This document shows, piece by piece, positions 1 through 63,147 of a stretch of DNA of 63,147 bases. Source of the stretch: Candidatus Micrarchaeota archaeon (GTDB lineage Archaea > Micrarchaeota > Micrarchaeia > Anstonellales > Bilamarchaeaceae); the NCBI GenBank assembly GCA_018812625.1, contig JAHJDH010000012.1:1-63147 (forward strand), read 5' to 3'. Numbering within the stretch: the stretch's first letter is position 1; every line of letters begins with the position of its first letter. The translations under genes and the position numbers were made by a program. A model generated the notes under the pieces. The model ran no database searches. It was not told where the DNA came from and worked only from the letters and a program-made list of their open reading frames with translations.

Positions 1-111
1 CAAGGCGCCTTTGACAACCTCTGGAAGGTTTGTTAAGACGAACACGGATTTATCCATGTTTGTTACAAATGGCTCTAATAATCTCCTCTCTTCTTCACTA
101 AACTCGTCCAT
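1..111 (-). CDS. thyX: FAD-dependent thymidylate synthase (long-form ThyX), N-terminal part only, runs off the window
   Basis: Manual translation [37 protein letters not shown] matches the N-terminus I recall for long two-domain ThyX. The catalytic motif is outside the window. Confidence 0.7.
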
Positions 112-155
112 GGATTTTTCTTTCTCAAAAACCCTTTTTATTGTATTGTAAAAAA

Positions 156-1376
156 TTAGGATTTGCCTGGAAGCAAGGCACTGAGCACTCCAAGCATCTG
201 CGGTCTTGTTGCAACCACTTTTGCAACTACTCCTGCAAAGTTACCATCCATAACGTGCATAAGGTCAGTATCATTTATGCAATTGAATATGTGGTTAAAG
301 TCATCATCACTGATCTTTTCAGTAACTTTTCGAAGAAGAAGTCTCTTATCAACTGTTGAGCCAGGCTCAATTCTCCACTGCTTTTCATATTCAAAGAGAG
401 TTTCCTTGCTGTAATCTTTCTTTTCCTTTGCCTTAATTGCGACCTTTGCAGCCATGATCCCAGTTTGCATTGCAAGTCCTATTCCACCGCCGTGAATTGG
501 ATCAACTTGTTTTGCTGCAGTTCCAATAACCATACAATTATCCTTTACGAATTCGTTGATTGGAGCTCCGACTGAAATAACCCCGCCAAAATCAAGAAGG
601 CTGCTTGAATCTTTTAGCTGATCATGATCCTGAATAAATCTATCGAGGTACTCTTTTGGAGTTGCACCTTTCATTCCGCCTCTTTTTTCACCACTTTCAA
701 GCTGCCCGCCAATACCAATACCAACATTTGCCTTTCGGTGTGATTTTGGGAAAATCCAAACATAGCCTCGTGGGGCAATTGCATTTCCAAAGTACAATTC
801 AATCAAGTTCTCATGATCATATGGCTTCATTTCATACTGGTAGCATGTATCAACATCATAGAGCTGATGCACTGTTTTGAATCCCATATCTCTTGCCATA
901 AATGATTCCATACCCTCGGCAGAAACGATTAATGGAGCATGAACTTCATACGAATCTCTTCCGCCGTGGCTAAGCTTTACTCCGTTTGGTTTTCCATGCT
1001 CATCCCTGAGAACTTCAGTTGCTCTGGTGTATGTTTTTACCTTTGCTCCTTTATTGATTGCAAGCTCGCAAAGCCATTTGTCAAATATCTTTCTCTCAAG
1101 AACATACCCCTTGGTATCCTCAGTTTTCCAGACTATTGATTTTCCGTTTGGAGCAATCACTTTAGCCCCGTCAACTTGTGTGGAATAGCATTCTCGTGGA
1201 ATATCAAGCCCTTCTTTGATCAAATCTCCGACTCCAAGTCCTTCTCCGCATCTGACCGGCACTCCTATCTCTTTCCTCTTGTCAACTACAAGAACGTCCA
1301 GTCCAGCACCTGCTGCAATTCTGGCAAAACTGCTTCCTGCTGGTCCTCCTCCAATAACAATTACATCGTGATCCAT
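156..1376 (-). CDS. Geranylgeranyl reductase family (digeranylgeranylglycerophospholipid reductase)
   Basis: [11 protein letters not shown] Rossmann motif, [24 protein letters not shown]. Start moved to MDHDV (1376) because the longer ORF overlaps the ferredoxin. Confidence 0.9.
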
Positions 1377-1377
1377 G

Positions 1378-1587
1378 TTAATCATCCTTTGGCAGGTCTG
1401 CACAATTTTTGATGCCTTTATGTAGGCAAATAACATTTGCAGGACATACCCGTACACACAATCCACAGTCAATGCATTTCTCTGGATAATGCTGTATCCT
1501 AGTTCCAACTGCTTCAAGTGCATTCACTGGACATACTGATGAACATCCAACACAAAAGATACAGCCTTCATGCTTAATAGTAATCAT
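1378..1587 (-). CDS. 2x[4Fe-4S] ferredoxin
   Basis: CIFCVGCSSVCP and CIDCGLCVRVCP; directly upstream of GGR. Confidence 0.93.
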   Translation of the reverse strand: MITIKHEGCIFCVGCSSVCPVNALEAVGTRIQHYPEKCIDCGLCVRVCPANVICLHKGIKNCADLPKDD

Positions 1588-1619
1588 AGGACTTCATCTA
1601 TTAACAAAATAATTAAAAT

Positions 1620-2135
1620 CTAATCTTTGAGCATTTTGATGATTTCACTTGCAAAATTGCCTGCACTTTGTGGGCTATCGCCTGTAATTATCTTTCCGCT
1701 AACAATTACTGGTTTTGCCTTATAGAGCGCTCCTCCTGCTCGAAGTGCTTCTAATCCATTTTTACTTGGGTAAACTGTTGCTACTTTTTCAGACAAAATT
1801 CCTGCCTTGGCAAGTGTCATTGGTCCAAGACATATCGCTGCAATGATCTTTCCTGCTTTGTATGCATTTGCAATAAGTTCAACAACTTCCTTTGTTTCTG
1901 CCAGTTTTGGTGATCCCGGGCCTCCAATAACTACATAACAATCAAAGTACTCTGGATTTGCTTCAAAAAATGCCATATCTGGCAGAATGGTTCCTCCCAT
2001 TGATCCTGTTGCCTTTGATCTGCTTGAGCTTGCAACCTTAACAACATGTCCTTCTTTCTCCAGCATTTCCTTTGGAACTAACAGCTCTTCGTCTCTAAAG
2101 CCCTCCTGAGCGACTATCATAAGCACTTTTGACAT
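1620..2135 (-). CDS. DJ-1/PfpI family protein
   Basis: GFRDEE, VIGGPGS, AAICLGP nucleophile elbow. Confidence 0.9.
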   Translation of the reverse strand: MSKVLMIVAQEGFRDEELLVPKEMLEKEGHVVKVASSSRSKATGSMGGTILPDMAFFEANPEYFDCYVVIGGPGSPKLAETKEVVELIANAYKAGKIIAAICLGPMTLAKAGILSEKVATVYPSKNGLEALRAGGALYKAKPVIVSGKIITGDSPQSAGNFASEIIKMLKD

Positions 2136-2185
2136 AAATACATTTCGAATCCAACATTTATATTGATTTTCTCCATATCATTATC

Positions 2186-3025
2186 ATGAACCTAGTCAGT
2201 CCAAATTTCTCAGATTTAATGGAACCTAATATCGAGTTCAAAAACTTCCCAGATGGTGACAGCTATGTCAGAATTGAAAACCTATCCGGCTGCCAGGGCG
2301 AAGAAGTCAACCTGTTTCACAGATTATATCCAGATCAAAACAATAATATCTTTCACGCGATTCTCCTGCTTGATACTCTAAAGAGAGTAGGGGCAAGAAC
2401 AACCTTAGTTACTCCATATCTCCCATACTCCCGTCAGGACAAAACATTTAAGGAAGGAGAATCTCTCAGTGCCCAGGTTCTCTGTTCCATGTTAGCTCAT
2501 GCAGGTGCCCAAATGCTCATTACTCTTGACTGTCACTTTTTGAAAAAAGAGGGCGAGTTTGAATATGGAGGACTCAAAATCAAAAACATCAGCGCAAACA
2601 AATTGCTAATTGAACATGCAAAGAAAATTCTTGGAGAAGATGAACTTGAAATTATTTCTCCAGATCAGGGTGCAAACTATCTTGTAACTGAATTTGGAGG
2701 CAAGAGCATGACTAAAGTCCGCGGCGAATATCAAAAGGGAGATGAAGCCTACAGGACAATTGACAAAGTCGAGGGAAACTTTGATGTCGAAGGCAAAAAT
2801 GTTCTAATTATTGATGATATGATTTCAACTGGTGGAACAATGATCCGGGCAGTTGGCAATGTTAGAAATGGAAAGGCAAAAAAAGTTCTTTGTGCTGCAA
2901 CTCACGGATTCTTTCTCAAGGGATCTCTTGAGAAACTGCTGGATGTTTCTGATGGTGTTTTTACTACTAATTCAATTCCAAATGAAGCTGCCAAAGTGGA
3001 TGTAATGCAATTGCTCAAGTTGTAA
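2186..3025 (+). CDS. prs: Ribose-phosphate pyrophosphokinase
   Basis: FPDGDSYVRI, PYLPYSRQDK, VLIIDDMISTGGTM PRPP loop. Confidence 0.93.
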   Translation: MNLVSPNFSDLMEPNIEFKNFPDGDSYVRIENLSGCQGEEVNLFHRLYPDQNNNIFHAILLLDTLKRVGARTTLVTPYLPYSRQDKTFKEGESLSAQVLCSMLAHAGAQMLITLDCHFLKKEGEFEYGGLKIKNISANKLLIEHAKKILGEDELEIISPDQGANYLVTEFGGKSMTKVRGEYQKGDEAYRTIDKVEGNFDVEGKNVLIIDDMISTGGTMIRAVGNVRNGKAKKVLCAATHGFFLKGSLEKLLDVSDGVFTTNSIPNEAAKVDVMQLLKL

Positions 3026-3036
3026 CTGTAGAAGCA

Positions 3037-4329
3037 TCATTTGATTATTTTTTCATATTCAGCAACTAGTTTTTCTGCTTCTTCTATTGTTTTTGCCTCA
3101 GCAAAAATTCTGACATAGTCCTCAGTTCCAGAAGCCCGGACAATTACCCATGAATTTTCAAGATTAATACGAACTCCATCAACATCAAGATAATTGAGTT
3201 TGTTTGTTTTTGCATGCTCAAGAACCTTTGCAACTATCTGTTTTTTCTCTTCTGAATTTGCTGGAATTTTATGCTTTACATTATGATATTCTGGAACTTC
3301 TTCAAGCCATTTGCTGAGTTTTTTTTCAGAGAGTTTTTTTAGTAGAACTGCTCCGGTCATAAAGCCGTCTTTTGCAAGGCAAAGTTCTGGCCATATAACC
3401 CCGCCAACTTCTTCTCCTCCCATTACTGCTTCTTTTTTGACCATCTCTTCACAGAGGTATGGAGCGCCTATTGCAGTGTATCTGACATTTTCTGAAACAT
3501 CCTCAATTGCTTTGCTGGTTGCAACTGTAGTAACAACATCTCCCTTTTTTTCATTCCAAAGAATAGAAAGTGCAAATACTTTGTCCCCAATAACATATTC
3601 TCCAGTCTCATCAACAAAAATTACCCGGTCTCCATCAGCATCCCATGCAATTCCAGCATCTGCATTTGTTGATTTTACTGTTATTATCAATTCTTTGACA
3701 TTGTCTTTGGTTGGCTCAGATGGCCTTCCAGGAAACTTTCCATCGAGGTGTGAGTTTAGTGTAACAATTTCTGCTCCAAGTTCTTTGAAAAGTGCTGGTG
3801 CAATAACTGCTGCAGTTCCATTTCCGCAATCCAGTACAATCTTCTTTTTTTCAACTGCTCCAACTAGCTTTTTAATTGCATTAATGTGATCCTTTGTTGC
3901 ATTTTCATAGCGTGTTATTCTCCCAACCTTATCCCAAGGAGCAAGAACTCCTTCCATTAGTTTTTCAATTTTCTCTCCACGCTCTTTTGAAATGGCAATC
4001 CCATTTCCATCAACTACTTTTATTGCATTCCATTCTGGAGGATTATGGGATGCGGTAATAATTACGCATCCTTCTGCTTTGAGCTTTTTTATCATAAATT
4101 CGGCTGTTGGTGAGCTTACTATCCCAAGATCTATTACATCACATCCAACACTTGCAAGTCCTGAAACAACACTTGCCTTGAGAGTTCCTCCTGTTAATCT
4201 GCAATCCCGAGCAACAATTATTTTTCCTTTTAAGTATCGTCCTATTGCTTGTGCTAGTTTCATGGCAAGAGCAGGATCAAGTTCATTGAAAAGTCCCCTC
4301 ACGCCGTTTGTTCCGAAATATTTCGCCAT
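3037..4329 (-). CDS. glmM: Phosphohexomutase (phosphoglucosamine mutase / PMM-PGM)
   Basis: FGTNGVRG, ITASHNP phosphoserine loop, DADGDR metal loop, VRASGTE. Substrate specificity is not resolvable. Confidence 0.85.
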   Translation of the reverse strand: MAKYFGTNGVRGLFNELDPALAMKLAQAIGRYLKGKIIVARDCRLTGGTLKASVVSGLASVGCDVIDLGIVSSPTAEFMIKKLKAEGCVIITASHNPPEWNAIKVVDGNGIAISKERGEKIEKLMEGVLAPWDKVGRITRYENATKDHINAIKKLVGAVEKKKIVLDCGNGTAAVIAPALFKELGAEIVTLNSHLDGKFPGRPSEPTKDNVKELIITVKSTNADAGIAWDADGDRVIFVDETGEYVIGDKVFALSILWNEKKGDVVTTVATSKAIEDVSENVRYTAIGAPYLCEEMVKKEAVMGGEEVGGVIWPELCLAKDGFMTGAVLLKKLSEKKLSKWLEEVPEYHNVKHKIPANSEEKKQIVAKVLEHAKTNKLNYLDVDGVRINLENSWVIVRASGTEDYVRIFAEAKTIEEAEKLVAEYEKIIK

Positions 4330-4452
4330 ATACTAGATTTAGTTTCGAGGTTTAAAATGCTTCCGAAGTCGTTATTTTTGGTCTGTTATTTTTCCAATTG
4401 GAAAAAATGAAACTTTTTAACTCTTAACTCGAAGTCTTCATACGGTGATACT

Positions 4453-4758
4453 ATAGGAATCATATCTGAATTTAAGGATTTTTTGAAAGAATACAAAGTA
4501 GCTGGCCTTGCTGTTGCATTCATTATGGGTGTTGCAACAACCGCTCTTGTGAAGTCGCTTGTAGATAATATTATCATGCCATTTGTTGCTGTTCTTCTCC
4601 CCGATGGGTCATGGCAGGAAGCAACTGCTCAGATAGGGCCGGCAATAATTGGCTGGGGTCCGTTCCTCGCTGAACTTATAAATTTCTTGATAATAGCATT
4701 AGTTGTCTTCATGATTGCTAAACTTGTGCTCAAGGAACAGAAAGTCACAAAGAAATAG
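4453..4758 (+). CDS. mscL: Large-conductance mechanosensitive channel, probable ATA start
   Basis: EFKDFLKEYKVAGLAVAFIMG, LVDNIIMPF, FLAELINFLIIALVVF. GGTGA SD at 4444-4448 precedes the in-frame ATA at 4453; there is no in-frame ATG (TGA at 4408). Confidence 0.88.
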   Translation: MGIISEFKDFLKEYKVAGLAVAFIMGVATTALVKSLVDNIIMPFVAVLLPDGSWQEATAQIGPAIIGWGPFLAELINFLIIALVVFMIAKLVLKEQKVTKK

Positions 4759-4789
4759 CCTTTTCTTTTTTATCCTTTATTCTATAATC

Positions 4790-5308
4790 ATGGAAATTCA
4801 TATTCTTCGTCTTGGTCACAGGCTTCCTCGTGATGAGCGAATCTCAACACATGTTGCACTTGTTGCCCGTGCCTTTGGAGCTGGAAAAATTACATATTGC
4901 GGTCAGCATGATTCTGGTCTTGAGGACAGTATCTCTAGAATTTGCGCACGCTGGGGCGGAGACTTTGCAATTGAATATTCTTCTAGCTATAAGAAAGTTA
5001 TTTCTCAGTATAAAAAGCACGGTTATTCTCTGGTTCATCTTACAATGTATGGTCTTCCGGTTCAGGATGTCCTCTCAAAACTCAAGCTTGAAGAAAAAAT
5101 TCTTCTGATTGTTGGTTCTGAAGCGGTTCCCGGGGATGTTTACGAGTCATCGAATTACAATGTCTCTATCACTAATCAACCACATAGCGAGGTAGCTGCA
5201 CTTGCAATAACTCTTGATAGAATCTGCTCTGGAGCAGAACTTGAAGGCATTGATTTTGGCGGAAAGATTCGGATAAAGCCGTCAGCAAAAGGGAAAGAAT
5301 TTGTTTAG
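4790..5308 (+). CDS. trm56: tRNA (cytidine(56)-2'-O)-methyltransferase (SPOUT)
   Basis: LRLGHRLPRDERISTHVALVARAFGA, VHLTMYG, VGSEAVP, NQPHSEVAALA. Confidence 0.93.
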   Translation: MEIHILRLGHRLPRDERISTHVALVARAFGAGKITYCGQHDSGLEDSISRICARWGGDFAIEYSSSYKKVISQYKKHGYSLVHLTMYGLPVQDVLSKLKLEEKILLIVGSEAVPGDVYESSNYNVSITNQPHSEVAALAITLDRICSGAELEGIDFGGKIRIKPSAKGKEFV

Positions 5309-5401
5309 CACTTTCAAATTTTATTTTTATTGTATTTTTTCCAAAATTCCTCAAACAGAAAACTTTATATTTGATGCCTAATTGTATCTCTCGGGATTAA
5401 T

Positions 5402-5833
5402 ATGATGAAACTTATGGGTCTTGTTTTAACCGGAGCAGATGTGAAAAAGGCAACTAGCAGCATTCCAAAGAGTGTTAATGTTGATCTTGCAGTTACAAAA
5501 ATCACGAAAAAAGATGCAACAACAATTACTCTTGATTTTGCATATATTATTGATTATCTGCCAAAAATCGCAAGAGTAAGGTTGACTGGCCATGCATATT
5601 GTCAGGATAGTGCTCCTAACATCAGAAAAGCACTTTTAACCTATAAGAAAACCAAGAAACTTCCATTTGAAGTTTCAGGCGAAGTTTTGAATATGATCAA
5701 TGCCAATGCTGGAATGAATGCAATTTTCTTAATTAGGCCATTTAACTTGCTTCCACCATTTATGCCTCCTTTAATTACATCTGAGTCACTTGAGCCAAAA
5801 CGAGTTCAAATGAAATCAAAGAAGAAAAAATAA
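5402..5833 (+). CDS. Conserved hypothetical protein, probable SecB-like fold
   Basis: Four beta-strands then helices, ending FNLLPPFMPPL, like the SecB C-terminal motif. Recognised by pattern only. Confidence 0.45.
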   Translation: MMKLMGLVLTGADVKKATSSIPKSVNVDLAVTKITKKDATTITLDFAYIIDYLPKIARVRLTGHAYCQDSAPNIRKALLTYKKTKKLPFEVSGEVLNMINANAGMNAIFLIRPFNLLPPFMPPLITSESLEPKRVQMKSKKKK

Positions 5834-5873
5834 TTTTTTCTCACTATTTTTTTTAAAAAAATAAAAAAAAGAA
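5834..5873. terminator. Bidirectional T-rich terminator between convergent genes
   Basis: T-runs on the + strand followed by A-runs (T-runs on the - strand) in a 40-bp gap. Confidence 0.5.
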
Positions 5874-8800
5874 TCACCACATCACTCTAAAGTTACCCAT
5901 GATTCCCCATCCCATAGGAGCATTCATAATTCCAGTAACGCTTTCTTCTTGTCCTGCCCATGGACTGAGTTGTTCTGGGGATGTAACTGAACCTGGTGCT
6001 GTTGGCCAGCTTCCTGAGTATCCCATAATATGACCAGAGATTATCGTTCCTGGGTCACTGCTTCCTGGATCCTGCCTTTCATAGGTTACTCCAAGGCCTC
6101 CTCTTAGAACTGGATATGTTTCGTATTCTGCTGCTGGATGAAGGGACCCTTCAGGCTCTGGACTTGTGGATGCATCCTCAAGCATTCTCCTTCTCTCAGC
6201 TCCTCCTTCAAAGAAGAAATGGAGACTAAGAGATTCACCTGTAGTGATGTTTGTTCTTGCCCATGTGAGTCCAACTCCCGCAGTGGTTCTTTGAAGCTCA
6301 TTTAAGTCTGAACACTCCCCTCCGCTTAGCCTTGAACAAACCTGAGCCATTTCATCAGCATTTTCAAAGACATCATCACTTGCAAATACTACTTGTCTTG
6401 TTGTCTGGTTGAAGAACACGTATGAGTATAGCTGTTCGTTTACCCTTTCAGTATTAAGCAGTGTAAGGCGATGACTTAATCCAACCTGCCAATTGGTCCA
6501 TTGCTCGTTTCCATATGTTCTCTGACCATACAATACACCTGCAAGAAGATCCTGTCTGTGATCTTGCAATAACTGTGCAAGTGCACCTATTGTCCAATTG
6601 CCCCCTGGGCTATACTGCTCATGACCTGCTTCGGTAAGAGGTATTGTTAGTCCTCCCATGAGTCTAAATGCTGTCAGTGTTCGAAGTCTTCGATCTCCTG
6701 AGAATGTAAATTCGTAGTCTTCGCCTTCTGTTGAAATGTCCAGTCTGCTAACTCCATGTCCAATGTAGTTGCCAGATTCTTCCCATTCATCAAGGTCTTC
6801 CTGAGTTCCAATCATGATAGAACCTCTTGAATTTGGACCTGTTCCAATTCGGGTTACCATGATGAAATATCTATTTCTTCTCTCTGGACTGCCTCCTTCC
6901 ATTTCTGCATTGAGGTGGCTTCCATAGATAACATCATATCGCTCTGCCTGCTGTCTTCCATGCGAGTTCAATGCTGCTGCAAGGCAAGGTCTTATGTTCT
7001 GCTCAATTATTCTTCGAACTTCGTCTCCAGTTAATTCTGCTCTTGCTGGCGGCTGTCTAATATTGACTTCAGATAAACTTGCTTCAACGCTTCCGCTTGT
7101 TCCTGCTCTTCGTACAAATTCAGTTTCTACTTCTTCAGGAGTTCTCAATACCCATCCAAGAGAATGAACATTATTTTCAATGAGCTGTACCAGTTCTTCT
7201 CCATATGCAGTAGCAATGCGTTCTCTGTTTGGATTAACTCTTCTAAGTTCTCTATATATGTCTACAATTGCTTCTGCAGTTTCGCTGCTTCTTCTTGAAG
7301 AAATTAACATTGCAAGGGGATCTTCATCCTCTTCAATCATTCTTGCAAGTTCAGTTCTCACTTGTGCAACAGGGCGAATCATCCACTCAAGACCATTTCC
7401 TCTTTGTGCATGAACAATATCTGCAAATCCTTCGCCATAAATTCTTTCCATTCTATCATGGCTGTATGCAACACTTCCAAGCCTGATATATGCATCACGA
7501 GCAGCGGCTGGATGATCTGAAGTTCTATGAAGCGTAACATTGCGCTCATATCTTGACAGTTCAATTGAAGGCCAATCAAGAACTCCAAAACCCATATATG
7601 CATCAAGATATGGATTTGCCCTCTCACTTCTTTGTACCTGGAATCCTCCTGTTGAATCAGCATCTTCTACAATCATTATTGATGAATGGGTGTACCCATG
7701 ACCAAGAAGGTCGATGTATGCACGAGCCGGCCTTCCAAATATAAACATTCCATAAAGATTTGCATATGCTGTTTCATCATCGGTCCACTGTCCTGTTGCA
7801 ATTGTGTAAATCCTTAATCGCTCTCCATCATATCCATAACCAAGTGCAAATCTCCAAATATCACTTGTAAAGTCATTTTGAAGACTTGTTGATAATCCTT
7901 GTAGAATCTGTTCTTCGTTTGTTGGATTTTGCTGAATGTCTAACATTGCCTGGTCTATCCTGTCATACAGTCTACTAAATCCAGGAACTCTTTGCACTCC
8001 AGCAAGAATTCCATGTCTCCTTGCCCAGTATGCCATAAGTAAACTTGCATAATGTTCATTCGGTGTTTCTGGCTGATCTTCTGCTGTTCCTTGCCAGCCC
8101 TCCATTCTTCCATACATGTATGTTCCAGCTACTAACCATCCAGTATCACGAGCCTCGTCCTCTCCCCAACCATACATGCTGACAAGAACATTTCTCATTG
8201 TTGCAAAAACTTCCTCTGATTCCTGATCTACTGCTCTGAATTCTCGCAGCAGATCTACTTCAGTATATCCACCAGTAAGTCCATGCCCATATGATCTGTG
8301 CGCGCCTGTCTGCCTTTCATATCTCCATCTGGCACCAGCTGTTAGTGGATATCCACCAACTGCACGGAATTCCATTGATGCTTGTCTTGGAGCAATTGCC
8401 ATTCTTCTCCACATGAATTCTCCAGAGCCCTCTGCCCAATGCGATCCATCTATACTTGTAGAATCCTCAGGATTCATTTCAAGAATCTGTGCTCCCCTAT
8501 AGAATCCTGCATAAATATCTCGAGCTCGTCCATCACTGAGAATGTGGGTTATTGCTTGTCCCATGGCCTCTTCAGCATGTTGTGGAGTCATAGTTCCCAT
8601 ATCCCGAACAACCTGTCCAAGTGCGAGAGTAGTTGAAGTATCTCCCCTAGTAGTTGGAATAGTAAAACCTACTGCAGCGCCATCAAAACCAGCAAGAGCA
8701 GATTCTCCGTTAATCTCATTCCAAACTCCCTGCTCGCGCGCAAGTCTCTCAATTTCTGCTTCGCCGGTTTGAGCTTGCTGCTCTGCATTTAGCCCAAGAT

Positions 8801-11800
8801 GTCTTTCTATTAATCTAGTTCTCTCTGCACCTGAAAGTGCTGGTGCAACTGCACTATTTCTTCCTGCAAATCTAAGGCCTGCCAGAATATTTCTGGTATC
8901 TGTACTTCCATATAAGTAATTGAGTATCTGTGCGTGCGTATCAATTCCATATGCAAGATCATATGCATTTCCAGTTGATCCATCAATGTAGAACAGCCTT
9001 GTTCTAAGCTGGCTTCTCTCATCCTGCAATAACTCACCAACTGTGCCTGCAGGAGCACCTTCTGGAACTGGCGCGCGAAGCTCTGGCGCATGTTCTCCGC
9101 CGACTATAACAAGCATATCTCCTCCAGAGTCTCTTGCAATTCTGGAATATGTTTCAAGAAGTCCAGTGTATCTTTCTCTACTTTGTACCTCTCCAGTTTC
9201 TTCAGTTGTTTGGTTAGCTCCTTCATAGTTGAATCGTATATTTCCTCGCTGCAATCCAACTCCCTGTCCAAATGCAACTGGAATAACTCCAGCAACTCCA
9301 ACTGGAAGTCCTGCTGCCTGAGCTTCAATATCAACATCAGTTTCAGCTGTTTCACTATCTCCTGAATCCTCTGATTCTACTGCTGTTCTTCTATGAGTTA
9401 CAACCCCCCGGCCTCGAACTCCTCCGGTAATTGTTCTTCCCTGTCCAACTCCTCCAACTGCTACTGCGTCTGTTGAAGTTGTATCTGAGTCTGTTGCAGT
9501 TGGGATGGTTCCCTCATGACCGTAATAGCCACCAACTTCCCAATCATGACGAAGCCAATAGCTACTATAGTCTATTGGCATCTCACCAAATAATCTTGTT
9601 ATTTCTCTTATAATAGTTGACGCGCCAAGGGCTCCGATTCTATATCTTTGCGGAATTCCGTGTATCATATGTCTTCCAAGTGTTGGGTGCAGCATGTCAT
9701 ACCTTCTTGAGAAATATTCAGTTGCACCAGAATCAAGTCCAAATCTGCTTGGAGGCTCAATCAAACTTCTTGGCATTGTTGGAGATGGGATTAAATTCCA
9801 AGGTTGTGCTGCTTGTCCATAAAGTTGTGGAAGTGGTTCCATTCCTTCCATTTGCAGGAAGTGGGGCCTGTACCTATATCCTTGAGGATTCCATGGGCTT
9901 TCCATAAGTTGCCTTTCCGGAACTCTTCTAAGTTCATCCTCCATTCTATTGTGATCATATGTTGCAGTAACTCCTGGAAGTCTCTGTCCAATTCTGGCAA
10001 ACACTTCAAGGAAGTATTCTCTGTTTCTATGTGTGCTGTAAGAAAGAGTAGCTCCTGCTGTTGAGTACATCCTGCTGAATATTGTATTGAACGCTTCAAT
10101 TCCGGCAACAAGTGTTCTTTCATCCTGTGCAACGCTGATTATTGCTGGAAGAACCTGCAGAATGAATGGACCAACTAAGTATGGATCTCTTTGACTAATC
10201 AATAATAGAGAATTCATTGTTGCCCGCGCGGCACTTGTTCCAAATTCTGAGCCCAGGCTTCCAATTCTGCCAAGTCCAACTCCAAGATAAAGTGCATCAA
10301 TAATTGAGAGCTGGTTTCTAAGATTTGTTGCTTCTCCTTCAGTAAACCCTCGTGCATCTTCTGCATCAGCAGCTATTCCGCTCTCACGTCTTCCCTGGAG
10401 ATATGTGCTCTCAAGCTGCCCGTAGAATGTTCTTCCTGCAGTAATCAAATCTCTTCCTGATTCACTGCCAAGGAAACGTGCAAGGTCTTCTGGAGTTTGA
10501 AGTCCGCTTTCTGCAGTTCCTGGCGGAAGACTGATACTGTATCTTCTTGCAAGTGTTTGCAGTTGTGAATTTAGAAGGTCCAGATTAATGAAATTTCTAA
10601 ACAGATAATCGTTTGATCCAAACTGGTCTCTGTAATGGTTAATTGCAAGAGTTAAGTTCGCACCAAGATCATCACTGGTTGCAGTTGCAAAAACAAGAAC
10701 TCCTTTGAGTCTGGAATAAACTCCTGGAAGAACATCTGCAACGTGCCTGAAGTTTTGCATAAATTCTCCACGTGCAACTCCATCTCCTGCTTCAAAGCTT
10801 CTTTGTAGCTGCTCTAATGCAGCCGCATCAACTTGTCTTAGGTGCTCAAGATCACTAGTGCTCAGGTTTTCAAGGAACCTAAGTTGCGCTCTGTTTCTCT
10901 CAACCATTTGCACAAATGCTGCTCCATATATTTGTCTCAGTCCTGCAATTCTTGCAGTTCTTGCTTCTGATGCCGGAGTGTTCAAAGCTCCATAAACAGA
11001 ACCAAGTGCATAAAGCAGTTGTTCGTCTTGGTGTCTGTATGCTCTGTGAAGCGCAGTAACTACTCTGGTATATGCTTGTGGATATGCGCGGTATAATGAT
11101 TGTCTTACTGATTCTGGAAGTGCAGTTACTTCTTCAAGTCCTGCTCTTGCCTCTGCAAGCGGAGCTAAATGTTCTCTTTGTCTTTCCACTGCACTGACAA
11201 ATCTATCGCCATAAAGCTCTACCATTCTCTCTCTCGTCTCAGTTCCATCAGGACGAGCTATTGCACGATAAACTCTGATAGTTATATTTGCAAACAATAC
11301 GTTTTGGCCCATTCTCAAATTTTGTTCGCTGATGCCAGTTAAATTTTCAAGGAACCCAAGAACTGGTCTGTGATCATTTATCAATCTGACAAATTCAGTT
11401 CCATGTCTTCTTTGCACATCAGCTACATTCCCGCTTCCTCTTGAAATTGCATTGTATGCAGTTCCAAGGTCTCTGCTAAATCCACGGTCTCCCATGCTGG
11501 AAATAAATGCTCTAAGCTCTGGATCAGCTCTGCCAAGTACAGCAAAAATAATATCTCCGATTACTGCTTGTTTGTCTGGATTTGTAACTCCACTATACCA
11601 GGCCATTCCACTTCGAAGCGATCCAACATCGCTTGAGCTTGCAATTGTTTCTGAAAATCCATCAATACTGCCTGCAGTTCTTGAAAGGTCTCCTCCAGTT
11701 TCTGCAAGATGAATCATTGAAAATGCAAGTTCAACTGATCTTCTAAGTTCAGTTCCACTAATCATGCTTTCTTGCAGTGCTCGCTGTTCTTGAAGAAGAG

Positions 11801-14498
11801 TTTGTATTTCTGCTTGATCAGCACCACCTGCTGCAAGTCTTATTCTTCTACTTTCTTCTTCCCACCTATTGATTCTTTCTTCAAGCATTGGACGTGCAGG
11901 TGCAAGCATAGGATCTTCAAGCTGCCTTCTCATGCTCTCAAGATCACGTTCAATTGTACTGGAATTTGCTGTGATCTCGCCTCGGCTTCCTTCAAGAGCT
12001 TCTCCTGATATTCCCCTTGTTCTTGCTGCTTCTCTGCTTGCAACTGGAGTTAGGAAAAATCTTCCAAGCGAATCAATTCCATCCATTCTGGCAAGTCCGC
12101 CTCTAGTCAAAGCTTCTCTTCCACTGGCATATGACAGAATGAATTGTACTGGAGTAAATGGAAATAGTAATTCTTTTGCTGATCTTGTTATTTGGTCTTG
12201 TCCTCGCAAAAGTCGTTGTTCAATACTTGCAACATTTCCGCCTAGCCATTCTAATTGCGCTCTGTTTTGAGTAACAAAATCTACTGCGGCTTGCCCATAC
12301 TGAGTAACTAATTCTGCTGTAGTTGGACTTGCCTGTCCATGAGCTGCATAAATTGCATGAAGTGCTCTTGCAAGACCTCCAATTGAATATCCAATTGCAG
12401 GTGCTCCTCCTTGAGTAGTCAGTGTATCAGCGTCACGAACAAAAACATCAGATGTTCTTGTTGTCATCTCATGTTCTATTTGCCCTACTGGTCGAACTGC
12501 CCAGTGTAATGTATCAAGATTTTGTGAAACATAATTCACAAATTCACTACCATATCTTGTAGCAAGCAATTCTCTTGTTTGCCTGAATAATGTAATCTGT
12601 GCGTATGCTGCAGATAATGTAGTTCCGCCGTCTTGTGGGAAAAGCGCCTTTAGCTGAACTGCAACTTCATCTGATTCTGCTCCTCTTCCAGGTGCTGATC
12701 TTCGATCAAGTTCGGCCTGTACCTGTTCTGGAGTTCCTGCAAGCCAGGATAGTTCAGCATAATGTTCAGTGATAATTGAGCCTGCCGGAACAGCACCTAT
12801 TGCAAGTCGCTCTGTTGCAAGCTGTCCATAAACATCTGCAAGTGCAGCGCCTCTGTCAAGTCTTTCTCCGGCTTCCACTCTAATTGTCATTGAAGAAATA
12901 CGTCTTGCATGTATGTCTTCTTCGCGTGCTCTATCTGTTAATACTCTGTTTAGATCAGTGGCAGTTCTTATCATCCAGGTTGGTCTTCTTGCTGAAACAA
13001 GTGCTATCAATTCAGGACTGTATGCTCCTCTGAGTCTATCCATATTTGGAGGGCTTCTGAGAAGTTCTATGTAAATATCCCTGATTGCAATTGATCTCAC
13101 ATTTCTTCTGAAATTCATTTCAATACTTGAGACTGTGCTGTTGCCCTGGATTTGCGCTCTATATAATCTTACAAATTCATTGAAGAAAGTATCATTTCTC
13201 TCAAGCGGTACTCTAGTGTATGTTCGAGATCCGATTTCACCTGCACCAGCAACAAAATTCCCACTATAAATTCTGATAAATTCATCTCTTGCAGTTGTAC
13301 TTCCAGTTGCAAGCACCTGCTCCATTAAAGTTGCACATCTTCTGGCTAGTCCAAGCGAAATAATGTCAACAAATCTGTCAACTGTTTCATTTCCATGTGC
13401 CTGCCTAAGCTCTTGAAGCCTTGAGACATTGCCTGTACTTGCAGCTTCATACATTTGCGAAACTGCAGTTGCAAATGCTTCTGGATCTACCTGGTTATTG
13501 TGGTGAGTATAATATGATCTGTAAACAAGGGAAATTGGTGATGGCTGTCTATGGCCTTCCTCTCCAACCTGGTCTCTTGTTATGCGCTCCAGAAATAATC
13601 TTTGGAATCCGGTCCAGAATTCTCCTGATGTACTGTGCGCTCCAAATATTCTTCTAAATTCATCTCGCTGTGCAGTATCTCCAGTGAGCATAAAGTTTCG
13701 AAGAGAATCAACACATCTTGTTGCTTGCTGGTTTGGCAATTCTCCAGATAAAAGATTAGTTAAATTTTCTCCATGTCGCTCTCTTATTTCAGCAAGTCCT
13801 GTTCCTTCGAGTACATGTCTTGCAGCATCTTCTGCAGTAGCATCTGTATGAGCTCTTCTATATGCTCTGAATCTTCCAATTTCACTTTCTGCTGGAGCCT
13901 CTGTTTCTCCTGCTCTCTCTACTCGCTGAACCACTGCATCTATAAGTGCCCATGTAGTTGCATTGGCAGCAAGCCGTGTTCTAATCTCACGAACTTTGGT
14001 AATAAAATCTTCCATAATAGAAGGTTCCATTCGAATTCCAATAACATGATCAAGATCAGCTTCATATGCTTCAAGAATTGGACGAACTTGAGCATCACTT
14101 CTCATTGTTGTCATTCTGCTATGAAGCTCATCCATAAATTCTCTGTTTTCAGTTACCGGCTGCTCCTGAAATTGACTTGTGATAAGAGCCCTGTATCTTG
14201 TATAATCAGCTTCATTTCCTGTTAAAATATAACTTTGATATGCGGTTGCAGCATCCCTAGCTCTTTGCTGAAGGCCTGCTACTTCTTCCTGTTCCGCGTG
14301 GGTAGCTCCCCTACGTCGAGTTGCCGGTTGTGCCATAACAGAATTTACCCCGAGATAATTTATATTATTACCGCCTAAGAAAACTGAGACTGCAACTACA
14401 GGTGCAAGCAAATATTTTCCAAAAATAGAAATTTTTCTGCGGCGCGGTAGCTCCCCATGATCCCCCTTTTGATCATGTTTTATTTTGGATCCAACCAT
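5874..14498 (-). CDS. Giant exported protein (2874 aa): signal peptide, alpha-helical repeats, Gly/aromatic beta-rich C-terminus ending in Trp
   Basis: Uninterrupted 8.6-kb ORF with AGGAGA SD. Basic n-region + LLAPVVAVSVFLGG h-region + VMA/Q cleavage-like site. Codon usage resembles the host's. Confidence 0.9.
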   Translation of the reverse strand: MVGSKIKHDQKGDHGELPRRRKISIFGKYLLAPVVAVSVFLGGNNINYLGVNSVMAQPATRRRGATHAEQEEVAGLQQRARDAATAYQSYILTGNEADYTRYRALITSQFQEQPVTENREFMDELHSRMTTMRSDAQVRPILEAYEADLDHVIGIRMEPSIMEDFITKVREIRTRLAANATTWALIDAVVQRVERAGETEAPAESEIGRFRAYRRAHTDATAEDAARHVLEGTGLAEIRERHGENLTNLLSGELPNQQATRCVDSLRNFMLTGDTAQRDEFRRIFGAHSTSGEFWTGFQRLFLERITRDQVGEEGHRQPSPISLVYRSYYTHHNNQVDPEAFATAVSQMYEAASTGNVSRLQELRQAHGNETVDRFVDIISLGLARRCATLMEQVLATGSTTARDEFIRIYSGNFVAGAGEIGSRTYTRVPLERNDTFFNEFVRLYRAQIQGNSTVSSIEMNFRRNVRSIAIRDIYIELLRSPPNMDRLRGAYSPELIALVSARRPTWMIRTATDLNRVLTDRAREEDIHARRISSMTIRVEAGERLDRGAALADVYGQLATERLAIGAVPAGSIITEHYAELSWLAGTPEQVQAELDRRSAPGRGAESDEVAVQLKALFPQDGGTTLSAAYAQITLFRQTRELLATRYGSEFVNYVSQNLDTLHWAVRPVGQIEHEMTTRTSDVFVRDADTLTTQGGAPAIGYSIGGLARALHAIYAAHGQASPTTAELVTQYGQAAVDFVTQNRAQLEWLGGNVASIEQRLLRGQDQITRSAKELLFPFTPVQFILSYASGREALTRGGLARMDGIDSLGRFFLTPVASREAARTRGISGEALEGSRGEITANSSTIERDLESMRRQLEDPMLAPARPMLEERINRWEEESRRIRLAAGGADQAEIQTLLQEQRALQESMISGTELRRSVELAFSMIHLAETGGDLSRTAGSIDGFSETIASSSDVGSLRSGMAWYSGVTNPDKQAVIGDIIFAVLGRADPELRAFISSMGDRGFSRDLGTAYNAISRGSGNVADVQRRHGTEFVRLINDHRPVLGFLENLTGISEQNLRMGQNVLFANITIRVYRAIARPDGTETRERMVELYGDRFVSAVERQREHLAPLAEARAGLEEVTALPESVRQSLYRAYPQAYTRVVTALHRAYRHQDEQLLYALGSVYGALNTPASEARTARIAGLRQIYGAAFVQMVERNRAQLRFLENLSTSDLEHLRQVDAAALEQLQRSFEAGDGVARGEFMQNFRHVADVLPGVYSRLKGVLVFATATSDDLGANLTLAINHYRDQFGSNDYLFRNFINLDLLNSQLQTLARRYSISLPPGTAESGLQTPEDLARFLGSESGRDLITAGRTFYGQLESTYLQGRRESGIAADAEDARGFTEGEATNLRNQLSIIDALYLGVGLGRIGSLGSEFGTSAARATMNSLLLISQRDPYLVGPFILQVLPAIISVAQDERTLVAGIEAFNTIFSRMYSTAGATLSYSTHRNREYFLEVFARIGQRLPGVTATYDHNRMEDELRRVPERQLMESPWNPQGYRYRPHFLQMEGMEPLPQLYGQAAQPWNLIPSPTMPRSLIEPPSRFGLDSGATEYFSRRYDMLHPTLGRHMIHGIPQRYRIGALGASTIIREITRLFGEMPIDYSSYWLRHDWEVGGYYGHEGTIPTATDSDTTSTDAVAVGGVGQGRTITGGVRGRGVVTHRRTAVESEDSGDSETAETDVDIEAQAAGLPVGVAGVIPVAFGQGVGLQRGNIRFNYEGANQTTEETGEVQSRERYTGLLETYSRIARDSGGDMLVIVGGEHAPELRAPVPEGAPAGTVGELLQDERSQLRTRLFYIDGSTGNAYDLAYGIDTHAQILNYLYGSTDTRNILAGLRFAGRNSAVAPALSGAERTRLIERHLGLNAEQQAQTGEAEIERLAREQGVWNEINGESALAGFDGAAVGFTIPTTRGDTSTTLALGQVVRDMGTMTPQHAEEAMGQAITHILSDGRARDIYAGFYRGAQILEMNPEDSTSIDGSHWAEGSGEFMWRRMAIAPRQASMEFRAVGGYPLTAGARWRYERQTGAHRSYGHGLTGGYTEVDLLREFRAVDQESEEVFATMRNVLVSMYGWGEDEARDTGWLVAGTYMYGRMEGWQGTAEDQPETPNEHYASLLMAYWARRHGILAGVQRVPGFSRLYDRIDQAMLDIQQNPTNEEQILQGLSTSLQNDFTSDIWRFALGYGYDGERLRIYTIATGQWTDDETAYANLYGMFIFGRPARAYIDLLGHGYTHSSIMIVEDADSTGGFQVQRSERANPYLDAYMGFGVLDWPSIELSRYERNVTLHRTSDHPAAARDAYIRLGSVAYSHDRMERIYGEGFADIVHAQRGNGLEWMIRPVAQVRTELARMIEEDEDPLAMLISSRRSSETAEAIVDIYRELRRVNPNRERIATAYGEELVQLIENNVHSLGWVLRTPEEVETEFVRRAGTSGSVEASLSEVNIRQPPARAELTGDEVRRIIEQNIRPCLAAALNSHGRQQAERYDVIYGSHLNAEMEGGSPERRNRYFIMVTRIGTGPNSRGSIMIGTQEDLDEWEESGNYIGHGVSRLDISTEGEDYEFTFSGDRRLRTLTAFRLMGGLTIPLTEAGHEQYSPGGNWTIGALAQLLQDHRQDLLAGVLYGQRTYGNEQWTNWQVGLSHRLTLLNTERVNEQLYSYVFFNQTTRQVVFASDDVFENADEMAQVCSRLSGGECSDLNELQRTTAGVGLTWARTNITTGESLSLHFFFEGGAERRRMLEDASTSPEPEGSLHPAAEYETYPVLRGGLGVTYERQDPGSSDPGTIISGHIMGYSGSWPTAPGSVTSPEQLSPWAGQEESVTGIMNAPMGWGIMGNFRVMW

Positions 14499-14573
14499 TT
14501 CCTGATTCTCCTATTCGGTTTGCACTTGTAGATTATAGTCGCCAATATTATTACAATCCTAATTACAGTTGCC

Positions 14574-14630
14574 TATACTGATTACAACACATCTAATATT
14601 TAACATCGCGTATCCCCCCAAGGGGATTCA
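14574..14630 (-). promoter_or_regulatory. Promoter of the 2874-aa gene: palindrome ATCCCC-N4-GGGGAT, TATA-like TTAAATA, GTATA initiator-like element
   Basis: Same architecture and spacing recur at 49814-49871 and 51210-51264. Confidence 0.55.
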
Positions 14631-14885
14631 CTAAACTTGTATGGATCGGACTGTAATTATTTTACGATAACTTATCTATACTAGTTGTGTTAAGAAAAAT
14701 TAAAAAAGGGTTGTTTCAGAAAGTGACTATCAAAGGTCAAAGTCTGCCTTTGCACAAAATCCAGTTTATTAAAATGCAAAAAAGCTCCACAGATGTTTTG
14801 TCTCCTTAACCTTATCTTTGTTTTCAGTATTCTGTAACTCAAGGATTAAATAATTCTCATGAGTAGCAATGCTTGAGGTTAAAAT

Positions 14886-15539
14886 ATGGCTGATGGAATA
14901 GTCGGAACAATCTCCTGCTGGGGATATGGGTATTCTGTGAAGATGCTTGTCAATGGTAAGGATATAGGCTTATCAGGTGGAAAGTCAGAGGGCAAACGGA
15001 TATTTGGCACTGACCACCCCATGTATGATGAGGCACCTCCTGAAATGCGGGAAAAGTTTTTTGTTCTGAAAAATGGTGCAAATGAGATATCGCTCGAGTT
15101 TAGCAAAACATCTGCCAATGAAAGAGATTATCTGCAAATCTCAATGGAACTGGAAGGTTTTCCTGCGCCGGTTTTTCTGCTACATAGCAGAACAAAAGCT
15201 TCATCTAAAATAAAAAGCTCCATTCAGATCCCTTCTGAAGGTGAGTTCATGCCAGTATTTGTTTCGGATGCAGGAGAGAACAAGCTCGTATTCATCCATG
15301 TGCAGAGTATGAATTGTAATGTCACTCCAATATTGAACGGCAAGGAGGGGATGAGCCTAAATGGCACGCCTGGTCAGGTTGTGCTTGAGAATGTGAAAAC
15401 TGGCAAAAACGAGCTGGTAATTCAATATCAGACTCAAGAGAGACTGAAAATCGCTCTGATAACTCCTGAATGGGTGAAATATCTGGAAACTGCTGATGGC
15501 TCTGAAAAAACAGAGACATTTACATTTAATTCTAAGTGA
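14886..15539 (+). CDS. Hypothetical all-beta protein with an internal duplication
   Basis: GAGGT SD. The halves VKMLVNGKDIG...LKNGANEISLEF and VTPILNGKEG...VKTGKNELVIQY resemble each other. Confidence 0.7.
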   Translation: MADGIVGTISCWGYGYSVKMLVNGKDIGLSGGKSEGKRIFGTDHPMYDEAPPEMREKFFVLKNGANEISLEFSKTSANERDYLQISMELEGFPAPVFLLHSRTKASSKIKSSIQIPSEGEFMPVFVSDAGENKLVFIHVQSMNCNVTPILNGKEGMSLNGTPGQVVLENVKTGKNELVIQYQTQERLKIALITPEWVKYLETADGSEKTETFTFNSK

Positions 15540-15544
15540 GAATC

Positions 15545-16597
15545 ATGAATGACCTGCTTGAAAAGCTGAAAAGCCCGGACATTGCACAGAGGAGGAAGGC
15601 TGCTAATAATCTTTCGGAATCCGGTATGGATATAGCTCAGGCATTGCCTGCAATAAAGGAGGCGTTCGGTAAAGAGAAGGACACCTGGATCAAAGGAATT
15701 TTGGCAGGGGCTCTTGCCGCGCATTATGTTCAAAAAGGCATGACAGATGAGGCAGTCAAGTTTCTTGATGATAAGAATGAACGGGTTAGATACTACACTG
15801 CAAAGGAATTGCGAAATGCCAGCATGGCCGGAGCTGACATAACAGCTGCTCTTGTGCCTCTTATGAAAGTGCTAATTGGCATGGATGTGGATGTTCGGCG
15901 TGTGGCTGGCCAGGCGATAGTTGCCTATTATGCCAAAAGAAAACAATGGAATGATATAAATGCAATTCTGGTTGCCAAGGGAGCGCGGGGCAAATATGAA
16001 ATTATCGTTGCCCTGCAGGATTTTGTCAGTGGGGTTATTGAGCTTCCAAGTCTCTTGAGCATGCTCAAAGATGGCGACTTTGACTCAAGGAAAGAGGCGG
16101 CTTCGGTTCTTAGAAAAGCATCAGAAACTGGTATTGATATTTCTTTTGCTGTTCCTGCGCTAAAATCAGTGCTCTCAGATAACTCAGCCGGAGAGGAGGC
16201 CCTCAATGCGCTGAAGATATATGATTTGAGAGCAAGCGGCAAATGCAGCAGATGCCTGGAGGGCCTTTTTGAAGGGGATGTTCTGGAGAAACTGGCTACT
16301 ATCATAAAAGGAATGTCCTGCTGTGGCGGGGATGTCTCGCACAATATTTTCCGCTGTCCTGACTGTGGCAAATACTATCTGACAACTTTCTTTGACCATT
16401 CTGATTTCGATCACGGGCAGTTTTATGTTTATGGGATAAGCGAAAAGGACGCTAAGATGGTAGTTGTTGAAATTGGGAAGTGCCCGGCAAATGGGAATCG
16501 GCATTGCGACTGTCAGGTTCACATGGTGTTTTTGAAGGATGAGAAAGTGCCTGTTGATGGTAAGCTGAAACACTCTGTCGAAAAGATATCTACATAG
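15545..16597 (+). CDS. HEAT-repeat protein with Cys-rich (putative Zn-binding) C-terminal domain
   Basis: HEAT-like units (RRKAANNL, VRYYTAKEL, VRRVAGQAI, SRKEAASVL) followed by CSRC, CC, CPDC, CPANGNRHCDC. Confidence 0.75.
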   Translation: MNDLLEKLKSPDIAQRRKAANNLSESGMDIAQALPAIKEAFGKEKDTWIKGILAGALAAHYVQKGMTDEAVKFLDDKNERVRYYTAKELRNASMAGADITAALVPLMKVLIGMDVDVRRVAGQAIVAYYAKRKQWNDINAILVAKGARGKYEIIVALQDFVSGVIELPSLLSMLKDGDFDSRKEAASVLRKASETGIDISFAVPALKSVLSDNSAGEEALNALKIYDLRASGKCSRCLEGLFEGDVLEKLATIIKGMSCCGGDVSHNIFRCPDCGKYYLTTFFDHSDFDHGQFYVYGISEKDAKMVVVEIGKCPANGNRHCDCQVHMVFLKDEKVPVDGKLKHSVEKIST

Positions 16598-16606
16598 GGG
16601 GATAGC

Positions 16607-16957
16607 ATGGATACTATATTTGATTACAGCCTTATTTTAGCAGGAATTTGCCTTGCCTTTTTCATTTTGATTTCCATAATAGGCTCGGTTCTTGAGAAAA
16701 AAATGGACAAGGCTAAGCATAAAAGGGCAGGAAAACTCATGATAAAAATTTATTTTGTCCTTTTCATTGTTTTTGGATTTTCTTTGGTTCCAATTATGGC
16801 AGGGATGATTTTTGGATTCATTAAAGATGTGCTCCAGGCCGATCTCTCGGAGTTTGAACTGCCTATAATCCTTTTATTTTGGGGACTTTACATTGTTGGC
16901 TTGGCTATAGCATACCCTGTGATGAAAAGAAGCAGCTTCTTCGAACCAGGAAAATAA
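16607..16957 (+). CDS. Small 3-TM membrane protein
   Basis: Three hydrophobic segments; GGGGGA SD. Confidence 0.75.
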   Translation: MDTIFDYSLILAGICLAFFILISIIGSVLEKKMDKAKHKRAGKLMIKIYFVLFIVFGFSLVPIMAGMIFGFIKDVLQADLSEFELPIILLFWGLYIVGLAIAYPVMKRSSFFEPGK

Positions 16958-16992
16958 TTATTGGATATTCAGAGAATCACTATACAAAGCAG

Positions 16993-19392
16993 TTACAGTC
17001 CTCTTAGTACTCTTCGCTGTTGTCCTCTTTCTGGTTGTACTGGCGCAGTTTGAGCTGGTGCTTGTTGCTCTTCAAGAGTTATTCCTTCAATTCCGCGTGC
17101 CCAATGTCCTGCTGGCCTTGTTCTATTTCTTTGTCTCCATGAATACACTGCAAGAGCTGTAAGTGCTTGCGCACTTTCACGTCCGTCTGCTGTTAGTGTA
17201 TCTGTTGTTCCTGGAAACACTTGTCTATTTAATATTCTCAAATCTTCTGCAAGTCTTTGATTTGTTTCTCCAGTAAGTCCTGCAACATGATTGACAAATG
17301 CTACCATTGCTTCAATCATTATTCTTCGATCTCCAGCAGGTGTAGTTTCGCTGAGTCTGACAGATGGTCTTGTTACTGGTTGATATCTTGTCTGTCCTGA
17401 TGCCCAAGCATGAAATGCTCGTCCTACTGGAGTACTTGTATCATGGAAAAGTTCATTGAATACTCTATCAAATGCTCGTGGAAGGTCATCTCTGTTAAGG
17501 TGTCTCAGTGCTCTTTCAAAGACTGGTGTAGTCGCACTTCCTGGAACAGTTGAGGCAACATCAGTAGGAAGCCTTAAGATAGATACAATCCCTTCTGGCC
17601 TTCCGGTTTGCACTGCCCTAAACAATTCGACCTGAAGGTTTTGCCAATGCCTGTGCGCATGTTCTTCAAGCGGGGTTCTTTGTGGTTGTGCCGGCTGTGC
17701 AGTTCTTGTTACTGCTCTTTGCCAGACTGCCTGCTGGATCATTCTTCCAATTTCATTTCTTCCTCTTAAATTTGGATGAAGATGATCTCCTCCGTCATAT
17801 TCAGGTCTTAGCGTTGCCGGGGTTCCGGTTCCAAGCGATGACAAGTCAACAAATATGATATCTGTTCTCTGGCGAAGCCATGCGTCAATTGCATCTGCTC
17901 TTCTTTGAGCACCTGCACTCCATGTGGGATATGTTGCATAAGGAGGACTCCCCCAAACAACTGGCAACACTCCTGCACTATGAGCCCTTGCAATCATTGT
18001 CTCTAAATTGGCTTGAACTGTTTCAAGTGATCTTCCGTCATTTACAATTACTGCTCCTGATATTACTACTATGTTCGGCCGTCCACGTCCGCCGATTCTA
18101 TGGCCATTATATCTTCTTAAAACTCCTGACATTGCCTCTCCTGAAACACCGTCAGATTCAACGCGTGCGCTTGGAGCATCTCTTCTAAGAAGTCTTTGCA
18201 GCTCCCTTCCAATTGCCCCTCCCTCAGTAAGTGAAGCTCCAACAATTAGTACATTTGGATTTGCAAGAGCAGCTGCGTATCTGCTCATATCCAAACCAGT
18301 TTGTGCTTCTGCAACTCTTGTTGTTTCTGCTGGTTGTGCCCCTGGAATCTCAAGAACTTCAGGAGCTTGCCATGTTGCAATTCTGCTTTGCGCTCTTCCT
18401 CTTCCGCGTGCCGGATGCTCCTGATACCATCTTCTCATATATAGTGATGAGCTTGTTACTGTATCTGCATCTATTGGACTGCTAAGGTATGCTCTTTGGA
18501 AAACCAATCTCACTTCTTCTCTATCTGCATCTTGCTCTGGAGTTCGAACTAAATCAACATGTGCAAGTCTTCCATGTTCTGTATCCTGATTGGTTAGGAG
18601 TTGGCTTATTTCTTGTCTGAATCTCGTGTTTCCACCATTTGGACGCGCTTCAAAATGCATCAAGTAATATCTAATATAGAAATTAGCAGCTCTAATTACA
18701 GGATCACTTGCATCTGCTGCAATAGTTCCACTGCTTGCAGTAATTGCACTTTGAAGTCTTGTGAAATCCGCATTAGTTCCAGCTTGTGATGAGAGATATA
18801 ATCTGAATCTTGGAATCTGCAATAATTCATTGAAAACAGAAACTGTTGTTGCTCTTTGATTAGGTGTTCCGGCGGCGCTTCCTGCTCTTTCTCCTGTAGT
18901 TAGGAACTGCTCAACATACCTGCTATTTGTGTGAAGTGCGCTTGCAGCACCTGTGGAAGCTCTGTCAGATCCCCTGGAATGTCTAAGCTGTGTTTCTATC
19001 CACTGTGCAGAAATTGTTGGTCTTGGAGCCTCTCGTGGAGGTGGAGTTGGTGGCCTTGCTGCTGGAGTTCTTTCTCGTGGAGGTCTGCTTCTTGGGGGAC
19101 GGGATCTTGGAGTGGTCCTTGGTGCTGTTCCCCCACCTGTTTCTTCTCTTGCGCCTGGATGTAATTGTCCATGAATTCCACTTGCAATTCCTCTGGCACC
19201 TAGCCGTTCAAATGCAGCTGCATCAGCCTCAGGAGCTCCTCCAATTCCTACATTAATTGCTCTTCTGACTTTTCCAGTCAATATTGCAATAGTATCATCT
19301 GCACTAACAGTAATTCCAGTAACTCTTCTCCATCCACTTGGTCCAACTACGACCAATGTGTTTCCCTGAAGTTCTACTCTTGCGCCTGCCAT
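16993..19392 (-). CDS. 799-aa protein with central SGNH/GDSL hydrolase domain and Pro/Arg-rich linker
   Basis: Block I VLIVGASLTEG, block III VIVNDG, block V DHLHPN. Start overlaps the upstream stop (TAATG). Confidence 0.82.
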   Translation of the reverse strand: MAGARVELQGNTLVVVGPSGWRRVTGITVSADDTIAILTGKVRRAINVGIGGAPEADAAAFERLGARGIASGIHGQLHPGAREETGGGTAPRTTPRSRPPRSRPPRERTPAARPPTPPPREAPRPTISAQWIETQLRHSRGSDRASTGAASALHTNSRYVEQFLTTGERAGSAAGTPNQRATTVSVFNELLQIPRFRLYLSSQAGTNADFTRLQSAITASSGTIAADASDPVIRAANFYIRYYLMHFEARPNGGNTRFRQEISQLLTNQDTEHGRLAHVDLVRTPEQDADREEVRLVFQRAYLSSPIDADTVTSSSLYMRRWYQEHPARGRGRAQSRIATWQAPEVLEIPGAQPAETTRVAEAQTGLDMSRYAAALANPNVLIVGASLTEGGAIGRELQRLLRRDAPSARVESDGVSGEAMSGVLRRYNGHRIGGRGRPNIVVISGAVIVNDGRSLETVQANLETMIARAHSAGVLPVVWGSPPYATYPTWSAGAQRRADAIDAWLRQRTDIIFVDLSSLGTGTPATLRPEYDGGDHLHPNLRGRNEIGRMIQQAVWQRAVTRTAQPAQPQRTPLEEHAHRHWQNLQVELFRAVQTGRPEGIVSILRLPTDVASTVPGSATTPVFERALRHLNRDDLPRAFDRVFNELFHDTSTPVGRAFHAWASGQTRYQPVTRPSVRLSETTPAGDRRIMIEAMVAFVNHVAGLTGETNQRLAEDLRILNRQVFPGTTDTLTADGRESAQALTALAVYSWRQRNRTRPAGHWARGIEGITLEEQQAPAQTAPVQPERGQQRRVLRGL

Positions 19393-22300
19393 TATTGCCG
19401 CCTCGTTCTATGTGCTCTTGCATATCCGTGGATATGATTTCTGTATGCAGTTCTAGCTCCTCTTGCGCTAAATGAAACTGTCATATTCGCTCCTTCTCCT
19501 TCAACTGTTATTCCAAGAGATCTCCTTAGCCTAGCTGATCTCTCAGATGTTCCAGTAATTATTCTGTATAAATCTGCTTTTATTTCTGTTCTAGCGCGCT
19601 GTCTGTTTGGCTGCTGTCTTGCTTCGATGCCTTCCTGATCCTCTCCAAATGCTGCTCTCATCACAACACCATCGCCGGTTCTACGTGTGCCTTCACCTTC
19701 AATATCATTAAACAGTGCGTCAACTCTAGCATCAACGAACTCAGCTATTTGAACTCCGCCGCGCTCTTCACTTTGATAAAAGCTTTGCGCCTCTGCACTA
19801 AGTCCAACTGTTGGAGTTCTCTCTACTTCTGCTGGCTCATCTGGTGCTTCATCCTGCACTTCTGCAGGTTGCCTTGTTTCAAAGCCTGGTCTTCTTGGAT
19901 ATACTGGAGTTTCTTCATGCTCAAGTACTTCTGCCCGCGTTCTGCCAGCTCCTGTTCTTGGTGGAGTTGCGCTTCTTGCATCTCCTCTGCCTCTTCGTTC
20001 TGCTCCACCTGCCTGTTCTCTTATTTCAACTGGGGTTGATCCGCTCCACCAGCCTCTTGATCTATAATAGCCTGATTGCCTATCGAGATACTCATAGATT
20101 GCTTGCGGAGCCATGTCTTGAGTTTGTGCATTTGCTTGAATATGTCTTAGAATTTCATGTAAATTTTCGATCTGATGGCTATTGTCTGCCATCCACTTCA
20201 TCACTCCATTTGTAGCTCGTCCTCCGCGCATTTCAGTATGAGTTATTGCAAATGCAATTGCTTCTGCATATTCACTGCCTCGAAGTGCTCCATCCATCTG
20301 AGCAAATATTCTAGGTGCAACTTGTCCGCTTTCTCTTGCAGTTGCAAGTGCTGTTCCTGGGTTTTCTGCAATCAATGTTGCAAGTGCATTTAAGTCTCCG
20401 TAAATCTCTTCACCAAATTCTCCTTCAGTAAGATTGAATCTGTTGAATGCACGAAGAGCAGCAGTGTTGCTTCCATATGTTCGAATCAGTGATTCAAGTG
20501 TTGATCTAATTTCTGGATCAGTGCAAGCTCTTCGGTCAAGATTTCCTAAGAATGAATTCTGTGCAATTGCTGTTGCGAGGTATAAATGCTGCTCGGTTAA
20601 CCTCTGTTGCAACACCTCATCTGAAGTTTCTCGTCCGTATCTTTGTGAAGAAAATTGTGAAATTGCATTATCTATATATACTACAGGTATATGTCCCTGC
20701 TGAACCTGCATCCAGATAAATGCAAATATGTTTGGATTATCACTGAGGAATGAAACCATATTTGCGTGTTCCTCGCTGATTTGTCCTGATCGAAGCTCAG
20801 AAGTTGAAATAACTCCTGCATCAACAAGCATCTGAGTTGCAACTCCCTGTGCAAATGACATAACAATTCCGCGTGATCTCCAGTTTGGCATTCTAAGGTC
20901 TGCCAGATCAGTTATGTCAAGCTGCTGCTTATGCTCATTTAATAAAATCACATCAACTGCTTCAAGACTCATTCCCCATGGCTGGATTATTGCAAGCAAT
21001 TGTCTTTCTGCTTCAGTGCGGTCTGCACTTCCTTCTGCAGCAGTTCTTCTGGTTGTTAATAATTCATTGATCTCTTCAAGCTGTCCTGCCATTTCTCGTC
21101 CATCTGTGATGAACTCATTCATCATCCTTGGATTCAGGTAATGTCCGCTTCCTTCAAGAAGACTTTGCAATTGTTGCTGGTTTCCTGGTCTTCTGTCAGT
21201 TGATTGTGGAAGTGTGTTTGGCAAATGGTAATAAAATTGCCTTCCACCGTCATCATTGATTATCCAAAGCGCATTTTCTTCTGATATAGAAATTCCAAAG
21301 TCTCTTTGTGCTGCTGCAATACCTTGTCTGATTTCATCTTCATCAGAAAGCATGTCATGAAGCGGCTGATATACAAAATTCCATCCGATATATCCAAGTC
21401 CTGCCCAAGCTGCAATTTGAGGCACCATTCTCAGAGAGTTTGATGGGCGAAGCGCTGCATAAGGTGTTGATCCACCAGCTCCTCTTGATGCTCGAACTGC
21501 TCTATAATATTGAAGTCCTCCCCAATGCACACCTGGTTCATGTGCCAAAAACCATCTACCTGCTCCGCTTACAGATTCACGGACTGTTCCACGTACTGTC
21601 AGGGAAGCGTCTCTTGCAAGTATTCCTGCCTGCTCTGAAATTCCTGGTATTAGCTGCTCTATTCTTGGGTTTGATATTTCTATTGCATGGAAGTTTCCAC
21701 GCATCTCAGGAGTTCTAAATGATCTTAATACTCTTGATACTGGAGTTCCCATATCAAGAACTACCTCCATATTCCCTCCTTCGGCAATTGCATGTTCAAA
21801 TATTCTTCGTTGCTGTGGTCCATAATTTTCCCGAACTGCTCTTGCGACTCTATCGCTTCGAAGCACAGTTGTTATTGCCTCATCCAGGTTTCCCCCTTGT
21901 AGCATCTGCTCTGAAAGGCCTCTTCGAACTGCCTGTGCAACAGGATCCCCTTCTGCAGGGATTCTTCTAATCATGTCTCTTGTTGCATTTCTAAGTGTAA
22001 GTCCTTCTGCAATTATTGTATCTCCGGAAATTGCTCCTCTGCTTTCAAGTTGCAATAATAATGCAGTACGATCTCCAGCTCCAAATTCTGTTCCAAGAAG
22101 TCTTTCAGTTTGTGCAAGTGGCCTTAGTGCAGCTCTCTGTTCCCTTGTTTGATGAATCAATTGCTGATTTTGTTCAAATGCTGTTTCATGAGATGTGTTT
22201 GCCTGATCATGTGCCCTTTCAAGTCTTGCGAGTCTTCGTCCAGTCAATCCTCTTGTTCTTCCAGCTTCAAGATTTATTCGTGCTGTTTCAAGAGCTTGTC

Positions 22301-25300
22301 CTGTTCTCTCAACTACTGCTTCAGAACTTGCAACGCCACTTTCAAGCTCTGCAAGTCTTGCTGCTGCAGTGCGTTCTGTTGCTTCTAATATTAATGTCAT
22401 CTCCTCTCTTGAAAATGGTCTTGCATCAGTCAATTCCATATAAGCTTCTGCTGTTCCCCTGCTTCCAGCTGCGCTTCTAATTGATCCTTGTGTTCTTGCA
22501 AGTGCTCTTGCAAGTGCGGGGTCAGTTCTTGCTGCTGCTTCAAGATGCGGCCTCAGGTTTGGAGAAGAATACATTTTTCTCAAGACTCCTAGATACCCAT
22601 CTCTGGTTCCTCTGCCTGCACTTGTTGCCATTCTGTCTATTCTGGAAAATAATTCAACTGATCTCTGTACACTGTTACGAGCAACATTTCCAATTTCAGT
22701 TGCTTCTGCTCTTGCTTGAACTGCTGCACGTTCTGCTGCCTGAATTTCAGCTGATGGTGCTCCGCCTTGCCTTAATGTCTGGACATTTGCTTCTGCTCTA
22801 GCTGCTTCTGCGCTTGCTCTTCTAATTACAAGAGCTGTTTCTTCAGGACTCATAGTAATATCTGATAATATATCTCCCATTCTTGCTTGTGCATCTTCTA
22901 AAATTGCATCTGCGTTTGGAGGCTCAGCGCTTCTTCTTGCTGCTGCTCTTCTTTGTCTCCATCCACGAACTGCATCACGTGTTCTTCCATATGCACGTTC
23001 TATTACTCCGACTCTTGCAATTCTTTGAACTTCTGGAACAGGTGCTGGGGGTTCTTCAACTGGAGCAGGTTCTCTTACTCCAGTTGGTTCTCTAGGAGTT
23101 CCGCCTCTTCGTCTTCCGCCTTCTGATACTTGCCTGCTTGCTCCACCTGCTGGTGCTCCAGTTCCTATAGGAGGTCCTGATGGAGGAGTGGCACTTGCCC
23201 GAATTGGCGGCATAGTTGTTCCGGCAGTTACTTGTGGCTGTCCTGGAACTTCAATGACATATTCTGTTCCAGTACCTGTTCTTACGACCTCGAATTCCAT
23301 GGTTGCTTCTGCTGCATTTGCTTCAGTAATCACTTCATCCGGAACAAGTCTTCTAAGTGGTCCTGGTCTTTGCGGTGTTCCGAATTCTTGCTGTATTGCA
23401 CGAGTTGAAAATGGTGTATCTATTCCAGTATCAAGTGCATGTCTCACTGCTCTGTGCTGAAGAAGTGCATCTATTCTAGCACCTGCTTGTGGGTTTTCTG
23501 CTCTTATTGCTTCGAGTCTTGCCCGTGCTGCAATCATGCTGCTTGTTCTTGCTTCTGCAGGAGTTGCTTCAAACCTTGCAAGCTCTCCCAAAAATGATCT
23601 GAATCTCTCAGGGTTTGAAATAAATGACGCAAGATCACTAATTGCTACTCTTGCTCCTCCTCCTGGTCCTCTTGGAGGCGGGAATTCCAATCCTCTAATT
23701 CCGCGCACTAGTGCAGCTTCTGCAATTTGGTTTAGTTCTCCTCCGCGAAGTGCAGTTCGAATTGCACTTTGCCTCATAAGATGAGAAATTTGAGTTCTAA
23801 GTCTTGATGAGAATCCTCCGAAAATTTCAAGTGCAATCGGGTTCTGCGCACGAAGCAGTCTCATGAATCTAAACATTGTACTTGGGTTTCCAAGCTCACG
23901 CGCTCCCAATATCTCAGGTGGCGCTTCTCCAAATTCTAGTGCAAATTCTCTTGCATAAATTCTTGCTTGAGCTCTTCCAGATCCTGCAATGGCTGCTCTT
24001 CCCAGAGCAGATCCTCCCATTACTGCCCATGGGAAAACCGCAAGTGCAAACATAAGAGTTCCAGTAGTACTATCTCCTCTTTGGAATGCCTGGTATCCAT
24101 GATAACCTGCATATCCTGAGAAGAAGGTTGCAATTCCTAGATTTGCAATATTCAATCCAGTTGCAATTCTTGAGAGTCGTATTGCATGAGTAGTAGCGCC
24201 AGCTGCCCGGGCTGCAAGTGCGGCTCTGCCTACTCTTGCTGCTGCTCCCATCATTCCAAGGCTTACAACTACAAGTCCTGCCATTGCCCAGCTTTCTGCT
24301 GATGCATGGCCATGAACTCTATATTCAGTTACAATCTGTTCAGCTGCCATTCCAAGGAATATTGCTCCAGACACATACGGACCAACTACTGGGATAAATA
24401 CAGATACAAGTCCAGCTCCAATTAACGCCCACTGAAGCGCTTGCTGATTTGTAACAACTGTTTCCTGCATTACTCTAAGTATTGATTGTGCTCGCTCCAG
24501 TGAAGCAGTTGCTACTTCTCCTTGATGTTCGTAAGCATAGCGAAGCTGACTCATCACTTCACTTTGCGCTCTTGCATAATCAGTAGTTATCTGGGCTGCT
24601 CCACTTTGCGGTATTGCAAATATTGAAGTTTCAAGAAGAGTTGCAATTTGCCCTCTTCTATTGAGCTCATCATCACTGACATTTCCAAAGAGAATATTGT
24701 GGAATGTGCTCAAATGCGCAGATCTATAAAATTCAAAACCTTGCATTCTTCGCTGTTCATCATATGCAGTTCTAACTGCTTGTCTTCCCCCAAGAGCCTG
24801 CGCGAGTCCTGGCGCGTGTGCATGTATAATTTGTGTTGCCATTGGAGAGTTTTCTGCCAGGTATCCCATCAGGGCTTCCTCCCTGCTTGATACTGCCTGC
24901 ATATAGGACTGTTCTGCTGCTTCAAAGTTTCCAGCTAAGATCTGTCTTCTTGTAGTTTCAAGTTGTCCTGTACACTGAACTATCAGTGCTCCAGTTCGCG
25001 CTGCTACTTCTCCACTTGTAGTTAACACGACCTGTCTGTATTGTTCGTTAAGAGCAAGCTGTCCATTTAGAACTGAAAATGCACGTGCAATTCTTGCTTC
25101 TCTGCCCACTTCTCCAAGGAATTCTCCTAGTTGTTCTTCTGGGAATGCTCCATTTAATCCTTGCAATTGTTCAAAGAAAGCAAGTGCCTCTCCAGTCAGG
25201 TGTGGCATTACATATGTTGAAGTTGCCTGAAGCGAGCTGATATAATGAATAAGTGCAGTTCTTCTTGCTTCAAGTGTTACTAATGCTGTTCGCCTTGGTG

Positions 25301-28049
25301 CAAGTTCTCTTGCAGATGGTGCTGAAACTCCTTCTGGTAAATTATCATAAAGTCCAGTAATTTCTACGAGCATCCTATTTACTTCAAGAAGTCTTTCTCT
25401 TGCACTTTGAAGGTTTTCCTGCCTTACTGTTCCTGCTTTAACATGCCCAAGTCTGATATTGAATCTGTCAATTGCCCTGTTGAATTCTGTCATATTTCCT
25501 GTTGTAGCAGCACGTCTAACATCACCCATCAATTGCCTTAATGTTCTTTGTCCACGCAGTCTTGGATCAGTTCCAGCAAAGTCTCTTTCATATCTTCTCA
25601 CATCTGCAAGATCAACATATCCAGGATATCTTCCGCCAGCTCTTGTTCCAAGAGGCAATTGCCCTCTGGTATCTGTTTGTCCATCGACCCAATCCCGTCT
25701 TCCCATGATTCTGTCTTCAAGCTGCTGCGCTCTGGTTAGAAGAAGTTCTGTGTTTGCAATTCTTGCTGAACCTGAATCAAATCTTTCAGCTGCAGCAGTA
25801 TGCTGTTCTATTGTCTGTGCATTTATTTCCATTTCAATTGCTTCTAGCATCTCTTGTCTTCCTTCAACATAGCCAGGGGTTCTTTGTCCAAAGCTGGTTG
25901 AAAAAAGTCCGTATCTCCATCCTTCTCTTTGTCTGCTCTCTGCAGTTCCATAATAATCTCTGGCATATTGAAGAAGTATGTGCGCTCCATTAAAGTCTCC
26001 ATGACTAGCCCGTTCTCTTGCAGTTGCAAGTGCATCTCGTATTCCTTCTTGTCCAAGTTCTCTTCCTGCAATCGCTGTTTCAAGTCTTCCTGTCTCGCGC
26101 CTTATATATGCATTTTGTGCAGCTGCATAACTCTCTACGAATCTCTGTTCAATAGGCTCTCCTGCAAGAGTGAATCTTCCTCCTCTTGCATATTCCATTA
26201 TTCGTTCCATTCCTTGAAGGAAGGCTGCATCAGATTCTGCTACTGATGTTATTCTTCCGCTTCTTCGAACTCCAAGTCTTTCAACTGCTTCGCTATACAT
26301 TACAATGAATGTCAAAACTCTTCTTGCTCTTGTGAGGTTACCTTGTGCAATAAGCTCATCAACATGATTTAGTGTTTCAGTTGCAACTGTTTTTTGTGAA
26401 AACCTTCCCCAGGTTCCTATTCTTGTTCTAAGTTCGCTTGCTGTTGAAGCATATTCATGACGAAGTATTCCATCATGGAACATTTCACTGCCATCTGCTC
26501 CAGTAAGCTCTGCATCCATGGCAGCTTCCATCTGTTCTGAACCTGCAAATGTTCCCCATCTTCTCTGCTCACCAATTGCTGTATATGCGCTTACTATATC
26601 AAATAATCTTTCTGCTCCAGCAACATCTCCACTTTGGAGTCTAATTCGTGCAGCCTGAATTGCTGCTCGGATTCTTTCTCTTTTTGCTGCTGGGCCTCTG
26701 GTTCTATATCCTGCTTCAAGAGAATCCATGTCTGCTCTTAGTGTTGCAATATTGAGAGTATCTTGGAACCTATGGGCCATTGCTGGCGTGAATGGAATCC
26801 TTCCATCAATGATCCTGTTCATCTCTTCATAATTATCCAGGTATCTTCTTCCCTGTCCATTTGCAATCTGCTCAAGAAGACCCATCATCATTGAAAGTCT
26901 TGCAATTTGAACCTCACTCGAATCAAGTGCATCAAGCGCTCTTTGAGCATACCAAGCAGCACTATGTTCTGCTGGAGCTCTTCTCGAAGTTCCTCTAAGT
27001 TCAACTGCCCTTTGCCTCAACTGTTCAACTTGTTCAGTTTCAGTTCTTGGCTGCTCTGTTCCAGTTAATATGTGGTATCTTTGAATCAGTCCGCGAGCTT
27101 GCTCAAGATCAACTGTTCTTTGTCTTCTAAGTCTTGCGAGTAAGCTGTCCATATCCTGCTGAAGGCTTTGAATGGATGCTGCACGGATTCTATCTTGTGC
27201 AACATCTGCCGAAATCAGTTCCAATTGCTGCCTGTAATGTGTGATTGTTGCTATTGTTTCAGTTCTAATTGTTGTTTGTGCGCTTTGCAGATCCTCAGTA
27301 AATTGTTCAATGAACTGCTGGTCTGCTGTTGCATCGTCCTGTGAATATATTGCCCCTTCTCTGGCTTCTCGTCCTCTCTCAATAATAAATCTATATCCTC
27401 GATCTCGAATAACTGATGCCTCGGAACCTTCAATTCTGCTAAGCTGAGGACGGGCTGCAAGCAATCTTCCAACTGCTAAAATATTCATTCCTCTTTGATT
27501 GTTGCGTGTTCCAATATCGATAAGCGCTGATTCCAGTCCGTTTAATACCTCAGCTGGAATGTCTTCAATCTCAATTCCTGGAATCTGGACACTTGTTGGA
27601 GAGCCTGCAAGAAGCAGTCTCATTCCAATATCATAAACTTCTCCGATTCTTACAATCTTATCTCTTGCTTCTGCAAGGGATCTCACTGCATTTCCAAGTC
27701 TTCCTTCATTTGCTTCGGTTACTGATCTCGCAATCACTGTTTCTATCATTTCAAGCTCGTTTGTATATCTATCACCAAGGATAGGAACAGATGTAAGATT
27801 CATTCTTCTAACTGTTCTTCGAAGCATATCTGCATCTCTTTGAACTCCTTCTGATGTTCTTGCTCCAGGGCTTACTCTCATTTCTCCTGCGTATTCAAGC
27901 AGTTCACTGATCTGTGACTGAACTCGTGCAAGTCCTGCTCTAAGTTCCTGCTCTTGTCCTGGACTTACTACTGTTCGAATTGGTACAATAGAAATTGGAA
28001 GGTGACTTTCTTCTCTTGTTTCCGGTCTTCTTCTTTGACGTTCTGCCAT
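19392..28049 (-). CDS. Giant Arg/Ala/Glu-rich alpha-helical membrane protein (~2885 aa) of unknown family
   Basis: 8.66-kb ORF; GGTGA SD before MAERQ (28049). Four adjacent hydrophobic helices at 24000-24431, a further TM at ~21361-21428, TPR-like helical pairs. Confidence 0.9.
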   Translation of the reverse strand: MAERQRRRPETREESHLPISIVPIRTVVSPGQEQELRAGLARVQSQISELLEYAGEMRVSPGARTSEGVQRDADMLRRTVRRMNLTSVPILGDRYTNELEMIETVIARSVTEANEGRLGNAVRSLAEARDKIVRIGEVYDIGMRLLLAGSPTSVQIPGIEIEDIPAEVLNGLESALIDIGTRNNQRGMNILAVGRLLAARPQLSRIEGSEASVIRDRGYRFIIERGREAREGAIYSQDDATADQQFIEQFTEDLQSAQTTIRTETIATITHYRQQLELISADVAQDRIRAASIQSLQQDMDSLLARLRRQRTVDLEQARGLIQRYHILTGTEQPRTETEQVEQLRQRAVELRGTSRRAPAEHSAAWYAQRALDALDSSEVQIARLSMMMGLLEQIANGQGRRYLDNYEEMNRIIDGRIPFTPAMAHRFQDTLNIATLRADMDSLEAGYRTRGPAAKRERIRAAIQAARIRLQSGDVAGAERLFDIVSAYTAIGEQRRWGTFAGSEQMEAAMDAELTGADGSEMFHDGILRHEYASTASELRTRIGTWGRFSQKTVATETLNHVDELIAQGNLTRARRVLTFIVMYSEAVERLGVRRSGRITSVAESDAAFLQGMERIMEYARGGRFTLAGEPIEQRFVESYAAAQNAYIRRETGRLETAIAGRELGQEGIRDALATARERASHGDFNGAHILLQYARDYYGTAESRQREGWRYGLFSTSFGQRTPGYVEGRQEMLEAIEMEINAQTIEQHTAAAERFDSGSARIANTELLLTRAQQLEDRIMGRRDWVDGQTDTRGQLPLGTRAGGRYPGYVDLADVRRYERDFAGTDPRLRGQRTLRQLMGDVRRAATTGNMTEFNRAIDRFNIRLGHVKAGTVRQENLQSARERLLEVNRMLVEITGLYDNLPEGVSAPSARELAPRRTALVTLEARRTALIHYISSLQATSTYVMPHLTGEALAFFEQLQGLNGAFPEEQLGEFLGEVGREARIARAFSVLNGQLALNEQYRQVVLTTSGEVAARTGALIVQCTGQLETTRRQILAGNFEAAEQSYMQAVSSREEALMGYLAENSPMATQIIHAHAPGLAQALGGRQAVRTAYDEQRRMQGFEFYRSAHLSTFHNILFGNVSDDELNRRGQIATLLETSIFAIPQSGAAQITTDYARAQSEVMSQLRYAYEHQGEVATASLERAQSILRVMQETVVTNQQALQWALIGAGLVSVFIPVVGPYVSGAIFLGMAAEQIVTEYRVHGHASAESWAMAGLVVVSLGMMGAAARVGRAALAARAAGATTHAIRLSRIATGLNIANLGIATFFSGYAGYHGYQAFQRGDSTTGTLMFALAVFPWAVMGGSALGRAAIAGSGRAQARIYAREFALEFGEAPPEILGARELGNPSTMFRFMRLLRAQNPIALEIFGGFSSRLRTQISHLMRQSAIRTALRGGELNQIAEAALVRGIRGLEFPPPRGPGGGARVAISDLASFISNPERFRSFLGELARFEATPAEARTSSMIAARARLEAIRAENPQAGARIDALLQHRAVRHALDTGIDTPFSTRAIQQEFGTPQRPGPLRRLVPDEVITEANAAEATMEFEVVRTGTGTEYVIEVPGQPQVTAGTTMPPIRASATPPSGPPIGTGAPAGGASRQVSEGGRRRGGTPREPTGVREPAPVEEPPAPVPEVQRIARVGVIERAYGRTRDAVRGWRQRRAAARRSAEPPNADAILEDAQARMGDILSDITMSPEETALVIRRASAEAARAEANVQTLRQGGAPSAEIQAAERAAVQARAEATEIGNVARNSVQRSVELFSRIDRMATSAGRGTRDGYLGVLRKMYSSPNLRPHLEAAARTDPALARALARTQGSIRSAAGSRGTAEAYMELTDARPFSREEMTLILEATERTAAARLAELESGVASSEAVVERTGQALETARINLEAGRTRGLTGRRLARLERAHDQANTSHETAFEQNQQLIHQTREQRAALRPLAQTERLLGTEFGAGDRTALLLQLESRGAISGDTIIAEGLTLRNATRDMIRRIPAEGDPVAQAVRRGLSEQMLQGGNLDEAITTVLRSDRVARAVRENYGPQQRRIFEHAIAEGGNMEVVLDMGTPVSRVLRSFRTPEMRGNFHAIEISNPRIEQLIPGISEQAGILARDASLTVRGTVRESVSGAGRWFLAHEPGVHWGGLQYYRAVRASRGAGGSTPYAALRPSNSLRMVPQIAAWAGLGYIGWNFVYQPLHDMLSDEDEIRQGIAAAQRDFGISISEENALWIINDDGGRQFYYHLPNTLPQSTDRRPGNQQQLQSLLEGSGHYLNPRMMNEFITDGREMAGQLEEINELLTTRRTAAEGSADRTEAERQLLAIIQPWGMSLEAVDVILLNEHKQQLDITDLADLRMPNWRSRGIVMSFAQGVATQMLVDAGVISTSELRSGQISEEHANMVSFLSDNPNIFAFIWMQVQQGHIPVVYIDNAISQFSSQRYGRETSDEVLQQRLTEQHLYLATAIAQNSFLGNLDRRACTDPEIRSTLESLIRTYGSNTAALRAFNRFNLTEGEFGEEIYGDLNALATLIAENPGTALATARESGQVAPRIFAQMDGALRGSEYAEAIAFAITHTEMRGGRATNGVMKWMADNSHQIENLHEILRHIQANAQTQDMAPQAIYEYLDRQSGYYRSRGWWSGSTPVEIREQAGGAERRGRGDARSATPPRTGAGRTRAEVLEHEETPVYPRRPGFETRQPAEVQDEAPDEPAEVERTPTVGLSAEAQSFYQSEERGGVQIAEFVDARVDALFNDIEGEGTRRTGDGVVMRAAFGEDQEGIEARQQPNRQRARTEIKADLYRIITGTSERSARLRRSLGITVEGEGANMTVSFSARGARTAYRNHIHGYARAHRTRRQ

Positions 28050-28058
28050 AATCTTCAC

Positions 28059-28373
28059 CTATGAGTATGTTTGACAAATTAGAACAAAATCACGCAATCT
28101 GTCCATGCGAGCCCTTTCATCTTCTTTTCCCTTTGTCCGAAGCGCGTCTCTCTGCCAGCTTTCAAGAGCGCCATGGAAATTTCTGATCTTTACAACCTGC
28201 GGAAAAATATTGTCTGGTTTTGTTGGTGCAGCATCCCATTTTGCAAGGAAACTCTCCAGAGAATTAAGTGTGCGCCCCACACGTTTCATTGTTTCATCTT
28301 CAACAGAATTAATATCCAGTTTTTTTGGGATTTTTGTTACTTCTGATTTACGTGAAGGTTTCTTTTTAGACAT
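28059..28373 (-). CDS. Small helical hypothetical protein (~104 aa)
   Basis: GGTG SD, TTTATAAA box at 28407-28414; its stop overlaps the SD of the giant gene. Confidence 0.75.
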   Translation of the reverse strand: MSKKKPSRKSEVTKIPKKLDINSVEDETMKRVGRTLNSLESFLAKWDAAPTKPDNIFPQVVKIRNFHGALESWQRDALRTKGKEDERARMDRLRDFVLICQTYS

Positions 28374-28495
28374 AGACACACCTATAAAAAAGTATGCCGA
28401 AGCAACTTTATAAATGTGGCTTTGAGCCTATTGAATATTATTAGTATGGATTATGGCAGTAAAATTAGAAAAATAAATTAGAAAAAAGAAAAAAT

Positions 28496-31400
28496 TTATT
28501 CTGCATCTCTATTTGCACGAGCAAAAGTCATGATGTGTGATGAGAGTCCTTTTCGAGCGCGCCTTGCATCAAATGTAACTTCAGTTATCTCTTCATGCGC
28601 TTCTTCGCCCTCACCTGTACTTGCTTTTACTACTTCTACTCCCCAGCCTTTTCTTAACTGTGCGCTTCTTTTGCTGGTTCCCTCAAGCACTCTTAGAACT
28701 TCTCCTTTAACTGCAGTTTCAGCTCTAGCTCGGTCTCCGCCATATAGCTTTTGCAGGGACTCTTGGTCTTCATACAGTCTTTCAAATGTTATATCCACGA
28801 ATTCTGTCCATTCTGTGAATCTCTCATCAGCATAGAACTGGCTTGCTACCTTGGTTTGCTCTGCTTTTGTTGGGCCTGCTCTTGTCTCAGTAGATCTCAT
28901 ATCCTCTGCACTGAATATGTAACCGGCATTAATTGCACCCTGAGCGCTTTTTCCTCTTGGCTCTGTAAACGGATCATAATCACTTACTGATCCTCCAGAT
29001 TCCTTATGCCTTACAAGAAGCTGTACAAACTGATCTGATCTTCCAGTGTTTATCTTGTACAGTGCACCATTTTTGACGAACTTTTCAAGAAGTTCTCGAA
29101 CATCTGGCTGGGCAACAAACGCATCTTTTGAAGGTTGCAGTTGTAAGTTGAGCTGGGATATTGCTTTTTCTGCTTGATTCAGTCTATACTCGGTTGTACA
29201 GTCTTCGTCCCATCCGCTCTCTCCTGCCTTTGTCATAACCTTGGCAAATGTGCTTCTCATGGTTTCTTCTGGAACTTCATCTGAAAGTGGATTTGGAGTG
29301 CCTTCTCCTGTTGATATTTCGCTTCTCCAAGCTGCCAGGAATTCTTCTCTGTGTTCAGTCTTTACAAATCTCTCTGCTTCACCGCGATTTACAAGTGGAA
29401 GCATAAGTGTTGTTACCATTGTTTTCTGTGCAACTGCAAAGTCAACATTTTCATCTCCACTGATTCCGAATCTTTCCATAGCCTCATCCTGTTGTTCAGT
29501 GATAAGGAATCTTCGCTCGTTCCAGGTAATCATGTTCTTGGTATCTCGAAGGAATGCACCATCTATTTTTGCGCCTCCTTCTTCACCTTCCTCTCCCTGC
29601 TGAGTTCTAAGATAATTGACAAATTCATCTGCTTTTTGTCTGTTGAGCTTTAGTTTATCTGTAATTTGTTCAGTATCCATTTCAAGCAAACAACATACTG
29701 GCATTGCTTTGTTTGGTACCCATCCCTCATCAGTAACAAGGTCGGGTGCGCTAAATGCTGCAACATCATCATCATTTTCAAAACTGAATGGAGCAGCTTT
29801 GCAGCTTTCTGGAATATGTACCTTTTTCGTGCTGCATGTTTCAGGGGTATCAACTGGAAGTTCTCTTGGCTCACTCTTTACTCTGATAAGTGATCTTCTC
29901 TCCTGGAAGAATCTCAGAACTTCTGGATTCTCAGCAACCCACTCAAGATTTTCTTCACCTCGAACTCCATAATTGTCCCTGTAAAATTGTTCTCCTCTAC
30001 CAGCTAGTTTGGTGTAATCATCCTTACTGTCATTGATGAGTCTTCTATGAGTTTGTGGTGTGTCAACTGAAGTTATCCATGTCCATGGCTGATATAATCT
30101 GCTGTGTCCATCCAATGCAAACCTAGTATTTTGGGGAACAGTTGCAGTGTAATGCTGCCATACACTTGGAGATGCATAATTTCCATAAATTCCAGTTCCA
30201 ACTACATACCCCAATGTGATTGCATGTATAATTCCAACGTGCCATCTTTTGAGGTTGAACCATCCAAACATTTTGTATGTTTTTTTATTGTCATTTCCAA
30301 TTCTTGGAATAACCTGTCTTCTTTCTTTAATTAAATTCTTTACGAGTGTTCTGAGTGTTGTGATAGTGTATACTTTACCTGCTATCCATCCAATTACATC
30401 AAGGGTGAAGAATGTTCTATAGAAGCCATGTGCAATTCTGTCAAATAACCCCTCCACATTCATATGCAATGCTTCAACTTTTTCTCCAGTCTTTTCCCAA
30501 ATAGTTTTTGCAATAACCCACTGCGTTTCACTGATCTCTCCGATCTCCATGATAGAACCATCTTCAAGTTTCTTAATTGCAAGTTTAGCTGCTTCCCGAG
30601 CCGGGTATGCATACTTGTTCTTGAATTTTGTGCATTTTCCTTCAACATATCCTTTTGGAAGATTCATGTTTCTTGTTGCTTCAACTATTTTTTGAAGTTC
30701 TTTCTTTACTTCTTCAGGTAATTCTGAGGTTTCAACATCTTCTGCAAGCTTGTTGATTTTTGCATTAAATTCTTCCCATTCCTTTTCAAAAGATTCTTTT
30801 GCAACCTGCTCAATTGTTTTTGCAAATCCTCCAGTTTCTTTGATTTGTGGTCCTCTTTCATTTGCAAGTGCTTGCATCAATGACTCTTTTTCTGAAAGAG
30901 CTTCTTCAACATCATCTAATATCAATGTGATTTTTGGATATTCTGCCCATTTCATTGTTTCAGGCATTTCTTTCAAAAGTCCAGCATCATTTGCCTCAAG
31001 GAGTTTTCTTCTGAATGCTGTTTCAAATTCTGTAAGTTTTTTTACAAAGAATTTTCTTTTGCCAGAAGCTTCCTGATATGCTGCGCTTACTCCTTTTAAC
31101 AGACTGGTAAGGCGTGTAACATTTTGTTCTGCAATTTCAACTTCCTGATTAAGGTTCTCTTCAATTTGCCTTACCTGCTCTACCTTATCTCCAACAATCT
31201 CTCCTTTATCTCTTGCCTGCTTGATTTTTTCAGCTGCTTCTGATCTTTTTTGTTTTGCATCTTGCAATATTGCCTGAGCTTCTTTTACTTTAGGAATTAG
31301 AGTATTCATCGGCTCTGCTGCCTGTTCAACTGCTTCTTTGCTGACCTGCTCAAGTCCAAGACCTGGAACTCCTGTTTCGGCATGGATTTCATTTGAAGGA

Positions 31401-32260
31401 GTTTGCATAATCTCCCGAACCACTTTTCTAAACTCATCAACTGTTCTCTCTATTGGTTCATTTGATTTTTGCTCTAGATAAGTATCTACGTAATTAGGAT
31501 CAACAAGTCCTCTTTGAACTCTTAATTTTGCATCTGTAGTAAGGGACTTTCTCTCAGATAGCTGTTTAAGGACACTACCAATGTATTCACCCTCTGTACC
31601 CTGGCTCTCTGTTTTGGCAACATTTTCCAAAAATGCGAAAAATGCTTCTGGCGGTGATGGGCATTCTGCATTCCATCCTCCCCAAAATTCTGCGGCTCCT
31701 CCTCTTACCATTACTGATTTCAATCCTATTAATGTAACATATAATATATCAAGGTCATCTGCTGATAACTCCTCGACGGTACGTTTCTTAAGCATTCCAG
31801 CAAGTCTTTCTCTTACCTTAACCATCTGTTCTTTGTATTTTGGACTTGCTTCCTCTAGCGGAGTTGGAAGCTGGTCCTGATTTCTTACGATTGCAATGAA
31901 CTGATCCTGGCACATTACTGTTCGCATCAAATCGTCTGAAGTTTCATATCCTTCTGCTCTGACGTTTCCTCTTCGAAGTGCATTAATGAGTATCTTGTTA
32001 AAGCCATGAAGCCCTGCATTTGCAACGTCTGAGCTGTCTGCTCCTTTTGTTGCCTTTCCTTTTGCTTCTTCATGTTCATCTCGAGCAGCAAGCCTTGCCC
32101 GCTCTTCATCTGCGGCAATTAGGGTTTTTCTAGACCTTGAAAATGGTCTGGCTGCCCAACCTTTTTTTGCTGCTCCCCCTACTGCTCCAGCTGCTCTTCT
32201 AGCTACTCCAACTGCTGGATCTCTCGTCTGTGCTTGTTTCATACCTGTACTATCCGCCAT
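28496..32260 (-). CDS. 1254-aa coiled-coil membrane protein, paralogous at the C-terminus to the 2885-aa protein
   Basis: Long heptad region (~30700-31330), hydrophobic segments at ~30170-30415, shared C-terminal GTSxRSAxLR domain. Confidence 0.88.
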   Translation of the reverse strand: MADSTGMKQAQTRDPAVGVARRAAGAVGGAAKKGWAARPFSRSRKTLIAADEERARLAARDEHEEAKGKATKGADSSDVANAGLHGFNKILINALRRGNVRAEGYETSDDLMRTVMCQDQFIAIVRNQDQLPTPLEEASPKYKEQMVKVRERLAGMLKKRTVEELSADDLDILYVTLIGLKSVMVRGGAAEFWGGWNAECPSPPEAFFAFLENVAKTESQGTEGEYIGSVLKQLSERKSLTTDAKLRVQRGLVDPNYVDTYLEQKSNEPIERTVDEFRKVVREIMQTPSNEIHAETGVPGLGLEQVSKEAVEQAAEPMNTLIPKVKEAQAILQDAKQKRSEAAEKIKQARDKGEIVGDKVEQVRQIEENLNQEVEIAEQNVTRLTSLLKGVSAAYQEASGKRKFFVKKLTEFETAFRRKLLEANDAGLLKEMPETMKWAEYPKITLILDDVEEALSEKESLMQALANERGPQIKETGGFAKTIEQVAKESFEKEWEEFNAKINKLAEDVETSELPEEVKKELQKIVEATRNMNLPKGYVEGKCTKFKNKYAYPAREAAKLAIKKLEDGSIMEIGEISETQWVIAKTIWEKTGEKVEALHMNVEGLFDRIAHGFYRTFFTLDVIGWIAGKVYTITTLRTLVKNLIKERRQVIPRIGNDNKKTYKMFGWFNLKRWHVGIIHAITLGYVVGTGIYGNYASPSVWQHYTATVPQNTRFALDGHSRLYQPWTWITSVDTPQTHRRLINDSKDDYTKLAGRGEQFYRDNYGVRGEENLEWVAENPEVLRFFQERRSLIRVKSEPRELPVDTPETCSTKKVHIPESCKAAPFSFENDDDVAAFSAPDLVTDEGWVPNKAMPVCCLLEMDTEQITDKLKLNRQKADEFVNYLRTQQGEEGEEGGAKIDGAFLRDTKNMITWNERRFLITEQQDEAMERFGISGDENVDFAVAQKTMVTTLMLPLVNRGEAERFVKTEHREEFLAAWRSEISTGEGTPNPLSDEVPEETMRSTFAKVMTKAGESGWDEDCTTEYRLNQAEKAISQLNLQLQPSKDAFVAQPDVRELLEKFVKNGALYKINTGRSDQFVQLLVRHKESGGSVSDYDPFTEPRGKSAQGAINAGYIFSAEDMRSTETRAGPTKAEQTKVASQFYADERFTEWTEFVDITFERLYEDQESLQKLYGGDRARAETAVKGEVLRVLEGTSKRSAQLRKGWGVEVVKASTGEGEEAHEEITEVTFDARRARKGLSSHIMTFARANRDAE

Positions 32261-32467
32261 ATTTACACCTGATTATCATTATATTTCAATTATACTCAGT
32301 AGTATAATGTGTCTCCTATTCTTTTTAAATGTATTTATTTGTGGGGTTTCGTGCAAAGTCCAAATCCGCAGATTTCCACATGCCTATTTGATCGTAAATA
32401 GAAGAATATTTAGTGGAAATCTCCACCTGTCAAAATACAACTGCGGGCCTACTGAGCATTTTGACAA

Positions 32468-33928
32468 TCAGACAATCCTATCAATTATTTTCTTTGCATC
32501 AAAAGGCTCAAGATCTGTATATTGTTGTCCCATTCCAACATAAATAATAGGGATTCCTGTTGCCTTGTTTATTGAAAGCATAGTTCCTCCCTTAGGATCG
32601 CAATCTAGTTTTGTGAGAATTACCCCATCTATTCCAATTTCTTTGTTAAATGAAGAAATCTGTTCAATTATTGCATTTCCTGCAATGCTCTCTCCAATAT
32701 AAATTGTTAGATCAGGTTCAATTACCCTTGTCATTTTCTTCATTTCATTGATCAGGCTGATGTTTGTATCCTGCCGTCCTGCAGTATCAATTAAAACAGC
32801 ATTAATTCCATGAGCTTTTGCATAATTGGCCGCATCATAGGCAACAGAAGTAGGATCACTGCCATATTCTCTTTTTATCATCTTGACATTCAATCTGTCT
32901 GCGTGCACCTGCATCTGTTCAATTGCAGCTGCTCTAAAAGTATCTGCTGCAGCAAAAACAACCTTTTGATCATTGTCAAGAAGCAGTTTTGCAACCTTTG
33001 CAATAGTTGTTGTTTTTCCAGCGCCATTGATTCCAAGAAATATTATTTTTACTGGTTCGCTAGATGATTTGACACGTTCAAGTATGTCAAATATATTTTC
33101 ATTTTCAAGCATATCAACCAATGTTTCCTTCATTGTCTGATTGATAAAAGAATGAAGATCATCTTTTTTGATTTTGCTTCCAATCAATTTTTCGCTAAGC
33201 TCAGCGCGTATTGCTTCTGCAACAGACATTTCAACATCTGCTTCAAGCAATTCAAGCTCAAACTCTTCAAGAAGGTTTTCTACATCCTTTGAGCTTATCT
33301 CAACTTCTCTAGTGATAAAACTTTTAATTGCACCAAGAGCCCCAACTTTTATCCTTTCCTTTGGTTTTTCTTCAACAATTTTTTCAGGCTCTTTTTCAGG
33401 ACTTTTTTCTTCTACAATCCTTTCAGGTTCTTCTTTTGGAAAAACTATCTCTTCGGGTTTTTCAATTTTTGGCGTGGTGATTTCTTCAGGCTCAGACATT
33501 TCAACAGGTTCTTCAATAACTTCTTCAGGCTGAGAAATTTCATTTGCCTCTTCAATTATTTCTTCATATTGAACATCCTCTTCTTCATCAGTTATTTCTT
33601 GTTCTGGCGAAATAACTTCAACAGGTTCTTCAATTATTTCTTCTTTGATAATTGGTTTTTCTTGAGGAGTAGATTTTTCAATTTTCTTTTCTGGAGTTGT
33701 TTTAACCGGTTCTGGTTTTTTCTCTGACTTGGCTTCTGGTTTTTTTTCAATAACTGCCTTTGGTTTCTCTACAGGTTTGGTTTTTTTCTCTTGTTTTTTT
33801 ACAGGTTTACTTTCTTTCTTCTTTTCAACCTGGACTTTTTTCTTTTCTGGTTTTGGTTCTTTCTCTTCTTCGGTTTTAGTGAGTTTGTCAACAAACCCTC
33901 CGATTTTTTTCTTTAAGAAGTCAAACAT
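32468..33928 (-). CDS. ftsY: SRP receptor FtsY with long acidic/Lys-rich N-terminal domain
   Basis: GINGAGKTTTIAK, DTFRAAAIEQ, DTAGR, TKLD. Confidence 0.97.
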   Translation of the reverse strand: MFDFLKKKIGGFVDKLTKTEEEKEPKPEKKKVQVEKKKESKPVKKQEKKTKPVEKPKAVIEKKPEAKSEKKPEPVKTTPEKKIEKSTPQEKPIIKEEIIEEPVEVISPEQEITDEEEDVQYEEIIEEANEISQPEEVIEEPVEMSEPEEITTPKIEKPEEIVFPKEEPERIVEEKSPEKEPEKIVEEKPKERIKVGALGAIKSFITREVEISSKDVENLLEEFELELLEADVEMSVAEAIRAELSEKLIGSKIKKDDLHSFINQTMKETLVDMLENENIFDILERVKSSSEPVKIIFLGINGAGKTTTIAKVAKLLLDNDQKVVFAAADTFRAAAIEQMQVHADRLNVKMIKREYGSDPTSVAYDAANYAKAHGINAVLIDTAGRQDTNISLINEMKKMTRVIEPDLTIYIGESIAGNAIIEQISSFNKEIGIDGVILTKLDCDPKGGTMLSINKATGIPIIYVGMGQQYTDLEPFDAKKIIDRIV

Positions 33929-33969
33929 TTTTCAAAACCCTTTTTTTAAATAATTAAAAGGTTAAAAAA

Positions 33970-34416
33970 TTAGATATAATCCTCTCTAATATTATCATCT
34001 ACTCTCTGGCTAAGTCTGTTTTGCTCTTCCATTGTTTGAAGCTGTCCTGATGCGTCTTTGAGTTTGGTTACAATTTTGTTGAATTCTTCAGTCAATTTTG
34101 TAACTGCATTTTTAGTTGCTTCAATTCTTTTTTCAAGCTCAATTTTTGCATTTTCCTTTTTCATTTCCATTAAGTATTGAGCTCCAATTGGAATAAGTAC
34201 ATGTTCTCCTTCAAGTGATCCTCTAACAAGGGCGCCTCCTCCAATCGGGACAAGAGCCTTTTCATCTTTCAATCCTTCAACTGCTTTGAGTGCGTTTGTT
34301 AGATCTACAGTAGTGAGGCTGATTCGCTCAGTTTCACGCTTAATCATTTGGATTTGTTCTTTGTAAACTGCAAGTTCATAATTAAGTTGCATTCTGTTTT
34401 GTTCTGCTGTAGTCAT
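33970..34416 (-). CDS. pfdA: Prefoldin alpha subunit
   Basis: Coiled coil-LVPIGG..LIPIGA-coiled coil; conserved position upstream of ftsY. Confidence 0.92.
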   Translation of the reverse strand: MTTAEQNRMQLNYELAVYKEQIQMIKRETERISLTTVDLTNALKAVEGLKDEKALVPIGGGALVRGSLEGEHVLIPIGAQYLMEMKKENAKIELEKRIEATKNAVTKLTEEFNKIVTKLKDASGQLQTMEEQNRLSQRVDDNIREDYI

Positions 34417-34426
34417 ACAAATCAAC

Positions 34427-34600
34427 TTATGCCTTTTCTACCTTTTCAATGATTATCCTATTTCTCTTGATACCATTGTGCGATCCAAACAATCCATATG
34501 CCTTATCCCGTGCTGCATTTTCAGTTGGTGCTTCAATTGTTTTTGAAAATGGTCTCTTTTCTTTTCCGAGCATTATAGTTCCACTAATATTGAATTCCAT
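34427..34600 (-). CDS. rpl18a: 50S ribosomal protein L18Ae/LX (not in ORF track)
   Basis: Manual translation MEFNISGTIMLGKEKRPFSKTIEAPTENAARDKAYGLFGSHNGIKRNRIIIEKVEKA; conserved synteny. Confidence 0.9.
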   Translation of the reverse strand: MEFNISGTIMLGKEKRPFSKTIEAPTENAARDKAYGLFGSHNGIKRNRIIIEKVEKA

Positions 34601-34617
34601 TGTGAACCCTCCAAATA

Positions 34618-35280
34618 TTATTTTATTAAACCAAGTGCCTCTTCGACACGTCCAAGTTCAAATGCAGTTGTTGCTTCTCCAGCTACATAACCGTGGCTGT
34701 TAACAACAACTCCATAACTAACATATCCTGTTCCAGTATTAATTGTTCCTTTATTGCCACGTACTTTTAGTATATCTTTCAATTGCTCCATTTCATCACT
34801 GCTTGTTTTGAAATGAGTTAAGAATCCATTGTTGGTTGCTATGCAAGTGCTTCCAACAGTACTGTGTCCTGCAATCATCATAGGAACAAGTTCAACGTCA
34901 AGTGCATCTTCCATTTTTTTTACTTCCTTTTTATCAAGATGCGGATTTACTATCCCTGCTTTGTCGTTTGCTGCAATGTTGTTACCATTTGCATTTTGAC
35001 TGTCCTTTGAAACATAAACATTGAGACCGCTTTTTTTGATTTTGTCTGTCTCTTCTTGAGCTATGACATTTGGAAGAATTATTCCATTTGAATTCATAGC
35101 AAGATAAACTCCAAGAAGATTTGAATCAGAGATCCCAACCTTGATGATCTCTGTTTTTAGAGTTTCTTCAACAATTGTCTCAAGTTTTTTCATGCTGTCA
35201 ATCGGCAGCATGGTAAACTCATCATTTGTTTTAATGAACATCCCTATCCAGGGATTTCCAAAGTATGTGGTTTTTATCAT
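34618..35280 (-). CDS. eif6: Translation initiation factor 6
   Basis: GNPWIGMF, SNLLGVY, GNNIAAND, GSTCIATNNG, TTAFELGRVEEAL. Confidence 0.95.
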   Translation of the reverse strand: MIKTTYFGNPWIGMFIKTNDEFTMLPIDSMKKLETIVEETLKTEIIKVGISDSNLLGVYLAMNSNGIILPNVIAQEETDKIKKSGLNVYVSKDSQNANGNNIAANDKAGIVNPHLDKKEVKKMEDALDVELVPMMIAGHSTVGSTCIATNNGFLTHFKTSSDEMEQLKDILKVRGNKGTINTGTGYVSYGVVVNSHGYVAGEATTAFELGRVEEALGLIK

Positions 35281-35720
35281 TTTGTCTCAGCTTTAGCCTC
35301 TTTCTTTGGGTCTTCTTTTGCTGGCTTTTCCGTAGCTTCTGTCTTTTCATCTTTTTTAGCTACTTCTTTGGATTCTTTCTTTGGTTCTTCTTCGAGCTTT
35401 TTCACTGGAACTTTCTTCTCATCCTTCTTTGGTTCCTCTACTTTCTTTGGCTCTTCGATTTTTTCATCTGCCAGGTAGACTCTCGTATAATCTTTGCTTT
35501 TAATTGCCCGAATCTTTATTCTTCTTGGAGGCTTCTGAATGCTTCTTTGCCAAATAAAGCTGTTTAGCGAATTGCTAAGAATAACTCCGGTTTCCTCTTC
35601 TTTCATGTGTTTTGAGATAAATGATCGAAGTATTTTGACTGCTTTTGGAGCTCTCTTGTTTCTAACTGCCTTATATGCATCTCCAAGAGGAATAGTGTAA
35701 ATTCTTTCTAAATCTGCCAT
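35277..35720 (-). CDS. rpl31e: 50S ribosomal protein L31e with Lys/Glu-rich tail
   Basis: ERIYTIPL, RAPKAV, IWQRSIQKPPRRIKI. Confidence 0.95.
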   Translation of the reverse strand: MADLERIYTIPLGDAYKAVRNKRAPKAVKILRSFISKHMKEEETGVILSNSLNSFIWQRSIQKPPRRIKIRAIKSKDYTRVYLADEKIEEPKKVEEPKKDEKKVPVKKLEEEPKKESKEVAKKDEKTEATEKPAKEDPKKEAKAETK

Positions 35721-35725
35721 AATAA

Positions 35726-35881
35726 TCACTCTATCCTAAGTTTGTCGGTTCTCCAGTCTCTTCTATTTCTGTTCTGGGTGACCTTTCTCTCAGTTCTAAT
35801 CATAACAAACGCGGGTATCCGCTTGATCTTTCTCTTTGCTTTTGAAAGCCTCATCTTTTTTCCTAACTCTTTGCTTCCCAT
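35726..35881 (-). CDS. rpl39e: 50S ribosomal protein L39e (not in ORF track)
   Basis: Manual translation MGSKELGKKMRLSKAKRKIKRIPAFVMIRTERKVTQNRNRRDWRTDKLRIE. Confidence 0.93.
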   Translation of the reverse strand: MGSKELGKKMRLSKAKRKIKRIPAFVMIRTERKVTQNRNRRDWRTDKLRIE

Positions 35882-35891
35882 AAATATCAAC

Positions 35892-36173
35892 CTATTTTTT
35901 ATGAAACGTGATTTTGGTTTCTTTTTCTGTTTGGCCTTTTATTGCTCGAAGAAGAGAGAGCAATTCAACATCCCCAATTCTTCTTCCCATACGCTTATAC
36001 AGCATAAGGGCGTTTTTTGCTGCCATCAAATACATATCATTGTTGGCAACCGATACATTCATTATACGATCATAAGCATCTTCAGTCAAAGCAGTTCTTA
36101 ATGCTGATTTGAGTTGTTCCTGAATCCTTTTTGTTTCTTGACGCTTTTTTCTGATCTCTTCTTCATCATTCAT
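35892..36173 (-). CDS. PDCD5-like dsDNA-binding protein
   Basis: ALRTALTEDAYDRIMNV..., LLSLLRAI...KITFHKK; canonical position after rps19e. Confidence 0.85.
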   Translation of the reverse strand: MNDEEEIRKKRQETKRIQEQLKSALRTALTEDAYDRIMNVSVANNDMYLMAAKNALMLYKRMGRRIGDVELLSLLRAIKGQTEKETKITFHKK

Positions 36174-36174
36174 T

Positions 36175-36582
36175 TCAGACGCACTCTTTGGCAATACCAT
36201 CCATGAAAGCTCTTCCTTTTGCACTGAGCACTCTTCCTTGTTTTTCTTTTACAAGGAATCCTGCCTTTTCTAGTTGTTGCATTGCCTTTCTGATTGTAGA
36301 TCCGCCTGCATCAACGTGTTTTTCGGGTCTTACTCCCCTTCTCTTTCTTCCACCATAATGCTTTCGGAGCTTTTGAACTCCAACAGAATTGTGGACATAT
36401 ATTTGTCTGAGAACGGATGCACATCGAACATACCAGAAATCATCATCCTCTGGTGGTCTTTCTGCATGAGCCCCACTCTTAACAATGCCAACGAATGTTG
36501 GCTTCTCTATCTTCATCTCTTTCAATTTCAAAGCTGCATTTTCAATGAGCTTATTTGCTTCTACGTCAAATACTGTGACCAT
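36175..36582 (-). CDS. rps19e: 30S ribosomal protein S19e
   Basis: VKSGAHAERPP, WYVRCASVLR, GGSTIRKAMQQLE. Confidence 0.96.
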   Translation of the reverse strand: MVTVFDVEANKLIENAALKLKEMKIEKPTFVGIVKSGAHAERPPEDDDFWYVRCASVLRQIYVHNSVGVQKLRKHYGGRKRRGVRPEKHVDAGGSTIRKAMQQLEKAGFLVKEKQGRVLSAKGRAFMDGIAKECV

Positions 36583-36724
36583 GTATACACCTTACCTTGT
36601 TGAAACCCATGGTTTTAAATGTAAAATTTGGATGCAACGGTATCACTTTGGTATATACAATACTATTAAAAGCTATCTTTCGAGCCATCTGGGGTTTAAA
36701 ACTCTTCTTTTGAAAGAAACTTGT

Positions 36725-37375
36725 ATGTCTTATTATGGAGTTTATATTATTGGCAGATCATTTGCTACTATAAATGCAGAGCCTGGAAAAAAGGTCTACG
36801 GTGAGAAGCTGAGCAAAAAGGATGGGAAAGAATTTCGCCAATGGGATGCATTTCGAAGCAAACTCTGTGGTGCCATGAAAAAAGGCCTCAAAACATTTCC
36901 ATTTACAAGCGGAAGCAAAATTCTTTATCTTGGAGCATCTACAGGAACTACTATCTCTCATCTTTCTGATATTGTAGGCGTGGAAGGCGAAATTTATTCA
37001 GTTGAGATAGCCCATCAGTGCATGAAACTTTTTCTAAAAAATATGGAGAATCGTGAAAATGTCATTCCAATCCATGCCAATGCCAAAAAACCTGAGGAGT
37101 ATGAAGAGGTTGGGCAGGTTGAGATTATTTATCAGGATGTTGCGCAGCCTGATCAGGACGATATACTAATCCGAAATGCCAAAATGTTTTTGAAGCCTGG
37201 AGGAATTGCAATGTTTTGCATCAAAAGCCAAAGTATTGATGTAACAAAACCTCCAGACGTTGTGTTTTCCGAGGTTATAGCAAAACTTGAGGAGCATTTC
37301 GAGGTTTTGGAAAAAATGAAGCTTGAGCCCTATGATAAGGACCATCTTTTTGTGGTTCTCAAGTATAAAGGCTAG
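36725..37375 (+). CDS. flpA: Fibrillarin-like rRNA/tRNA 2'-O-methyltransferase
   Basis: PGKKVYGE, RQWDAFRSKL, LYLGASTGTTISHLSD, QDVAQPDQ. Start at ATG 36725. Confidence 0.95.
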   Translation: MSYYGVYIIGRSFATINAEPGKKVYGEKLSKKDGKEFRQWDAFRSKLCGAMKKGLKTFPFTSGSKILYLGASTGTTISHLSDIVGVEGEIYSVEIAHQCMKLFLKNMENRENVIPIHANAKKPEEYEEVGQVEIIYQDVAQPDQDDILIRNAKMFLKPGGIAMFCIKSQSIDVTKPPDVVFSEVIAKLEEHFEVLEKMKLEPYDKDHLFVVLKYKG

Positions 37376-37406
37376 ATTTATATTATTTAACTGGGTAATT
37401 TTATAC

Positions 37407-37509
37407 GGGGCAGACTGTCGGAAAGTGATACTTTCGCACATAGACCTCTTGGTCTTGGTGGCAAAATTTGTGTGTAACTTTTCGTACAGCGCTTCGGCGT
37501 TGCTGCCCC
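37407..37509 (+). ncRNA. Unclassified 103-nt structured RNA candidate
   Basis: GC-rich island between convergent genes. 7-bp terminal stem GGGGCAG/CTGCCCC, C(UUCG)G hairpin, two more hairpins, TATA-like TTTATATT ~25-30 nt upstream, T-rich tail. Strand is inferred. Confidence 0.5.
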
Positions 37510-37513
37510 TATT

Positions 37514-37945
37514 TTAAAATTTTGTTAGCATCAGCCCTGTTTTTTTATCTTTTTCTCTTCTGATCTGAGTTTCAAGAGGAAGCAATATTATCTCGCAGGT
37601 AGGCCCGACAATTCCGTTAACTAAATGTCCTCCTAATGTAGAAAAGTCAGACTTTCCAAGAACTATGTGGATATGTGCTATGTGTTTCTCTTCTGCCGTT
37701 GAAATATTGCCAGTCATGGAAGCAATCTCAAACATGCCCTCAAACATTCCCGATCCGTATTTTGCATAAACAGTGTCATAATGGGCAATTTCCACATTTT
37801 TCAGCGAACCAATGCCAGATAGATATGCACTTTTGATATTTTCTGCTTTGCAGACTTCTATTACTGATTTTTGGATTTCGTCTCCTTGATCCAGTCTTAT
37901 TACAACTTCATATTCTCCTTTTTTCCACTGCATATCTTGTTTCAC
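37514..37945 (-). CDS. PPC domain (DUF296) protein
   Basis: VIRLDQGDEI, SGIGSL, FEIASMTGNIS, HIHIVLG, GGHL, PTCEI. Confidence 0.9.
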   Translation of the reverse strand: MKQDMQWKKGEYEVVIRLDQGDEIQKSVIEVCKAENIKSAYLSGIGSLKNVEIAHYDTVYAKYGSGMFEGMFEIASMTGNISTAEEKHIAHIHIVLGKSDFSTLGGHLVNGIVGPTCEIILLPLETQIRREKDKKTGLMLTKF

Positions 37946-37950
37946 CTTAA

Positions 37951-38382
37951 CTATACTAATTCTTCTGCCTTGAAAATCCTCTCACAGTAATAACATCTGT
38001 AGCTTTCACTTTCTTTTTTGAATTTGTTGGTTGCCTTTTCGCTATTTGTTATGCAGTTAGGGTTTGGGCACTTTCCAGCGTTTTCAAGTTCATCTGGAAG
38101 TTCTACCTTGAATTTATCCGCGACTTTTTCTCCTTTGATAATATTGATTGTAGAGCCTGGAGAAATCAATGCAATAATGTCTGCAGCACTCTTGTCTACT
38201 ATTTTTCCCTCGATTTTTACAATATCTTTTGTTCCTCCTTGTTTGCTTGGAACATGCATCATCAAAGCAACTCTGTGAGGATAATCCTCAACAATGTTTA
38301 GAATCTCAAGAACCTTGTATCCTTTTCCTGGTTTAATGTGGTCAACTACTGTTCCCATTTCAATTGTATCTACTTTGAGCAT
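37951..38382 (-). CDS. pyrI: Aspartate carbamoyltransferase regulatory chain
   Basis: LKVDTIEMGTVVDHI, KDIVKIE, CPNPNCITN...CYYCE Zn site. Confidence 0.95.
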   Translation of the reverse strand: MLKVDTIEMGTVVDHIKPGKGYKVLEILNIVEDYPHRVALMMHVPSKQGGTKDIVKIEGKIVDKSAADIIALISPGSTINIIKGEKVADKFKVELPDELENAGKCPNPNCITNSEKATNKFKKESESYRCYYCERIFKAEELV

Positions 38383-38388
38383 TTCATA

Positions 38389-39276
38389 TCACCTTAGAAT
38401 ATAATCAAGAACTGCTTGCCTTAGCGGAATTCCGTAATGCGCCTGCTCGAAATATTTTGCCTGTGGCATCTCATCAATCGAGCTTTCAATTTCATTTATC
38501 TTTGGAAGTGGGTGCAAAATCACCAAATCTTCTTTTGCATCTTTCAAATCTGCTTTCTTTATTCTGAACTTTTCCATGACGCTTTGTGCTTCATATGGAT
38601 CTGCAAATCTCTCTGCCTGGATTCTGCAAACATAAAGAACATCAGCATCAGAATAATCTGGTTTGTTATCGATCTTTACATTAAGTCCGAATTTGTCATT
38701 TACTTCCTCGAGGTATTTTTTGTCCATCTCAAGACCAGATGGAGAAACCAAGGTTACATTTGCACCAAACATGCCAAGTCCATAAACAAGAGATCTCATT
38801 GTTCTTGCATGCTTCAGGTCTCCAAGAAGAGTGATGTTCAAATCTTTGATTCTTCCCTTTGTTTTCTTTATTGAAAATAAGTCAATCAGTGTTTGGGTTG
38901 GGTGCTGGTTTCCACCGTCTCCGCCATTTACTACTGGTTTTTTTATTACGGTAGATGCAAGCCTGACAGCACCTTCTTTTGGATGTCTGATTGCAAGTGC
39001 ATCTGCATACCCCTCGACTGTTTTCAAAGTGTCTGCAAAACTTTCTCCTTTTTTGAGAGAACTAGTTCCTGGTGAAAAATCCAGTACTTCCATTCCGCAT
39101 CTCATTGCTGCTGACTGGAATGATAATTTGGTTCTTGTCGATGGTTCAAAGAACATCGTTGCAAGTATTTTCCCGTCAAGATCAACCGTTGCTTTGCCGT
39201 TATCGATTTTTTCAGCGTGATCCAAAATCCCTTCAATGTCTTTACTGTCTATGTCTCTGATAGAAATCAGGTTCAT
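38389..39276 (-). CDS. pyrB: Aspartate carbamoyltransferase catalytic chain
   Basis: FFEPSTRTKLSF, KGES, NGGDGGNQHPTQTL, GDLKHART, LHPLP. Confidence 0.97.
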   Translation of the reverse strand: MNLISIRDIDSKDIEGILDHAEKIDNGKATVDLDGKILATMFFEPSTRTKLSFQSAAMRCGMEVLDFSPGTSSLKKGESFADTLKTVEGYADALAIRHPKEGAVRLASTVIKKPVVNGGDGGNQHPTQTLIDLFSIKKTKGRIKDLNITLLGDLKHARTMRSLVYGLGMFGANVTLVSPSGLEMDKKYLEEVNDKFGLNVKIDNKPDYSDADVLYVCRIQAERFADPYEAQSVMEKFRIKKADLKDAKEDLVILHPLPKINEIESSIDEMPQAKYFEQAHYGIPLRQAVLDYILR

Positions 39277-39409
39277 TTATTGCACCATAACCTATAGACA
39301 AATTAAGTTTAAAAAATAGGCGAACGCTGCTCCTATTTTTTTATGTTGGGCAGACAATCAAAAACAGTAGCTTTTTCTTCTTTTTCTTTTTAACTATCAA
39401 AAGAATCAT

Positions 39410-39973
39410 ATGCTAATCGTATTTGAAGGTGTGGATGGCTCTGGAAAAGGAACGCAGGTAAAGCTTCTTGCAAAAAAACTGGGTGCAGTTGTATTCAAAT
39501 ACCCAACATCCAAATTTCAGATGCTCAATGATTTCCTCGAGAAAAAAAGAACTATTGATCCAAAATCACTATTCCTGTTATTTCTGGCAGATATTGCTGA
39601 AGATCAGGAAAATGTGAAAAAGGCGCTTGATTCTGGAAAAAACGTAATTCTCGATCGCTACATATTTTCAACAATCTCCTATGAAGTAAATAGCATTGAT
39701 CATGAGCGCGGAAAGAAAATCGTTGAAGGAATCAATTTTATCAAACCCGATCTTGTGATCCTACTTGATATTGATTCTAAAACCTCTCAAGGCAGAAAAA
39801 CTGCACAAAAGAAGCTCGATCGCTACGAAGAAGATGCGCTCTATCTTGATAAAGTTCGGGCAAATTTTCAAAGGCTTGCAGAAGAAAGGTTTTTAACACC
39901 TAATTGGCACATGTTTGACGCTAATCGCGATATAGACACTATTCATGCTGAAATTGTGAAACTTTTATCTTAA
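39410..39973 (+). CDS. tmk: Thymidylate kinase
   Basis: FEGVDGSGKGTQ P-loop, ILDRYIFSTISY, KPDLVILLD. Confidence 0.93.
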   Translation: MLIVFEGVDGSGKGTQVKLLAKKLGAVVFKYPTSKFQMLNDFLEKKRTIDPKSLFLLFLADIAEDQENVKKALDSGKNVILDRYIFSTISYEVNSIDHERGKKIVEGINFIKPDLVILLDIDSKTSQGRKTAQKKLDRYEEDALYLDKVRANFQRLAEERFLTPNWHMFDANRDIDTIHAEIVKLLS

Positions 39974-40048
39974 GCTGCGTTCGTCTAGTCCGGTCAAGGA
40001 TTGTGGACTTTCACTCCATCGACCTGGGTTCGAATCCCAGACGCAGCA
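39974..40048 (+). tRNA. tRNA-Glu(UUC)
   Basis: Acceptor GCTGCGT/ACGCAGC, anticodon stem GTGGA/TCCAT with TTC at 40010-40012, T-arm CTGGG-TTCGAAT-CCCAG. No encoded CCA; begins immediately after the tmk stop. Confidence 0.96.
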
Positions 40049-40051
40049 ATT
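40029..40051 (+). repeat. 23-bp direct repeat copy 1 (tRNA-Glu 3' end, att-like)
   Basis: TTCGAATCCCAGACGCAGCAATT, identical at 41132-41154. Confidence 0.92.
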
Positions 40052-40097
40052 ATTTTTATTCCCATCATTTACCATAATTCATTTAGCTGCAATATTC

Positions 40098-41003
40098 TTA
40101 TTTATCAAAATTTGTATATTGTTCTAGTAATTGATTGGCAAGAAATATTGCAAATGGTTTTTCCTCTCCATTATCTGATGCTTCTATTACGTTGTAATAC
40201 TCCTCCTTATTTTGGACACTGATGATTACTGGTGGGAATTTCTTTTTCATTAGTATCCAGTTCATTACAAGTCTTGATGTTCTTCCATTTCCATCTGTAA
40301 ATGGATGTATTTGTACAAAATTATTGTGAAACCAACCGGCTAATTCAACTGGATGTAGTTTCATTTTTATTTTTTTGTATTTGCTAATCATTTTTCCCAT
40401 CTGGTTTTTGACTTCCTTAGCTTTGGGGGGTTTCCATTCAGATCCTCCTATTCGAACTTCTCCATCTCTGTATTTTCCCTGTATCCTACATTTCGTGTTT
40501 TTTGTAACTTCATACTGTAACTTCTGTAGAAACTTTTCATTGAGACTGCCATTGTATTTTTTGATAAAATTCCATGCATCCTTACCATTCATAACTTCTA
40601 TAACATCCTCTGTTTTGGTACCCTGAGGAGCAATATCATCTGATAAAATGAGTGCAGTTTGTCTTAAGCTAAGTGGATTCCCTTCTATTGCATTAGTGTT
40701 ATATGTAAACCGTACGAGGAAGTCTTTTGGGGCCAGATCACTAGGCAAACCTTTGAATATTGTTACAGTAGCATGAAGGTCCTCAATTCTTTCAATTGTT
40801 TCTTTGGGCAACCATTTGGCCGAATATGGTTTTGGTGCTTTTTTTTCAATTTCTTTGAATAATCCCTGTAATTTCTCATGTGGTGGAATTTTTTTACCAA
40901 GAAAAATCCTGACTTTTTTTACAACTGTTGGAGACATTCTTACATTTTTCACTAAGTAGTAATAGAAATTATCTCCGTGCCTTTGTTTTTCTATAAATGA
41001 CAT
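40098..41003 (-). CDS. fic: Fic-domain protein (AMPylase), class II-like with internal inhibitory helix
   Basis: HPFTDGNGRTSR catalytic motif; TNAIEGN matches the (S/T)xxxE(G/N) inhibitory motif. Confidence 0.93.
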   Translation of the reverse strand: MSFIEKQRHGDNFYYYLVKNVRMSPTVVKKVRIFLGKKIPPHEKLQGLFKEIEKKAPKPYSAKWLPKETIERIEDLHATVTIFKGLPSDLAPKDFLVRFTYNTNAIEGNPLSLRQTALILSDDIAPQGTKTEDVIEVMNGKDAWNFIKKYNGSLNEKFLQKLQYEVTKNTKCRIQGKYRDGEVRIGGSEWKPPKAKEVKNQMGKMISKYKKIKMKLHPVELAGWFHNNFVQIHPFTDGNGRTSRLVMNWILMKKKFPPVIISVQNKEEYYNVIEASDNGEEKPFAIFLANQLLEQYTNFDK

Positions 41004-41131
41004 AATATGGCTACAAGTTTAATCTTTATAAGTATTGTGGTCATAATGGCTACAGATCCACATTTTTATAATTTTGTAGCCATATACTCTCAAATTAAGA
41101 TCATGTTGCGAAAGAATTAACTCATCATAAA

Positions 41132-41154
41132 TTCGAATCCCAGACGCAGCAATT
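41132..41154 (+). repeat. 23-bp direct repeat copy 2 (attR-like partial tRNA)
   Basis: Exact copy of 40029-40051. Confidence 0.92.
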
Positions 41155-41181
41155 TATTCTTCAATAGCCTCATTCCTAACC

Positions 41182-42231
41182 TTATTTATTCCAAATCGCG
41201 TCAATGCTACTTCTGCTCATTATAGAAGCATCCTGGAGAATTTGATTATATCTGCTCATAGCATCATCCATGGTTCTTCTGTGCAATCTACCAAGTGAAT
41301 CTCTCATTGGATCGTCCTGTTCAGTATAGTCAATCGTCTCACTGACATTTGAGAGAAGAACATCTGATGATCGCGAGTCAAGCTCTGAAATATCTGCACT
41401 TAGAATAGCCTCTCTTATTTCAGGATCAAGATTCTCAAGAGCTGCAATTGTCTCTTCCCCAGAAAAGTTTTCATTAGCAAAAATCCTGCTCTGCATATGA
41501 GTGAGCATAATGTCTATCATGCTTAGCGGAAGCCTTTCCATAATCAGCGCAGCATCAATGTTTCCATCTAAAATCTCATCTGCAATTCTCATCATACCCC
41601 TTGCCATTGCAAGAGTTGCTTCTCCAAGAAGCCTTAGGCATTCTGCATCATAGCTTTCATGAGAATTGCCAATCGTACTTCTCAAATACTGAAGAACAAG
41701 TGGGGAAAAACCTTCACTGTTTTCAATCATCACTCCGGCATCTGCAAGCATTTCAAGTGCGCGCATAACCTCTTCAATACTAGAGCTTTCCATAAGATCA
41801 AGAAGTCTATAATCTGGTGAATGGGACTCTGGAACATTATTTTCAGGATTCTGCAATCCCTTTGATGAAACTGGATTAAAATAATCCTGATATCCCTTTA
41901 CTGAATAGTCTGCTGGTCGTGCTATTTTTTCACATGTTATTTCACTATCATCTGGAAAATCTCTGGAGAGCCTTTTCAGCAGCGGTCTTGTCTTTTCTGC
42001 ACTTCTCACCATTACTTTAACTCTTATATTGGATTCAGCTTCATTGTTTTCTGGCTCTGCAATTTGATGTACTATGGGAGGCCTTACAGTTATCTCTGGT
42101 TCTCTTGGCCTATCGCACATGCTATACATTAATCCTGCCACTATCAGTGTTGCGGATGCTGTTGCAAATATACGTAGCTTCTTAGAAATGTTTTTTGTTT
42201 CTCCTCTCTGGGACTTCAACTGTCTAACCAT
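41182..42231 (-). CDS. N-terminally membrane-anchored hypothetical protein
   Basis: Basic n-region + IFATASATLIVAGLMYSMC; acidic helical C-terminus. Confidence 0.8.
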   Translation of the reverse strand: MVRQLKSQRGETKNISKKLRIFATASATLIVAGLMYSMCDRPREPEITVRPPIVHQIAEPENNEAESNIRVKVMVRSAEKTRPLLKRLSRDFPDDSEITCEKIARPADYSVKGYQDYFNPVSSKGLQNPENNVPESHSPDYRLLDLMESSSIEEVMRALEMLADAGVMIENSEGFSPLVLQYLRSTIGNSHESYDAECLRLLGEATLAMARGMMRIADEILDGNIDAALIMERLPLSMIDIMLTHMQSRIFANENFSGEETIAALENLDPEIREAILSADISELDSRSSDVLLSNVSETIDYTEQDDPMRDSLGRLHRRTMDDAMSRYNQILQDASIMSRSSIDAIWNK

Positions 42232-42324
42232 AATATATCACTTTTGACCAATTGCCCTTATATTACTATCTGTGTTAAACAAGGTATTTTAAAGGCAATT
42301 ATCAATCAACTACTTGATACTTTT

Positions 42325-42936
42325 ATGTCTAGACTTTCTACTGTTCCAGGAGTTTTCAATTTTGCTGATGCCATGGCACAAGAAAAAAAAGGGAAAAGGC
42401 TTGTCCCAAACAGCCTTGTTTCAAAAGTTATTGCTGAAGGCATTCAGGACTCTAGTCCAGGCAGCAAGGTCTGGACAAGAACAATCATTGCATTTCCTGC
42501 TCCTGGTCTTGCATTTGGCTATGAAGTTTGTTTTACAAATCGTCCCTATTCTTTTGTTCTTGATACAAGTCAATTTAGTGGAGAGAAAAAGATTGCCCTG
42601 GCGTTTGATGATTTTTCTGTTCATAGGGATGGAAGGAGAGTGGAATTCATTCCACGAAGCATTGATATTATAACTGACTTTCCGCAGGAGAGTGGCTGGT
42701 GTGGTTCGAGCAAAAACGGGATCCCCCAGCATAACTCCAAATATGATCTTTATCTGTGGAGATGGGCATGTGAGATGATAGTTCCGGTCGTTCGTTTCCC
42801 CGGAAGCACAGGGTCTTTTGGACAAAAAGATTTTTTCCTAAACCATCGTCATTCTGATCGCTTTGGTGTTTTATTGTCATCTGATGAAATCCAAAAGGAC
42901 CAGATTGTTCCTATTCGCCTTGTCCAATCAGTTTAA
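42325..42936 (+). CDS. Hypothetical protein, possible C-type-lectin/FGE-like fold
   Basis: FNFADA..., WTRTIIAF, YLWR...PVVR...SDRFGVL pattern; fold is a guess. Confidence 0.55.
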   Translation: MSRLSTVPGVFNFADAMAQEKKGKRLVPNSLVSKVIAEGIQDSSPGSKVWTRTIIAFPAPGLAFGYEVCFTNRPYSFVLDTSQFSGEKKIALAFDDFSVHRDGRRVEFIPRSIDIITDFPQESGWCGSSKNGIPQHNSKYDLYLWRWACEMIVPVVRFPGSTGSFGQKDFFLNHRHSDRFGVLLSSDEIQKDQIVPIRLVQSV

Positions 42937-42960
42937 TTTCTTTTTTATCTGAAGTAACTC

Positions 42961-43896
42961 ATGAGGATTTTCTTATTCCTGTTTCTTCTGTCTGCTTTTT
43001 CATTTTCACTAAATGTAACTCATTTTCTCAATATCGAGACCGAAATAATCTGTCCGGATAATGATCTTGTTATGACTGCAATTGCATCAAATGGATCTCC
43101 TGCTCCAGCAGTAGAGCTTCGGGTTGTTTTACATTCTCCATATCAGGGTCTTCGTGCTGTCAAAACAACGGATAAGGATGGCATTGCGGTTGCAGAATTA
43201 ACCAAGACCGGATTATATAGAATCTACATAAACACAGAATTTTACAATCACGATGACTTTGTTGAATTTAATTATTCAGAACTTTGTCCAGCTCCTCCAC
43301 CAAAACAATTCAATATTTCTGTTATTCCTCTTTGCAATCAAAGTCAGTTGATGGTTCAGGTTGCTGAAGATGATGTTCCTTTGCAGGATGTTTTTGTCAG
43401 GACTCTCAATTGGTCATCTACAACAAACAACTATGGGCAGGTTATTCTTCCTCTTGATGAAGGGTATGTTTACATAGTTGCAAACAAGTCTGGATTTGTC
43501 CGCCAGGAATTCTGGATTGATATCAATTGCACACCTGCACCACCTCCTCCTTCGCCAGAATGTTTGCAAAATCCAGATTGCGCGCCCAATCAGATTTGCG
43601 AAAATGAAACATGCGTAAATATTTCAGGAACATGTGGATATGCAGAAAATCATAGCTGGATAGACTACGCGTGCTGCGAGGATAATGACTGCGGCTACAA
43701 GATGATCTGCGAAAACAACAGCTGTATAATCAAGCCTGCTCCCAAGCCAAATATCACAGAAAATATTTCTTCGAACGATTCAAACAAATCAACTTTGGCT
43801 GAAGATGAGGGCCCTTCGCAAATCCAACTTGGTATTATTGCTGCTATTCTCATTTTGCTAATTATTACTGGATATTTTGTTCTAAAGAAAAAATAG
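42961..43896 (+). CDS. Secreted surface glycoprotein: signal peptide, two small beta-sandwich domains, Cys-rich module, C-terminal TM
   Basis: MRIFLFLFLLSAFSFS signal, several N-x-S/T sequons, poly-Pro linker, ~10-Cys module, TM + KKK. Confidence 0.85.
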   Translation: MRIFLFLFLLSAFSFSLNVTHFLNIETEIICPDNDLVMTAIASNGSPAPAVELRVVLHSPYQGLRAVKTTDKDGIAVAELTKTGLYRIYINTEFYNHDDFVEFNYSELCPAPPPKQFNISVIPLCNQSQLMVQVAEDDVPLQDVFVRTLNWSSTTNNYGQVILPLDEGYVYIVANKSGFVRQEFWIDINCTPAPPPPSPECLQNPDCAPNQICENETCVNISGTCGYAENHSWIDYACCEDNDCGYKMICENNSCIIKPAPKPNITENISSNDSNKSTLAEDEGPSQIQLGIIAAILILLIITGYFVLKKK

Positions 43897-44152
43897 GTGG
43901 GCTTCCCGGTTAGCTTTTAGCAAACATACAAGGAGCCAACCCAATCCACTCAATCCTGGATCTTACAAGCATGGAATAAAATGTTTAGGGCTGCTTCTTT
44001 CGATCTGACCCGGTTCACACAGTATCCCACCATATAAGGCAGGACGTCAACGCTTCAAGAGGCTGGGCATGCATATTTACCAAAACGCCCCGGGCATTCG
44101 AGTCACCTAAGGGGATTTGTGAAGCCGGGACCCCTAGCCCCGCTCTAGCCCA
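43896..44152 (-). ncRNA. ffs: Signal recognition particle (7S) RNA
   Basis: Helix 8 GGGUCAG-AUC-GAAA-GA-AGCAGCCC (SRP54 motif), helix 1 UGGGCU/AGCCCA, Alu loop-loop UAGGGG/CCCCUUA, long helix 5, TTTAAAA box ~25 nt upstream. Confidence 0.92.
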
Positions 44153-44263
44153 TTAATATAATGCAATTGGCGCTTTTAAATTATGCTGCTAGGAGCGAAG
44201 AGTGGTAAACTACTAATGCCAAAGACCCAATATTGTTTCGCTCTGCTTCTTTTAGTGTTTACT

Positions 44264-44836
44264 TCAGATCGCATATCTAACTCTTTTTTCTACTTTTGCA
44301 ACTCTCTTTAGAACTGACTCTGCTTTAGAATAAGTTTTGTATCCATCTATGAATGCATCTTTTTCTGATATTGCCCGAAGCATTGTAAAAACATCAACTG
44401 CCTTATCCTCAATATCTGCTGAAATAAAACCAAGGCCAAAATCAATCACATAAAAGGAATCTGCTGTTCCTTTTGAGCCTCCCTTTTTGATAATGTTCGC
44501 TGGAGTATAATCTCCATGGATTATGTCTGCCTTGTGCAGTCTGGCAAGAATCCTGCCGGCCTCCCTGCATTCTTCAGCATCCATATCAGGCCTTTTTCCA
44601 TCTAAGAAGCTCATAACAATTTCAAACTCTTCAACCTGCAGAACTGTTGGGCACTTTACTCCAGCAAGTTTAGCCTTGTGAAGAAGCCTTGCTTCGCTTC
44701 TTGTCCTCTCTCTTCTTAGTTTTTCATCAATCTCTTTGAGCCTGTAGCTTTTTGCAATTCGATTTTTCACAATTGCATTATTTCCAATAATCTCAGTTTT
44801 TGAAAGAACTGCTTCTGCTCCTCTCAATTCATTCAC
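44264..44836 (-). CDS. bud32: KEOPS complex kinase/ATPase Bud32 (stand-alone)
   Basis: KNRIAKSYR, RTRSEARLL, HGDYTPANI, IDFGL, DKAVD. Confidence 0.92.
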   Translation of the reverse strand: MNELRGAEAVLSKTEIIGNNAIVKNRIAKSYRLKEIDEKLRRERTRSEARLLHKAKLAGVKCPTVLQVEEFEIVMSFLDGKRPDMDAEECREAGRILARLHKADIIHGDYTPANIIKKGGSKGTADSFYVIDFGLGFISADIEDKAVDVFTMLRAISEKDAFIDGYKTYSKAESVLKRVAKVEKRVRYAI

Positions 44837-45561
44837 CCAAAGAGTAATTTTGAGAATACTATTATTATGACAAACATTATCACAAAGTTTATCATTATCG
44901 CAGGACCTATTATTATCCCTCCAACAAAAAGCAAAAATCCAACGCTAAGCAGCCAGATCATTCTTTTCCAGGCATATACCTTGCTTCCATCAAGTGGGAA
45001 TGCCGGAATCATGTTGAACAGAGCAAGAATCAGATTCATTGCAGCTCCAAATTGCCATACATTTAGTATTCCGTATGCAATTCCAAATCCTGCAAACCCG
45101 CCTTGAAACTTTGCTAGAAATGAATAATATTGTTCTATTGGGGCAATTGAATTCAGGGCAACAAAGAAAGCAACTAATATGATATTAAGTGCAGGCCCTG
45201 CTAGAAAAATAATCCCATTTTCTTTTCTTGTGATATGTCTTGCTTCAATATATACTGCGCCTGGAGCTGCAAACAACACCCCTAACATTGAAGTTGCGAG
45301 CATGAATATTAGTCCCTGAGTCCACATTTTGAATCTTGCGTGTGCGCCATAGTATATTGCAACTAATTTGTGTGCCATTTCATGGAGTATGAATCCGCTT
45401 CCAACTGTCACAAACAGCGGCGCTAGAAATACTAAAAATTCCGTTGGTGAATCAAGTATTCCTTCTGGCCTTGCAAATACTATTCCAAGTGCAACTGAAA
45501 TAGCAACAACACTAATCGCAATCTGTATTATTTCGTCTTTTTCTAGATATAATCTGTACAA
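44833..45561 (-). CDS. Site-2 protease (M50 family) Zn metalloprotease
   Basis: HEMAH, AGPALN, NMIPAFPLDG; TTG start after GGTGA. Confidence 0.92.
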   Translation of the reverse strand: MYRLYLEKDEIIQIAISVVAISVALGIVFARPEGILDSPTEFLVFLAPLFVTVGSGFILHEMAHKLVAIYYGAHARFKMWTQGLIFMLATSMLGVLFAAPGAVYIEARHITRKENGIIFLAGPALNIILVAFFVALNSIAPIEQYYSFLAKFQGGFAGFGIAYGILNVWQFGAAMNLILALFNMIPAFPLDGSKVYAWKRMIWLLSVGFLLFVGGIIIGPAIMINFVIMFVIIIVFSKLLFG

Positions 45562-45565
45562 TCAT

Positions 45566-47700
<2,135 letters not shown>

Positions 47701-47713
<13 letters not shown>

Positions 47714-48657
47714 CTTCTCACCTCGCCGGATTCCACCTTAAGCGCTATTCTATTATTTAATAACTCATCTTTTTTAAGCGTGACAACTGTCGAGAGCAAA
47801 ATATCATTTGAAACTTCAACTCCAAGAAGCCGAAGTGCATTTCCCCTCTCCAGTGTTAGTTCCTGCTCTCCAACTACGGCAACTAGAACGTCTCCGTCAC
47901 ACTCAAGTTTTGTAAGGTTTCCAATTACCATATTTCTTCTAGCAAAGATTCTGGCATCCGAGCTTAGATCAATATTGTCATTGTTGACAAGACCATCTTC
48001 TATTAGAACTTCATCTCCTTCTTTGAGAAGCTCTCCCCGCTCTGCAATTTCCCATATTACTACTCTGCGCTCTGCTCCCTCATCCTTAATCATAAATGAA
48101 AATGCCTTGGAAGTGTTTGTTCCATGTACAAAAGAATCAAAGCCTTCTATTTTGCTGATCTTTCCTCTGATGTGTACATTTTCGCCATTTTTTAGCTCGT
48201 TCAATTTTGTAAATGGGGCCGCCTCAGTAATATTTAGTTTTCCACTATAGCTAAAGTTCAATTCTCCATTGCGTTCATATGCTCCCTTTACTTCTAATTG
48301 ATCCTTTGATCGAAGTCCATTTGCAAGCTTCACATCATCATTCCAGAGAATCAATGGTTTTGAACATGTATCATCTTCAACTTCAATAACTCGTGATTGT
48401 TTTCCCGAAGAGTATGTTGCAACTGGCCAGATTCGCTTTATCTTTGCAGTAAAAGAAATCTTTTTCTCTCCCTTTGGGATTTCAGAAAGTTTGTATATTT
48501 TTTCCTTTTCTTTGAGAAGTCCGTTTTCTTTTGCAATGAGGCGAAGCGCTACATCTCGCGTTAAAAATCCATGAAACGATAAGATTTTTTGCTTGATCTG
48601 AATCTCAAGATCATCACTATTGATAATCTCAAGTAGCTTCGCTTCTATGTCCATCAC
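47701..48657 (-). CDS. Replication protein A-like OB-fold ssDNA-binding protein
   Basis: N-terminal helical domain (GFLTRDVALRLIA) and two OB folds (LILWND, VVIWE). Confidence 0.75.
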
Positions 48658-48918
48658 TTCCTTTCACAGCGAACCGATTTAAACTTGTTTTTAGAAAAGC
48701 ACCAGCATTGGAATTTTTTTACAAAAATTTGGTGACAATGGAACATCGTCTGTTTTTGAGGCTTAGCCAATGCCGATACTTAAGAAATGCTTGGCATGCT
48801 TTTTTTTCTAGGGGTAGAAGATACGGCACACCAAGTCACTTCCTTGTATCATTTAACACAGACCTAGTTAATTAAAGTTATTCCTGAATTTTATTCAAAA
48901 CATGAAAAGAAGAAGAAG

Positions 48919-48939
48919 AATTGCCTGTTTTTGGCAATT
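48919..48939 (-). terminator. Hairpin terminator candidate
   Basis: AATTGCC-N7-GGCAATT just past the 48956 stop, followed by a pyrimidine tract on the minus strand. Confidence 0.4.
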
Positions 48940-48955
48940 TACAGACAAAAGAAAA

Positions 48956-49792
48956 TTATTGCTGACTCACTACAACAACTGATGTCGTTGCACCATACTC
49001 AATTACTCTATCCACGGGAGAAGCTCTCTGTCTTACTGATTCAGAAAGATTCTCTACAAAAGGACCGGTCAACTGGGGGTTCAAGCCTCCAGTTTCAAGC
49101 TGATGGAGAACATTCTCAGGTCTTACTCTACCATCTTTTTCAACTATTGGTGAAAATTCACTTACTTCAAGTGGTCCTGTTCTATTCCCATAAACCCTGA
49201 CAACAAAGTCTCCATTAGTGCCATCCGTAAGTGTAATATTTCGCATTACAGCTCCAATGTATCTTGGCTGACTTGTTTCTGTGTATCTTGGATTTAGAAG
49301 AAGATTTTTATCAACTCCAATCTTCTGATAATGCATCCAATAAAATATTTTGTTTTCTCCAGAAACATTTGCAGTTGCTTTAATCAATCTCATTCCATCT
49401 ACCATTGTTCTTTCATAATCAATTTGAGGTTGTTTACCTGTTCCTCCTGCCAGTGGGATTACGAATACTGCAGCAGTTCCTTTAAGGCCAGAAGCCATTT
49501 CATTTAGTTTTTTGAGAACCGCGTCCCCTCTTCTTCCAGTTGTTAGTACACTCGCAGAAACACCAAGTGTACTTGTGGCTGGCGCCATTTTTGCCTTTGT
49601 TGTTCTTTTTATTTCTGTGTAGCCCTGCTTGGACGAATCGGCTGTAGCCGGTTCCTTTGTTTTCATTCCCGATCCGCAACCAGTAAGCAAACCAACTGTT
49701 CCCAAAACAATTAATCCTTCACTAACTGTCTTTGGAAGTTTAGGCAATTTGTTAATTAGTCTCCTATTTTTTTCTACAATCTTTCTATTCAT
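48956..49792 (-). CDS. Putative lipoprotein, paralog of 49931-51193
   Basis: Lipobox-like LTGC (Cys39); conserved C-terminal domain LLLNPRYTETSQPRY. Confidence 0.85.
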   Translation of the reverse strand: MNRKIVEKNRRLINKLPKLPKTVSEGLIVLGTVGLLTGCGSGMKTKEPATADSSKQGYTEIKRTTKAKMAPATSTLGVSASVLTTGRRGDAVLKKLNEMASGLKGTAAVFVIPLAGGTGKQPQIDYERTMVDGMRLIKATANVSGENKIFYWMHYQKIGVDKNLLLNPRYTETSQPRYIGAVMRNITLTDGTNGDFVVRVYGNRTGPLEVSEFSPIVEKDGRVRPENVLHQLETGGLNPQLTGPFVENLSESVRQRASPVDRVIEYGATTSVVVVSQQ

Positions 49793-49813
49793 TCTACCCC
49801 TCTTTAACTTTTT

Positions 49814-49871
49814 TATACATTATGTATAACTCAATCTATTTAATACAAATGTCCCCCCTTATGGGGACTCA
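49814..49871 (-). promoter_or_regulatory. Palindrome-TATA promoter (GTCCCC-N6-GGGGAC; TTAAATA; GTATA)
   Basis: Matches the elements at 14574-14630 and 51210-51264; 18-nt TATA-GTATA spacer. Confidence 0.55.
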
Positions 49872-49930
49872 TTTTACTTTCGGGGCTTTAAAAAAGTTCA
49901 AAAAATAAGAAAAATAAAAGAAAATTATTG

Positions 49931-51193
49931 CTAGCGTATCAGAACAACTGATGTTGTTGCGCCATACTCATGCACTGTGTCAGTTGGAGAATTTCTTACT
50001 CTTGCTGACTGAGAAAGGTTTCCTGAAAATGGACTGTTTATTTCTGGAACCAAACCTCCTGCTTCAAGCTGATAGAGAACATTCTCAGCTCTTACTCTGC
50101 CATCACTTTCAACTATTGGCGAAAATTCTCTTGTCTGCGAAGGTCTTGTGTTATTCCCATAGACTCTGACAACAAAGTCTCCAGTAGTGCCATCGGTAAG
50201 TGTAACATTCCTCATGACCATTCCACTATATCTTGGTTGGCTTGTTTCTGTGTATCTTGGATTTAGAAGAAGCTGATCATTTCCAACGCTCTGGTAGTGA
50301 AGCCACAAATATGTGCCTTCTCCAGTTACATTTGCAGATATTCTAAGCATCCTCTCCCCATCTACTGAAATTCTCTCATGGTCGATCTGAACCTGCCCGC
50401 CAGATACTACTCCTGATTGAAGTACCATCATTGCTGCGGTTCCTCGAATGTATGGAAGCCTTGAATCTAATTGATCAAGTTCCTGCTCGCTCATTTCAAG
50501 TGTTCGGCCTGCTGCAACAAGAGAATCTGCAATTCTTCTTCCTTCTGCAACATCCCCAGCTGCTCTTTCTGCAGCAGTTCCTTGAAGATTCAAAATTTCA
50601 TGCTGTGCTAAACTTGCTATCACTTCCTCTGTTCCGATAAATCTTACTCTGATCATTCCTGGCGCCAGGTTTGAGATATCACATTCATTTTCCCTGACCA
50701 GTCCCATTGAATTTAATGACTCCCATTCGCCGGTTTCCCTGTTATAATATTCGAATTCCAAGGTAGGGTTTTCCAATCGTATTATCCCAACTGTCATAAC
50801 TGCTTCAATTGCTCTATCGTTTATGCACTCATTCATACTTCCAGATCCTCTACAATCCTCTACTATTCCTTCCATAACCTCTCTGATACTTTCTCCGCCT
50901 GTGCTGGAAGCTGGTTCAAATACAATGACTTCTGCACTCAATGTTCTGCCATCAGCACTTGGAGCAAGTACGACCTGGCTCTCAAGAAGTGCTTCTCTTT
51001 CAGTTAGTGTTGCACCGGATGCTTGCTCTACTCTAGCTGCTGTTGCCATCTTGGCACCACAAGCACCTAGACTTCCAACCATTCCCAAAACAAGCAATCC
51101 TTCACCAATAACTTTTGGAATTTTAGGAAATCGTTTTTTTGATTTCTCTGCATTATTATTCCTTCTACTTTGTTCTAGTTCTCTTCTACCCAT
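49931..51193 (-). CDS. Putative lipoprotein with extra N-terminal domain
   Basis: Lipobox-like LGAC (Cys45); C-terminal ~170 aa paralogous to the downstream gene. Confidence 0.85.
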   Translation of the reverse strand: MGRRELEQSRRNNNAEKSKKRFPKIPKVIGEGLLVLGMVGSLGACGAKMATAARVEQASGATLTEREALLESQVVLAPSADGRTLSAEVIVFEPASSTGGESIREVMEGIVEDCRGSGSMNECINDRAIEAVMTVGIIRLENPTLEFEYYNRETGEWESLNSMGLVRENECDISNLAPGMIRVRFIGTEEVIASLAQHEILNLQGTAAERAAGDVAEGRRIADSLVAAGRTLEMSEQELDQLDSRLPYIRGTAAMMVLQSGVVSGGQVQIDHERISVDGERMLRISANVTGEGTYLWLHYQSVGNDQLLLNPRYTETSQPRYSGMVMRNVTLTDGTTGDFVVRVYGNNTRPSQTREFSPIVESDGRVRAENVLYQLEAGGLVPEINSPFSGNLSQSARVRNSPTDTVHEYGATTSVVLIR

Positions 51194-51209
51194 AATATTC
51201 CCTCTCTTT

Positions 51210-51264
51210 TATACACTACCTATAACCTAACTCTTATTTAATGGGGTGCTTCCCACCAGTGGGA
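51210..51264 (-). promoter_or_regulatory. Palindrome-TATA promoter (TCCCAC-CA-GTGGGA; TTAAATA; GTATA)
   Basis: Third copy of the architecture; 20-nt spacer. Confidence 0.5.
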
Positions 51265-51340
51265 TACAGAGCACCTTCTATTTCTGGTTTCTCCCTGGCT
51301 TTTCGCAAATCTTAAAACAAGCAACATTCATCTTTACCTT

Positions 51341-52312
51341 ATGCACAAGATGACAAACCTCGAATATTCATTCATAACTTCTGAACTATCAGCACTAGTA
51401 GTTGGAAAACACTTTTCCAGGATCAGAAAAGTTGGTGATGGGATTTACCGAATGAAAATAGGAACCTTCGAAATTCTTTGCGAGCTTGGAGTTCGTCTTC
51501 ATACTACTAAATATATGGAAGATCCACAGCCTCATGACAAGTTTGTTCAAAAACTGGAAAAAGAACTTGATAATGCAAAACTCCTTGAAATAAAACAAAT
51601 CAACAGCGACAGAATAATCTCATTCGATTTCGATCGTGCAAGTTTAGTATTTGAAATGTTTGGAAAGGGCAATATTATTCTCGTTAAAGAAGGAACAACT
51701 GTTGCTGCATTCAAATATGAAACCTGGTCAGATCGTGAAATTAAAGTTGGCAGCCCCTACAAGTCTCCAAGTAATGTCCCAATGGAAAAACTAGTTCCAT
51801 CTGATAAGTACATCATTGTATCGCTAATGAAGCTTCCTCTTGGAAAGGAATATGTTCAGGAAGCTCTTCTTCGATCTAGCATTGAAGAGAAAACCCCCGG
51901 ATCCAAACTTACCCCAGAGCAACTAGCCGAGCTTGAGAAACAACTTGAGATTATAAAATCCTCAACTTCTCCTCATCTTTACAAAAGTGGAGAAAAACCA
52001 ATCGCATTTTCATTGACTAGTATAACGCCTCTCTCTGAATTTACTTGCGAAGAAACAAACTCTTTGAGCGAGGCTGCAGATGAATATTACAAGAATGTGG
52101 ATGCTCCAAATGTAGATCTTGAAAAACTACAAAAGCGCCTTGAAAAGCAAAATGAGCGGGTAGAGCTTCTAAAGCAGGAAGAGATCGCCTATAAAGAAAA
52201 AGGCGATTACATATACGCTCATTATATGGAAGTCCAGCAAGTGCTCGAAGAAGCTAAAGCTGGAAAAGGAGAATTAAATAAAAAAGAAAAATCAGTTGAA
52301 GCAGAAATCTAA
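51341..52312 (+). CDS. rqcH: NFACT-N (Rqc2/RqcH) protein, N-terminal half only
   Basis: SDRII and EMFGKGNIIL motifs, HhH region, coiled coil KLQKRLEKQ; stops before the NFACT-R domain. Confidence 0.8.
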   Translation: MHKMTNLEYSFITSELSALVVGKHFSRIRKVGDGIYRMKIGTFEILCELGVRLHTTKYMEDPQPHDKFVQKLEKELDNAKLLEIKQINSDRIISFDFDRASLVFEMFGKGNIILVKEGTTVAAFKYETWSDREIKVGSPYKSPSNVPMEKLVPSDKYIIVSLMKLPLGKEYVQEALLRSSIEEKTPGSKLTPEQLAELEKQLEIIKSSTSPHLYKSGEKPIAFSLTSITPLSEFTCEETNSLSEAADEYYKNVDAPNVDLEKLQKRLEKQNERVELLKQEEIAYKEKGDYIYAHYMEVQQVLEEAKAGKGELNKKEKSVEAEI

Positions 52313-52704
52313 TATGCTTCATTAGTAACCAATTTCTCAGCAAGAATAGTTGATGCTCTCTTTGGCTTATCGACCTTTATTGAAACAAGAGCATGCTTGT
52401 CATCCTTTGCAATAGTTTTTGAAGTTTCAACTGTCACTCCCTCATGAGCAAGCTTTTCAAGCAATCCGCCCATTTCTGCAAGATTAAGTTTCACAATTAA
52501 GCTATGTAGCTCAATCTCATATCCAGCAGCAGTCAGAACTTTCTTGCTTTTTTCTGGATCTGATACCTCCATGCAAATTACTGCTTTTTTTGATACTACT
52601 GCGACATTGATCGAATCAATGTTTATTTTTGATTTAGCAAGAACATATGATATGTCTGCAAGCAATCCTACCTTATCTTCTGAAATAATCGCGATTGATC
52701 TCAT
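52309..52704 (-). CDS. ACT-domain protein
   Basis: EDKVGLLADISYVLAKSKINIDSI; tandem ACT pattern. Confidence 0.85.
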   Translation of the reverse strand: MRSIAIISEDKVGLLADISYVLAKSKINIDSINVAVVSKKAVICMEVSDPEKSKKVLTAAGYEIELHSLIVKLNLAEMGGLLEKLAHEGVTVETSKTIAKDDKHALVSIKVDKPKRASTILAEKLVTNEAY

Positions 52705-52715
52705 ATTTTCCACCC

Positions 52716-53012
52716 CTAAATTTTGTAAATTTGGATATATGGCGTTTCTTTTATATACATGACGTCTTCCTCATTGATCATGCCAAGCTCAAGTGCAACC
52801 CCTACTGCTTTGGTTCCAACCAAATTAGCTGATTGAAAATCCCCAAGAATTTTGCGAACGCCATTCTCATCGGTTTGCTCTCCTACATAAAATCTCTTGT
52901 GTGTCTCCAGATCAAGATATTTGTCCCCTTCCTCAAGAACCTTTCCAATAAGTTCCCTATCGCAGATTGCAATGACCTTTCCATTTGCATTTTCGTGTAT
53001 TTTTAAGTACAT
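52716..53012 (-). CDS. DUF424 family protein
   Basis: VIAICDRELIGK, FYVGE, ANLVGTKAV. Confidence 0.85.
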   Translation of the reverse strand: MYLKIHENANGKVIAICDRELIGKVLEEGDKYLDLETHKRFYVGEQTDENGVRKILGDFQSANLVGTKAVGVALELGMINEEDVMYIKETPYIQIYKI

Positions 53013-53022
53013 AAACATCACC

Positions 53023-54120
53023 TTACAGATATTTCATTGCTATTTCCTGATAAATATCTTTCCATAAATATATTTCATCAACCGGAACGAATTCGTTCTT
53101 TCTATGAAGGGTTCTCTCTCCTTTTTCATCAATTCCGCATGGTCCACCTTTTACAGTTGGAATATCCAGTTTTGTAAAATATCTTCCATCACATGCTCCA
53201 AGTGAGTATCTGAGTTCTAGCTTTTTTCCATATGCCTTTTCAGCAACTTTGAGGGATGTTTGAACCAGTTCATGATTTGGTGCAGTATACATCCCATTGC
53301 TCCTGTGCAATATATTTATTTCATCAAAATGTTTTTTGAGATATTCTATTACCTCTTGAGGATCCCTTTCTCTTGGCATTCTTATATCAAGCTTCGCAGA
53401 ACATTCTGCAGGGATTATGTTGGGTGCCTTTCCACCTGATATCACTCCGACATTACAGCTTGTAACAGATTCAATTTCTTCTTTTTTGCATGTAAATTTC
53501 AGGTACCCCTCAACAGCAAGTCTCTGAAGCGTTCTGCTCATTTTCATAATTGCATTGCTTCCAGTATAAACTCTTGAGCCATGAGCACTTTTTCCATACA
53601 TAATTGCATCGACTCTCATCAATGACTTGTGCTCATTACTGATACTCATTCCACTGGGCTCTCCAATAAACATACGTTTTGCGAATTTCTTTTTCTCAAC
53701 TAAAACCTTGGTTCCATTGGTCCCCTGGATCTCTTCATCACCAACTGCCTGGAAAATGATCTTTTTCTTTGGATTTAGCTTTCCAATATCAATAAACGCA
53801 CAAAGCATTGCAGCAAGGCCTCCCTTCATATCAGTTGAACCTAGTCCATAGAGTTTGCCATGTTTAACTGTTGGTTGCAGTGGATCACGCGCCCAGTCAT
53901 CATCCGGAGGAACTGTATCATAGTGTCCATTGAATCCAAAAACCGCAGTTCCTTTTCCATATTCTGCATGGATGTTCTTTACGCCTTCATGTTCTATGAC
54001 CTCGACTTTAGCACCAGCAGAATCAAGAATTTCTTTAAGATAATAAAACGGCTCATCTGCTCCATCATAGCTCTTTAGCGAAATTAGTTTTTCTGTGATT
54101 TTCAATGGATCATGCTTCAT
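53023..54120 (-). CDS. M20 family metallopeptidase/deacylase (ArgE/DapE-like)
   Basis: NGHYDTVP, GLGSTDMKGG, DEE, GEPS, SAHGS, LHRKNE. Confidence 0.9.
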   Translation of the reverse strand: MKHDPLKITEKLISLKSYDGADEPFYYLKEILDSAGAKVEVIEHEGVKNIHAEYGKGTAVFGFNGHYDTVPPDDDWARDPLQPTVKHGKLYGLGSTDMKGGLAAMLCAFIDIGKLNPKKKIIFQAVGDEEIQGTNGTKVLVEKKKFAKRMFIGEPSGMSISNEHKSLMRVDAIMYGKSAHGSRVYTGSNAIMKMSRTLQRLAVEGYLKFTCKKEEIESVTSCNVGVISGGKAPNIIPAECSAKLDIRMPRERDPQEVIEYLKKHFDEINILHRSNGMYTAPNHELVQTSLKVAEKAYGKKLELRYSLGACDGRYFTKLDIPTVKGGPCGIDEKGERTLHRKNEFVPVDEIYLWKDIYQEIAMKYL

Positions 54121-54155
54121 GAAATAAATTTATTCATGTACTGTTTTATAGCTAT

Positions 54156-54974
54156 ATGAAATATGTCATTTTACTTACCCTGATGCTTATTCTAGGATGC
54201 ACTACGCAGTCATTACCCGAGCCCAACACAACAATCAACGATACATCTAACATAACCATAAATGATACTCGACTTAGCAACATCTCATCATTTGAAGAAT
54301 GCGTAGCAGCTGGCAATCCTGTTATGGAATCATATCCAAGGCAATGCCGCTCTGGAGCCCAAACATTTGTCTCACTCGATGATTTATTCCAGGTCAACAA
54401 AGATACGCGCTGCAATGAAAATCCAGACTGCATTCTTGTCGACGAATCCTTGGGATTCCCATGCTGCTGGGTAGGCGCCTGTGCTCAAATCAACTACTCT
54501 CAGGACAAATGGATTGCAGTAAACGGCACCTGGTTTGGGCTTCAGAAAAACAAATATTGCACAAATGACTGTGGACCTGCACCTGGCTGTCCGATCCAAT
54601 TAGTCAATGACAGCTTTGAGGCAATTTGCAGTAATGGCTTCTGTGAAAAAGTCGAATCATCACTTATGAATCAGTCGAACCTATCTGAAGTGCCTGAGAA
54701 TGCATCGAATAAAACCATGAGGATAGAAGAATTGAAATTCGGCCAATACTCACTTGTTCTTGACGATGTGGTTCTGCCTGCATATGACGCAACATGCGGT
54801 GCATTCCGTGTGATTGATAAAAATGGTTCGACTATAGATAACCTGCTAATTTGCGAGCAGCGCTCAAAGAACTGGGTTTCTCCAGACGGCCACCAGTATC
54901 GTATCCTAGTTGTTAAAGTAGCTGCAGGATATTCACATCAGGCAGCATGGGCAGATGTGAGAATCTACGGCTAA
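54156..54974 (+). CDS. Cys-rich putative lipoprotein/surface protein
   Basis: LILGC lipobox-like signal; SFEECVAAGNPVMESYPRQC module and further Cys-rich module; N-glycosylation sequons. Confidence 0.82.
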   Translation: MKYVILLTLMLILGCTTQSLPEPNTTINDTSNITINDTRLSNISSFEECVAAGNPVMESYPRQCRSGAQTFVSLDDLFQVNKDTRCNENPDCILVDESLGFPCCWVGACAQINYSQDKWIAVNGTWFGLQKNKYCTNDCGPAPGCPIQLVNDSFEAICSNGFCEKVESSLMNQSNLSEVPENASNKTMRIEELKFGQYSLVLDDVVLPAYDATCGAFRVIDKNGSTIDNLLICEQRSKNWVSPDGHQYRILVVKVAAGYSHQAAWADVRIYG

Positions 54975-55633
54975 AGCAAACCTGCAATTGAGTTCAAGCT
55001 CAGCATGAAGAACATGCTTACAACAACCAGGAAGAATAGCAAGTTTGCAATCTTCATCAGGCCCATTACGTCCTGAACCGTCTTTTTAGTTTGTCCAAGC
55101 TCAAACCTTTGCGTTTCAATGTCATTTTTCATTTGCGATATCGAATCTTTGAGGTCAAAAATATTTTCCTTATGCTCATCAAAATCAGTCGAATCCAACT
55201 CTGATGAGGATTCTTTTAGAGAATCAGCTGCACTGTCAAGCTCGCTTGTATCAATGCCAATGGATATCCCAGGAATGCTAAGAATTGCAAGGGAATCTGA
55301 AATTCCTATAAGAGCATCAGCAGTGGAAGAGAGGCCATCAGAAAGCGGTCTTAGAGAGTCATCCAAATCCCCAATGGTTTTGTCTGCAGCATCAAGCTCG
55401 TTTTCTATTCCTCCCAATGTCTCTTCCACATCAACAAGGCTTTGTTGTATGCCTTCAATATTCTTTGTTATCGACTGCTCTGTCTTGTCAAGCGCATCAT
55501 GGATAAGAAACGTGAAAATCATAAGTATGAATGAGCCTACAAGAGCTATTACTAGTGAAAGTGCTCTAAGTGGTTTTTTCCACCTGCTAATCCAATTATC
55601 GTTCTGCTCCGGCTCCAGTTTCTTCTTGGCCAT
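54971..55633 (-). CDS. Coiled-coil protein with N- and C-terminal TM helices
   Basis: Two hydrophobic ends around an acidic heptad region. Confidence 0.8.
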   Translation of the reverse strand: MAKKKLEPEQNDNWISRWKKPLRALSLVIALVGSFILMIFTFLIHDALDKTEQSITKNIEGIQQSLVDVEETLGGIENELDAADKTIGDLDDSLRPLSDGLSSTADALIGISDSLAILSIPGISIGIDTSELDSAADSLKESSSELDSTDFDEHKENIFDLKDSISQMKNDIETQRFELGQTKKTVQDVMGLMKIANLLFFLVVVSMFFMLSLNSIAGLL

Positions 55634-55733
55634 ATCAGGGATACGACTGCATTTCTTTTATTTCTTACTTTATGCAGGTATTACTATTGTTTTGGAGCAC
55701 AAAACACAGTTAATTAGATAAAAAAAGAAAAAA

Positions 55734-57554
55734 TTATTCTTCATTCAGGAAAAGAACATCGTCCCATGGATGCCTATATAGCGGAGCTTTCAGTCTCTTT
55801 TGATCAAGCACATGGCCAATAAGTCCTATGCTTCTAGCAAGAACAAAAAGCCCATTCAGATAGCCTATTTCAACAATTTCATCCGTATCCTTTTTGCTGA
55901 AGCATTCACAGCTTGACATCATATCAAGGAACAAAATCCCGATACACCCATCAACATTGAGAATAAGGTTATTTGCTTTTTTGAGTGTTTCTGCCTCAAC
56001 CGAAAGTGCAAAATCAAGATACTTTGTTTCTGGGAAATTCTTCTTTGCATAATCCTTGAGCAGTTCAACTCTCTTGTCTGGGTTCTTTGCACTTTTGATT
56101 CTGTGACCGATTCCAGGAATCCTTTTGTTCTTGTTTTTCATTTCAGCTACAAATTCATCTGCACTAAGTCCCCTGTCGCATGCATCCTTGAAGTATCTTG
56201 CAGCATCATCAATAGCTCCTCCAAATCTTGGTCCAATAGTAAGAAGTCCGCTGGCAACTGATGAAACCAAATCTTTTCCTGCTCTGGAAGCTACTATTGC
56301 ATTGTGCGCTCCAGAAACACATGGCCCGTGTTCTGCTGCAATAATAAGGACCAGTTCAATGAATTTTGAACCGTATCTCGGTATTTTTTTCTTAAACCAA
56401 AGAAGTGAAATCACATCTCCGATTCCAGAATCGTTCTCGATAATTTCACTGATCGGAACCCCGCCATATGTAACTTCCTCCCCACGGTCATCTGAAATTG
56501 TACAAACAAAATTTGATGGTTTTCTGACTATCCCGGCAGATACTGCTGCTTTATAGTCCATTGGAAGCATTGGCGGCTCAACCTCTTTTGCCGGGCTTAT
56601 CGTCCCATCTTTTACAAGTTCCTGATATACTTCTGCGATTTTTTTATCAAGATCCTCAAATGAATTTGGAACAGCAATTCCAGCTTCTGCAAGAGCTTTG
56701 TTCTTTGCTTCTGCAGTTTCAAGCTCTGCTCCGCTTTTAGCTCCTGCATGGCCAAATTGAACATCGCTTGGGAATACCTTTGCACATGTTCCAGTAACCC
56801 ATGCAACCATTGGCTTTTTCAGTTTTCCTTGTTTTTTGGCTTCAACAATTGTGTATTCATCCTTTCCGCCAAGCTCTCCCAGCATTACTATCATTTTTAC
56901 TTCTGGCATTTGTTCAAAGCGAAGGGCATGTTCAAGAAGTGTGCTTCCAGGGTATGCATCTCCTCCAACTGCAATTCCTTCAAAAAGTCCATCTGTTGTC
57001 ATTGCAAGCATGTTGTACATTTCATTAGATAGTCCACCTGATTTTGATACAAATCCAACAGAACCGGGTCTATGCAATTTGCATGCAATAATATTGTCAA
57101 CAGTTCCGGCAGTGTTCCCAATCTTAAATGCCCCTGCCTGAATTCCTCCAACTGTTGCGGGGCCAATAATCATCTTATTTCTCTTCTTTGAGTAATCAAT
57201 CAGCTCACGAGCCATTCTCTCTGGAATTCCCTCAGCAATAATTACCACAGTATTGATAGTGTCCTGTTCCAGTGCCTTTTTTGAAGAATCATAAGCACTT
57301 CTAAATGATGCAAAGTTGATCAGTACATCTGCATCAGTTTGATCTTTACATGCTTCTTCTATTGATGGATAAATTGGCAACAGTATTTCCACTCCTCCGA
57401 AAAATGCCTTGTGAAGTCCTGTGCTTCCAGGGGTAATCAATCCTGCAATGCTGGGTTTTTCTCTTTTGCAAATATAGTCAAAATCAAGCATTCTCTGAAC
57501 TGGGTTTGCCTTGAAATTATATATCAAAGCACGAGTGTCTTTTGTAAATTTCAT
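55734..57554 (-). CDS. aclA: ATP-citrate lyase alpha subunit
   Basis: IAEGIPE, SKSGG, FGHAGA phospho-His, citrate-synthase-like AEHGP, PRFGGA, PGIGHR, LNVDG. Confidence 0.95.
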   Translation of the reverse strand: MKFTKDTRALIYNFKANPVQRMLDFDYICKREKPSIAGLITPGSTGLHKAFFGGVEILLPIYPSIEEACKDQTDADVLINFASFRSAYDSSKKALEQDTINTVVIIAEGIPERMARELIDYSKKRNKMIIGPATVGGIQAGAFKIGNTAGTVDNIIACKLHRPGSVGFVSKSGGLSNEMYNMLAMTTDGLFEGIAVGGDAYPGSTLLEHALRFEQMPEVKMIVMLGELGGKDEYTIVEAKKQGKLKKPMVAWVTGTCAKVFPSDVQFGHAGAKSGAELETAEAKNKALAEAGIAVPNSFEDLDKKIAEVYQELVKDGTISPAKEVEPPMLPMDYKAAVSAGIVRKPSNFVCTISDDRGEEVTYGGVPISEIIENDSGIGDVISLLWFKKKIPRYGSKFIELVLIIAAEHGPCVSGAHNAIVASRAGKDLVSSVASGLLTIGPRFGGAIDDAARYFKDACDRGLSADEFVAEMKNKNKRIPGIGHRIKSAKNPDKRVELLKDYAKKNFPETKYLDFALSVEAETLKKANNLILNVDGCIGILFLDMMSSCECFSKKDTDEIVEIGYLNGLFVLARSIGLIGHVLDQKRLKAPLYRHPWDDVLFLNEE

Positions 57555-57555
57555 A

Positions 57556-58836
57556 TTATGCACCTTTTACATATTCCATGGCCAGCGGAACAATTTTTGT
57601 CATGTGAGTCTCTGGTCCATAAACTTCAATTGGGATACCAAGTTCCTCTCCAAGTGCGCGCATAAGCGCCAAGCCTTTTTGATAATTGGGTCCACCACGC
57701 CTTACATATATCCGAACTCCGGCTTTCTTCATTTTGTCTTTGTATTCTCTTAGAGCCTGGATGATTCCTTTGAATGTTTTTGCAACATCTGTAAAGTTTG
57801 CAATTCCGCCGCCAATAATAAGTGCACGTGGTTTTCCATCTTCATTTCTTGTTGCAAGATCAAGAATGGTTTTTGCATAAAGATATGTTTCTTCAGTATT
57901 TGGATTTCCACTATATTCGCCATAGTTTGCAAGTTCTGCCTCCATTCCAAGATCTACTATTGTATCTGCATAAATTACACTTGCGCCTCCTCCAGCAACC
58001 ATTGTCCAGATTCTTCCTTCTGGATTCAATATGGTGAGCTTTAGTGAAGCGCCGCTTTTGCTATCAAGATCAGATATGAACTGTTCTTCAGGATATAATT
58101 TCCTTCCAAATGGCCTTGGGAATTCAATATCCCCCCACTTTTTTTCTGATTTGTATGCTGCAGTGTCATCAAGCTCTCCCCTCGCATCAAGCGGGAACGG
58201 ATTTCCATCTGCATCATATGTAAATGGGTTGAACTCGAGTAATGTGAAATCAAGTTCCTTGAAAACCTTGTACACAGCTTCAATGAATTCTGCTGTTTTT
58301 ATCTTCTGCTCTGCAGGGATATTTCCAGGAAGTTTTTCTTCAATCTCCTTTGCAGATAATTCTGCTTCTGTTGGAACTTGGAATGTTATAACTTTGTCCC
58401 AATTCTCCTCGATTGCAACCCCACCGGCTGGTGAGAAATTAATCGTATCTTCATTTCGTCCAGGTGTGATCGAAAGGTAGTGCTCCTCTGTATGCTTGAC
58501 AAATGGTTCAACAATAAAATGAGTGATTGCCCCCTTTGCTTTTCCAATTTCTATATCCTGTCCCATTTTTTCTTTGATAAAAGCTTTGGCATCGTTCCAT
58601 GTTCCATCAAGCAAAACAAGTTTGTTTGCACCACGTTTTCCAAACAGCATATCTGGTTTTACAACTAATGATGTTTCTGCTAGCCAGCTATTCTCCTTTA
58701 GTAGTGCTTCCATATCAGTGTTTGGAGATATTTGAGCGCATTTGCCGTTGTACTTCACTTTCCCATTGCTCACTATCTCTAAATATTTTGCAAGCAACTT
58801 TTTCGAATTGAATTCACGAATTTTTCTTCTTGCCAT
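57556..58836 (-). CDS. aclB: ATP-citrate lyase beta subunit
   Basis: ATP-grasp VVKPDMLFGKRG, AGGGASVIYADT, NYGEYSGNP, GGGIANFTDVA, RRGGPNY. Confidence 0.95.
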   Translation of the reverse strand: MARRKIREFNSKKLLAKYLEIVSNGKVKYNGKCAQISPNTDMEALLKENSWLAETSLVVKPDMLFGKRGANKLVLLDGTWNDAKAFIKEKMGQDIEIGKAKGAITHFIVEPFVKHTEEHYLSITPGRNEDTINFSPAGGVAIEENWDKVITFQVPTEAELSAKEIEEKLPGNIPAEQKIKTAEFIEAVYKVFKELDFTLLEFNPFTYDADGNPFPLDARGELDDTAAYKSEKKWGDIEFPRPFGRKLYPEEQFISDLDSKSGASLKLTILNPEGRIWTMVAGGGASVIYADTIVDLGMEAELANYGEYSGNPNTEETYLYAKTILDLATRNEDGKPRALIIGGGIANFTDVAKTFKGIIQALREYKDKMKKAGVRIYVRRGGPNYQKGLALMRALGEELGIPIEVYGPETHMTKIVPLAMEYVKGA

Positions 58837-58841
58837 AAAAT

Positions 58842-60062
58842 TCACATGTTCTTGATTATTTCGTCTCCAAACTCAGAGCATTTGAGGAGTGTTGCTCCAT
58901 CGATCTGTCTCTCAAGATCATAGGTTACTCTCTTTGAGCTGATTGCTTTTTCAATGCCTTTTTCAACAAGCTTTGATGCTTCTTCCCATCCAAGATATTG
59001 AAGCATCATAGATGCAGATAAGATTAATGATCCTGGGTTGACCTTATCAAGTCCTGCATGCTTTGGTGCAGTTCCATGAGTTGCCTCAAAGAGAGCAACA
59101 CCAGTAGTATAATTGATGTTAGCTCCTGGAGCCATGCCAAGGCCTCCAACTTGTGCAGCGCATGCATCTGATATATAGTCCCCGTTCAGGTTAGGTGTTG
59201 CAAGTATATCATACTCATCAGGTCGAAGGAGGATCTGCTGGAACATTGCATCTGCAATTCTGTCATTTATGAGTATCTTTCCTTCAGGGATCTTGCCGTC
59301 ATAATTTTCTGCAACTTCTTTTTCAGTTATTGTCTTGTCTCCAAATTGCTCTTTTGCAACCTGGTAACCCCATTCCCTGAAAGCACCTTCAGTAAACTTC
59401 ATGATGTTTCCTTTGTGAACAAGTGTTACTGATCTTCTCTTGTGATCAATTGCATATTGGATGGCTGAAGCGACAAGCCTTTTTGTTCCAGTAATTGAGA
59501 TTGGCTTAACACCGATTCCAGAATCCTCGCGAACGTGCTTTCCCATTTCATTATTAAGGAAGTTGATTACTTTTTTGGCATCGTCAGTGCCTTCTTTCCA
59601 TTCAATTCCTGCATAAACATCTTCAGTATTCTCTCTGAAGACAATAACATCAAGCTTGTTGGGTTCTTTCACAGGCGCAGGAGTTCCTTCAAACCATCGA
59701 ACAGGCCTGACACATGAGTACAGTTCCATAACCTGGCGCATTGTTACGTTTAGGCTTCTGATTCCTCCACCAACAGGAGTTGTAAGAGGCCCTTTGATTG
59801 CTACTAAATGATCTTTGATTGCTTGGATTGTCTCATCTGGTAGGTAGTTGTCAACACTCTTCTTTGCCTCTTCACCTGCAAGAATCTTTTTCCAGACTAT
59901 TCTCTTCTTGCCTCCATATGCCTTTTCTACAGCCGCATCAACGACCTTGCGCATAACTGGCGAAATATCGACTCCAACACCATCTCCATCGATGTGTGGT
60001 ATAATTGGCATATCCGGTACTACAAGTTTCCCATCTTTCATTTCGATTTTTGTTCCTTCCAT
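58842..60062 (-). CDS. icd: Isocitrate dehydrogenase (NADP, E. coli-type)
   Basis: [49 protein letters not shown]. Confidence 0.96.
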
Positions 60063-60070
60063 GTTTTCAC

Positions 60071-61978
60071 CTATTTAGCATACATTATACTTCCACCAGC
60101 AAGAAGCACGTCTTTTGATTTTTCTCCAAGCTCGCAAAGTGCAACAAATTCATTTCCTTTTGTTTTATTCAAAACCTTTACTTTTCCATTTTTTATTCCA
60201 TCTCGAAGATTTTCTAAAACTAGTACATCTCCTTGATCCACATTGTCATAGTCCTCTGGTTTTTCAAACTCAAGAGGAACAATTCCCCAATTCACAAGAT
60301 TTGCCTTGTGAATTCTGGCAAAGTTCTTTGCAATTACTGCCTTGAGGCCAAGATAAAGCGGAGCAATTGCAGCATGTTCTCTTGAAGAACCCTGTCCATA
60401 ATTTTCTCCACCAATTATGAATCCTCCATGTTTTTCCTTTGCTCTCTTTGGGAATTCCGGATCAACATTCACATACACAAATTCACTAATTGCAGGAATA
60501 TTGCTTCGAAGGGGAAGTATCTTTGCTCCAGCTGGCATAATATGGTCTGTTGTAATATTATCTCCTGTCTTTAGCAAAACTTCCTTTTCAATCCTGTCTT
60601 CAACTGCCTTTAGATCCGGAAGCGGTGCAATATTAGGTCCTCGGACAATTTCAATATTTGATCCATCTTCTGGCGGTCTGATGATCATTCCATCATCAAT
60701 TACTGGGCTGGCTGCAGGAATTTCTACAGCATCTCCCAGTTTTCTTGGATCTGTGAATACTCCATTCAGTGCAATTGCAGCTGCTGTTTCTGGCGAAACA
60801 AGATATGCTTCAGCATCTTGCGTTCCGCATCTTCCTTTGAAGTTTCTGTTGAATGTTCTGACTGTGATCGCACCGCTTCTTGGTGCCTGGCCCATACCAA
60901 TGCAAGGCCCGCAAGCAGACTCAAGGATTCTGGCTCCAGAAGAAATAAGATCTGCAAGAGCTCCATTTCTTGCAATTGTTTCATAAACTTGTCTTGAGCC
61001 TGGAAGTACGCAAAATGAAATTCCTGGGTGCACTTTTCTTCCTTTTAGTGCAAGTGCAACTGTCATAAGATCTCTATATGATGAATTAGTACAGCTTCCA
61101 ACAATTACCTGATTTACTTTCTTTCCTTCAAGCTCTGTTACTTTGCAAACCTGGTCTGGCATATGTGGCTTTGCAACATTCGGCTCGATTTTTGAGAGGT
61201 CCAGCTCAATAATTTCTGCAAAGTCTGCTTCTGAATCTGCTTTAAGCTCAACATAATCAGATTCTCTCTTTTGCATTTTCAAATATTCTCTTGTTTTATC
61301 ATCTGATGGGAATACCGATGTAGTCGCCCCAAGTTCCGCTCCCATATTCGTGATGGTTGCACGCTCAGGAACGCTTAATGTTGGGACTCCATCTCCGAAA
61401 TATTCGAATACTTTTCCAACTCCTCCTTTGACCTTGAGCATATTCAAAAGTTCTAGTATTACGTCTTTTGCACTAACCCATGGCTGAAGTTTTCCACTGA
61501 GTTTCACTCCAATAATCTTTGGAGTATTGAAAGTAAATGGAGCGCCTCCCATTGCAAGGGCAACATCAAGACCTCCTGCTCCCATGGCAAGAGAACCTAC
61601 CCCTCCAGCAGTTGGGGTATGAGAATCAGAGCCCAGAAGGGTTTTTCCCGGTGCTGCAAATCGCTCAAGATGCACCTGATGACAAATTCCATTTCCAGGC
61701 CTTGAGAATAAAACTCCAAATTTTGCTGCAACGCTTTTCAGGTAATCATGATCATCTGCATTTCTAAAGTCTGTCTGAAGCATATTATGGTCAACATAAC
61801 TGACTGAAAGTTCTGTTTTTACTCTAGGAACTCCAAGCGCTTCAAATTCCAGGTATGCCATGGTGCCAGTTGCATCCTGGGTCAGTGTTTGGTCGATTTT
61901 TATTGAGATTTCTTTGCCAGATTCTAATTCACCTTCCTTCAAATGTTCCTTTAATATTTTTTCAGTTACACTTGCCAT
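60071..61978 (-). CDS. acn: Aconitate hydratase
   Basis: [46 protein letters not shown]. Confidence 0.94.
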
Positions 61979-62133
61979 CAAAATCACTTTGAAAACTAGA
62001 ACTTCGTATCCCTAGTAGCCCTTATAAAAGGCTTCTTTCTGCCTGAAAAAGTACGGCAATTGCAGAATTTTGCCATATTCGAAACGCATGCTTATATCCT
62101 TCTATGATCAAAACTAATATAGGGTGGTAAATT

Positions 62134-62607
62134 ATGAAAACGCTAATTGTTTATGTCTCTGAGCATAAGAAAAATACTGAAAAAATAGCAAAAGCTTTTG
62201 CCGAAGTTATTGATGCTGATTTAATCAAGCCAATTTCATGTGAGCTAAATTCTTTTGACAATTACGATCTTGTTGGTTTTGGGTCTGGAATCTATCATTC
62301 AAAATTTCATGCTTCTCTATACAGATTACTTGATCATTGCAGTCCAATCAAAGGGAAGAAGGCATTTATCTTCTCAACAAGCGGACACCCTGAGCACAAG
62401 CATCTAAACAACTATAACAAAGAACTTGAAGCAAAACTTGTTTCTTTGGGCTTTACTGTTATCGGAAACTTTTCCTGCCGCGGCCATGATGCTTGGGGTC
62501 CTCTTCGATTGGTTGGAGGAATCAACCAGAACAAGCCTGATTCTACTGATATTGAGAATGCAAAACAATTTGCTAAAAACCTCAAAAGTAAATTTTCTGA
62601 TATCTGA
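62134..62607 (+). CDS. Flavodoxin family protein
   Basis: YVSEHKKNTEKIA, GFGSGIY, FSTSG, FSCRG. Confidence 0.88.
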   Translation: MKTLIVYVSEHKKNTEKIAKAFAEVIDADLIKPISCELNSFDNYDLVGFGSGIYHSKFHASLYRLLDHCSPIKGKKAFIFSTSGHPEHKHLNNYNKELEAKLVSLGFTVIGNFSCRGHDAWGPLRLVGGINQNKPDSTDIENAKQFAKNLKSKFSDI

Positions 62608-62693
62608 TTTTTCAATAAAATCGCTAGTGCATTTTTTTCCAAATTCTGCACTCTTTCAATTGATTTATATCTTCCTCGATCCTCTCTCTTCTT

Positions 62694-63147
62694 ATGGAGC
62701 TAAAAAACCTCAGAAAATTCTTCTGGATTTTAATTCCGATTATTGCAATTGGCGGAATGTTCTACCCCCTTCTTGGACTTCTTATGGCCCCAATGATGAT
62801 TGCTTTACTTATAATTTCATATTCCAAAGCAAGATATTGGTGTGCCAATATCTGCCCCCGCGGAAGCTTTCTTGACCTTATAATTCGTCCTTTATCTGGT
62901 TTTGGAAAATCTCCAGGATTTCTAAATTCAAAATTATTTCGCTATGTTTTCATGATTTTGTTTCTAGTGCTATTCATCTACAGGATTACTACTGCAGCTC
63001 TGGAAGTTGAAGCATGGATTCTACTTGAAAAAATCGGATTTGTATTTGCCAGCATTTGTCTTATAACAACTGTTGCAGCAACTATCCTTGGGTTTTTTTA
63101 CTCTCCAAGAACGTGGTGCACGTTTTGTCCTATGGGGACGTTGCAGA
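62694..63147 (+). CDS. Membrane 4Fe-4S-binding (NosR/YccM-type CxxxCP) protein, truncated by window end (not in ORF track)
   Basis: Manual translation MELKNLRKFFWILIPII...RYWCANICPRGSFLD...PRTWCTFCPMGTLQ. Confidence 0.85.
   Translation, partial: MELKNLRKFFWILIPIIAIGGMFYPLLGLLMAPMMIALLIISYSKARYWCANICPRGSFLDLIIRPLSGFGKSPGFLNSKLFRYVFMILFLVLFIYRITTAALEVEAWILLEKIGFVFASICLITTVAATILGFFYSPRTWCTFCPMGTLQ

Follow-up and report, generated by a model that had tools for sequence, protein, structure and literature searches.

The fibrillarin-PCC locus and its predicted RNA gene

The window, meaning the whole stretch of 63,147 nucleotides analysed here, comes from a Micrarchaeota genome of the Ca. Bilamarchaeum group and contains a fibrillarin gene, a short structured segment on the same strand and a convergent gene encoding a PCC-domain protein (Table 1). 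Met81 is the likely true start of the fibrillarin, whose stop codon TAG occupies positions 37373-37375. The structured segment begins 31 nt after this codon, and the stop codon of the PCC-domain gene (37514-37516) lies 4 nt past its end. Judged from its promoter, fold and conservation, the segment 37407-37509 of the + strand is a real structured RNA gene of about 103 nt with a promoter of its own. Its G+C content is 51%, against 40.6% for the window, and it is single copy: searches of the genome with a covariance model (CM), nhmmer --max and BLAST-short revealed no paralogue, repeat or parent RNA.

The putative promoter was compared among the homologues described below. In all the complete ones a TATA-like box is present at about -31 to -22, mostly at -30..-23, and thus at a distance of 21-23 nt from the first G, with the A/T-rich 8-mers TTTATATT, TTTATATA, TTTAAATC, TTTTTATA/T and TATTTATT; the sole homologue with an unclear, weaker box (TTTCAATT) is that of genome G035. 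In five homologues an ACAAA-type, purine-rich BRE-like stretch is located immediately 5' of the box. The box is kept whatever the upstream gene may be, whether fibrillarin, a member of a 327-aa or a 255-aa protein family, or a 93-aa ORF. At the other end, T-runs directly follow the RNA in the A+T-rich homologues and in locus L079, whereas in the G+C-rich homologues they are less pronounced or come later; a simple terminator scan found no terminator at the RNA locus. A conserved TATA box about 26 nt before a purine start and an apparently selected structure, which are the generic marks of an independent archaeal RNA gene, are thus both found here. The original prediction had proposed a lineage-specific non-coding RNA with its own promoter, and this proposal is strongly supported by the distance of the TATA box, the covariation, the lack of an Rfam match and the restricted range of the homologues. 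All the sequence strings that it named are present in the window.

Table 1. Features of the locus and elements of the predicted RNA (window coordinates)
Feature	Position	Strand	Basis or remark
Fibrillarin gene, upstream neighbour	36725..37375	+	Pfam PF01269, E = 3e-78, from residue 82 of a 296-aa ORF
TATA box TTTATATT (putative)	37377..37384	+	-30..-23 relative to the first G
RNA gene (predicted), 103 nt, three-way junction with five helices	37407..37509	+	MFE, covariation among 12 homologues, no Rfam match
P1 5' strand GGGGCAG, 7 bp	37407..37413	+	pairs with CTGCCCC 37503-37509
P2a (CTGT) and P2b (CGGAAAGT) 5' strands	37415..37426	+	pair with 37486-37489 and 37477-37484; T37485 bulged
J2b/3 asymmetric bulge GATACTTT, 5-9 nt, possible hinge	37427..37434	+	unpaired in consensus
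P3 5' strand CGCACA	37435..37440	+	pairs with TGTGTG 37469-37474
P4 variable hairpin AGACC-TCTT-GGTCT	37442..37455	+	hairpin of differing sequence among homologues
J4/3 single strand with motif GTGGCAA (37458-37464)	37456..37468	+	unpaired in consensus fold
P5 hairpin CGC-TTCG-GCG, 3 bp and UUCG tetraloop	37490..37499	+	100% paired, almost invariant
J5/1, TTG here, ATG in most homologues	37500..37502	+	forms junction with A37414
T-rich tail TATTTTAAAATTTTG, likely archaeal termination signal	37510..37524	+	T-runs; predicted 3' end
PCC-domain (PF03479) gene, convergent downstream neighbour	37514..37945	-	Pfam; followed by pyrI and pyrB

Consensus fold and conserved sequences

The 103-nt stretch has a minimum free energy of -42.5 kcal/mol (z = -4.5), a value equalled by none of 200 shuffled sequences. 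When eight versions were folded as single sequences, seven gave z-scores between -2.2 and -4.5; the remaining one, that of G035, with 92 nt and without P4, folds no better than chance (z = -0.67). A fold with five helices fits the alignment of 12 sequences with 95.7% of the cells paired and compensatory changes at 13 of 29 pairs, a result reached by none of 500 shuffles, although these 12 full sequences fall in two main groups and part of the signal reflects shared ancestry. Slid controls gave 34-58% paired. If the alignment is read on the other strand, 44 G-U cells become A-C and the pairing decreases from 95.7% to 83.0%; because of these G-U pairs, the RNA was assigned to the + strand.

The conserved fold is predicted to be a three-way junction composed of the terminal stem P1, a long arm formed by P2, P3 and P4, and the 3-bp UUCG hairpin P5. 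Comparison of the homologues thus bore out a conserved structure in a revised form of the one first proposed. The closing stem of the original prediction stands as P1, with compensatory changes at four pairs (CAG/CUG, CGG/CCG, UGG/CCA and GGA../..UCC), and the hairpin AGACC-TCTT-GGTCT is real and conserved as P4, one base away from the position implied. The hairpin TGT-CG-GAAAGT-GAT-ACTTTC-GC-ACA (37416-37440), which had also been proposed, was observed in this genome only and is absent in the G+C-rich homologues; in the consensus its 5' strand pairs instead with 37477-37489. As to CAGCGC-TTCG-GCGTTG (37487-37502), the inner CGC-UUCG-GCG is conserved as P5, but the 6-bp stem is particular to this genome and its outer bases belong to the covarying P2a. 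Consequently, the supposed stacking of an acceptor and a T stem is peculiar to this genome too, since A/U-U-G remains unpaired between P5 and P1.

The remaining elements differ in how far they vary. In P2a and P2b 97.5% of the cells are paired and seven of the ten modelled pairs present compensatory changes. The bulge J2b/3 is semi-conserved, with UUAGAUU in the G+C-rich group and GAACUAUU or GAUACUUU in the A+T-rich one. Both strands of P3 are nearly invariant: the helix holds in 12 of 12 sequences, a G-U wobble occurs in 11 of them, and the one compensatory change (C-G to U-A) is found in G035. P4 is a clean hairpin in 10 of the 12, with stem variants such as AGACA/UGUCU, AGAUC/GAUCU, GGCCC/GGGCC and GCCCC/GGGGC and a loop of 3-6 nt of variable sequence; an eleventh version (G011) has a possible UCC/GGA stem, and G035 lacks the element. 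At the junction, A8 is invariant and (A/U)UG is common to all 12. Hence P1, P2 and P4 covary freely, and P3, the junction bases and the motif GUGGCAA stay fixed, a pattern that would fit a recognised three-dimensional surface. Inspection for K-turns, hammerheads and other junction motifs gave none, and Rfam was negative.

GUGGCAA is identical in 11 of 12 homologues (G020 carries CUCGCAA) and lies in the J4/3 single strand of 12-16 nt; in G035 it is located in the terminal loop. The motif has complements in two further conserved segments of this RNA, and its conservation could be purely intramolecular. Two such pairings were considered and rejected. A two-state switch GUGGCA:UGCYRC can form in 11 of 12 sequences but presents no compensatory change, and would cost +7 to +20 kcal/mol in 10 of the 11 versions and +2.5 in the short G035 one. 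An alternative inner helix, UUGC-g-CAC with GUG-GCAA, is favoured by single-sequence folding in the G+C-rich group; in G020, however, it is disrupted, and among the A+T-rich homologues it is weak, whereas P3 is present in 12 of 12.

Distribution and the hypervariable slot

Of 40 genomes searched in the genus, 11 carry a homologue of the RNA (G000, G001, G002, G006, G011, G013, G020, G021, G031, G033 and G035), as do three metagenome contigs, these being the true ones among 24 matches of a metagenome scan. Weak matches in two further genomes of the genus (G017 and G005) were read as coding sequence and rejected. A CM search of 151 genomes with fast filters gave no homologue in other families of the order, and neither did sensitive filters on 24 genomes from 11 other families. 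A pattern scan of GTDB genomes returned only known Micrarchaeia contigs and chance matches in high-G+C bacterial DNA, and a scan of viral contigs chance matches only. Apparently, the RNA is limited to part of one Micrarchaeota genus. In the literature searched, no RNA of this kind was found.

The synteny fibrillarin ... PCC-pyrI-pyrB is maintained across the genus, and in many relatives the fibrillarin and PCC-domain genes abut at the same site, the RNA being absent. At five RNA-bearing loci (G021, G006, G011, L079 and L099) other genes lie between the RNA and fibrillarin or the PCC-domain gene, and both the promoter and the fold are retained. The adjacency to fibrillarin is therefore a matter of conserved synteny within a variable slot, with no evidence for a functional link. 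In G024, nested among carriers in a pyrI tree, a protein gene occupies the place of the RNA, and because the RNA is absent from this genome, inside an RNA-bearing clade, it looks dispensable. From the gene content across the genus, the site between fibrillarin and PCC appears as a hypervariable accessory slot, whose cargo includes the 255-aa family, the 327-aa family, an FHA-caspase protein and putative acetyltransferases.

Among the loci compared, no gene is consistently linked to the RNA. The 255-aa family carries an hG[GS]x9-10DxD motif and adjoins the RNA in G033, G021, G006 and L079 with spacers of 44-77 nt. In G033 the same-strand gene after the RNA appears to have its own TATA-like box. 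Neither the 255-aa nor the 327-aa family gave Pfam matches, and a database search begun from the 255-aa protein of G033 returned nothing but that protein. The structure model of this protein is poor (pLDDT 55) and its best Foldseek match has E = 0.08, none being significant; the weak matches are almost all Pol-beta-type nucleotidyltransferases (ANT, the MNT antitoxin, AadA and TUTases).

Function and comparison with known RNAs

The explanation that we prefer, and to which we give about an even chance, is that the locus is a stand-alone gene for a compact non-coding RNA of an undescribed family, which would act in trans by contacting a partner with its P3 helix and conserved loop. Transcription by the archaeal RNA polymerase would begin with the first G (37407), directed by the TATA/BRE-type promoter, and the transcript would probably end in the T-runs just past 37509. 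In the folded molecule the G+C-rich P1 would lock both ends and the very stable P5 would close the junction, while a long bent arm, running through P2a, P2b, the bulge and P3, would lead to the variable P4 hairpin and the single strand of 12-16 nt. Selection seems to act on the three-dimensional fold and on certain exact sequences, namely the junction A, (A/U)UG, both strands of P3 with their G-U wobble, and GUGGCAA. Given such selection, the RNA would most likely serve as a binding platform in trans for a specific partner. This partner is probably a protein, a small ligand being less likely, and would contact P3 and the conserved loop, leaving the other helices as scaffold. Because of the hypervariable slot and the absence from one nested genome, the function is expected to be accessory, outside core translation and RNA processing.

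A more speculative extension, in our judgement improbable, is that the RNA represents the nucleic-acid part of an undescribed DPANN accessory ribonucleoprotein or conflict system carried in a hypervariable hotspot of the chromosome, in which GUGGCAA and P3 would be recognised by a lineage-specific protein, not necessarily encoded nearby, or in which the neighbouring nucleotidyltransferase-like family, at the loci that have it, would recognise, tail or sense the RNA. The related proposal that the RNA belongs to an accessory module of the slot, possibly one of conflict or defence, for example as a substrate, cofactor or antidote of the 255-aa protein, is distinctly improbable. The very different cargo of the slot across the genus, the four loci at which the RNA adjoins the 255-aa gene and the kind of weak structural matches listed above speak for it; but these matches are not significant, the gene lies upstream of the RNA in L079 and downstream elsewhere, and it is equally common without the RNA (9 of about 23 loci) as adjacent to it (4 of 13 RNA-bearing loci). 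Moreover, tblastn detected no homologue of either the 255-aa or the 327-aa family in the present genome, which does carry the RNA. Rather unlikely, although the conserved loop might just as well be an antisense seed, is an antisense regulator acting in trans, in which a (U)GUGGCAA(AAUUUG) seed on a stable scaffold would pair with one or more mRNAs and alter their translation or stability. The sole long conserved single strand is apical, and forms the terminal loop in G035, and a promoter of its own and a single copy are typical of sRNA genes. However, the invariant part is just 7 nt, and the 547 genomic sites complementary to the seed (12-mers, G-U allowed) fall within the 182-1015 obtained with shuffled seeds, so that no enrichment is observed; the best complement given by BLAST (20/22 nt) falls at the end of a contig, in A-rich sequence of low complexity. 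In addition, a mere scaffold for a seed would not need the conserved P3 strands and junction bases.

The other explanations have even less in their favour. A cis-acting element, either a structure for 3' processing, stabilisation or termination of the fibrillarin mRNA or a read-through antisense to the convergent PCC-pyrI-pyrB operon, is suggested by the short distances to both stop codons and by the terminator-like succession of P1 and T-runs. We regard it as very unlikely: the abutting genes of many relatives leave no room for such an element, promoter and fold persist at the five loci with intervening genes, five helices with a conserved junction and loop far exceed the needs of a terminator, and the terminator scan at the locus was negative. 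An evolutionary relic devoid of present function, namely the decaying remnant of an RNA gene or of a mobile element, would agree with the patchy distribution, the variable slot and the shortened G035 version with its chance-level fold. It seems nevertheless scarcely probable, since the 13 compensatory pairs and the near-fixed promoter distance, among loci that differ by about 20% in G+C, argue for continuing purifying selection, and no paralogues or repeats were found. Finally, the tRNA mimic of the original prediction, or an aberrant intron-bearing tRNA, is already largely refuted and extremely unlikely to be correct. The likeness lies in the 7-bp, G+C-rich P1 that closes both ends and shows compensatory changes, in a length of about 100 nt, near that of intron-bearing pre-tRNAs, in the independent promoter and, in this genome only, in the 6-bp stem hairpin that abuts the terminal stem; besides, many tRNA genes of this genome contain introns and escape a simple scan, which gives 11 tRNAs, against 26 once introns are allowed. 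Still, the RNA has no T-loop, no D-arm and no anticodon arm with 5 bp and a 7-nt loop, the loops of P4 being of 3-6 nt and variable. A T-arm would be a 5-bp stem with a 7-nt UUCRANY loop set on the acceptor, whereas P5 has 3 bp and is separated from P1 by three unpaired bases; in place of a D-arm, the 5' part forms the long-range P2. The gene encodes no CCA, and the nucleotide that follows P1 varies among the homologues. Attempts to thread T and D arms by hand, also for an intron-bearing tRNA, failed, and ARAGORN at its normal threshold, with or without introns, together with the Rfam tRNA model, found no tRNA in any of the homologues. With the score threshold lowered, ARAGORN made calls in two of eight versions, and these were inconsistent, differing in anticodon and intron.

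The genomes of Micrarchaeota and other DPANN archaea are very small, and to our knowledge almost nothing is known of their non-coding RNAs beyond the universal ones. In this context, the locus offers a well-supported extra RNA gene in an episymbiotic archaeon, outside the described families. As far as sequence comparison reaches, it is a new RNA family without detectable relatives; the newness concerns the family and is not that of a demonstrated mechanism. The RNA would provide a testable handle on a new RNA-protein or RNA-RNA interaction and is a candidate for annotation pipelines.

Comparison with known families began with Rfam 15, which gave no match at the gathering score; at the permissive E<=10 the matches were noise and none overlaps the RNA, here or in 10 homologous loci, and the known family that would have contradicted the original prediction did not appear. 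For box C/D sRNAs (RUGAUGA, CUGA, K-turn), the 12-sequence alignment contains no conserved C or D box, and the weak Rfam C/D matches (E 0.4 to 9.5) fall outside the RNA. Box H/ACA sRNAs are not resembled either: the loops are strongly asymmetric, and the three bases after P1 are never ACA (UAU, UUU, CUA, AAU, AUC, CAC, CUC, ACU and AUU were observed among the homologues). The only Rfam H/ACA match is on the - strand (E = 7.4), with none over the RNA on the + strand. A riboswitch or other cis-regulatory leader does not agree with the locus, because the next gene is convergent here and in the other A+T-rich homologues. The RNA resembles 5S rRNA in its length of about 100-120 nt and in a three-way junction that joins the terminal stem to a long arm and to another arm; however, the 5S model gave no match, the junction strands are of other lengths and this other arm consists of no more than a 3-bp hairpin with a tetraloop. 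We rejected the possibility that the RNA is a divergent form of 5S, RNase P or SRP RNA, or helix 6 split off from SRP RNA, since all three RNAs are encoded elsewhere and share no motif with it: the genome carries 5S at C33:43797-43911 (70 bits), RNase P RNA at C23:48362-48627 and SRP RNA at 43897-44153 of the window, and a normal 5S gene is also present in 30 of 31 relatives.

Y RNAs are likewise of about 100 nt, with ends paired in a long stem and conserved internal or apical single strands, and those of vertebrates contain GGUCCGAAGG, to which ACGGUCGGAAGG bears a superficial resemblance here; this string is absent from the G+C-rich homologues. A Y RNA was rejected, given that none of the 40 genomes of the genus encodes a TROVE/Ro domain (PF05731), with positive controls in Deinococcus and Bacteroides, and that Rfam was negative. 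The HgcC/E/F/G type comprises orphan, G+C-rich structured RNA genes of A+T-rich archaea. Our RNA differs from them in that it is also present in G+C-rich relatives, within only a part of one Micrarchaeota genus, and in that the Rfam models, the sole comparison made with this type, gave no match. Like them, it is a G+C-rich, strongly folded small RNA, apparently the product of an independent gene, which stands out in an A+T-rich genome.

Gene architecture and promoter

The RNA has a gene-like architecture and sits between two convergent genes, fibrillarin upstream and a PCC-domain gene downstream (Table). All the strings named in the original prediction were found in the window, with a one-base offset as the sole discrepancy. 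The 103-nt RNA folds with -42.5 kcal/mol vs -27.8 +/- 3.3 in shuffles (z = -4.5; 0 of 200 as good), and its G+C content is 51% vs 40.6% in the window. Other homologues, folded singly, gave z values of -2.2 to -3.8, with the exception of the short version of genome G035 (-0.67). It should be noted that the reverse strand folds likewise strongly (z = -4.2) and, therefore, the strand was decided by comparison of homologues.

A TATA-like A/T-rich 8-mer is present in every complete homologue (TTTATATT, TTTATATA, TTTAAATC, TTTTTATA/T and TATTTATT; the G035 box, TTTCAATT, is weaker), 21-23 nt ahead of the first G, that is, at -30 to -23, +/- one base, in all of them. This spacing is kept regardless of whether the upstream gene is fibrillarin, the 327-aa protein, the 255-aa protein or a 93-aa ORF. 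In addition, an ACAAA-type purine-rich stretch lies directly 5' of the box in five complete homologues, and the base before the starting G is a pyrimidine in most homologues. In archaeal promoters the TATA centre is found near -26/-27, with the BRE upstream. Since the box position fits this layout whatever gene precedes, the promoter arrangement is strong sequence evidence that the RNA has a transcription start of its own, at the first base of P1; in the window, transcription is predicted from 37407.

In the three loci with G+C-rich homologues L067, L069 and L075, about 35 nt located 5' of the TATA box are also conserved (GAC.T.TGCCG.A....CGT.ACAAA..TTTATAT) despite differing upstream genes, and may belong to a longer promoter or serve as a binding site for a regulator. 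As for the fibrillarin gene itself, the 80-residue N-terminal part of its 296-aa ORF (window 36485-36724) is non-coding in appearance and overlaps a minus-strand ORF; the true start is probably Met81 at 36725, giving about 216 aa as in relatives. The nop5 gene is absent beside it.

Table. Features of the RNA gene, its surroundings and the cargo of the corresponding slot in relatives (window coordinates unless a locus, L, is named)
Feature	Position	Strand	Remark
Fibrillarin gene	stop TAG 37373-37375	+	Pfam PF01269, E = 3e-78
TATA-like 8-mer TTTATATT	37377-37384	+	read from sequence
P1, GGGGCAG / CTGCCCC	37407-37413 / 37503-37509	+	closing stem, 7 bp; strands read from sequence
Junction A	37414	+	invariant
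P2a	37415-37418 / 37486-37489	+	
Hairpin string TGT-CG-GAAAGT-GAT-ACTTTC-GC-ACA	37416-37440	+	read from sequence
P2b	37419-37426 / 37477-37484	+	
J2b/3	37427-37434	+	bulge of 5-9 nt, 5' strand
P3, CGCACA / UGUGUG	37435-37440 / 37469-37474	+	two nearly invariant strands
P4	37442-37455	+	hairpin, variable
AGACC-TCTT-GGTCT	37442-37455	+	read from sequence
J4/3	37456-37468	+	single strand, 12-16 nt
Bulge	37485	+	3' strand
CAGCGC-TTCG-GCGTTG	37487-37502	+	read from sequence
P5, CGC-UUCG-GCG	37490-37499	+	
J5/1, (A/U)UG	37500-37502	+	
T-rich tail TATTTTAAAATTTTG	after P1 3' strand	+	read from sequence
PCC-domain protein gene	stop 37514-37516	convergent	Pfam PF03479; then pyrI, pyrB
tRNA-Glu	39974-40048		Rfam 15, gathering threshold
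SRP RNA	43897-44153	minus	Rfam 15, gathering threshold
255-aa family	L069:3714-4475; L039:101-835	+	244-263 aa
255-aa family	L067:2627-3406; L075:4310-5101; L079:239-1021	minus	244-263 aa
327-aa family	L067:3655-4656; L075:5305-6285; L076:4819-5802	minus	326-333 aa; start M..PKENL.LHFDFG.H
FHA + caspase (Peptidase_C14) protein	L099:862-1995	minus	377 aa; same slot, metagenome contig

Conserved fold and sequence-fixed elements

The structure of the RNA is conserved. It was obtained with RNAalifold (8 sequences) and from an alignment guided by a covariance model (CM; 12 sequences), and both agree. Across the 12 sequences, standard pairs fill 95.7% of 347 cells vs 88.9 +/- 0.8% in shuffles, and 13 of 29 pairs show changes on both sides vs 5.3 +/- 1.5; none of 500 shuffles reached the observed values, and in control structures, where the 3' partner was shifted by 1-3 columns, just 34-58% of cells paired. 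Compensatory changes affect 4/7 pairs of P1 and 7/10 of P2. P4, which is an insertion in the CM, folds into a clean hairpin, with sequences that differ, in 10 of the 12, could form a UCC/GGA stem in an eleventh (G011) and is absent from G035. The 44 G-U cells would become A-C on the opposite strand, lowering pairing from 95.7% to 83.0%; therefore, these cells, the UUCG loop and the promoter fix the RNA on the plus strand.

The conserved fold departs from the one originally proposed. The first hairpin of that proposal (GAAAGT/ACTTTC) occurs only in the source genome G000 and its close kin, has no local partner in the G+C-rich group, and its 5' strand covaries with a distant 3' strand. From the 6-bp stem described as stacked directly on P1, the inner 3 bp are conserved and the remainder is not: position 37488, an A in this RNA, shows covariation with P2a position 37416 (U-A in 2, A-U in 1, G-C in 7 and G-U in 2) and not with the opposite base of the supposed T-like stem, and the A-U-G between P5 and P1 is unpaired in most homologues. 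The reading as a tRNA mimic is not supported, the conserved fold being devoid of a T-loop, a D-arm or an anticodon-type loop.

P1, P2 and P4 vary freely in sequence with pairing retained, while junction A, the (A/U)UG strand and P5 are fixed in sequence. P3 holds in all 12 sequences, with both strands fixed, a G-U wobble in 11/12 and one compensatory change, C-G to U-A, in G035. The loop motif GUGGCAA is found in 11/12 (CUCGCAA in G020). Such a pattern suggests that selection maintains a three-dimensional surface for recognition by a specific partner, and because of it we think a structured RNA that binds a partner more likely than one that simply presents an antisense seed on an arbitrary scaffold. 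Sites complementary to the seed are not enriched (547 vs 182-1015 for shuffled seeds), and the best complement falls in low-complexity sequence at the end of a contig. As a partner-binding molecule, the RNA would act in trans, its specific partner being bound through P3 and GUGGCAA.

Another possibility is that the loop pairs within the molecule. In 11/12 sequences GUGGCA could pair with UGCYRC, a segment made up of J5/1 and the inner bases of the P1 3' strand, with all variation wobble-compatible; there is, however, no compensatory change, and shuffles are equally good. Constraining the fold to contain this helix carries a penalty of +7 to +20 kcal/mol in 10 of 11 versions (+2.5 in the short G035), so an equilibrium switch is ruled out; the pairing may occur as a tertiary contact or in a folding intermediate. 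GUGGCAA could also pair with the P3 5' strand (UUGC-g-CAC), which single-sequence folding prefers in the G+C-rich group; in G020 this pairing is disrupted, and in G000, G013 and L099 it is weak.

The RNA also contains an internal repeat (window 37430-37440 and 37479-37489) of UUNCGCAC-like strings, ACTTTCGCACA and ACTTTTCGTACA here and UUCCGCAC twice in G013, one copy at J2b/3-P3 and the other in the P2 3' strands, which hints at an old internal duplication.

Distribution and the variable fibrillarin-PCC slot

The distribution of the RNA is patchy. The search by BLAST and two covariance models, R1 and R2, against the 40 species genomes of the GTDB genus of G000 detected it in 11: the A+T-rich G000, G002, G001 (where the contig end cuts the RNA), G013, G031 and G020, the G+C-rich G021, G033, G011 and G006, and G035 with a shortened version of 92 nt. 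Three further homologues, L079, L099 and the partial L092, came from a pattern scan of metagenomes. No match was found in 125 genomes of other genera (among 151 of the order; fast filters) or in 24 genomes of 11 other families (sensitive filters). A GTDB-wide pattern scan returned known Micrarchaeia contigs only, besides chance matches in high-G+C bacterial DNA, and a loose pattern gave chance matches only in viral contigs. The loci L036-L063, all of one GTDB genus, have a G+C content of 0.36-0.39 or 0.53-0.60, and the RNA occurs in both kinds.

The order fibrillarin ... PCC-pyrI-pyrB is kept across the genus, and the content in between is highly variable. The slot (window 37376-37513; L036-L063, L065-L069, L075, L076, L079, L099) ranges from ~30 bp, with abutting genes, to >2 kb. 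Fibrillarin directly adjoins the PCC gene in 7 genomes, with no room for the RNA; elsewhere the cargo comprises one or more of the 255-aa family, the 327-aa family, an FHA-caspase protein (L099; a domain pair typical of conflict or signalling systems) and putative acetyltransferases, the latter assigned by reading the sequence alone. In a pyrI tree of 143 columns, coarse only, G024 groups without the RNA inside the clade of G000, G002, G013 and G031 and carries a 255-aa gene where the RNA would be, which indicates that the RNA was probably lost or replaced there and makes it look dispensable. The RNA is limited to part of one Micrarchaeota genus, in an accessory hotspot.

The 255-aa family has a nucleotidyltransferase-like motif (hG[GS]x9-10DxD). 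Neither it nor the 327-aa family matches Pfam, and the G033 member of the 255-aa family gave only a self-match against 5.8 billion proteins. The AlphaFold model of the 255-aa protein is poor (pLDDT 55), and the Foldseek matches, nearly all Pol-beta-type nucleotidyltransferases, are not significant (best E = 0.08). By tblastn, at least 12 genomes of the genus carry the family, and G000 lacks it. It adjoins the RNA in 4 of 13 carrier loci and occurs in 9 of ~23 loci without the RNA; being equally common without the RNA, and missing from G000, it does not allow a functional link to be drawn. The 327-aa gene often immediately precedes the 255-aa gene (stop and start overlap in G164 and G022); the two flank the RNA gene in G021 and G006.

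Comparison with known RNA families

The RNA belongs to no known family: the only Rfam matches at gathering threshold in the window are tRNA-Glu and SRP RNA. Permissive Rfam searches of 37300-37600 gave noise only (E 1.3 to 8.5; 9-16 bits vs gathering scores of 40-60), and on 10 homologous loci no match overlapped the RNA. ARAGORN, with and without introns, called no tRNA at the RNA, and with a lowered score threshold only inconsistent calls in 2/8 versions. A Y-RNA system was excluded, TROVE/Ro protein being present in 0 of the 40 genomes of the genus. No description of such an RNA was found in the literature searched.

The SRP RNA (257 nt) has its best match in the bacterial large-SRP model rather than in the archaeal model, and the RNase P RNA of G000 (contig C23:48362-48627, 266 nt) scores below the Rfam gathering threshold of 84 bits. 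In G000 (85% complete), ARAGORN detected only 11 tRNA genes in intron-free mode; permitting introns of up to 120 nt raised the number to 26, among them several whose predicted introns measure 68-99 nt. Many specificities were still undetected (Met, Trp, Phe, Val, Ile, Asp, Cys and Gln). The low number and the missing specificities suggest many unusual tRNA genes in this genome.

The RNA is single-copy in G000, no second copy being found by CM, nhmmer --max or short-word BLAST. Separate genes for 5S rRNA (contig C33, 70 bits) and RNase P RNA (C23, 79.6 bits) are present in this genome; therefore, the candidate is an additional RNA. Given its promoter, the selection on its fold, and the exact conservation of a loop and a helix, we consider it a genuine new RNA family.

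Follow-up and report, generated by a model that had tools for sequence, protein, structure and literature searches.

The window analysed here, a stretch of 63,147 nucleotides from a Candidatus Micrarchaeota archaeon (contig JAHJDH010000012.1), carries a signal recognition particle (SRP) RNA gene whose product lacks helix 6, an architecture which is conserved in related genomes, and no SRP19 was detectable in the genome to which it belongs. We consider it very probable that this is a functional Micrarchaeota SRP RNA, that it serves in what is most likely a two-part SRP of SRP54 and RNA, and that the joint absence of helix 6 and SRP19 is an old trait common to the DPANN-type archaea.

The SRP RNA gene and its structure

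The SRP RNA gene lies on the minus strand (Table 1), which had been left unstated in an earlier sequence-only reading of this DNA, and its length by the Rfam alignments, 257-261 nt (the RF01857 alignment spans 43895-44155, minus strand), agrees with the 257 nt or so that the reading had given. At gathering thresholds RF01854 (Bacteria_large_SRP) matched over model positions 1-256 of 256 with 66.7 bits against a cut-off of 60, and was the sole Rfam model to pass its cut-off at this locus, while under permissive filters RF01857 (Archaea_SRP) also aligned from its first to its last model position, with 61.6 bits (E = 2.2e-13), which falls short of its gathering cut-off of 96.5 bits. Alignment to the archaeal and large bacterial models had been proposed as a check for the absence of helix 6, and both did align end to end, the archaeal one with helix 6 deleted (38 hidden positions of the model, the bulk of this helix, give way to 3 nt). 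There was a single SRP RNA match in the whole 1.27-Mb genome, which is 85% complete.

A TATA-like box (TAATTTAAAA) upstream of the gene has a spacing that fits archaeal promoters and is probably its promoter. The oligo-U tract (UUUUUUCUUU) at the other end, which overlaps the final codons and stop of a converging ORF at 42961-43896, is a likely candidate for an archaeal terminator; expression of the RNA and the positions of its ends are likewise predictions from the DNA.

Table 1. Features of the SRP RNA locus and the SRP receptor gene, in window coordinates
Feature	Position	Strand	Basis and remarks
FtsY, SRP receptor, 486 aa	32468..33928	minus	Pfam SRP54 GTPase domain 230.9 bits, SRP54_N 35.1 bits
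SRP (7S) RNA gene, ~257 nt	43897..44153	minus	Full-length alignments to RF01854 and RF01857
TATA-like box, putative promoter	44174..44183	minus	Read from sequence; centre ~26 nt upstream of predicted 5' end
Oligo-U tract, candidate terminator	43884..43893	minus	Read from sequence; directly past SRP RNA 3' end
Alu domain	44100..44145	minus	RNAalifold consensus; compensatory changes in each of its three helices
Helix 5, 5' strand	44023..44094	minus	Consensus; pairs with 43905-43978
Helix 5, 3' strand	43905..43978	minus	Consensus; pairs with 44023-44094
Helix-6 branch site of the canonical archaeal RNA	44021..44022	minus	Here just 2 unpaired nt
Helix 8, SRP54 M-domain site	43981..44020	minus	Helix-8 consensus of both Rfam models; covariation in helices 11-13

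The fold was derived from an alignment of the window RNA with 19 others of the same family, from nine genera. The RNAalifold consensus of these 20 RNAs contains 81 pairs, and at 54 of these both sides have changed in a compensatory manner. Of its cells 95.1% were paired, compared to 38-47% in controls in which the partners were displaced by 1-3 columns, and no shuffle out of 500 equalled the observed value on any measure; the structure is therefore not due to chance. The two ends of the RNA pair in a terminal stem (44152-44148 with 43902-43898), and the Alu domain is intact, as the reading had it, with compensatory changes in helix 2 (GAG/CUC), helix 3 (CGGGGCU/GGUCCCG) and helix 4 (UCAC/GUGA) and with complementary GGGG and CCCC runs in its loops. 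Paired 5' and 3' ends and Alu helices 2, 3 and 4 are traits which the window RNA has in common with the archaeal family RF01857. Changes on both sides were seen in 40 of the 52 pairs of helix 5, and every pairing that had been proposed for this helix was recovered in the consensus (CCCGG/CCGGG, GUUUUGGUAAAUAUGCAUG/CUUGUAUGUUUGCUAAAAGC, CCAGCC/GGUUGG, GUCCUG/CAGGAU and CUUAUAUGGUGGGAUA/UAUUCCAUGCUUGUAAG).

The reading's claim that there is no room for helix 6 was correct, as the branch site holds two nucleotides (CU) and the helix-6 block of RF01857 is deleted. Linkers of 11 and 9 nt had been placed between helices 5 and 8 (CUGUGUGAACC and UAAACAUUU), and these are real, but they are not plain linkers, as four bases of each pair (GUGU/ACAU) with compensatory changes and the remainder forms the normal asymmetric loop of helix 8; the transition from helix 5 to helix 8 has 2 free nt per side. 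The pairs that close the would-be helix-6 junction (helices 10 and 11 of the covariation analysis) covary, and so there is no three-way junction in this RNA. A helix-6 hairpin with a GNAR tetraloop 5' of helix 8, as is typical of RF01857, was not found in the window RNA, and a hidden hairpin of this kind arising by an alternative fold was considered and rejected, as it is placed by neither the MFE fold nor the alignment fold and the junction bases are paired with covariation.

Above its GUGU/ACAU base, helix 8 is made up of an asymmetric loop (GAACC/UAA), the pairs GGGU/GCCC, a symmetric loop (CAGA/AGCA) and the pairs UC/GA, and it ends in a GAAA tetraloop at 43998-44001 (minus strand). Its place at the end of helix 5, its conserved loops and its GNRA tetraloop assign the RNA to the SRP RNA clan (Rfam CL00003). 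The RNA has kept every element on which SRP54 and FtsY rely in other systems, namely the loops and GNRA tetraloop of helix 8 and the conserved UGA/GAG loop of helix 5, and all of these were nearly invariant in the alignments.

Protein partners of the RNA

The genome encodes both proteins of a two-component SRP system, namely an SRP54 that includes the M domain and FtsY as the receptor. The gene for FtsY, the N-terminal region of which is long and rich in Lys, Glu and Pro, is 10 kb from the SRP RNA gene and within the window. The SRP54 gene, on contig C23, is complete and encodes 440 amino acids with N, G and M domains, 98% identical to the SRP54 of a Micrarchaeota MAG; a search based on this SRP54 for a DPANN panel gave close Micrarchaeota only.

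SRP19 had been suggested to be lost along with helix 6, and indeed none was detectable. Pfam PF01922 had no match in the genome even at E <= 10, and no match above cut-off in any of 41 close relatives. Our own profile HMM, made from seven SRP19 domains taken from a diverse set of non-DPANN archaea and run with hmmsearch --max over all stop-to-stop ORFs of at least 40 aa in the genome, gave a best E-value of 0.47, to an ORF that is not SRP19; this 97-aa ORF, also on contig C23, was rejected as it matches over the C-terminal third only, without the YFD...GRR motif, and has no Pfam family. Weak Pfam matches to SRP19 in relatives (L082-L086, E 0.006-0.23) were likewise rejected, as they contain internal stops or lie inside large ORFs, one of them 1159 aa long. 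Absence here means absence by sequence similarity, for a short protein and a genome that is 85% complete, and the sensitivity of the Pfam search in MAGs is about 91% (11 of 121 Thermoplasmatota were negative, and the control also misses the SRP19 of Sulfolobus acidocaldarius).

We propose that the RNA would be transcribed from the TATA-type promoter some 26 nt upstream, ending at the oligo-U tract, and would fold into the Alu domain (helices 2-4), the long helix 5 and helix 8 as a lone terminal hairpin with all of the conserved SRP54-binding loops. SRP54, by its N, G and M domains, would then most likely bind helix 8 directly, with no SRP19 to clamp helix 6 to helix 8, and the resulting SRP54-RNA particle would dock on FtsY. 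Archaeal SRP54 binds SRP RNA in vitro without SRP19, and Haloferax volcanii tolerates deletion of SRP19, which is dispensable there (PMC2905702, PMC6098224), and a two-part particle would therefore be a small step for an archaeon. In a paper on cultivated nanohaloarchaea the SRP parts given are Ffh, FtsY and SRP RNA only, with no comment (PMC10266531).

Occurrence in other archaea and comparison with known SRPs

A Pfam survey of SRP19 covered three phyla, Micrarchaeota, Nanoarchaeota (in the GTDB sense) and Altiarchaeota. Matches above the cut-off were found in 0 of 151 Micrarchaeota, 0 of 251 Nanoarchaeota and 0 of 54 Altiarchaeota genomes, the last of these up to 2.5 Mb in size, compared to 110 of 121 genomes of the Thermoplasmatota control, which are of similar assembly quality, and 7 of 7 assorted other non-DPANN archaea put through the same pipeline. 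The tally of 0/456 genomes for the three phyla against 116/127 for the controls is highly significant (Fisher p = 2.5e-110).

The SRP RNAs show the same division. None of 131 Micrarchaeota RNAs (258-312 nt, mostly 258-281 nt) has helix 6, each of those of at least 285 nt having been inspected and found to carry its extra bases elsewhere than at the helix-6 site; candidates for helix-6 retention at about 290-312 nt were rejected as their extra length comes from an insertion of 45 nt in the tetraloop of helix 8 (G030, G105), from an additional hairpin 3' of helix 8 (families f13, f14 and f15) or from insertions in helix 5 and the Alu domain (G052). Among RNAs labelled Woesearchaeota or Nanoarchaeota, helix 6 was absent from all 8 inspected. 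Woesearchaeota and Nanoarchaeota RNAs are 265-271 nt long, and a "helix 6" drawn by the covariance model in a 322-nt Woesearchaeota RNA (L149) is really a 49-nt insert that lies within helix 8, on its 5' strand, and has bulge-helix-bulge geometry; less this insert the RNA is 273 nt long and without helix 6. Altiarchaeota yielded 50 SRP RNAs of about 267-284 nt and one more, of 309 nt, known by its length only; the Altiarchaeota RNAs that lack helix 6 reach scores of as much as 176 bits with the archaeal model RF01857. In all, none of about 200 SRP RNAs of the three phyla was found to have helix 6, some 55 of them by inspection and the others as judged by length. The RNA of Nanohalobium (Nanohaloarchaeota) and that of one uncultured archaeon, which came from a scan for a helix-8 DNA pattern that otherwise matched mostly bacteria, have 0-1 nt at the helix-6 site. 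By comparison, five non-DPANN archaeal SRP RNAs are 311-313 nt long with a GNAR-capped helix 6, and in a MAFFT alignment the helix-6 block of about 40 nt, with its GNAR loop 5' of helix 8, was confined to these five.

The canonical archaeal SRP RNA (RF01857; Methanocaldococcus jannaschii, PDB 1LNG and 2V3C per PMC2905702) resembles the window RNA in its paired ends, its Alu helices 2-4 with their loop-loop complementarity, its long helix 5 with the UGA/GAG internal loop, its helix-8 loops and GNRA tetraloop, and its partners SRP54 and FtsY, whereas the window RNA is without helix 6, the three-way junction and a detectable SRP19, is about 257 nt long compared to 311-313 nt, and scores below the family cut-off. 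The large bacterial SRP RNA (RF01854, the Bacillus subtilis scRNA type) is similar in having an Alu domain, helix 5 and helix 8 but no helix 6, and its model scores the window RNA above the cut-off. However, the host here is a Micrarchaeota archaeon, and the closest sequence relatives of the RNA are archaeal SRP RNAs with which it is homologous column by column, so that it has neither the bacterial host nor the bacterial descent of an RF01854 member. The partner of the Alu domain in Bacillus is HBsu. In E. coli 4.5S RNA the S domain is likewise a single uninterrupted hairpin with helix 8 at its end, and Ffh (SRP54) binds it without a helper protein, but 4.5S RNA lacks the Alu domain which the window RNA keeps complete.

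Thermoproteus, with its permuted and circularised SRP RNA, has another non-canonical archaeal SRP RNA gene, but its peculiarity is gene permutation and not domain loss (PMC4731332). The reading's statement that Thermoproteales reportedly lack helix 6 is contradicted by the presence in Thermoproteus of both SRP19 and a permuted SRP RNA bearing the helix-6 GNAR loop (PMC4731332). The permuted gene is relevant here since inserts of bulge-helix-bulge geometry occur in the helix 8 of some DPANN relatives. The two Micrarchaeota RNAs whose helix-8 tetraloop has the 45-nt insert (G030 and G105, the latter of the window's own family) have the canonical geometry, with an inner helix GCUUUG/CAGAGC, a 4-bp central helix GCCG/CGGC and 3-nt bulges, GA(U/A) on the 5' strand and AAA on the 3' strand; if each bulge were cut after its second base, the product would be CAGGCCGGAAGGAGCA, which is identical to the apex seen in members of the same genus that have no intron. 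The 49-nt Woesearchaeota insert has the same geometry, and its excision restores colinearity with an intron-less relative. Simple bulge-helix-bulge introns have been proposed as precursors of the permuted Thermoproteus gene (Plagens et al., PMC4731332), and these 45- and 49-nt inserts look like such introns.

In the review by Zwieb and Bhuiyan (2010), SRP19 is found in every archaeal subgroup then known, coexisting with helix 6 (PMC2905702); Nanoarchaeota go unmentioned there and the review is older than the description of the other DPANN phyla. A search of the full-text open literature on SRP19 and SRP RNA in DPANN clades gave no description of a state without helix 6 and SRP19, and the DPANN-wide absence of the two seems to be unpublished.

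History of the trait

As the best match at gathering threshold is the large bacterial model, it could be supposed that the RNA is that of a bacterium whose contig was mis-binned, or else that the gene is a pseudogene in decay. This can be dismissed with near certainty: the 63-kb contig has archaeal genes, among them FtsY and a CDC48 59% identical to its best-matching Micrarchaeota proteins, the RNA aligns column by column, with compensatory changes, with those of 19 genomes of the same family, and its conserved helix-8 loops are all intact, so that gene content, RNA homology and covariation together effectively rule out both contamination and a pseudogene. Another possibility, which we think improbable, is that SRP19 is present but has diverged past detection, or has been replaced by an unrelated RNA-binding protein, and the particle would then not be two-component. 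The protein is indeed short and fast-evolving, the Sulfolobus acidocaldarius SRP19 escapes the Pfam search, and many small ORFs of this genome have no family assignment, but with its binding site of helix 6 and GNAR loop gone a conserved SRP19 would be without anything to bind; moreover, the exhaustive profile search got no further than the partial, motif-less match at E 0.47 and the weak matches in relatives are noise.

An independent loss in this lineage was what the sequence-only reading had concluded, but SRP19 and helix 6 are absent together across Micrarchaeota, Nanoarchaeota and Altiarchaeota, and helix 6 is also absent from the one Nanohaloarchaeota RNA. Since the trait is uniform across four phyla it is not a lineage-specific loss, and the co-absence speaks for a single ancient event, or for absence from the start, and against a private loss. 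The alternative, in which the lineage of the window lost both parts separately and recently and the other groups lost them independently in parallel, gains something from the dispensability of SRP19 in archaea, which makes repeated loss conceivable, and from the slight variation between phyla in the number of junction nucleotides (0-5 nt in covariance-model alignments), but with SRP19 in none of the 456 genomes and helix 6 in none of the RNAs inspected or judged by length it would need many independent events with no surviving intermediate, which is unparsimonious, and we regard it as unlikely. What is left is either one loss at or before the base of the DPANN-type archaea, or that helix 6 and SRP19 were never present in them. 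In the latter case the two-part SRP without helix 6 would be the ancestral archaeal state, which Bacillus-type bacteria share and which the DPANN-type phyla, Altiarchaeota among them, would have kept, and helix 6 and SRP19 would have been gained once, on the branch to the non-DPANN archaea and eukaryotes. This agrees with the bacterial-type architecture of the RNA, for which only RF01854 passes its cut-off, with the uniformity of the trait over four DPANN-type phyla and the lack of any helix-6 remnant in the RNAs inspected, and with the absence of both parts from Altiarchaeota, whose genomes of up to 2.5 Mb suggest that this is not simply extreme genome reduction or streamlining. DPANN are described as potentially deep-branching (PMC7414124), and if the archaeal root separates DPANN from all other archaea, a single gain needs fewer events than a gain and a later loss. 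However, gene loss is notoriously frequent in DPANN, there is dispute over both the archaeal root and the monophyly of DPANN with Altiarchaeota, and loss should be easy given that SRP19 is dispensable in Haloferax, so we put forward an original absence only tentatively.

A functional SRP RNA without helix 6, in an SRP most likely made of SRP54 and RNA, remains the reading that we prefer, and it has a practical consequence for annotation, as RNAs without helix 6 do not reach the archaeal Rfam cut-off, or are given the label of bacterial large SRP, and so are missed or mis-annotated by pipelines. The textbook picture of SRP19 in all archaea (PMC2905702) is corrected by 456 genomes of three phyla in which it was not detected and in which the SRP RNAs are without helix 6. 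Whether helix 6 and SRP19 are present or absent is also a clean evolutionary character that bears on the monophyly of DPANN, the placement of Altiarchaeota and the archaeal root; if original absence proved true, it would be a rare structural character for a root between DPANN and the rest, with Altiarchaeota grouped with DPANN. For the biology of the particle itself, the DPANN-type SRPs are a natural experiment on the requirement for SRP19 and offer a minimal archaeal SRP for biochemistry.

Inserts in helix 8 of SRP RNA genes

Two Micrarchaeota SRP RNA genes (loci L118 and L119, the latter in a genome of the window's family) carry inserts with the geometry of a canonical bulge-helix-bulge (BHB), and their computational excision at the predicted bulges gave the exact consensus apex CAGGCCGGAAGGAGCA and left SRP RNAs of 260-267 nt. 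Intron-less members of the same genus have SRP RNAs without these 45 nt, and from its sequence the insert looks like a tRNA-type intron lying within the SRP RNA gene. No description of such an intron in an SRP RNA gene was found in the literature; in Plagens 2015 (PMC4731332) introns of this type are only a hypothesis.

In the Woesearchaeota SRP RNA gene L149, an insert of 49 nt interrupts helix 8 on its 5' strand, where it separates UC from A in the symmetric loop; it is BHB-like, with an inner helix of CGCGCUAG/CUAGCGCG, a central helix of CGGG/CUCG and bulges of UCA and AGA. Removal of this insert leaves a 273-nt RNA which is colinear with that of an intron-less relative (G184), and a further SRP RNA (L155, genome G188) has an additional insert of approximately 29 nt close to the helix-8 apex.

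Features located in the window and in genomes of relatives
Feature	Location	Strand	Remark
FtsY	window 32468-33928	minus	
311-aa ORF	window 42961-43896	plus	no Pfam family
L118 SRP RNA gene	G030:C14:4297-4628	minus	45-nt insert, helix-8 GGAA tetraloop
L119 SRP RNA gene	G105:C17:2513-2837	minus	45-nt insert, helix-8 GGAA tetraloop
L133 SRP RNA	G052:C1:67960-68291	plus	312 nt; genome of window's family
L149 SRP RNA	G182:C85, 1501-1822	plus	322 nt; Woesearchaeota
Altiarchaeota SRP RNA	G477:C113:199-507		309 nt

Extra hairpins and other long SRP RNAs

An extra hairpin of 10-35 nt has been gained 3' of helix 8 in several Micrarchaeota families, namely f15 (L117, L120, L096 and L112) and f13 and f14 (L121-L132 and L134-L136), some with a GNRA loop (e.g. 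GC-GCAA-GC), and it thus forms a three-way junction mirroring the canonical position of helix 6. Inserts outside helix 8 were found in L133: one of approximately 17 nt separates helix 3 from helix 4 in the Alu domain, and another of approximately 34 nt lies within helix 5 on its 5' strand. The Altiarchaeota RNA of G477 compares with approximately 275 nt in other Altiarchaeota, and its extra length could be an insert like those described here for other SRP RNAs, or helix 6.

Protein genes and annotation

The N and G domains of FtsY are preceded by an extremely Lys/Glu/Pro-rich N-terminal region of approximately 190 aa with KKxEKP- and EEPVE-like repeats, a charged A-domain which is very long considering the 1.3-Mb genome. 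At the C-terminus of the 311-aa ORF a hydrophobic stretch precedes a terminal KKK, resembling a C-terminal membrane anchor as judged from sequence. The SRP RNA gene converges on this ORF, and its putative oligo-U terminator overlaps the last codons and stop of the ORF.

Under Rfam curated thresholds that gene (43897-44153) is labelled 'Bacterial large SRP RNA', although it is archaeal, and the archaeal model cut-off was passed in only 27 of 151 Micrarchaeota genomes. This is an annotation pitfall, as the SRP RNAs of many relatives fall under archaeal-model cut-offs.

Follow-up and report, generated by a model that had tools for sequence, protein, structure and literature searches.

Introduction

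Among the described ATP-citrate lyases (ACL), that of Methanothrix (Methanosaeta) concilii, made up of ACLY-A and ACLY-B, is represented by the structures 6HXI and 6ZNW (Verschueren et al. 2019, as cited in PMC11237513). In ANME-1 and ANME-2c, ACL, aconitase and isocitrate dehydrogenase (IDH) occur without citrate synthase as part of a partial oxidative TCA cycle, and the role proposed for the three enzymes is the supply of 2-oxoglutarate (PMC9012536). Desulfobacter postgatei, by the account of Moeller et al. 1987 that is cited in PMC9768450, runs its ACL in the citrate-forming, ATP-yielding direction. ACL of DPANN archaea is already in the literature, and eukaryotic ACLA/B is reported to group with sequences from DPANN archaea (PMC11976288); the AclA tree described below covers non-eukaryotic sequences.

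The locus described here lies in a window of 63,147 nucleotides (the whole stretch of DNA that was analysed) from a Micrarchaeota genome (NCBI phylum Microcaldota, kingdom Nanobdellati, i.e., DPANN) of 1.27 Mb and 85% completeness, the host being a tiny archaeon and probably a symbiont. The four genes very probably constitute a genuine and native ACL-aconitase-IDH node that is neither cyclic nor autotrophic.

The acn-icd-aclB-aclA operon

The features of the locus, in the direction of transcription, are as follows.

62022..62029, minus strand: TATA-box-like element TTTTATAA, about 45 nt upstream of the acn ATG
60071-61978, minus strand: acn, aconitate hydratase, 635 aa; ATG at 61978, alternative GTG start at 61987
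58842-60062, minus strand: icd, isocitrate dehydrogenase of the homodimeric type, 406 aa; TIGR00183
57556-58836, minus strand: aclB, ATP-citrate lyase small subunit, 426 aa; ATG at 58836; ATP-grasp and citrate-binding domain
55734-57554, minus strand: aclA, ATP-citrate lyase large subunit, 606 aa; ATG at 57554
55717..55733, minus strand: T-rich tract TTTTTTTCTTTTTTTAT, directly after the aclA stop codon TAA

The four co-directional open reading frames (55734-61978, minus strand) form a tight operon with intergenic gaps of 8, 5 and 1 nt, sizes that depend on start codons backed by alignment with solved structures and that agree with the 1-8 bp given in the initial annotation. Both flanking elements were read from the sequence, a sigma-70 scan of the upstream region being not applicable to archaea; TTTTATAA is a putative archaeal promoter and TTTTTTTCTTTTTTTAT a likely archaeal terminator.

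The acn product scores 977 bits against the NCBIfam aconitate hydratase profile NF005558 (cut-off 612), matches Pfam Aconitase and Aconitase_C, and aligns with mitochondrial aconitase 1ACO (358 bits). Its catalytic residues are conserved in that alignment, as are the three cysteines of the Fe-S cluster, which lie in GSCTNSS and ACGPCIG, and the motifs DSHTP and GSSREH are kept too. The icd product reaches 669 bits with the NADP-IDH profile TIGR00183 (cut-off 567), 554 bits with 5M2E and 545 bits with E. coli ICDH, and its active-site motifs, including NLNGDY, are conserved; at the site for the 2'-phosphate the Lys is retained and the adjacent Tyr is replaced by His, and the enzyme is probably NADP-dependent. 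AclB contains Citrate_synth_N (PF24948, 242 bits) and Citrate_bind (PF16114, 293 bits). In AclA, Ligase_CoA (PF00549) is followed by the C-terminal half of Citrate_synt (PF00285), i.e., a CoA-binding/CoA-ligase part with the phospho-histidine is fused to a citryl-CoA lyase module. The phospho-histidine loop QFGHAGAK and the lyase aspartate in LNVDGCIG, the residue that was mutated to alanine in 6ZNW, are invariant in 82 homologues. The operon is predicted to encode a genuine ATP-citrate lyase that is heteromeric and, by the 830-bit match of AclA to 6HXI_B, of the Methanothrix/eukaryote type; the gene identities, the operon, the intact catalytic motifs and the DPANN host were correctly named in the initial annotation.

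Distribution

The initial annotation regarded ACL as uncommon in archaea, a description that is outdated for the Methanothrix/eukaryote type, which was found in at least 575 public genomes, often beside aconitase, spanning Methanotrichaceae, Thermoplasmatota, Bathyarchaeia, Asgard and about 20 Micrarchaeota. The closest AclA loci all belong to Micrarchaeota metagenome-assembled genomes (98, 94 and 80% identity), and no fewer than 14 further Micrarchaeota genomes have the acn-icd-aclB-aclA cassette; it was syntenic in 11 of 15 sampled ACL-positive genomes, from four GTDB families, and at about 14 of 20 public Micrarchaeota loci. Since the enzyme type, the gene order and the occurrence in Micrarchaeota are all already recorded, the find is solid but fairly ordinary. 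Four relatives (G045, G137, G149 and G176; metagenome-assembled, 88-94% complete) keep aclBA while aconitase and IDH are absent genome-wide. In G137 the ACL genes lie between an HMGCS-thiolase-DUF35 operon and the alpha and beta genes of ACD, and in G149 they adjoin a class I/II aminotransferase.

The metabolic setting in the genome

Besides the cassette, the genome encodes a glutamate dehydrogenase (GDH), a malic enzyme, PEPCK, an archaeal PEPC, an aspartase/fumarase-family enzyme, a two-subunit 2-oxoacid:ferredoxin oxidoreductase (OFOR alpha/beta), ACD alpha/beta, PpsA and two GlnA-family genes. The initial annotation had named isoprenoid lipids as a sink for acetyl-CoA and pointed to GGR and pyrBI; HMG-CoA reductase (present in 30 of 30 genomes), thiolase and HMGCS, together with DUF35, were indeed found, GGR lies in the window at 156-1523, and pyrB/pyrI at 37951-39276.

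At 85% completeness absences from this genome alone are not proof, but a consistent set was recorded. PF00285 matches only AclA here, and full-length citrate synthase was found in none of 30 relatives, the majority of which are about 90% complete. Searches of all open reading frames by phmmer and of the raw genome by tblastn with E. coli SdhA, SucA, FumA and GltA returned nothing outside the cassette, and SucC and SucD matched only AclB and AclA; a PF00890 search of the genome gave no SdhA/FrdA-type protein. Succinyl-CoA synthetase, OGDH, class I fumarase and pyruvate kinase were likewise not found in the genome, nor was malate dehydrogenase, for which the means of search were limited. One HMGL-like protein (C9:1226-2950) is a candidate Re-type citrate synthase, though the MptE-like domain fused to it speaks against such a role. 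No citrate carrier stands beside the operon, and the sole tricarboxylate-carrier candidate in the genome, a TctA-family protein (C33:2372-3532), does not co-vary with ACL among the genomes. Neither a complete oxidative TCA cycle with citrate synthase nor a lack of glutamate entry, which together had been named as contrary to the first interpretation, was found, GDH being present.

Alternative explanations

The patchy occurrence of ACL (18 of 201 genomes of the phylum and 5 of 12 of the genus) might be taken as a sign that the cassette is foreign, whether through mis-binning of the contig or through horizontal transfer in the very recent past, or that it is inactive, and the AclA of the same-genus G180, which belongs to a different Micrarchaeota subclade, hints at exchange within the phylum. 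This explanation is nevertheless very unlikely: the contig also bears lineage-specific giant proteins, the window is collinear across 17.8 kb, at about 93% nucleotide identity, with a 285-kb Micrarchaeota contig, the GC (0.40-0.42) and GC3 (0.26-0.34) of the cassette are typical of the genome (means 0.394 +/- 0.023 and 0.305 +/- 0.04), and all four frames are open with every catalytic residue intact. In the AclA tree, moreover, the 20 Micrarchaeota-lineage rows (18 labelled Micrarchaeota, the window and one "uncultured archaeon" record) form one clade, with SH-aLRT support of 93 overall and 99 in the core. The cassette is native, vertically inherited within Micrarchaeota and repeatedly lost. 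Still less credible is the proposal of a complete reductive TCA cycle, with the cassette as its citrate-cleaving arm, in an at least facultatively autotrophic organism. In its favour, the genome has ACL, aconitase, IDH and a single 2-oxoacid:ferredoxin oxidoreductase, a preprint (10.1101/2022.10.25.513756) lists the Micrarchaeota as "theoretically capable of complete rTCA", and five cassette-bearing Micrarchaeota (G018, G116, G126, G146 and G195) have an SdhA/FrdA-type gene. For this 1.27 Mb genome of DPANN type, however, the complete cycle is close to refuted, with SdhA/FrdA, succinyl-CoA synthetase, class I fumarase and malate dehydrogenase all missing from the searches, and the nearest ACL-positive genomes of the same genus (G059, G089 and G180) likewise without an SdhA-type gene.

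The alternative with a real, if smaller, share of the probability was already raised in the initial annotation, namely that ACL stands in for citrate synthase, with conservation of ATP, in a short branch that is oxidative and serves biosynthesis. Pyruvate would yield acetyl-CoA through OFOR, PEP would yield oxaloacetate through PEPC, and the reversed lyase would convert acetyl-CoA, oxaloacetate, ADP and Pi to citrate, ATP and CoA, after which aconitase and IDH would give 2-oxoglutarate and NADPH, and GDH and glutamine synthetase (GS) glutamate and glutamine. Such a branch would fit the lack of citrate synthase here and in the 30 relatives, and the cassette holds exactly its three steps on one predicted transcript; both substrates have dedicated sources in OFOR, ACD and the irreversible archaeal PEPC, and GDH and the two GlnA-family genes would serve its outlet. 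Same-genus relatives without the cassette retain OFOR, PEPC and ACD, so that what the cassette adds would be autonomy for glutamate, and a GDH of the GdhA_Arch type (about 250 bits) is confined to the ACL-positive genomes of the sample. There are published precedents as well, among them, as cited, the citrate formation of D. postgatei. On the other hand, the reversed reaction needs oxaloacetate to be high relative to citrate and ATP to be low relative to ADP, a state called "not typical" by the authors of PMC9012536. Citrate synthesis also gives no account of the four relatives with ACL but without aconitase and IDH, all of which lack PEPC. Four cassette-bearing genomes (G126, G146, G148 and G195) have no POR_N-type oxidoreductase; two of them, G126 and G146, lack PEPC too and fit the synthetic branch poorly.

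The direction of the node

The node appears to be the sole encoded link between the pool of acetyl-CoA and oxaloacetate and that of 2-oxoglutarate and glutamate. It forms part of no TCA cycle, oxidative or reductive, and there is no sign of autotrophy, because citrate synthase, SDH/FRD, succinyl-CoA synthetase and OGDH were not found; the earlier caution that autotrophy is not implied is upheld. As for direction, citrate cleavage seems slightly favoured, with ATP-forming citrate synthesis towards glutamate, of the kind proposed for ANME, as a close rival. The preference follows from the four relatives that hold ACL without aconitase or IDH, where citrate can therefore only be an imported substrate. 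The lack of PEPC in all four, the neighbours of ACL in G137 and G149, and the four cassette-bearing genomes devoid of a POR_N-type oxidoreductase also speak for cleavage. On general thermodynamic grounds, ACL runs downhill towards cleavage when the energy charge is normal and oxaloacetate is micromolar. Taken as a whole, the statement that the node is as described and also runs in net cleavage is held with scarcely better than even confidence.

In the cleavage direction, citrate, ATP and CoA would yield acetyl-CoA and oxaloacetate, of which the former could enter the mevalonate pathway to isoprenoid lipids or be turned by ACD into acetate and ATP, and the latter could pass through PEPCK into gluconeogenesis or through aspartate to pyrBI. 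The citrate may be imported from the host or from the environment, or may be formed from glutamate by GDH, reversed IDH and aconitase, a route along which redox would balance if NADP(H) served both GDH and IDH. The aconitase/IDH arm could also work in the forward direction, turning imported citrate into 2-oxoglutarate and NADPH and then into glutamate, and the node is probably reversible in vivo because the ACL reaction lies near equilibrium. The first interpretation is upheld in part. The reductive carboxylation of 2-oxoglutarate derived from glutamate, which the initial annotation preferred, can be retained as possible, though the sequence gives it no preference over two other possible readings, the import and cleavage of citrate and the use of ACL in place of citrate synthase with formation of ATP. 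The genome does not require ACL to supply either product, since acetyl-CoA (by OFOR and ACD) and oxaloacetate (by PEPC) are made otherwise; as cassette-free relatives of the genus share these enzymes, the gain from the cassette could equally be the de novo synthesis of 2-oxoglutarate and glutamate.

Comparison with known systems

The closest counterpart is the M. concilii enzyme, which shares the two-subunit architecture end to end (AclA, 830 bits and 59% identity to 6HXI_B; AclB, 503 bits to 6HXI_A) as well as the phospho-histidine loop and the lyase aspartate; the host here, by contrast, is a reduced DPANN archaeon and not a methanogen, and the protein is known from its sequence. In Methanotrichaceae loci aclB-aclA are followed by a distant LeuC-like gene, whereas here they follow acn-icd in one operon. 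The AclBA of the reductive cycle in Chlorobium, Campylobacterota and Nitrospira catalyzes the same reaction and has the same subunit organisation and association with aconitase and IDH, but the sequences are distant (410 bits for AclA with Chlorobium limicola 6HXJ_B, 166 bits for AclB with 6HXJ), and there is no such cycle here, unlike in Chlorobium, because fumarate reductase and succinyl-CoA synthetase are absent.

Human ACLY matches AclA with 767 bits. The eukaryotic cytosolic enzymes ACLY, ACO1 and IDH1, which in mammalian cells also carry a reductive flow of carbon from glutamine to lipid, have the same non-cyclic activities linking citrate, acetyl-CoA for lipids and 2-oxoglutarate/NADPH, a likeness that is a functional analogy only. 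In D. postgatei ACL replaces citrate synthase, as it would here if citrate were synthesized, but there it works within a complete oxidative cycle for acetate oxidation, the rest of which is missing here. ANME-1 and ANME-2c have the same trio of enzymes, no citrate synthase and no complete cycle; in ANME only synthesis makes sense, because their acetyl-CoA derives from C1 metabolism, whereas in a heterotroph with OFOR, ACD, PEPC and GDH, and with relatives that hold ACL alone, cleavage would be at least as likely.

Gene layout and identity of the operon

Four co-directional ORFs on the minus strand of the window are packed without space for further genes and form an operon in the order acn-icd-aclB-aclA. 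The initial annotation had described these four genes together with their coordinates and catalytic motifs, and the description was borne out as written.

Genes of the operon (window coordinates)
60071-61978, minus strand: acn, aconitate hydratase (NF005558, 977 bits, cut-off 612)
58842-60062, minus strand: icd, NADP-type isocitrate dehydrogenase, IDH (TIGR00183, 669 bits, cut-off 567)
57556-58836, minus strand: aclB, small subunit of ATP-citrate lyase, ACL (ATP-grasp PF24948 and citrate-binding PF16114)
55734-57554, minus strand: aclA, ACL large subunit (CoA-ligase domain and C-terminal citrate-synthase-fold half in a single chain)

The intergenic gaps are 8, 5 and 1 nt, with gene starts that are backed by alignment to solved structures. 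A TTTTATAA box, positioned about 45 nt ahead of the acn start codon, and a T-tract directly 3′ of the aclA stop would be consistent with a single archaeal transcription unit; a promoter and terminator scan, with patterns that represent the bacterial consensus and a host that is an archaeon, gave no matches above chance. Divergent from the acn promoter region (62134-63146, plus strand) are the genes of a flavodoxin-domain protein and a 4Fe-4S (Fer4_5) protein, the latter extending past the contig end, and this pair is possibly tied to the Fe-S aconitase or to ferredoxin-dependent enzymes. Elsewhere in the window, a Fic/DOC-family protein (PF02661, 76 bits) is encoded at 40098-41003 on the minus strand, flanked by the pyrBI genes on one side and by unannotated ORFs on the other.

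AclB and AclA are, on all sequence-level criteria examined, a member of the heteromeric ATP-citrate lyase family (EC 2.3.3.8). AclB has the ATP-grasp (PF24948, 242 bits) and citrate-binding (PF16114, 293 bits) domains that an ACL small subunit requires, and was aligned over residues 4-424 with chain A of the Methanothrix concilii ACL structure 6HXI (503 bits). AclA, one ORF of 609 aa, matches PF00549 at residues 172-295 and profile positions 167-353 of PF00285 at residues 399-595, and was aligned with 6HXI_B over residues 6-606. A CoA-binding/CoA-ligase part and a C-terminal citryl-CoA lyase module are fused in this single chain, which sets the ACL apart from the split CCS and CCL proteins. 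Both the phospho-histidine H272 in the GHAGA loop (QFGHAGAK) and the lyase aspartate D538 (LNVDGCIG) are invariant across 82 homologues, with D538 being the position changed to Ala in PDB 6ZNW, also from M. concilii. AclA scored 830 bits against M. concilii ACLY-B (6HXI_B) and 767 against human ACLY, but only 410 against Chlorobium AclA, and AclB follows the same pattern of nearest solved structures. ATP- and CoA-dependent cleavage of citrate is the predicted activity of the two subunits.

The aconitase, of the PRK07229 type, has the three Cys ligands of the 4Fe-4S cluster, and its catalytic His, Asp, Ser and Arg residues, including GSSREH, align to mitochondrial aconitase (1ACO). The IDH is of the prokaryotic homodimeric type, with an equivalog-level TIGR00183 score and Ser, Tyr, Lys and Asp active-site motifs conserved relative to the IDH structure 5M2E; its cofactor is probably NADP, with the Lys kept and the adjacent Tyr replaced by His.

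Host genome and distribution of the operon

The assembly to which the window belongs as contig C35 (G000) comprises 1.27 Mb in 43 contigs at 39% GC and is estimated to be 85% complete and 1.3% contaminated. The nearest AclA loci, at 98, 94, 80 and 80% identity, all come from Candidatus Micrarchaeota MAGs, and part of the related loci are labelled Bilamarchaeaceae, a family within Microcaldota, kingdom Nanobdellati (DPANN). Over 17.8 kb including the flanks, the window aligns collinearly with a Micrarchaeota contig of 285 kb (L002) at about 93% nucleotide identity, and the GC and GC3 of the cassette fall within the distribution of the genome. The cassette is therefore neither a binning artefact nor a fresh transfer; collinearity, base composition and phylogeny together rule out mis-binning and recent horizontal transfer.

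ACL had initially been considered uncommon in archaea, a view that is outdated for the Methanothrix/eukaryote type: a pattern scan with one genome per species recovered this type in at least 575 genomes, and the best 80 of these comprise about 20 Micrarchaeota as well as Thermoplasmatota, Methanotrichaceae, Bathyarchaeia, Asgard archaea, Aenigmatarchaeota and several bacterial phyla. When a maximum-likelihood tree of AclA was built (quick search, LG+G4 model), the 20 rows of Micrarchaeota lineages, i.e., 18 so labelled, the window and one ‘uncultured archaeon’, formed a single clade with SH-aLRT values of 93 (clade) and 99 (core). Nearest to it were an Aenigmatarchaeote and an Asgard pair grouped with one Desulfuromonadaceae row, followed by Thermoplasmatota and Bathyarchaeia, and no donor of the ACL, as sought by the initial annotation, can be named from this tree. 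Within the phylum, 18 of 201 genomes carry ACL, and within the genus 5 of 12; because the Micrarchaeota AclA form a single clade, this patchiness is read as mainly repeated loss. In one member of the window's genus (G180, locus L052), AclA belongs to the other Micrarchaeota subclade, and that of a genome from a different genus (G134, L045) groups with the window's, placements that may reflect transfer of the cassette between members of the phylum or a genus that is broadly defined.

The acn-icd-aclB-aclA order was found in about 14 of the 20 Micrarchaeota loci and in one Anaerolineae and one TA06 bacterium, and acn-aclB-aclA is common among Thermoplasmatota, Elusimicrobiota and others; the cassette is an ordinary arrangement. 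Two genomes of the same class (G077 and G193) carry the split CCS/CCL form instead of a fused AclA, with a short citryl-CoA lyase of 256-262 aa adjoining a Citrate_bind protein, so that both citrate-cleavage architectures are present in Micrarchaeia. Vent DPANN have been described as carrying genes for ACL, CCS and CCL (PMC8091004), a published list of taxa with citrate-cleavage genes includes Micrarchaeota (10.1101/2022.10.25.513756), and eukaryotic ACLA/B were reported to branch with DPANN in a sister position (PMC11976288).

Metabolic inventory of the host genome

All ORFs of G000 were called and searched with proteins of E. coli and of relatives, with NCBIfam/Pfam confirmation and whole-genome family scans, and the absences are to be read against a genome that is 85% complete. 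No Si-type citrate synthase (full-length PF00285) was found in G000, where PF00285 matches the C-terminal part of AclA only and an E. coli GltA query finds AclA only. The sole LeuA-like match, which makes for a weak test of Re-citrate synthase, is a protein of 574 aa (C9:1226-2950) with an HMGL-like aldolase/synthase TIM barrel fused to a weak MptE-like (DUF115) C-terminal domain, not typical of that enzyme. An SdhA/FrdA-type fumarate reductase gave no match in the genome by phmmer, tblastn or PF00890, and SucC/SucD queries for succinyl-CoA synthetase matched AclB and AclA only. SucA, class I fumarase, bacterial-type Ppc, pyruvate kinase and class I aspartate aminotransferase were not found in G000, nor was malate dehydrogenase, for which searching by motif and with part of E. 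coli Mdh is weak evidence of absence.

Central carbon genes of G000 (contig:coordinates)
C38:25805-28492: two-subunit 2-oxoacid:ferredoxin oxidoreductase, OFOR (TIGR03710, 632 bits; NF008820, 414 bits)
C3:28795-31404: archaeal PEP carboxylase (PEPC), malic enzyme directly after
C3:32863-34260: aspartase/fumarase-family lyase
C13:2994-4217: glutamate dehydrogenase (GDH)
C7:40719-42221: ATP-PEPCK
C7:26630-28649: ADP-forming acetyl-CoA synthetase (ACD) alpha/beta

The genome also encodes HMG-CoA reductase (HMGR), thiolase, HMGCS, DUF35, PEP synthase, enolase, PGK, GAPDH and two GlnA-family genes, and GGR, pyrB and pyrI are located within the window. The presence of PEP synthase and PEPCK, with pyruvate kinase not found, suggests a gluconeogenic layout. 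The C3 genes form a compact C3/C4 cluster (C3:28795-34260) in which the archaeal-type PEP carboxylase is followed by a short malic enzyme and, on the opposite strand, the lyase appears to share an operon with two small multi-TM proteins, including one that bears a Yip1 domain; the cluster may be a unit for handling aspartate, fumarate and malate with its own membrane component. A membrane-bound H+-translocating pyrophosphatase (C36:2938-4935; PF03030, 887 bits) is possibly an energy-conserving device in this reduced genome.

From this inventory of absences and presences, it follows that ACL, aconitase and IDH are a free-standing bridge from acetyl-CoA and oxaloacetate to 2-oxoglutarate/glutamate, not part of a cycle. 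Autotrophy by a complete reductive TCA cycle was rejected for G000 on the grounds that SdhA/FrdA and succinyl-CoA synthetase were not found, and the probability of such a cycle is close to nil. A complete oxidative TCA cycle that includes citrate synthase and lacks an entry for glutamate, which would speak against the glutamate route favored by the initial annotation, is not found in G000 either; among the enzymes it had singled out, citrate synthase and fumarate reductase were not found and glutamate dehydrogenase was, and the single two-subunit OFOR is a candidate 2-oxoglutarate:ferredoxin oxidoreductase.

A citrate carrier was not found among the neighbors of the operon in the window, which encode M20 peptidase, DUF424, ACT-domain, NFACT, flavodoxin and 4Fe-4S (Fer4) proteins. 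A scan of 30 multi-TM proteins of G000 yielded one tricarboxylate-type candidate only, a stand-alone TctA-family protein (C33:2372-3532; the large subunit of the tripartite tricarboxylate transporter); neither TctB nor TctC was noticed in its vicinity. This family occurs in 22 of 30 related genomes regardless of ACL presence, a distribution that lends no support to it as an ACL-linked carrier.

Comparison with related genomes

The comparison set consisted of 30 related genomes, all of them MAGs. No full-length citrate synthase was found in any of the 30, where matches were AclA C-termini or short CCL-like proteins, and with completeness at about 90% for most of these genomes (85-97% overall), the lack of the enzyme characterizes the lineage and is not a gap of one bin. 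Aconitase and IDH travel with ACL: the cassette is found in 11 ACL-positive genomes from four GTDB families, and the ACL-negative genomes are without both enzymes, except for one LeuCD/LeuB-like pair. Its genes are acquired and lost together.

Four genomes (G045, G137, G149 and G176) carry aclBA with aconitase and IDH absent genome-wide, and in three of them the contig runs well past the expected acn/icd position. PEPC is absent from all four, a weak pattern, though the only co-occurrence signal. In G137, ACL is flanked by an HMGCS-thiolase-DUF35 operon and by ACD alpha/beta; in G149 its neighbor is a class I/II aminotransferase. The G137 locus (L154, C1:482-10453) resembles an ‘acetyl-CoA island’, with HMGCS-like, thiolase and DUF35 genes on one strand and aclA, aclB, an Fe-S assembly-type protein, ACD alpha and ACD beta on the other.

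All 30 genomes encode HMGR, nearly all have GDH-family and ACD genes, and 23 have OFOR, which is unlinked to ACL; none of the four discriminates ACL-positive from ACL-negative genomes in this set. Four cassette-bearing genomes are without any POR_N-type oxidoreductase, and SdhA-type genes occur in about one third of the 30, with and without ACL. Two classes of ELFV-family dehydrogenase were seen across the 30 genomes and G000: a GdhA_Arch-like class (about 405-440 aa, about 230-257 bits) in G000, G059, G089, G195 and G149, and a second class (about 370-390 aa, about 180-200 bits) in nearly all remaining genomes.

Direction of flux

The operon is a genuine and native ACL-aconitase-IDH unit in a genome where no citrate synthase was found, and sinks as well as sources exist at both of its ends. 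In the cleavage direction, imported citrate would be split into acetyl-CoA and oxaloacetate, with a parallel arm in which citrate would be oxidized to 2-oxoglutarate and NADPH. Alternatively, as the initial annotation preferred, glutamate would be converted via 2-oxoglutarate, isocitrate and citrate to acetyl-CoA and oxaloacetate, which would be redox-neutral if NADP(H) were common to GDH and IDH, with the ACL step providing the pull. Taken jointly, these two cleavage routes have perhaps slightly better than even chances, and they are favored because of the ACL-only relatives, the gene neighborhoods of these, and ordinary thermodynamics at normal energy charge; in the ACL-only genomes, citrate could solely be an imported substrate, so that ACL must cleave it. 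On the other side, genomes of the same genus without ACL retain OFOR, PEPC, ACD and HMGR, i.e., the cassette is not needed in this genus for acetyl-CoA or oxaloacetate, and the GdhA_Arch-type GDH occurs only in ACL-positive genomes of the sample. These observations fit an ACL that would run in reverse, joining acetyl-CoA supplied by OFOR or ACD with PEPC-derived oxaloacetate to form citrate and ATP, toward 2-oxoglutarate/glutamate. The PEPC, OFOR, GDH and GS of G000 agree with such a flux, for which there is a published precedent in ANME (PMC9012536) and one in Desulfobacter, according to the mention of Moeller 1987 in PMC9768450. We regard this ATP-forming direction as a serious contender, albeit one that is somewhat improbable.

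A further proposal is that the cassette serves as a hub through which citrate or glutamate obtained from the host is salvaged, with ACL as the sole citrate-making or -breaking enzyme of this Micrarchaeota lineage. ACLY, ACO1 and IDH1 form a cytosolic trio in eukaryotes, of which the cassette would be the prokaryotic counterpart. Acetyl-CoA derived from citrate would feed lipids and oxaloacetate would feed aspartate and gluconeogenesis, while citrate would also be oxidized to 2-oxoglutarate and NADPH. In a variant of this scheme, glutamate would instead be turned into citrate by carboxylation, and a single NADP(H) pool would cycle between GDH and IDH. This proposal is tentative and, on present evidence, rather unlikely.

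Significance and comparison with known systems

For metabolic reconstruction of Micrarchaeota, the annotation of a ‘TCA gene’ does not equal a cycle in the window's lineage. If cleavage is the true direction, citrate or glutamate would be candidate host-derived metabolites, which would be useful for the design of co-culture media; if the ATP-forming direction holds, a heterotrophic case would join ANME and Desulfobacter in the use of ACL as a citrate synthase. Should the salvage hub be correct, then, together with the reported sisterhood of DPANN and eukaryotic ACL (PMC11976288), these symbionts would be a living model for a pre-eukaryotic role of ACL.

The cassette opens no new class of system, since ACL structures have been solved, the gene order recurs across phyla and several papers already note ACL in DPANN. 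The present analysis contributes the absence of citrate synthase throughout the sampled clade, the coming and going of the cassette as one unit, and the existence of ACL-only genomes whose ACL adjoins genes of acetyl-CoA metabolism. Unlike G000, the cultured acidophilic ARMAN have citrate synthase and no ACL (PMC5468238). The cassette is predicted to work like the ACL-aconitase-IDH sets of other anaerobic archaea.
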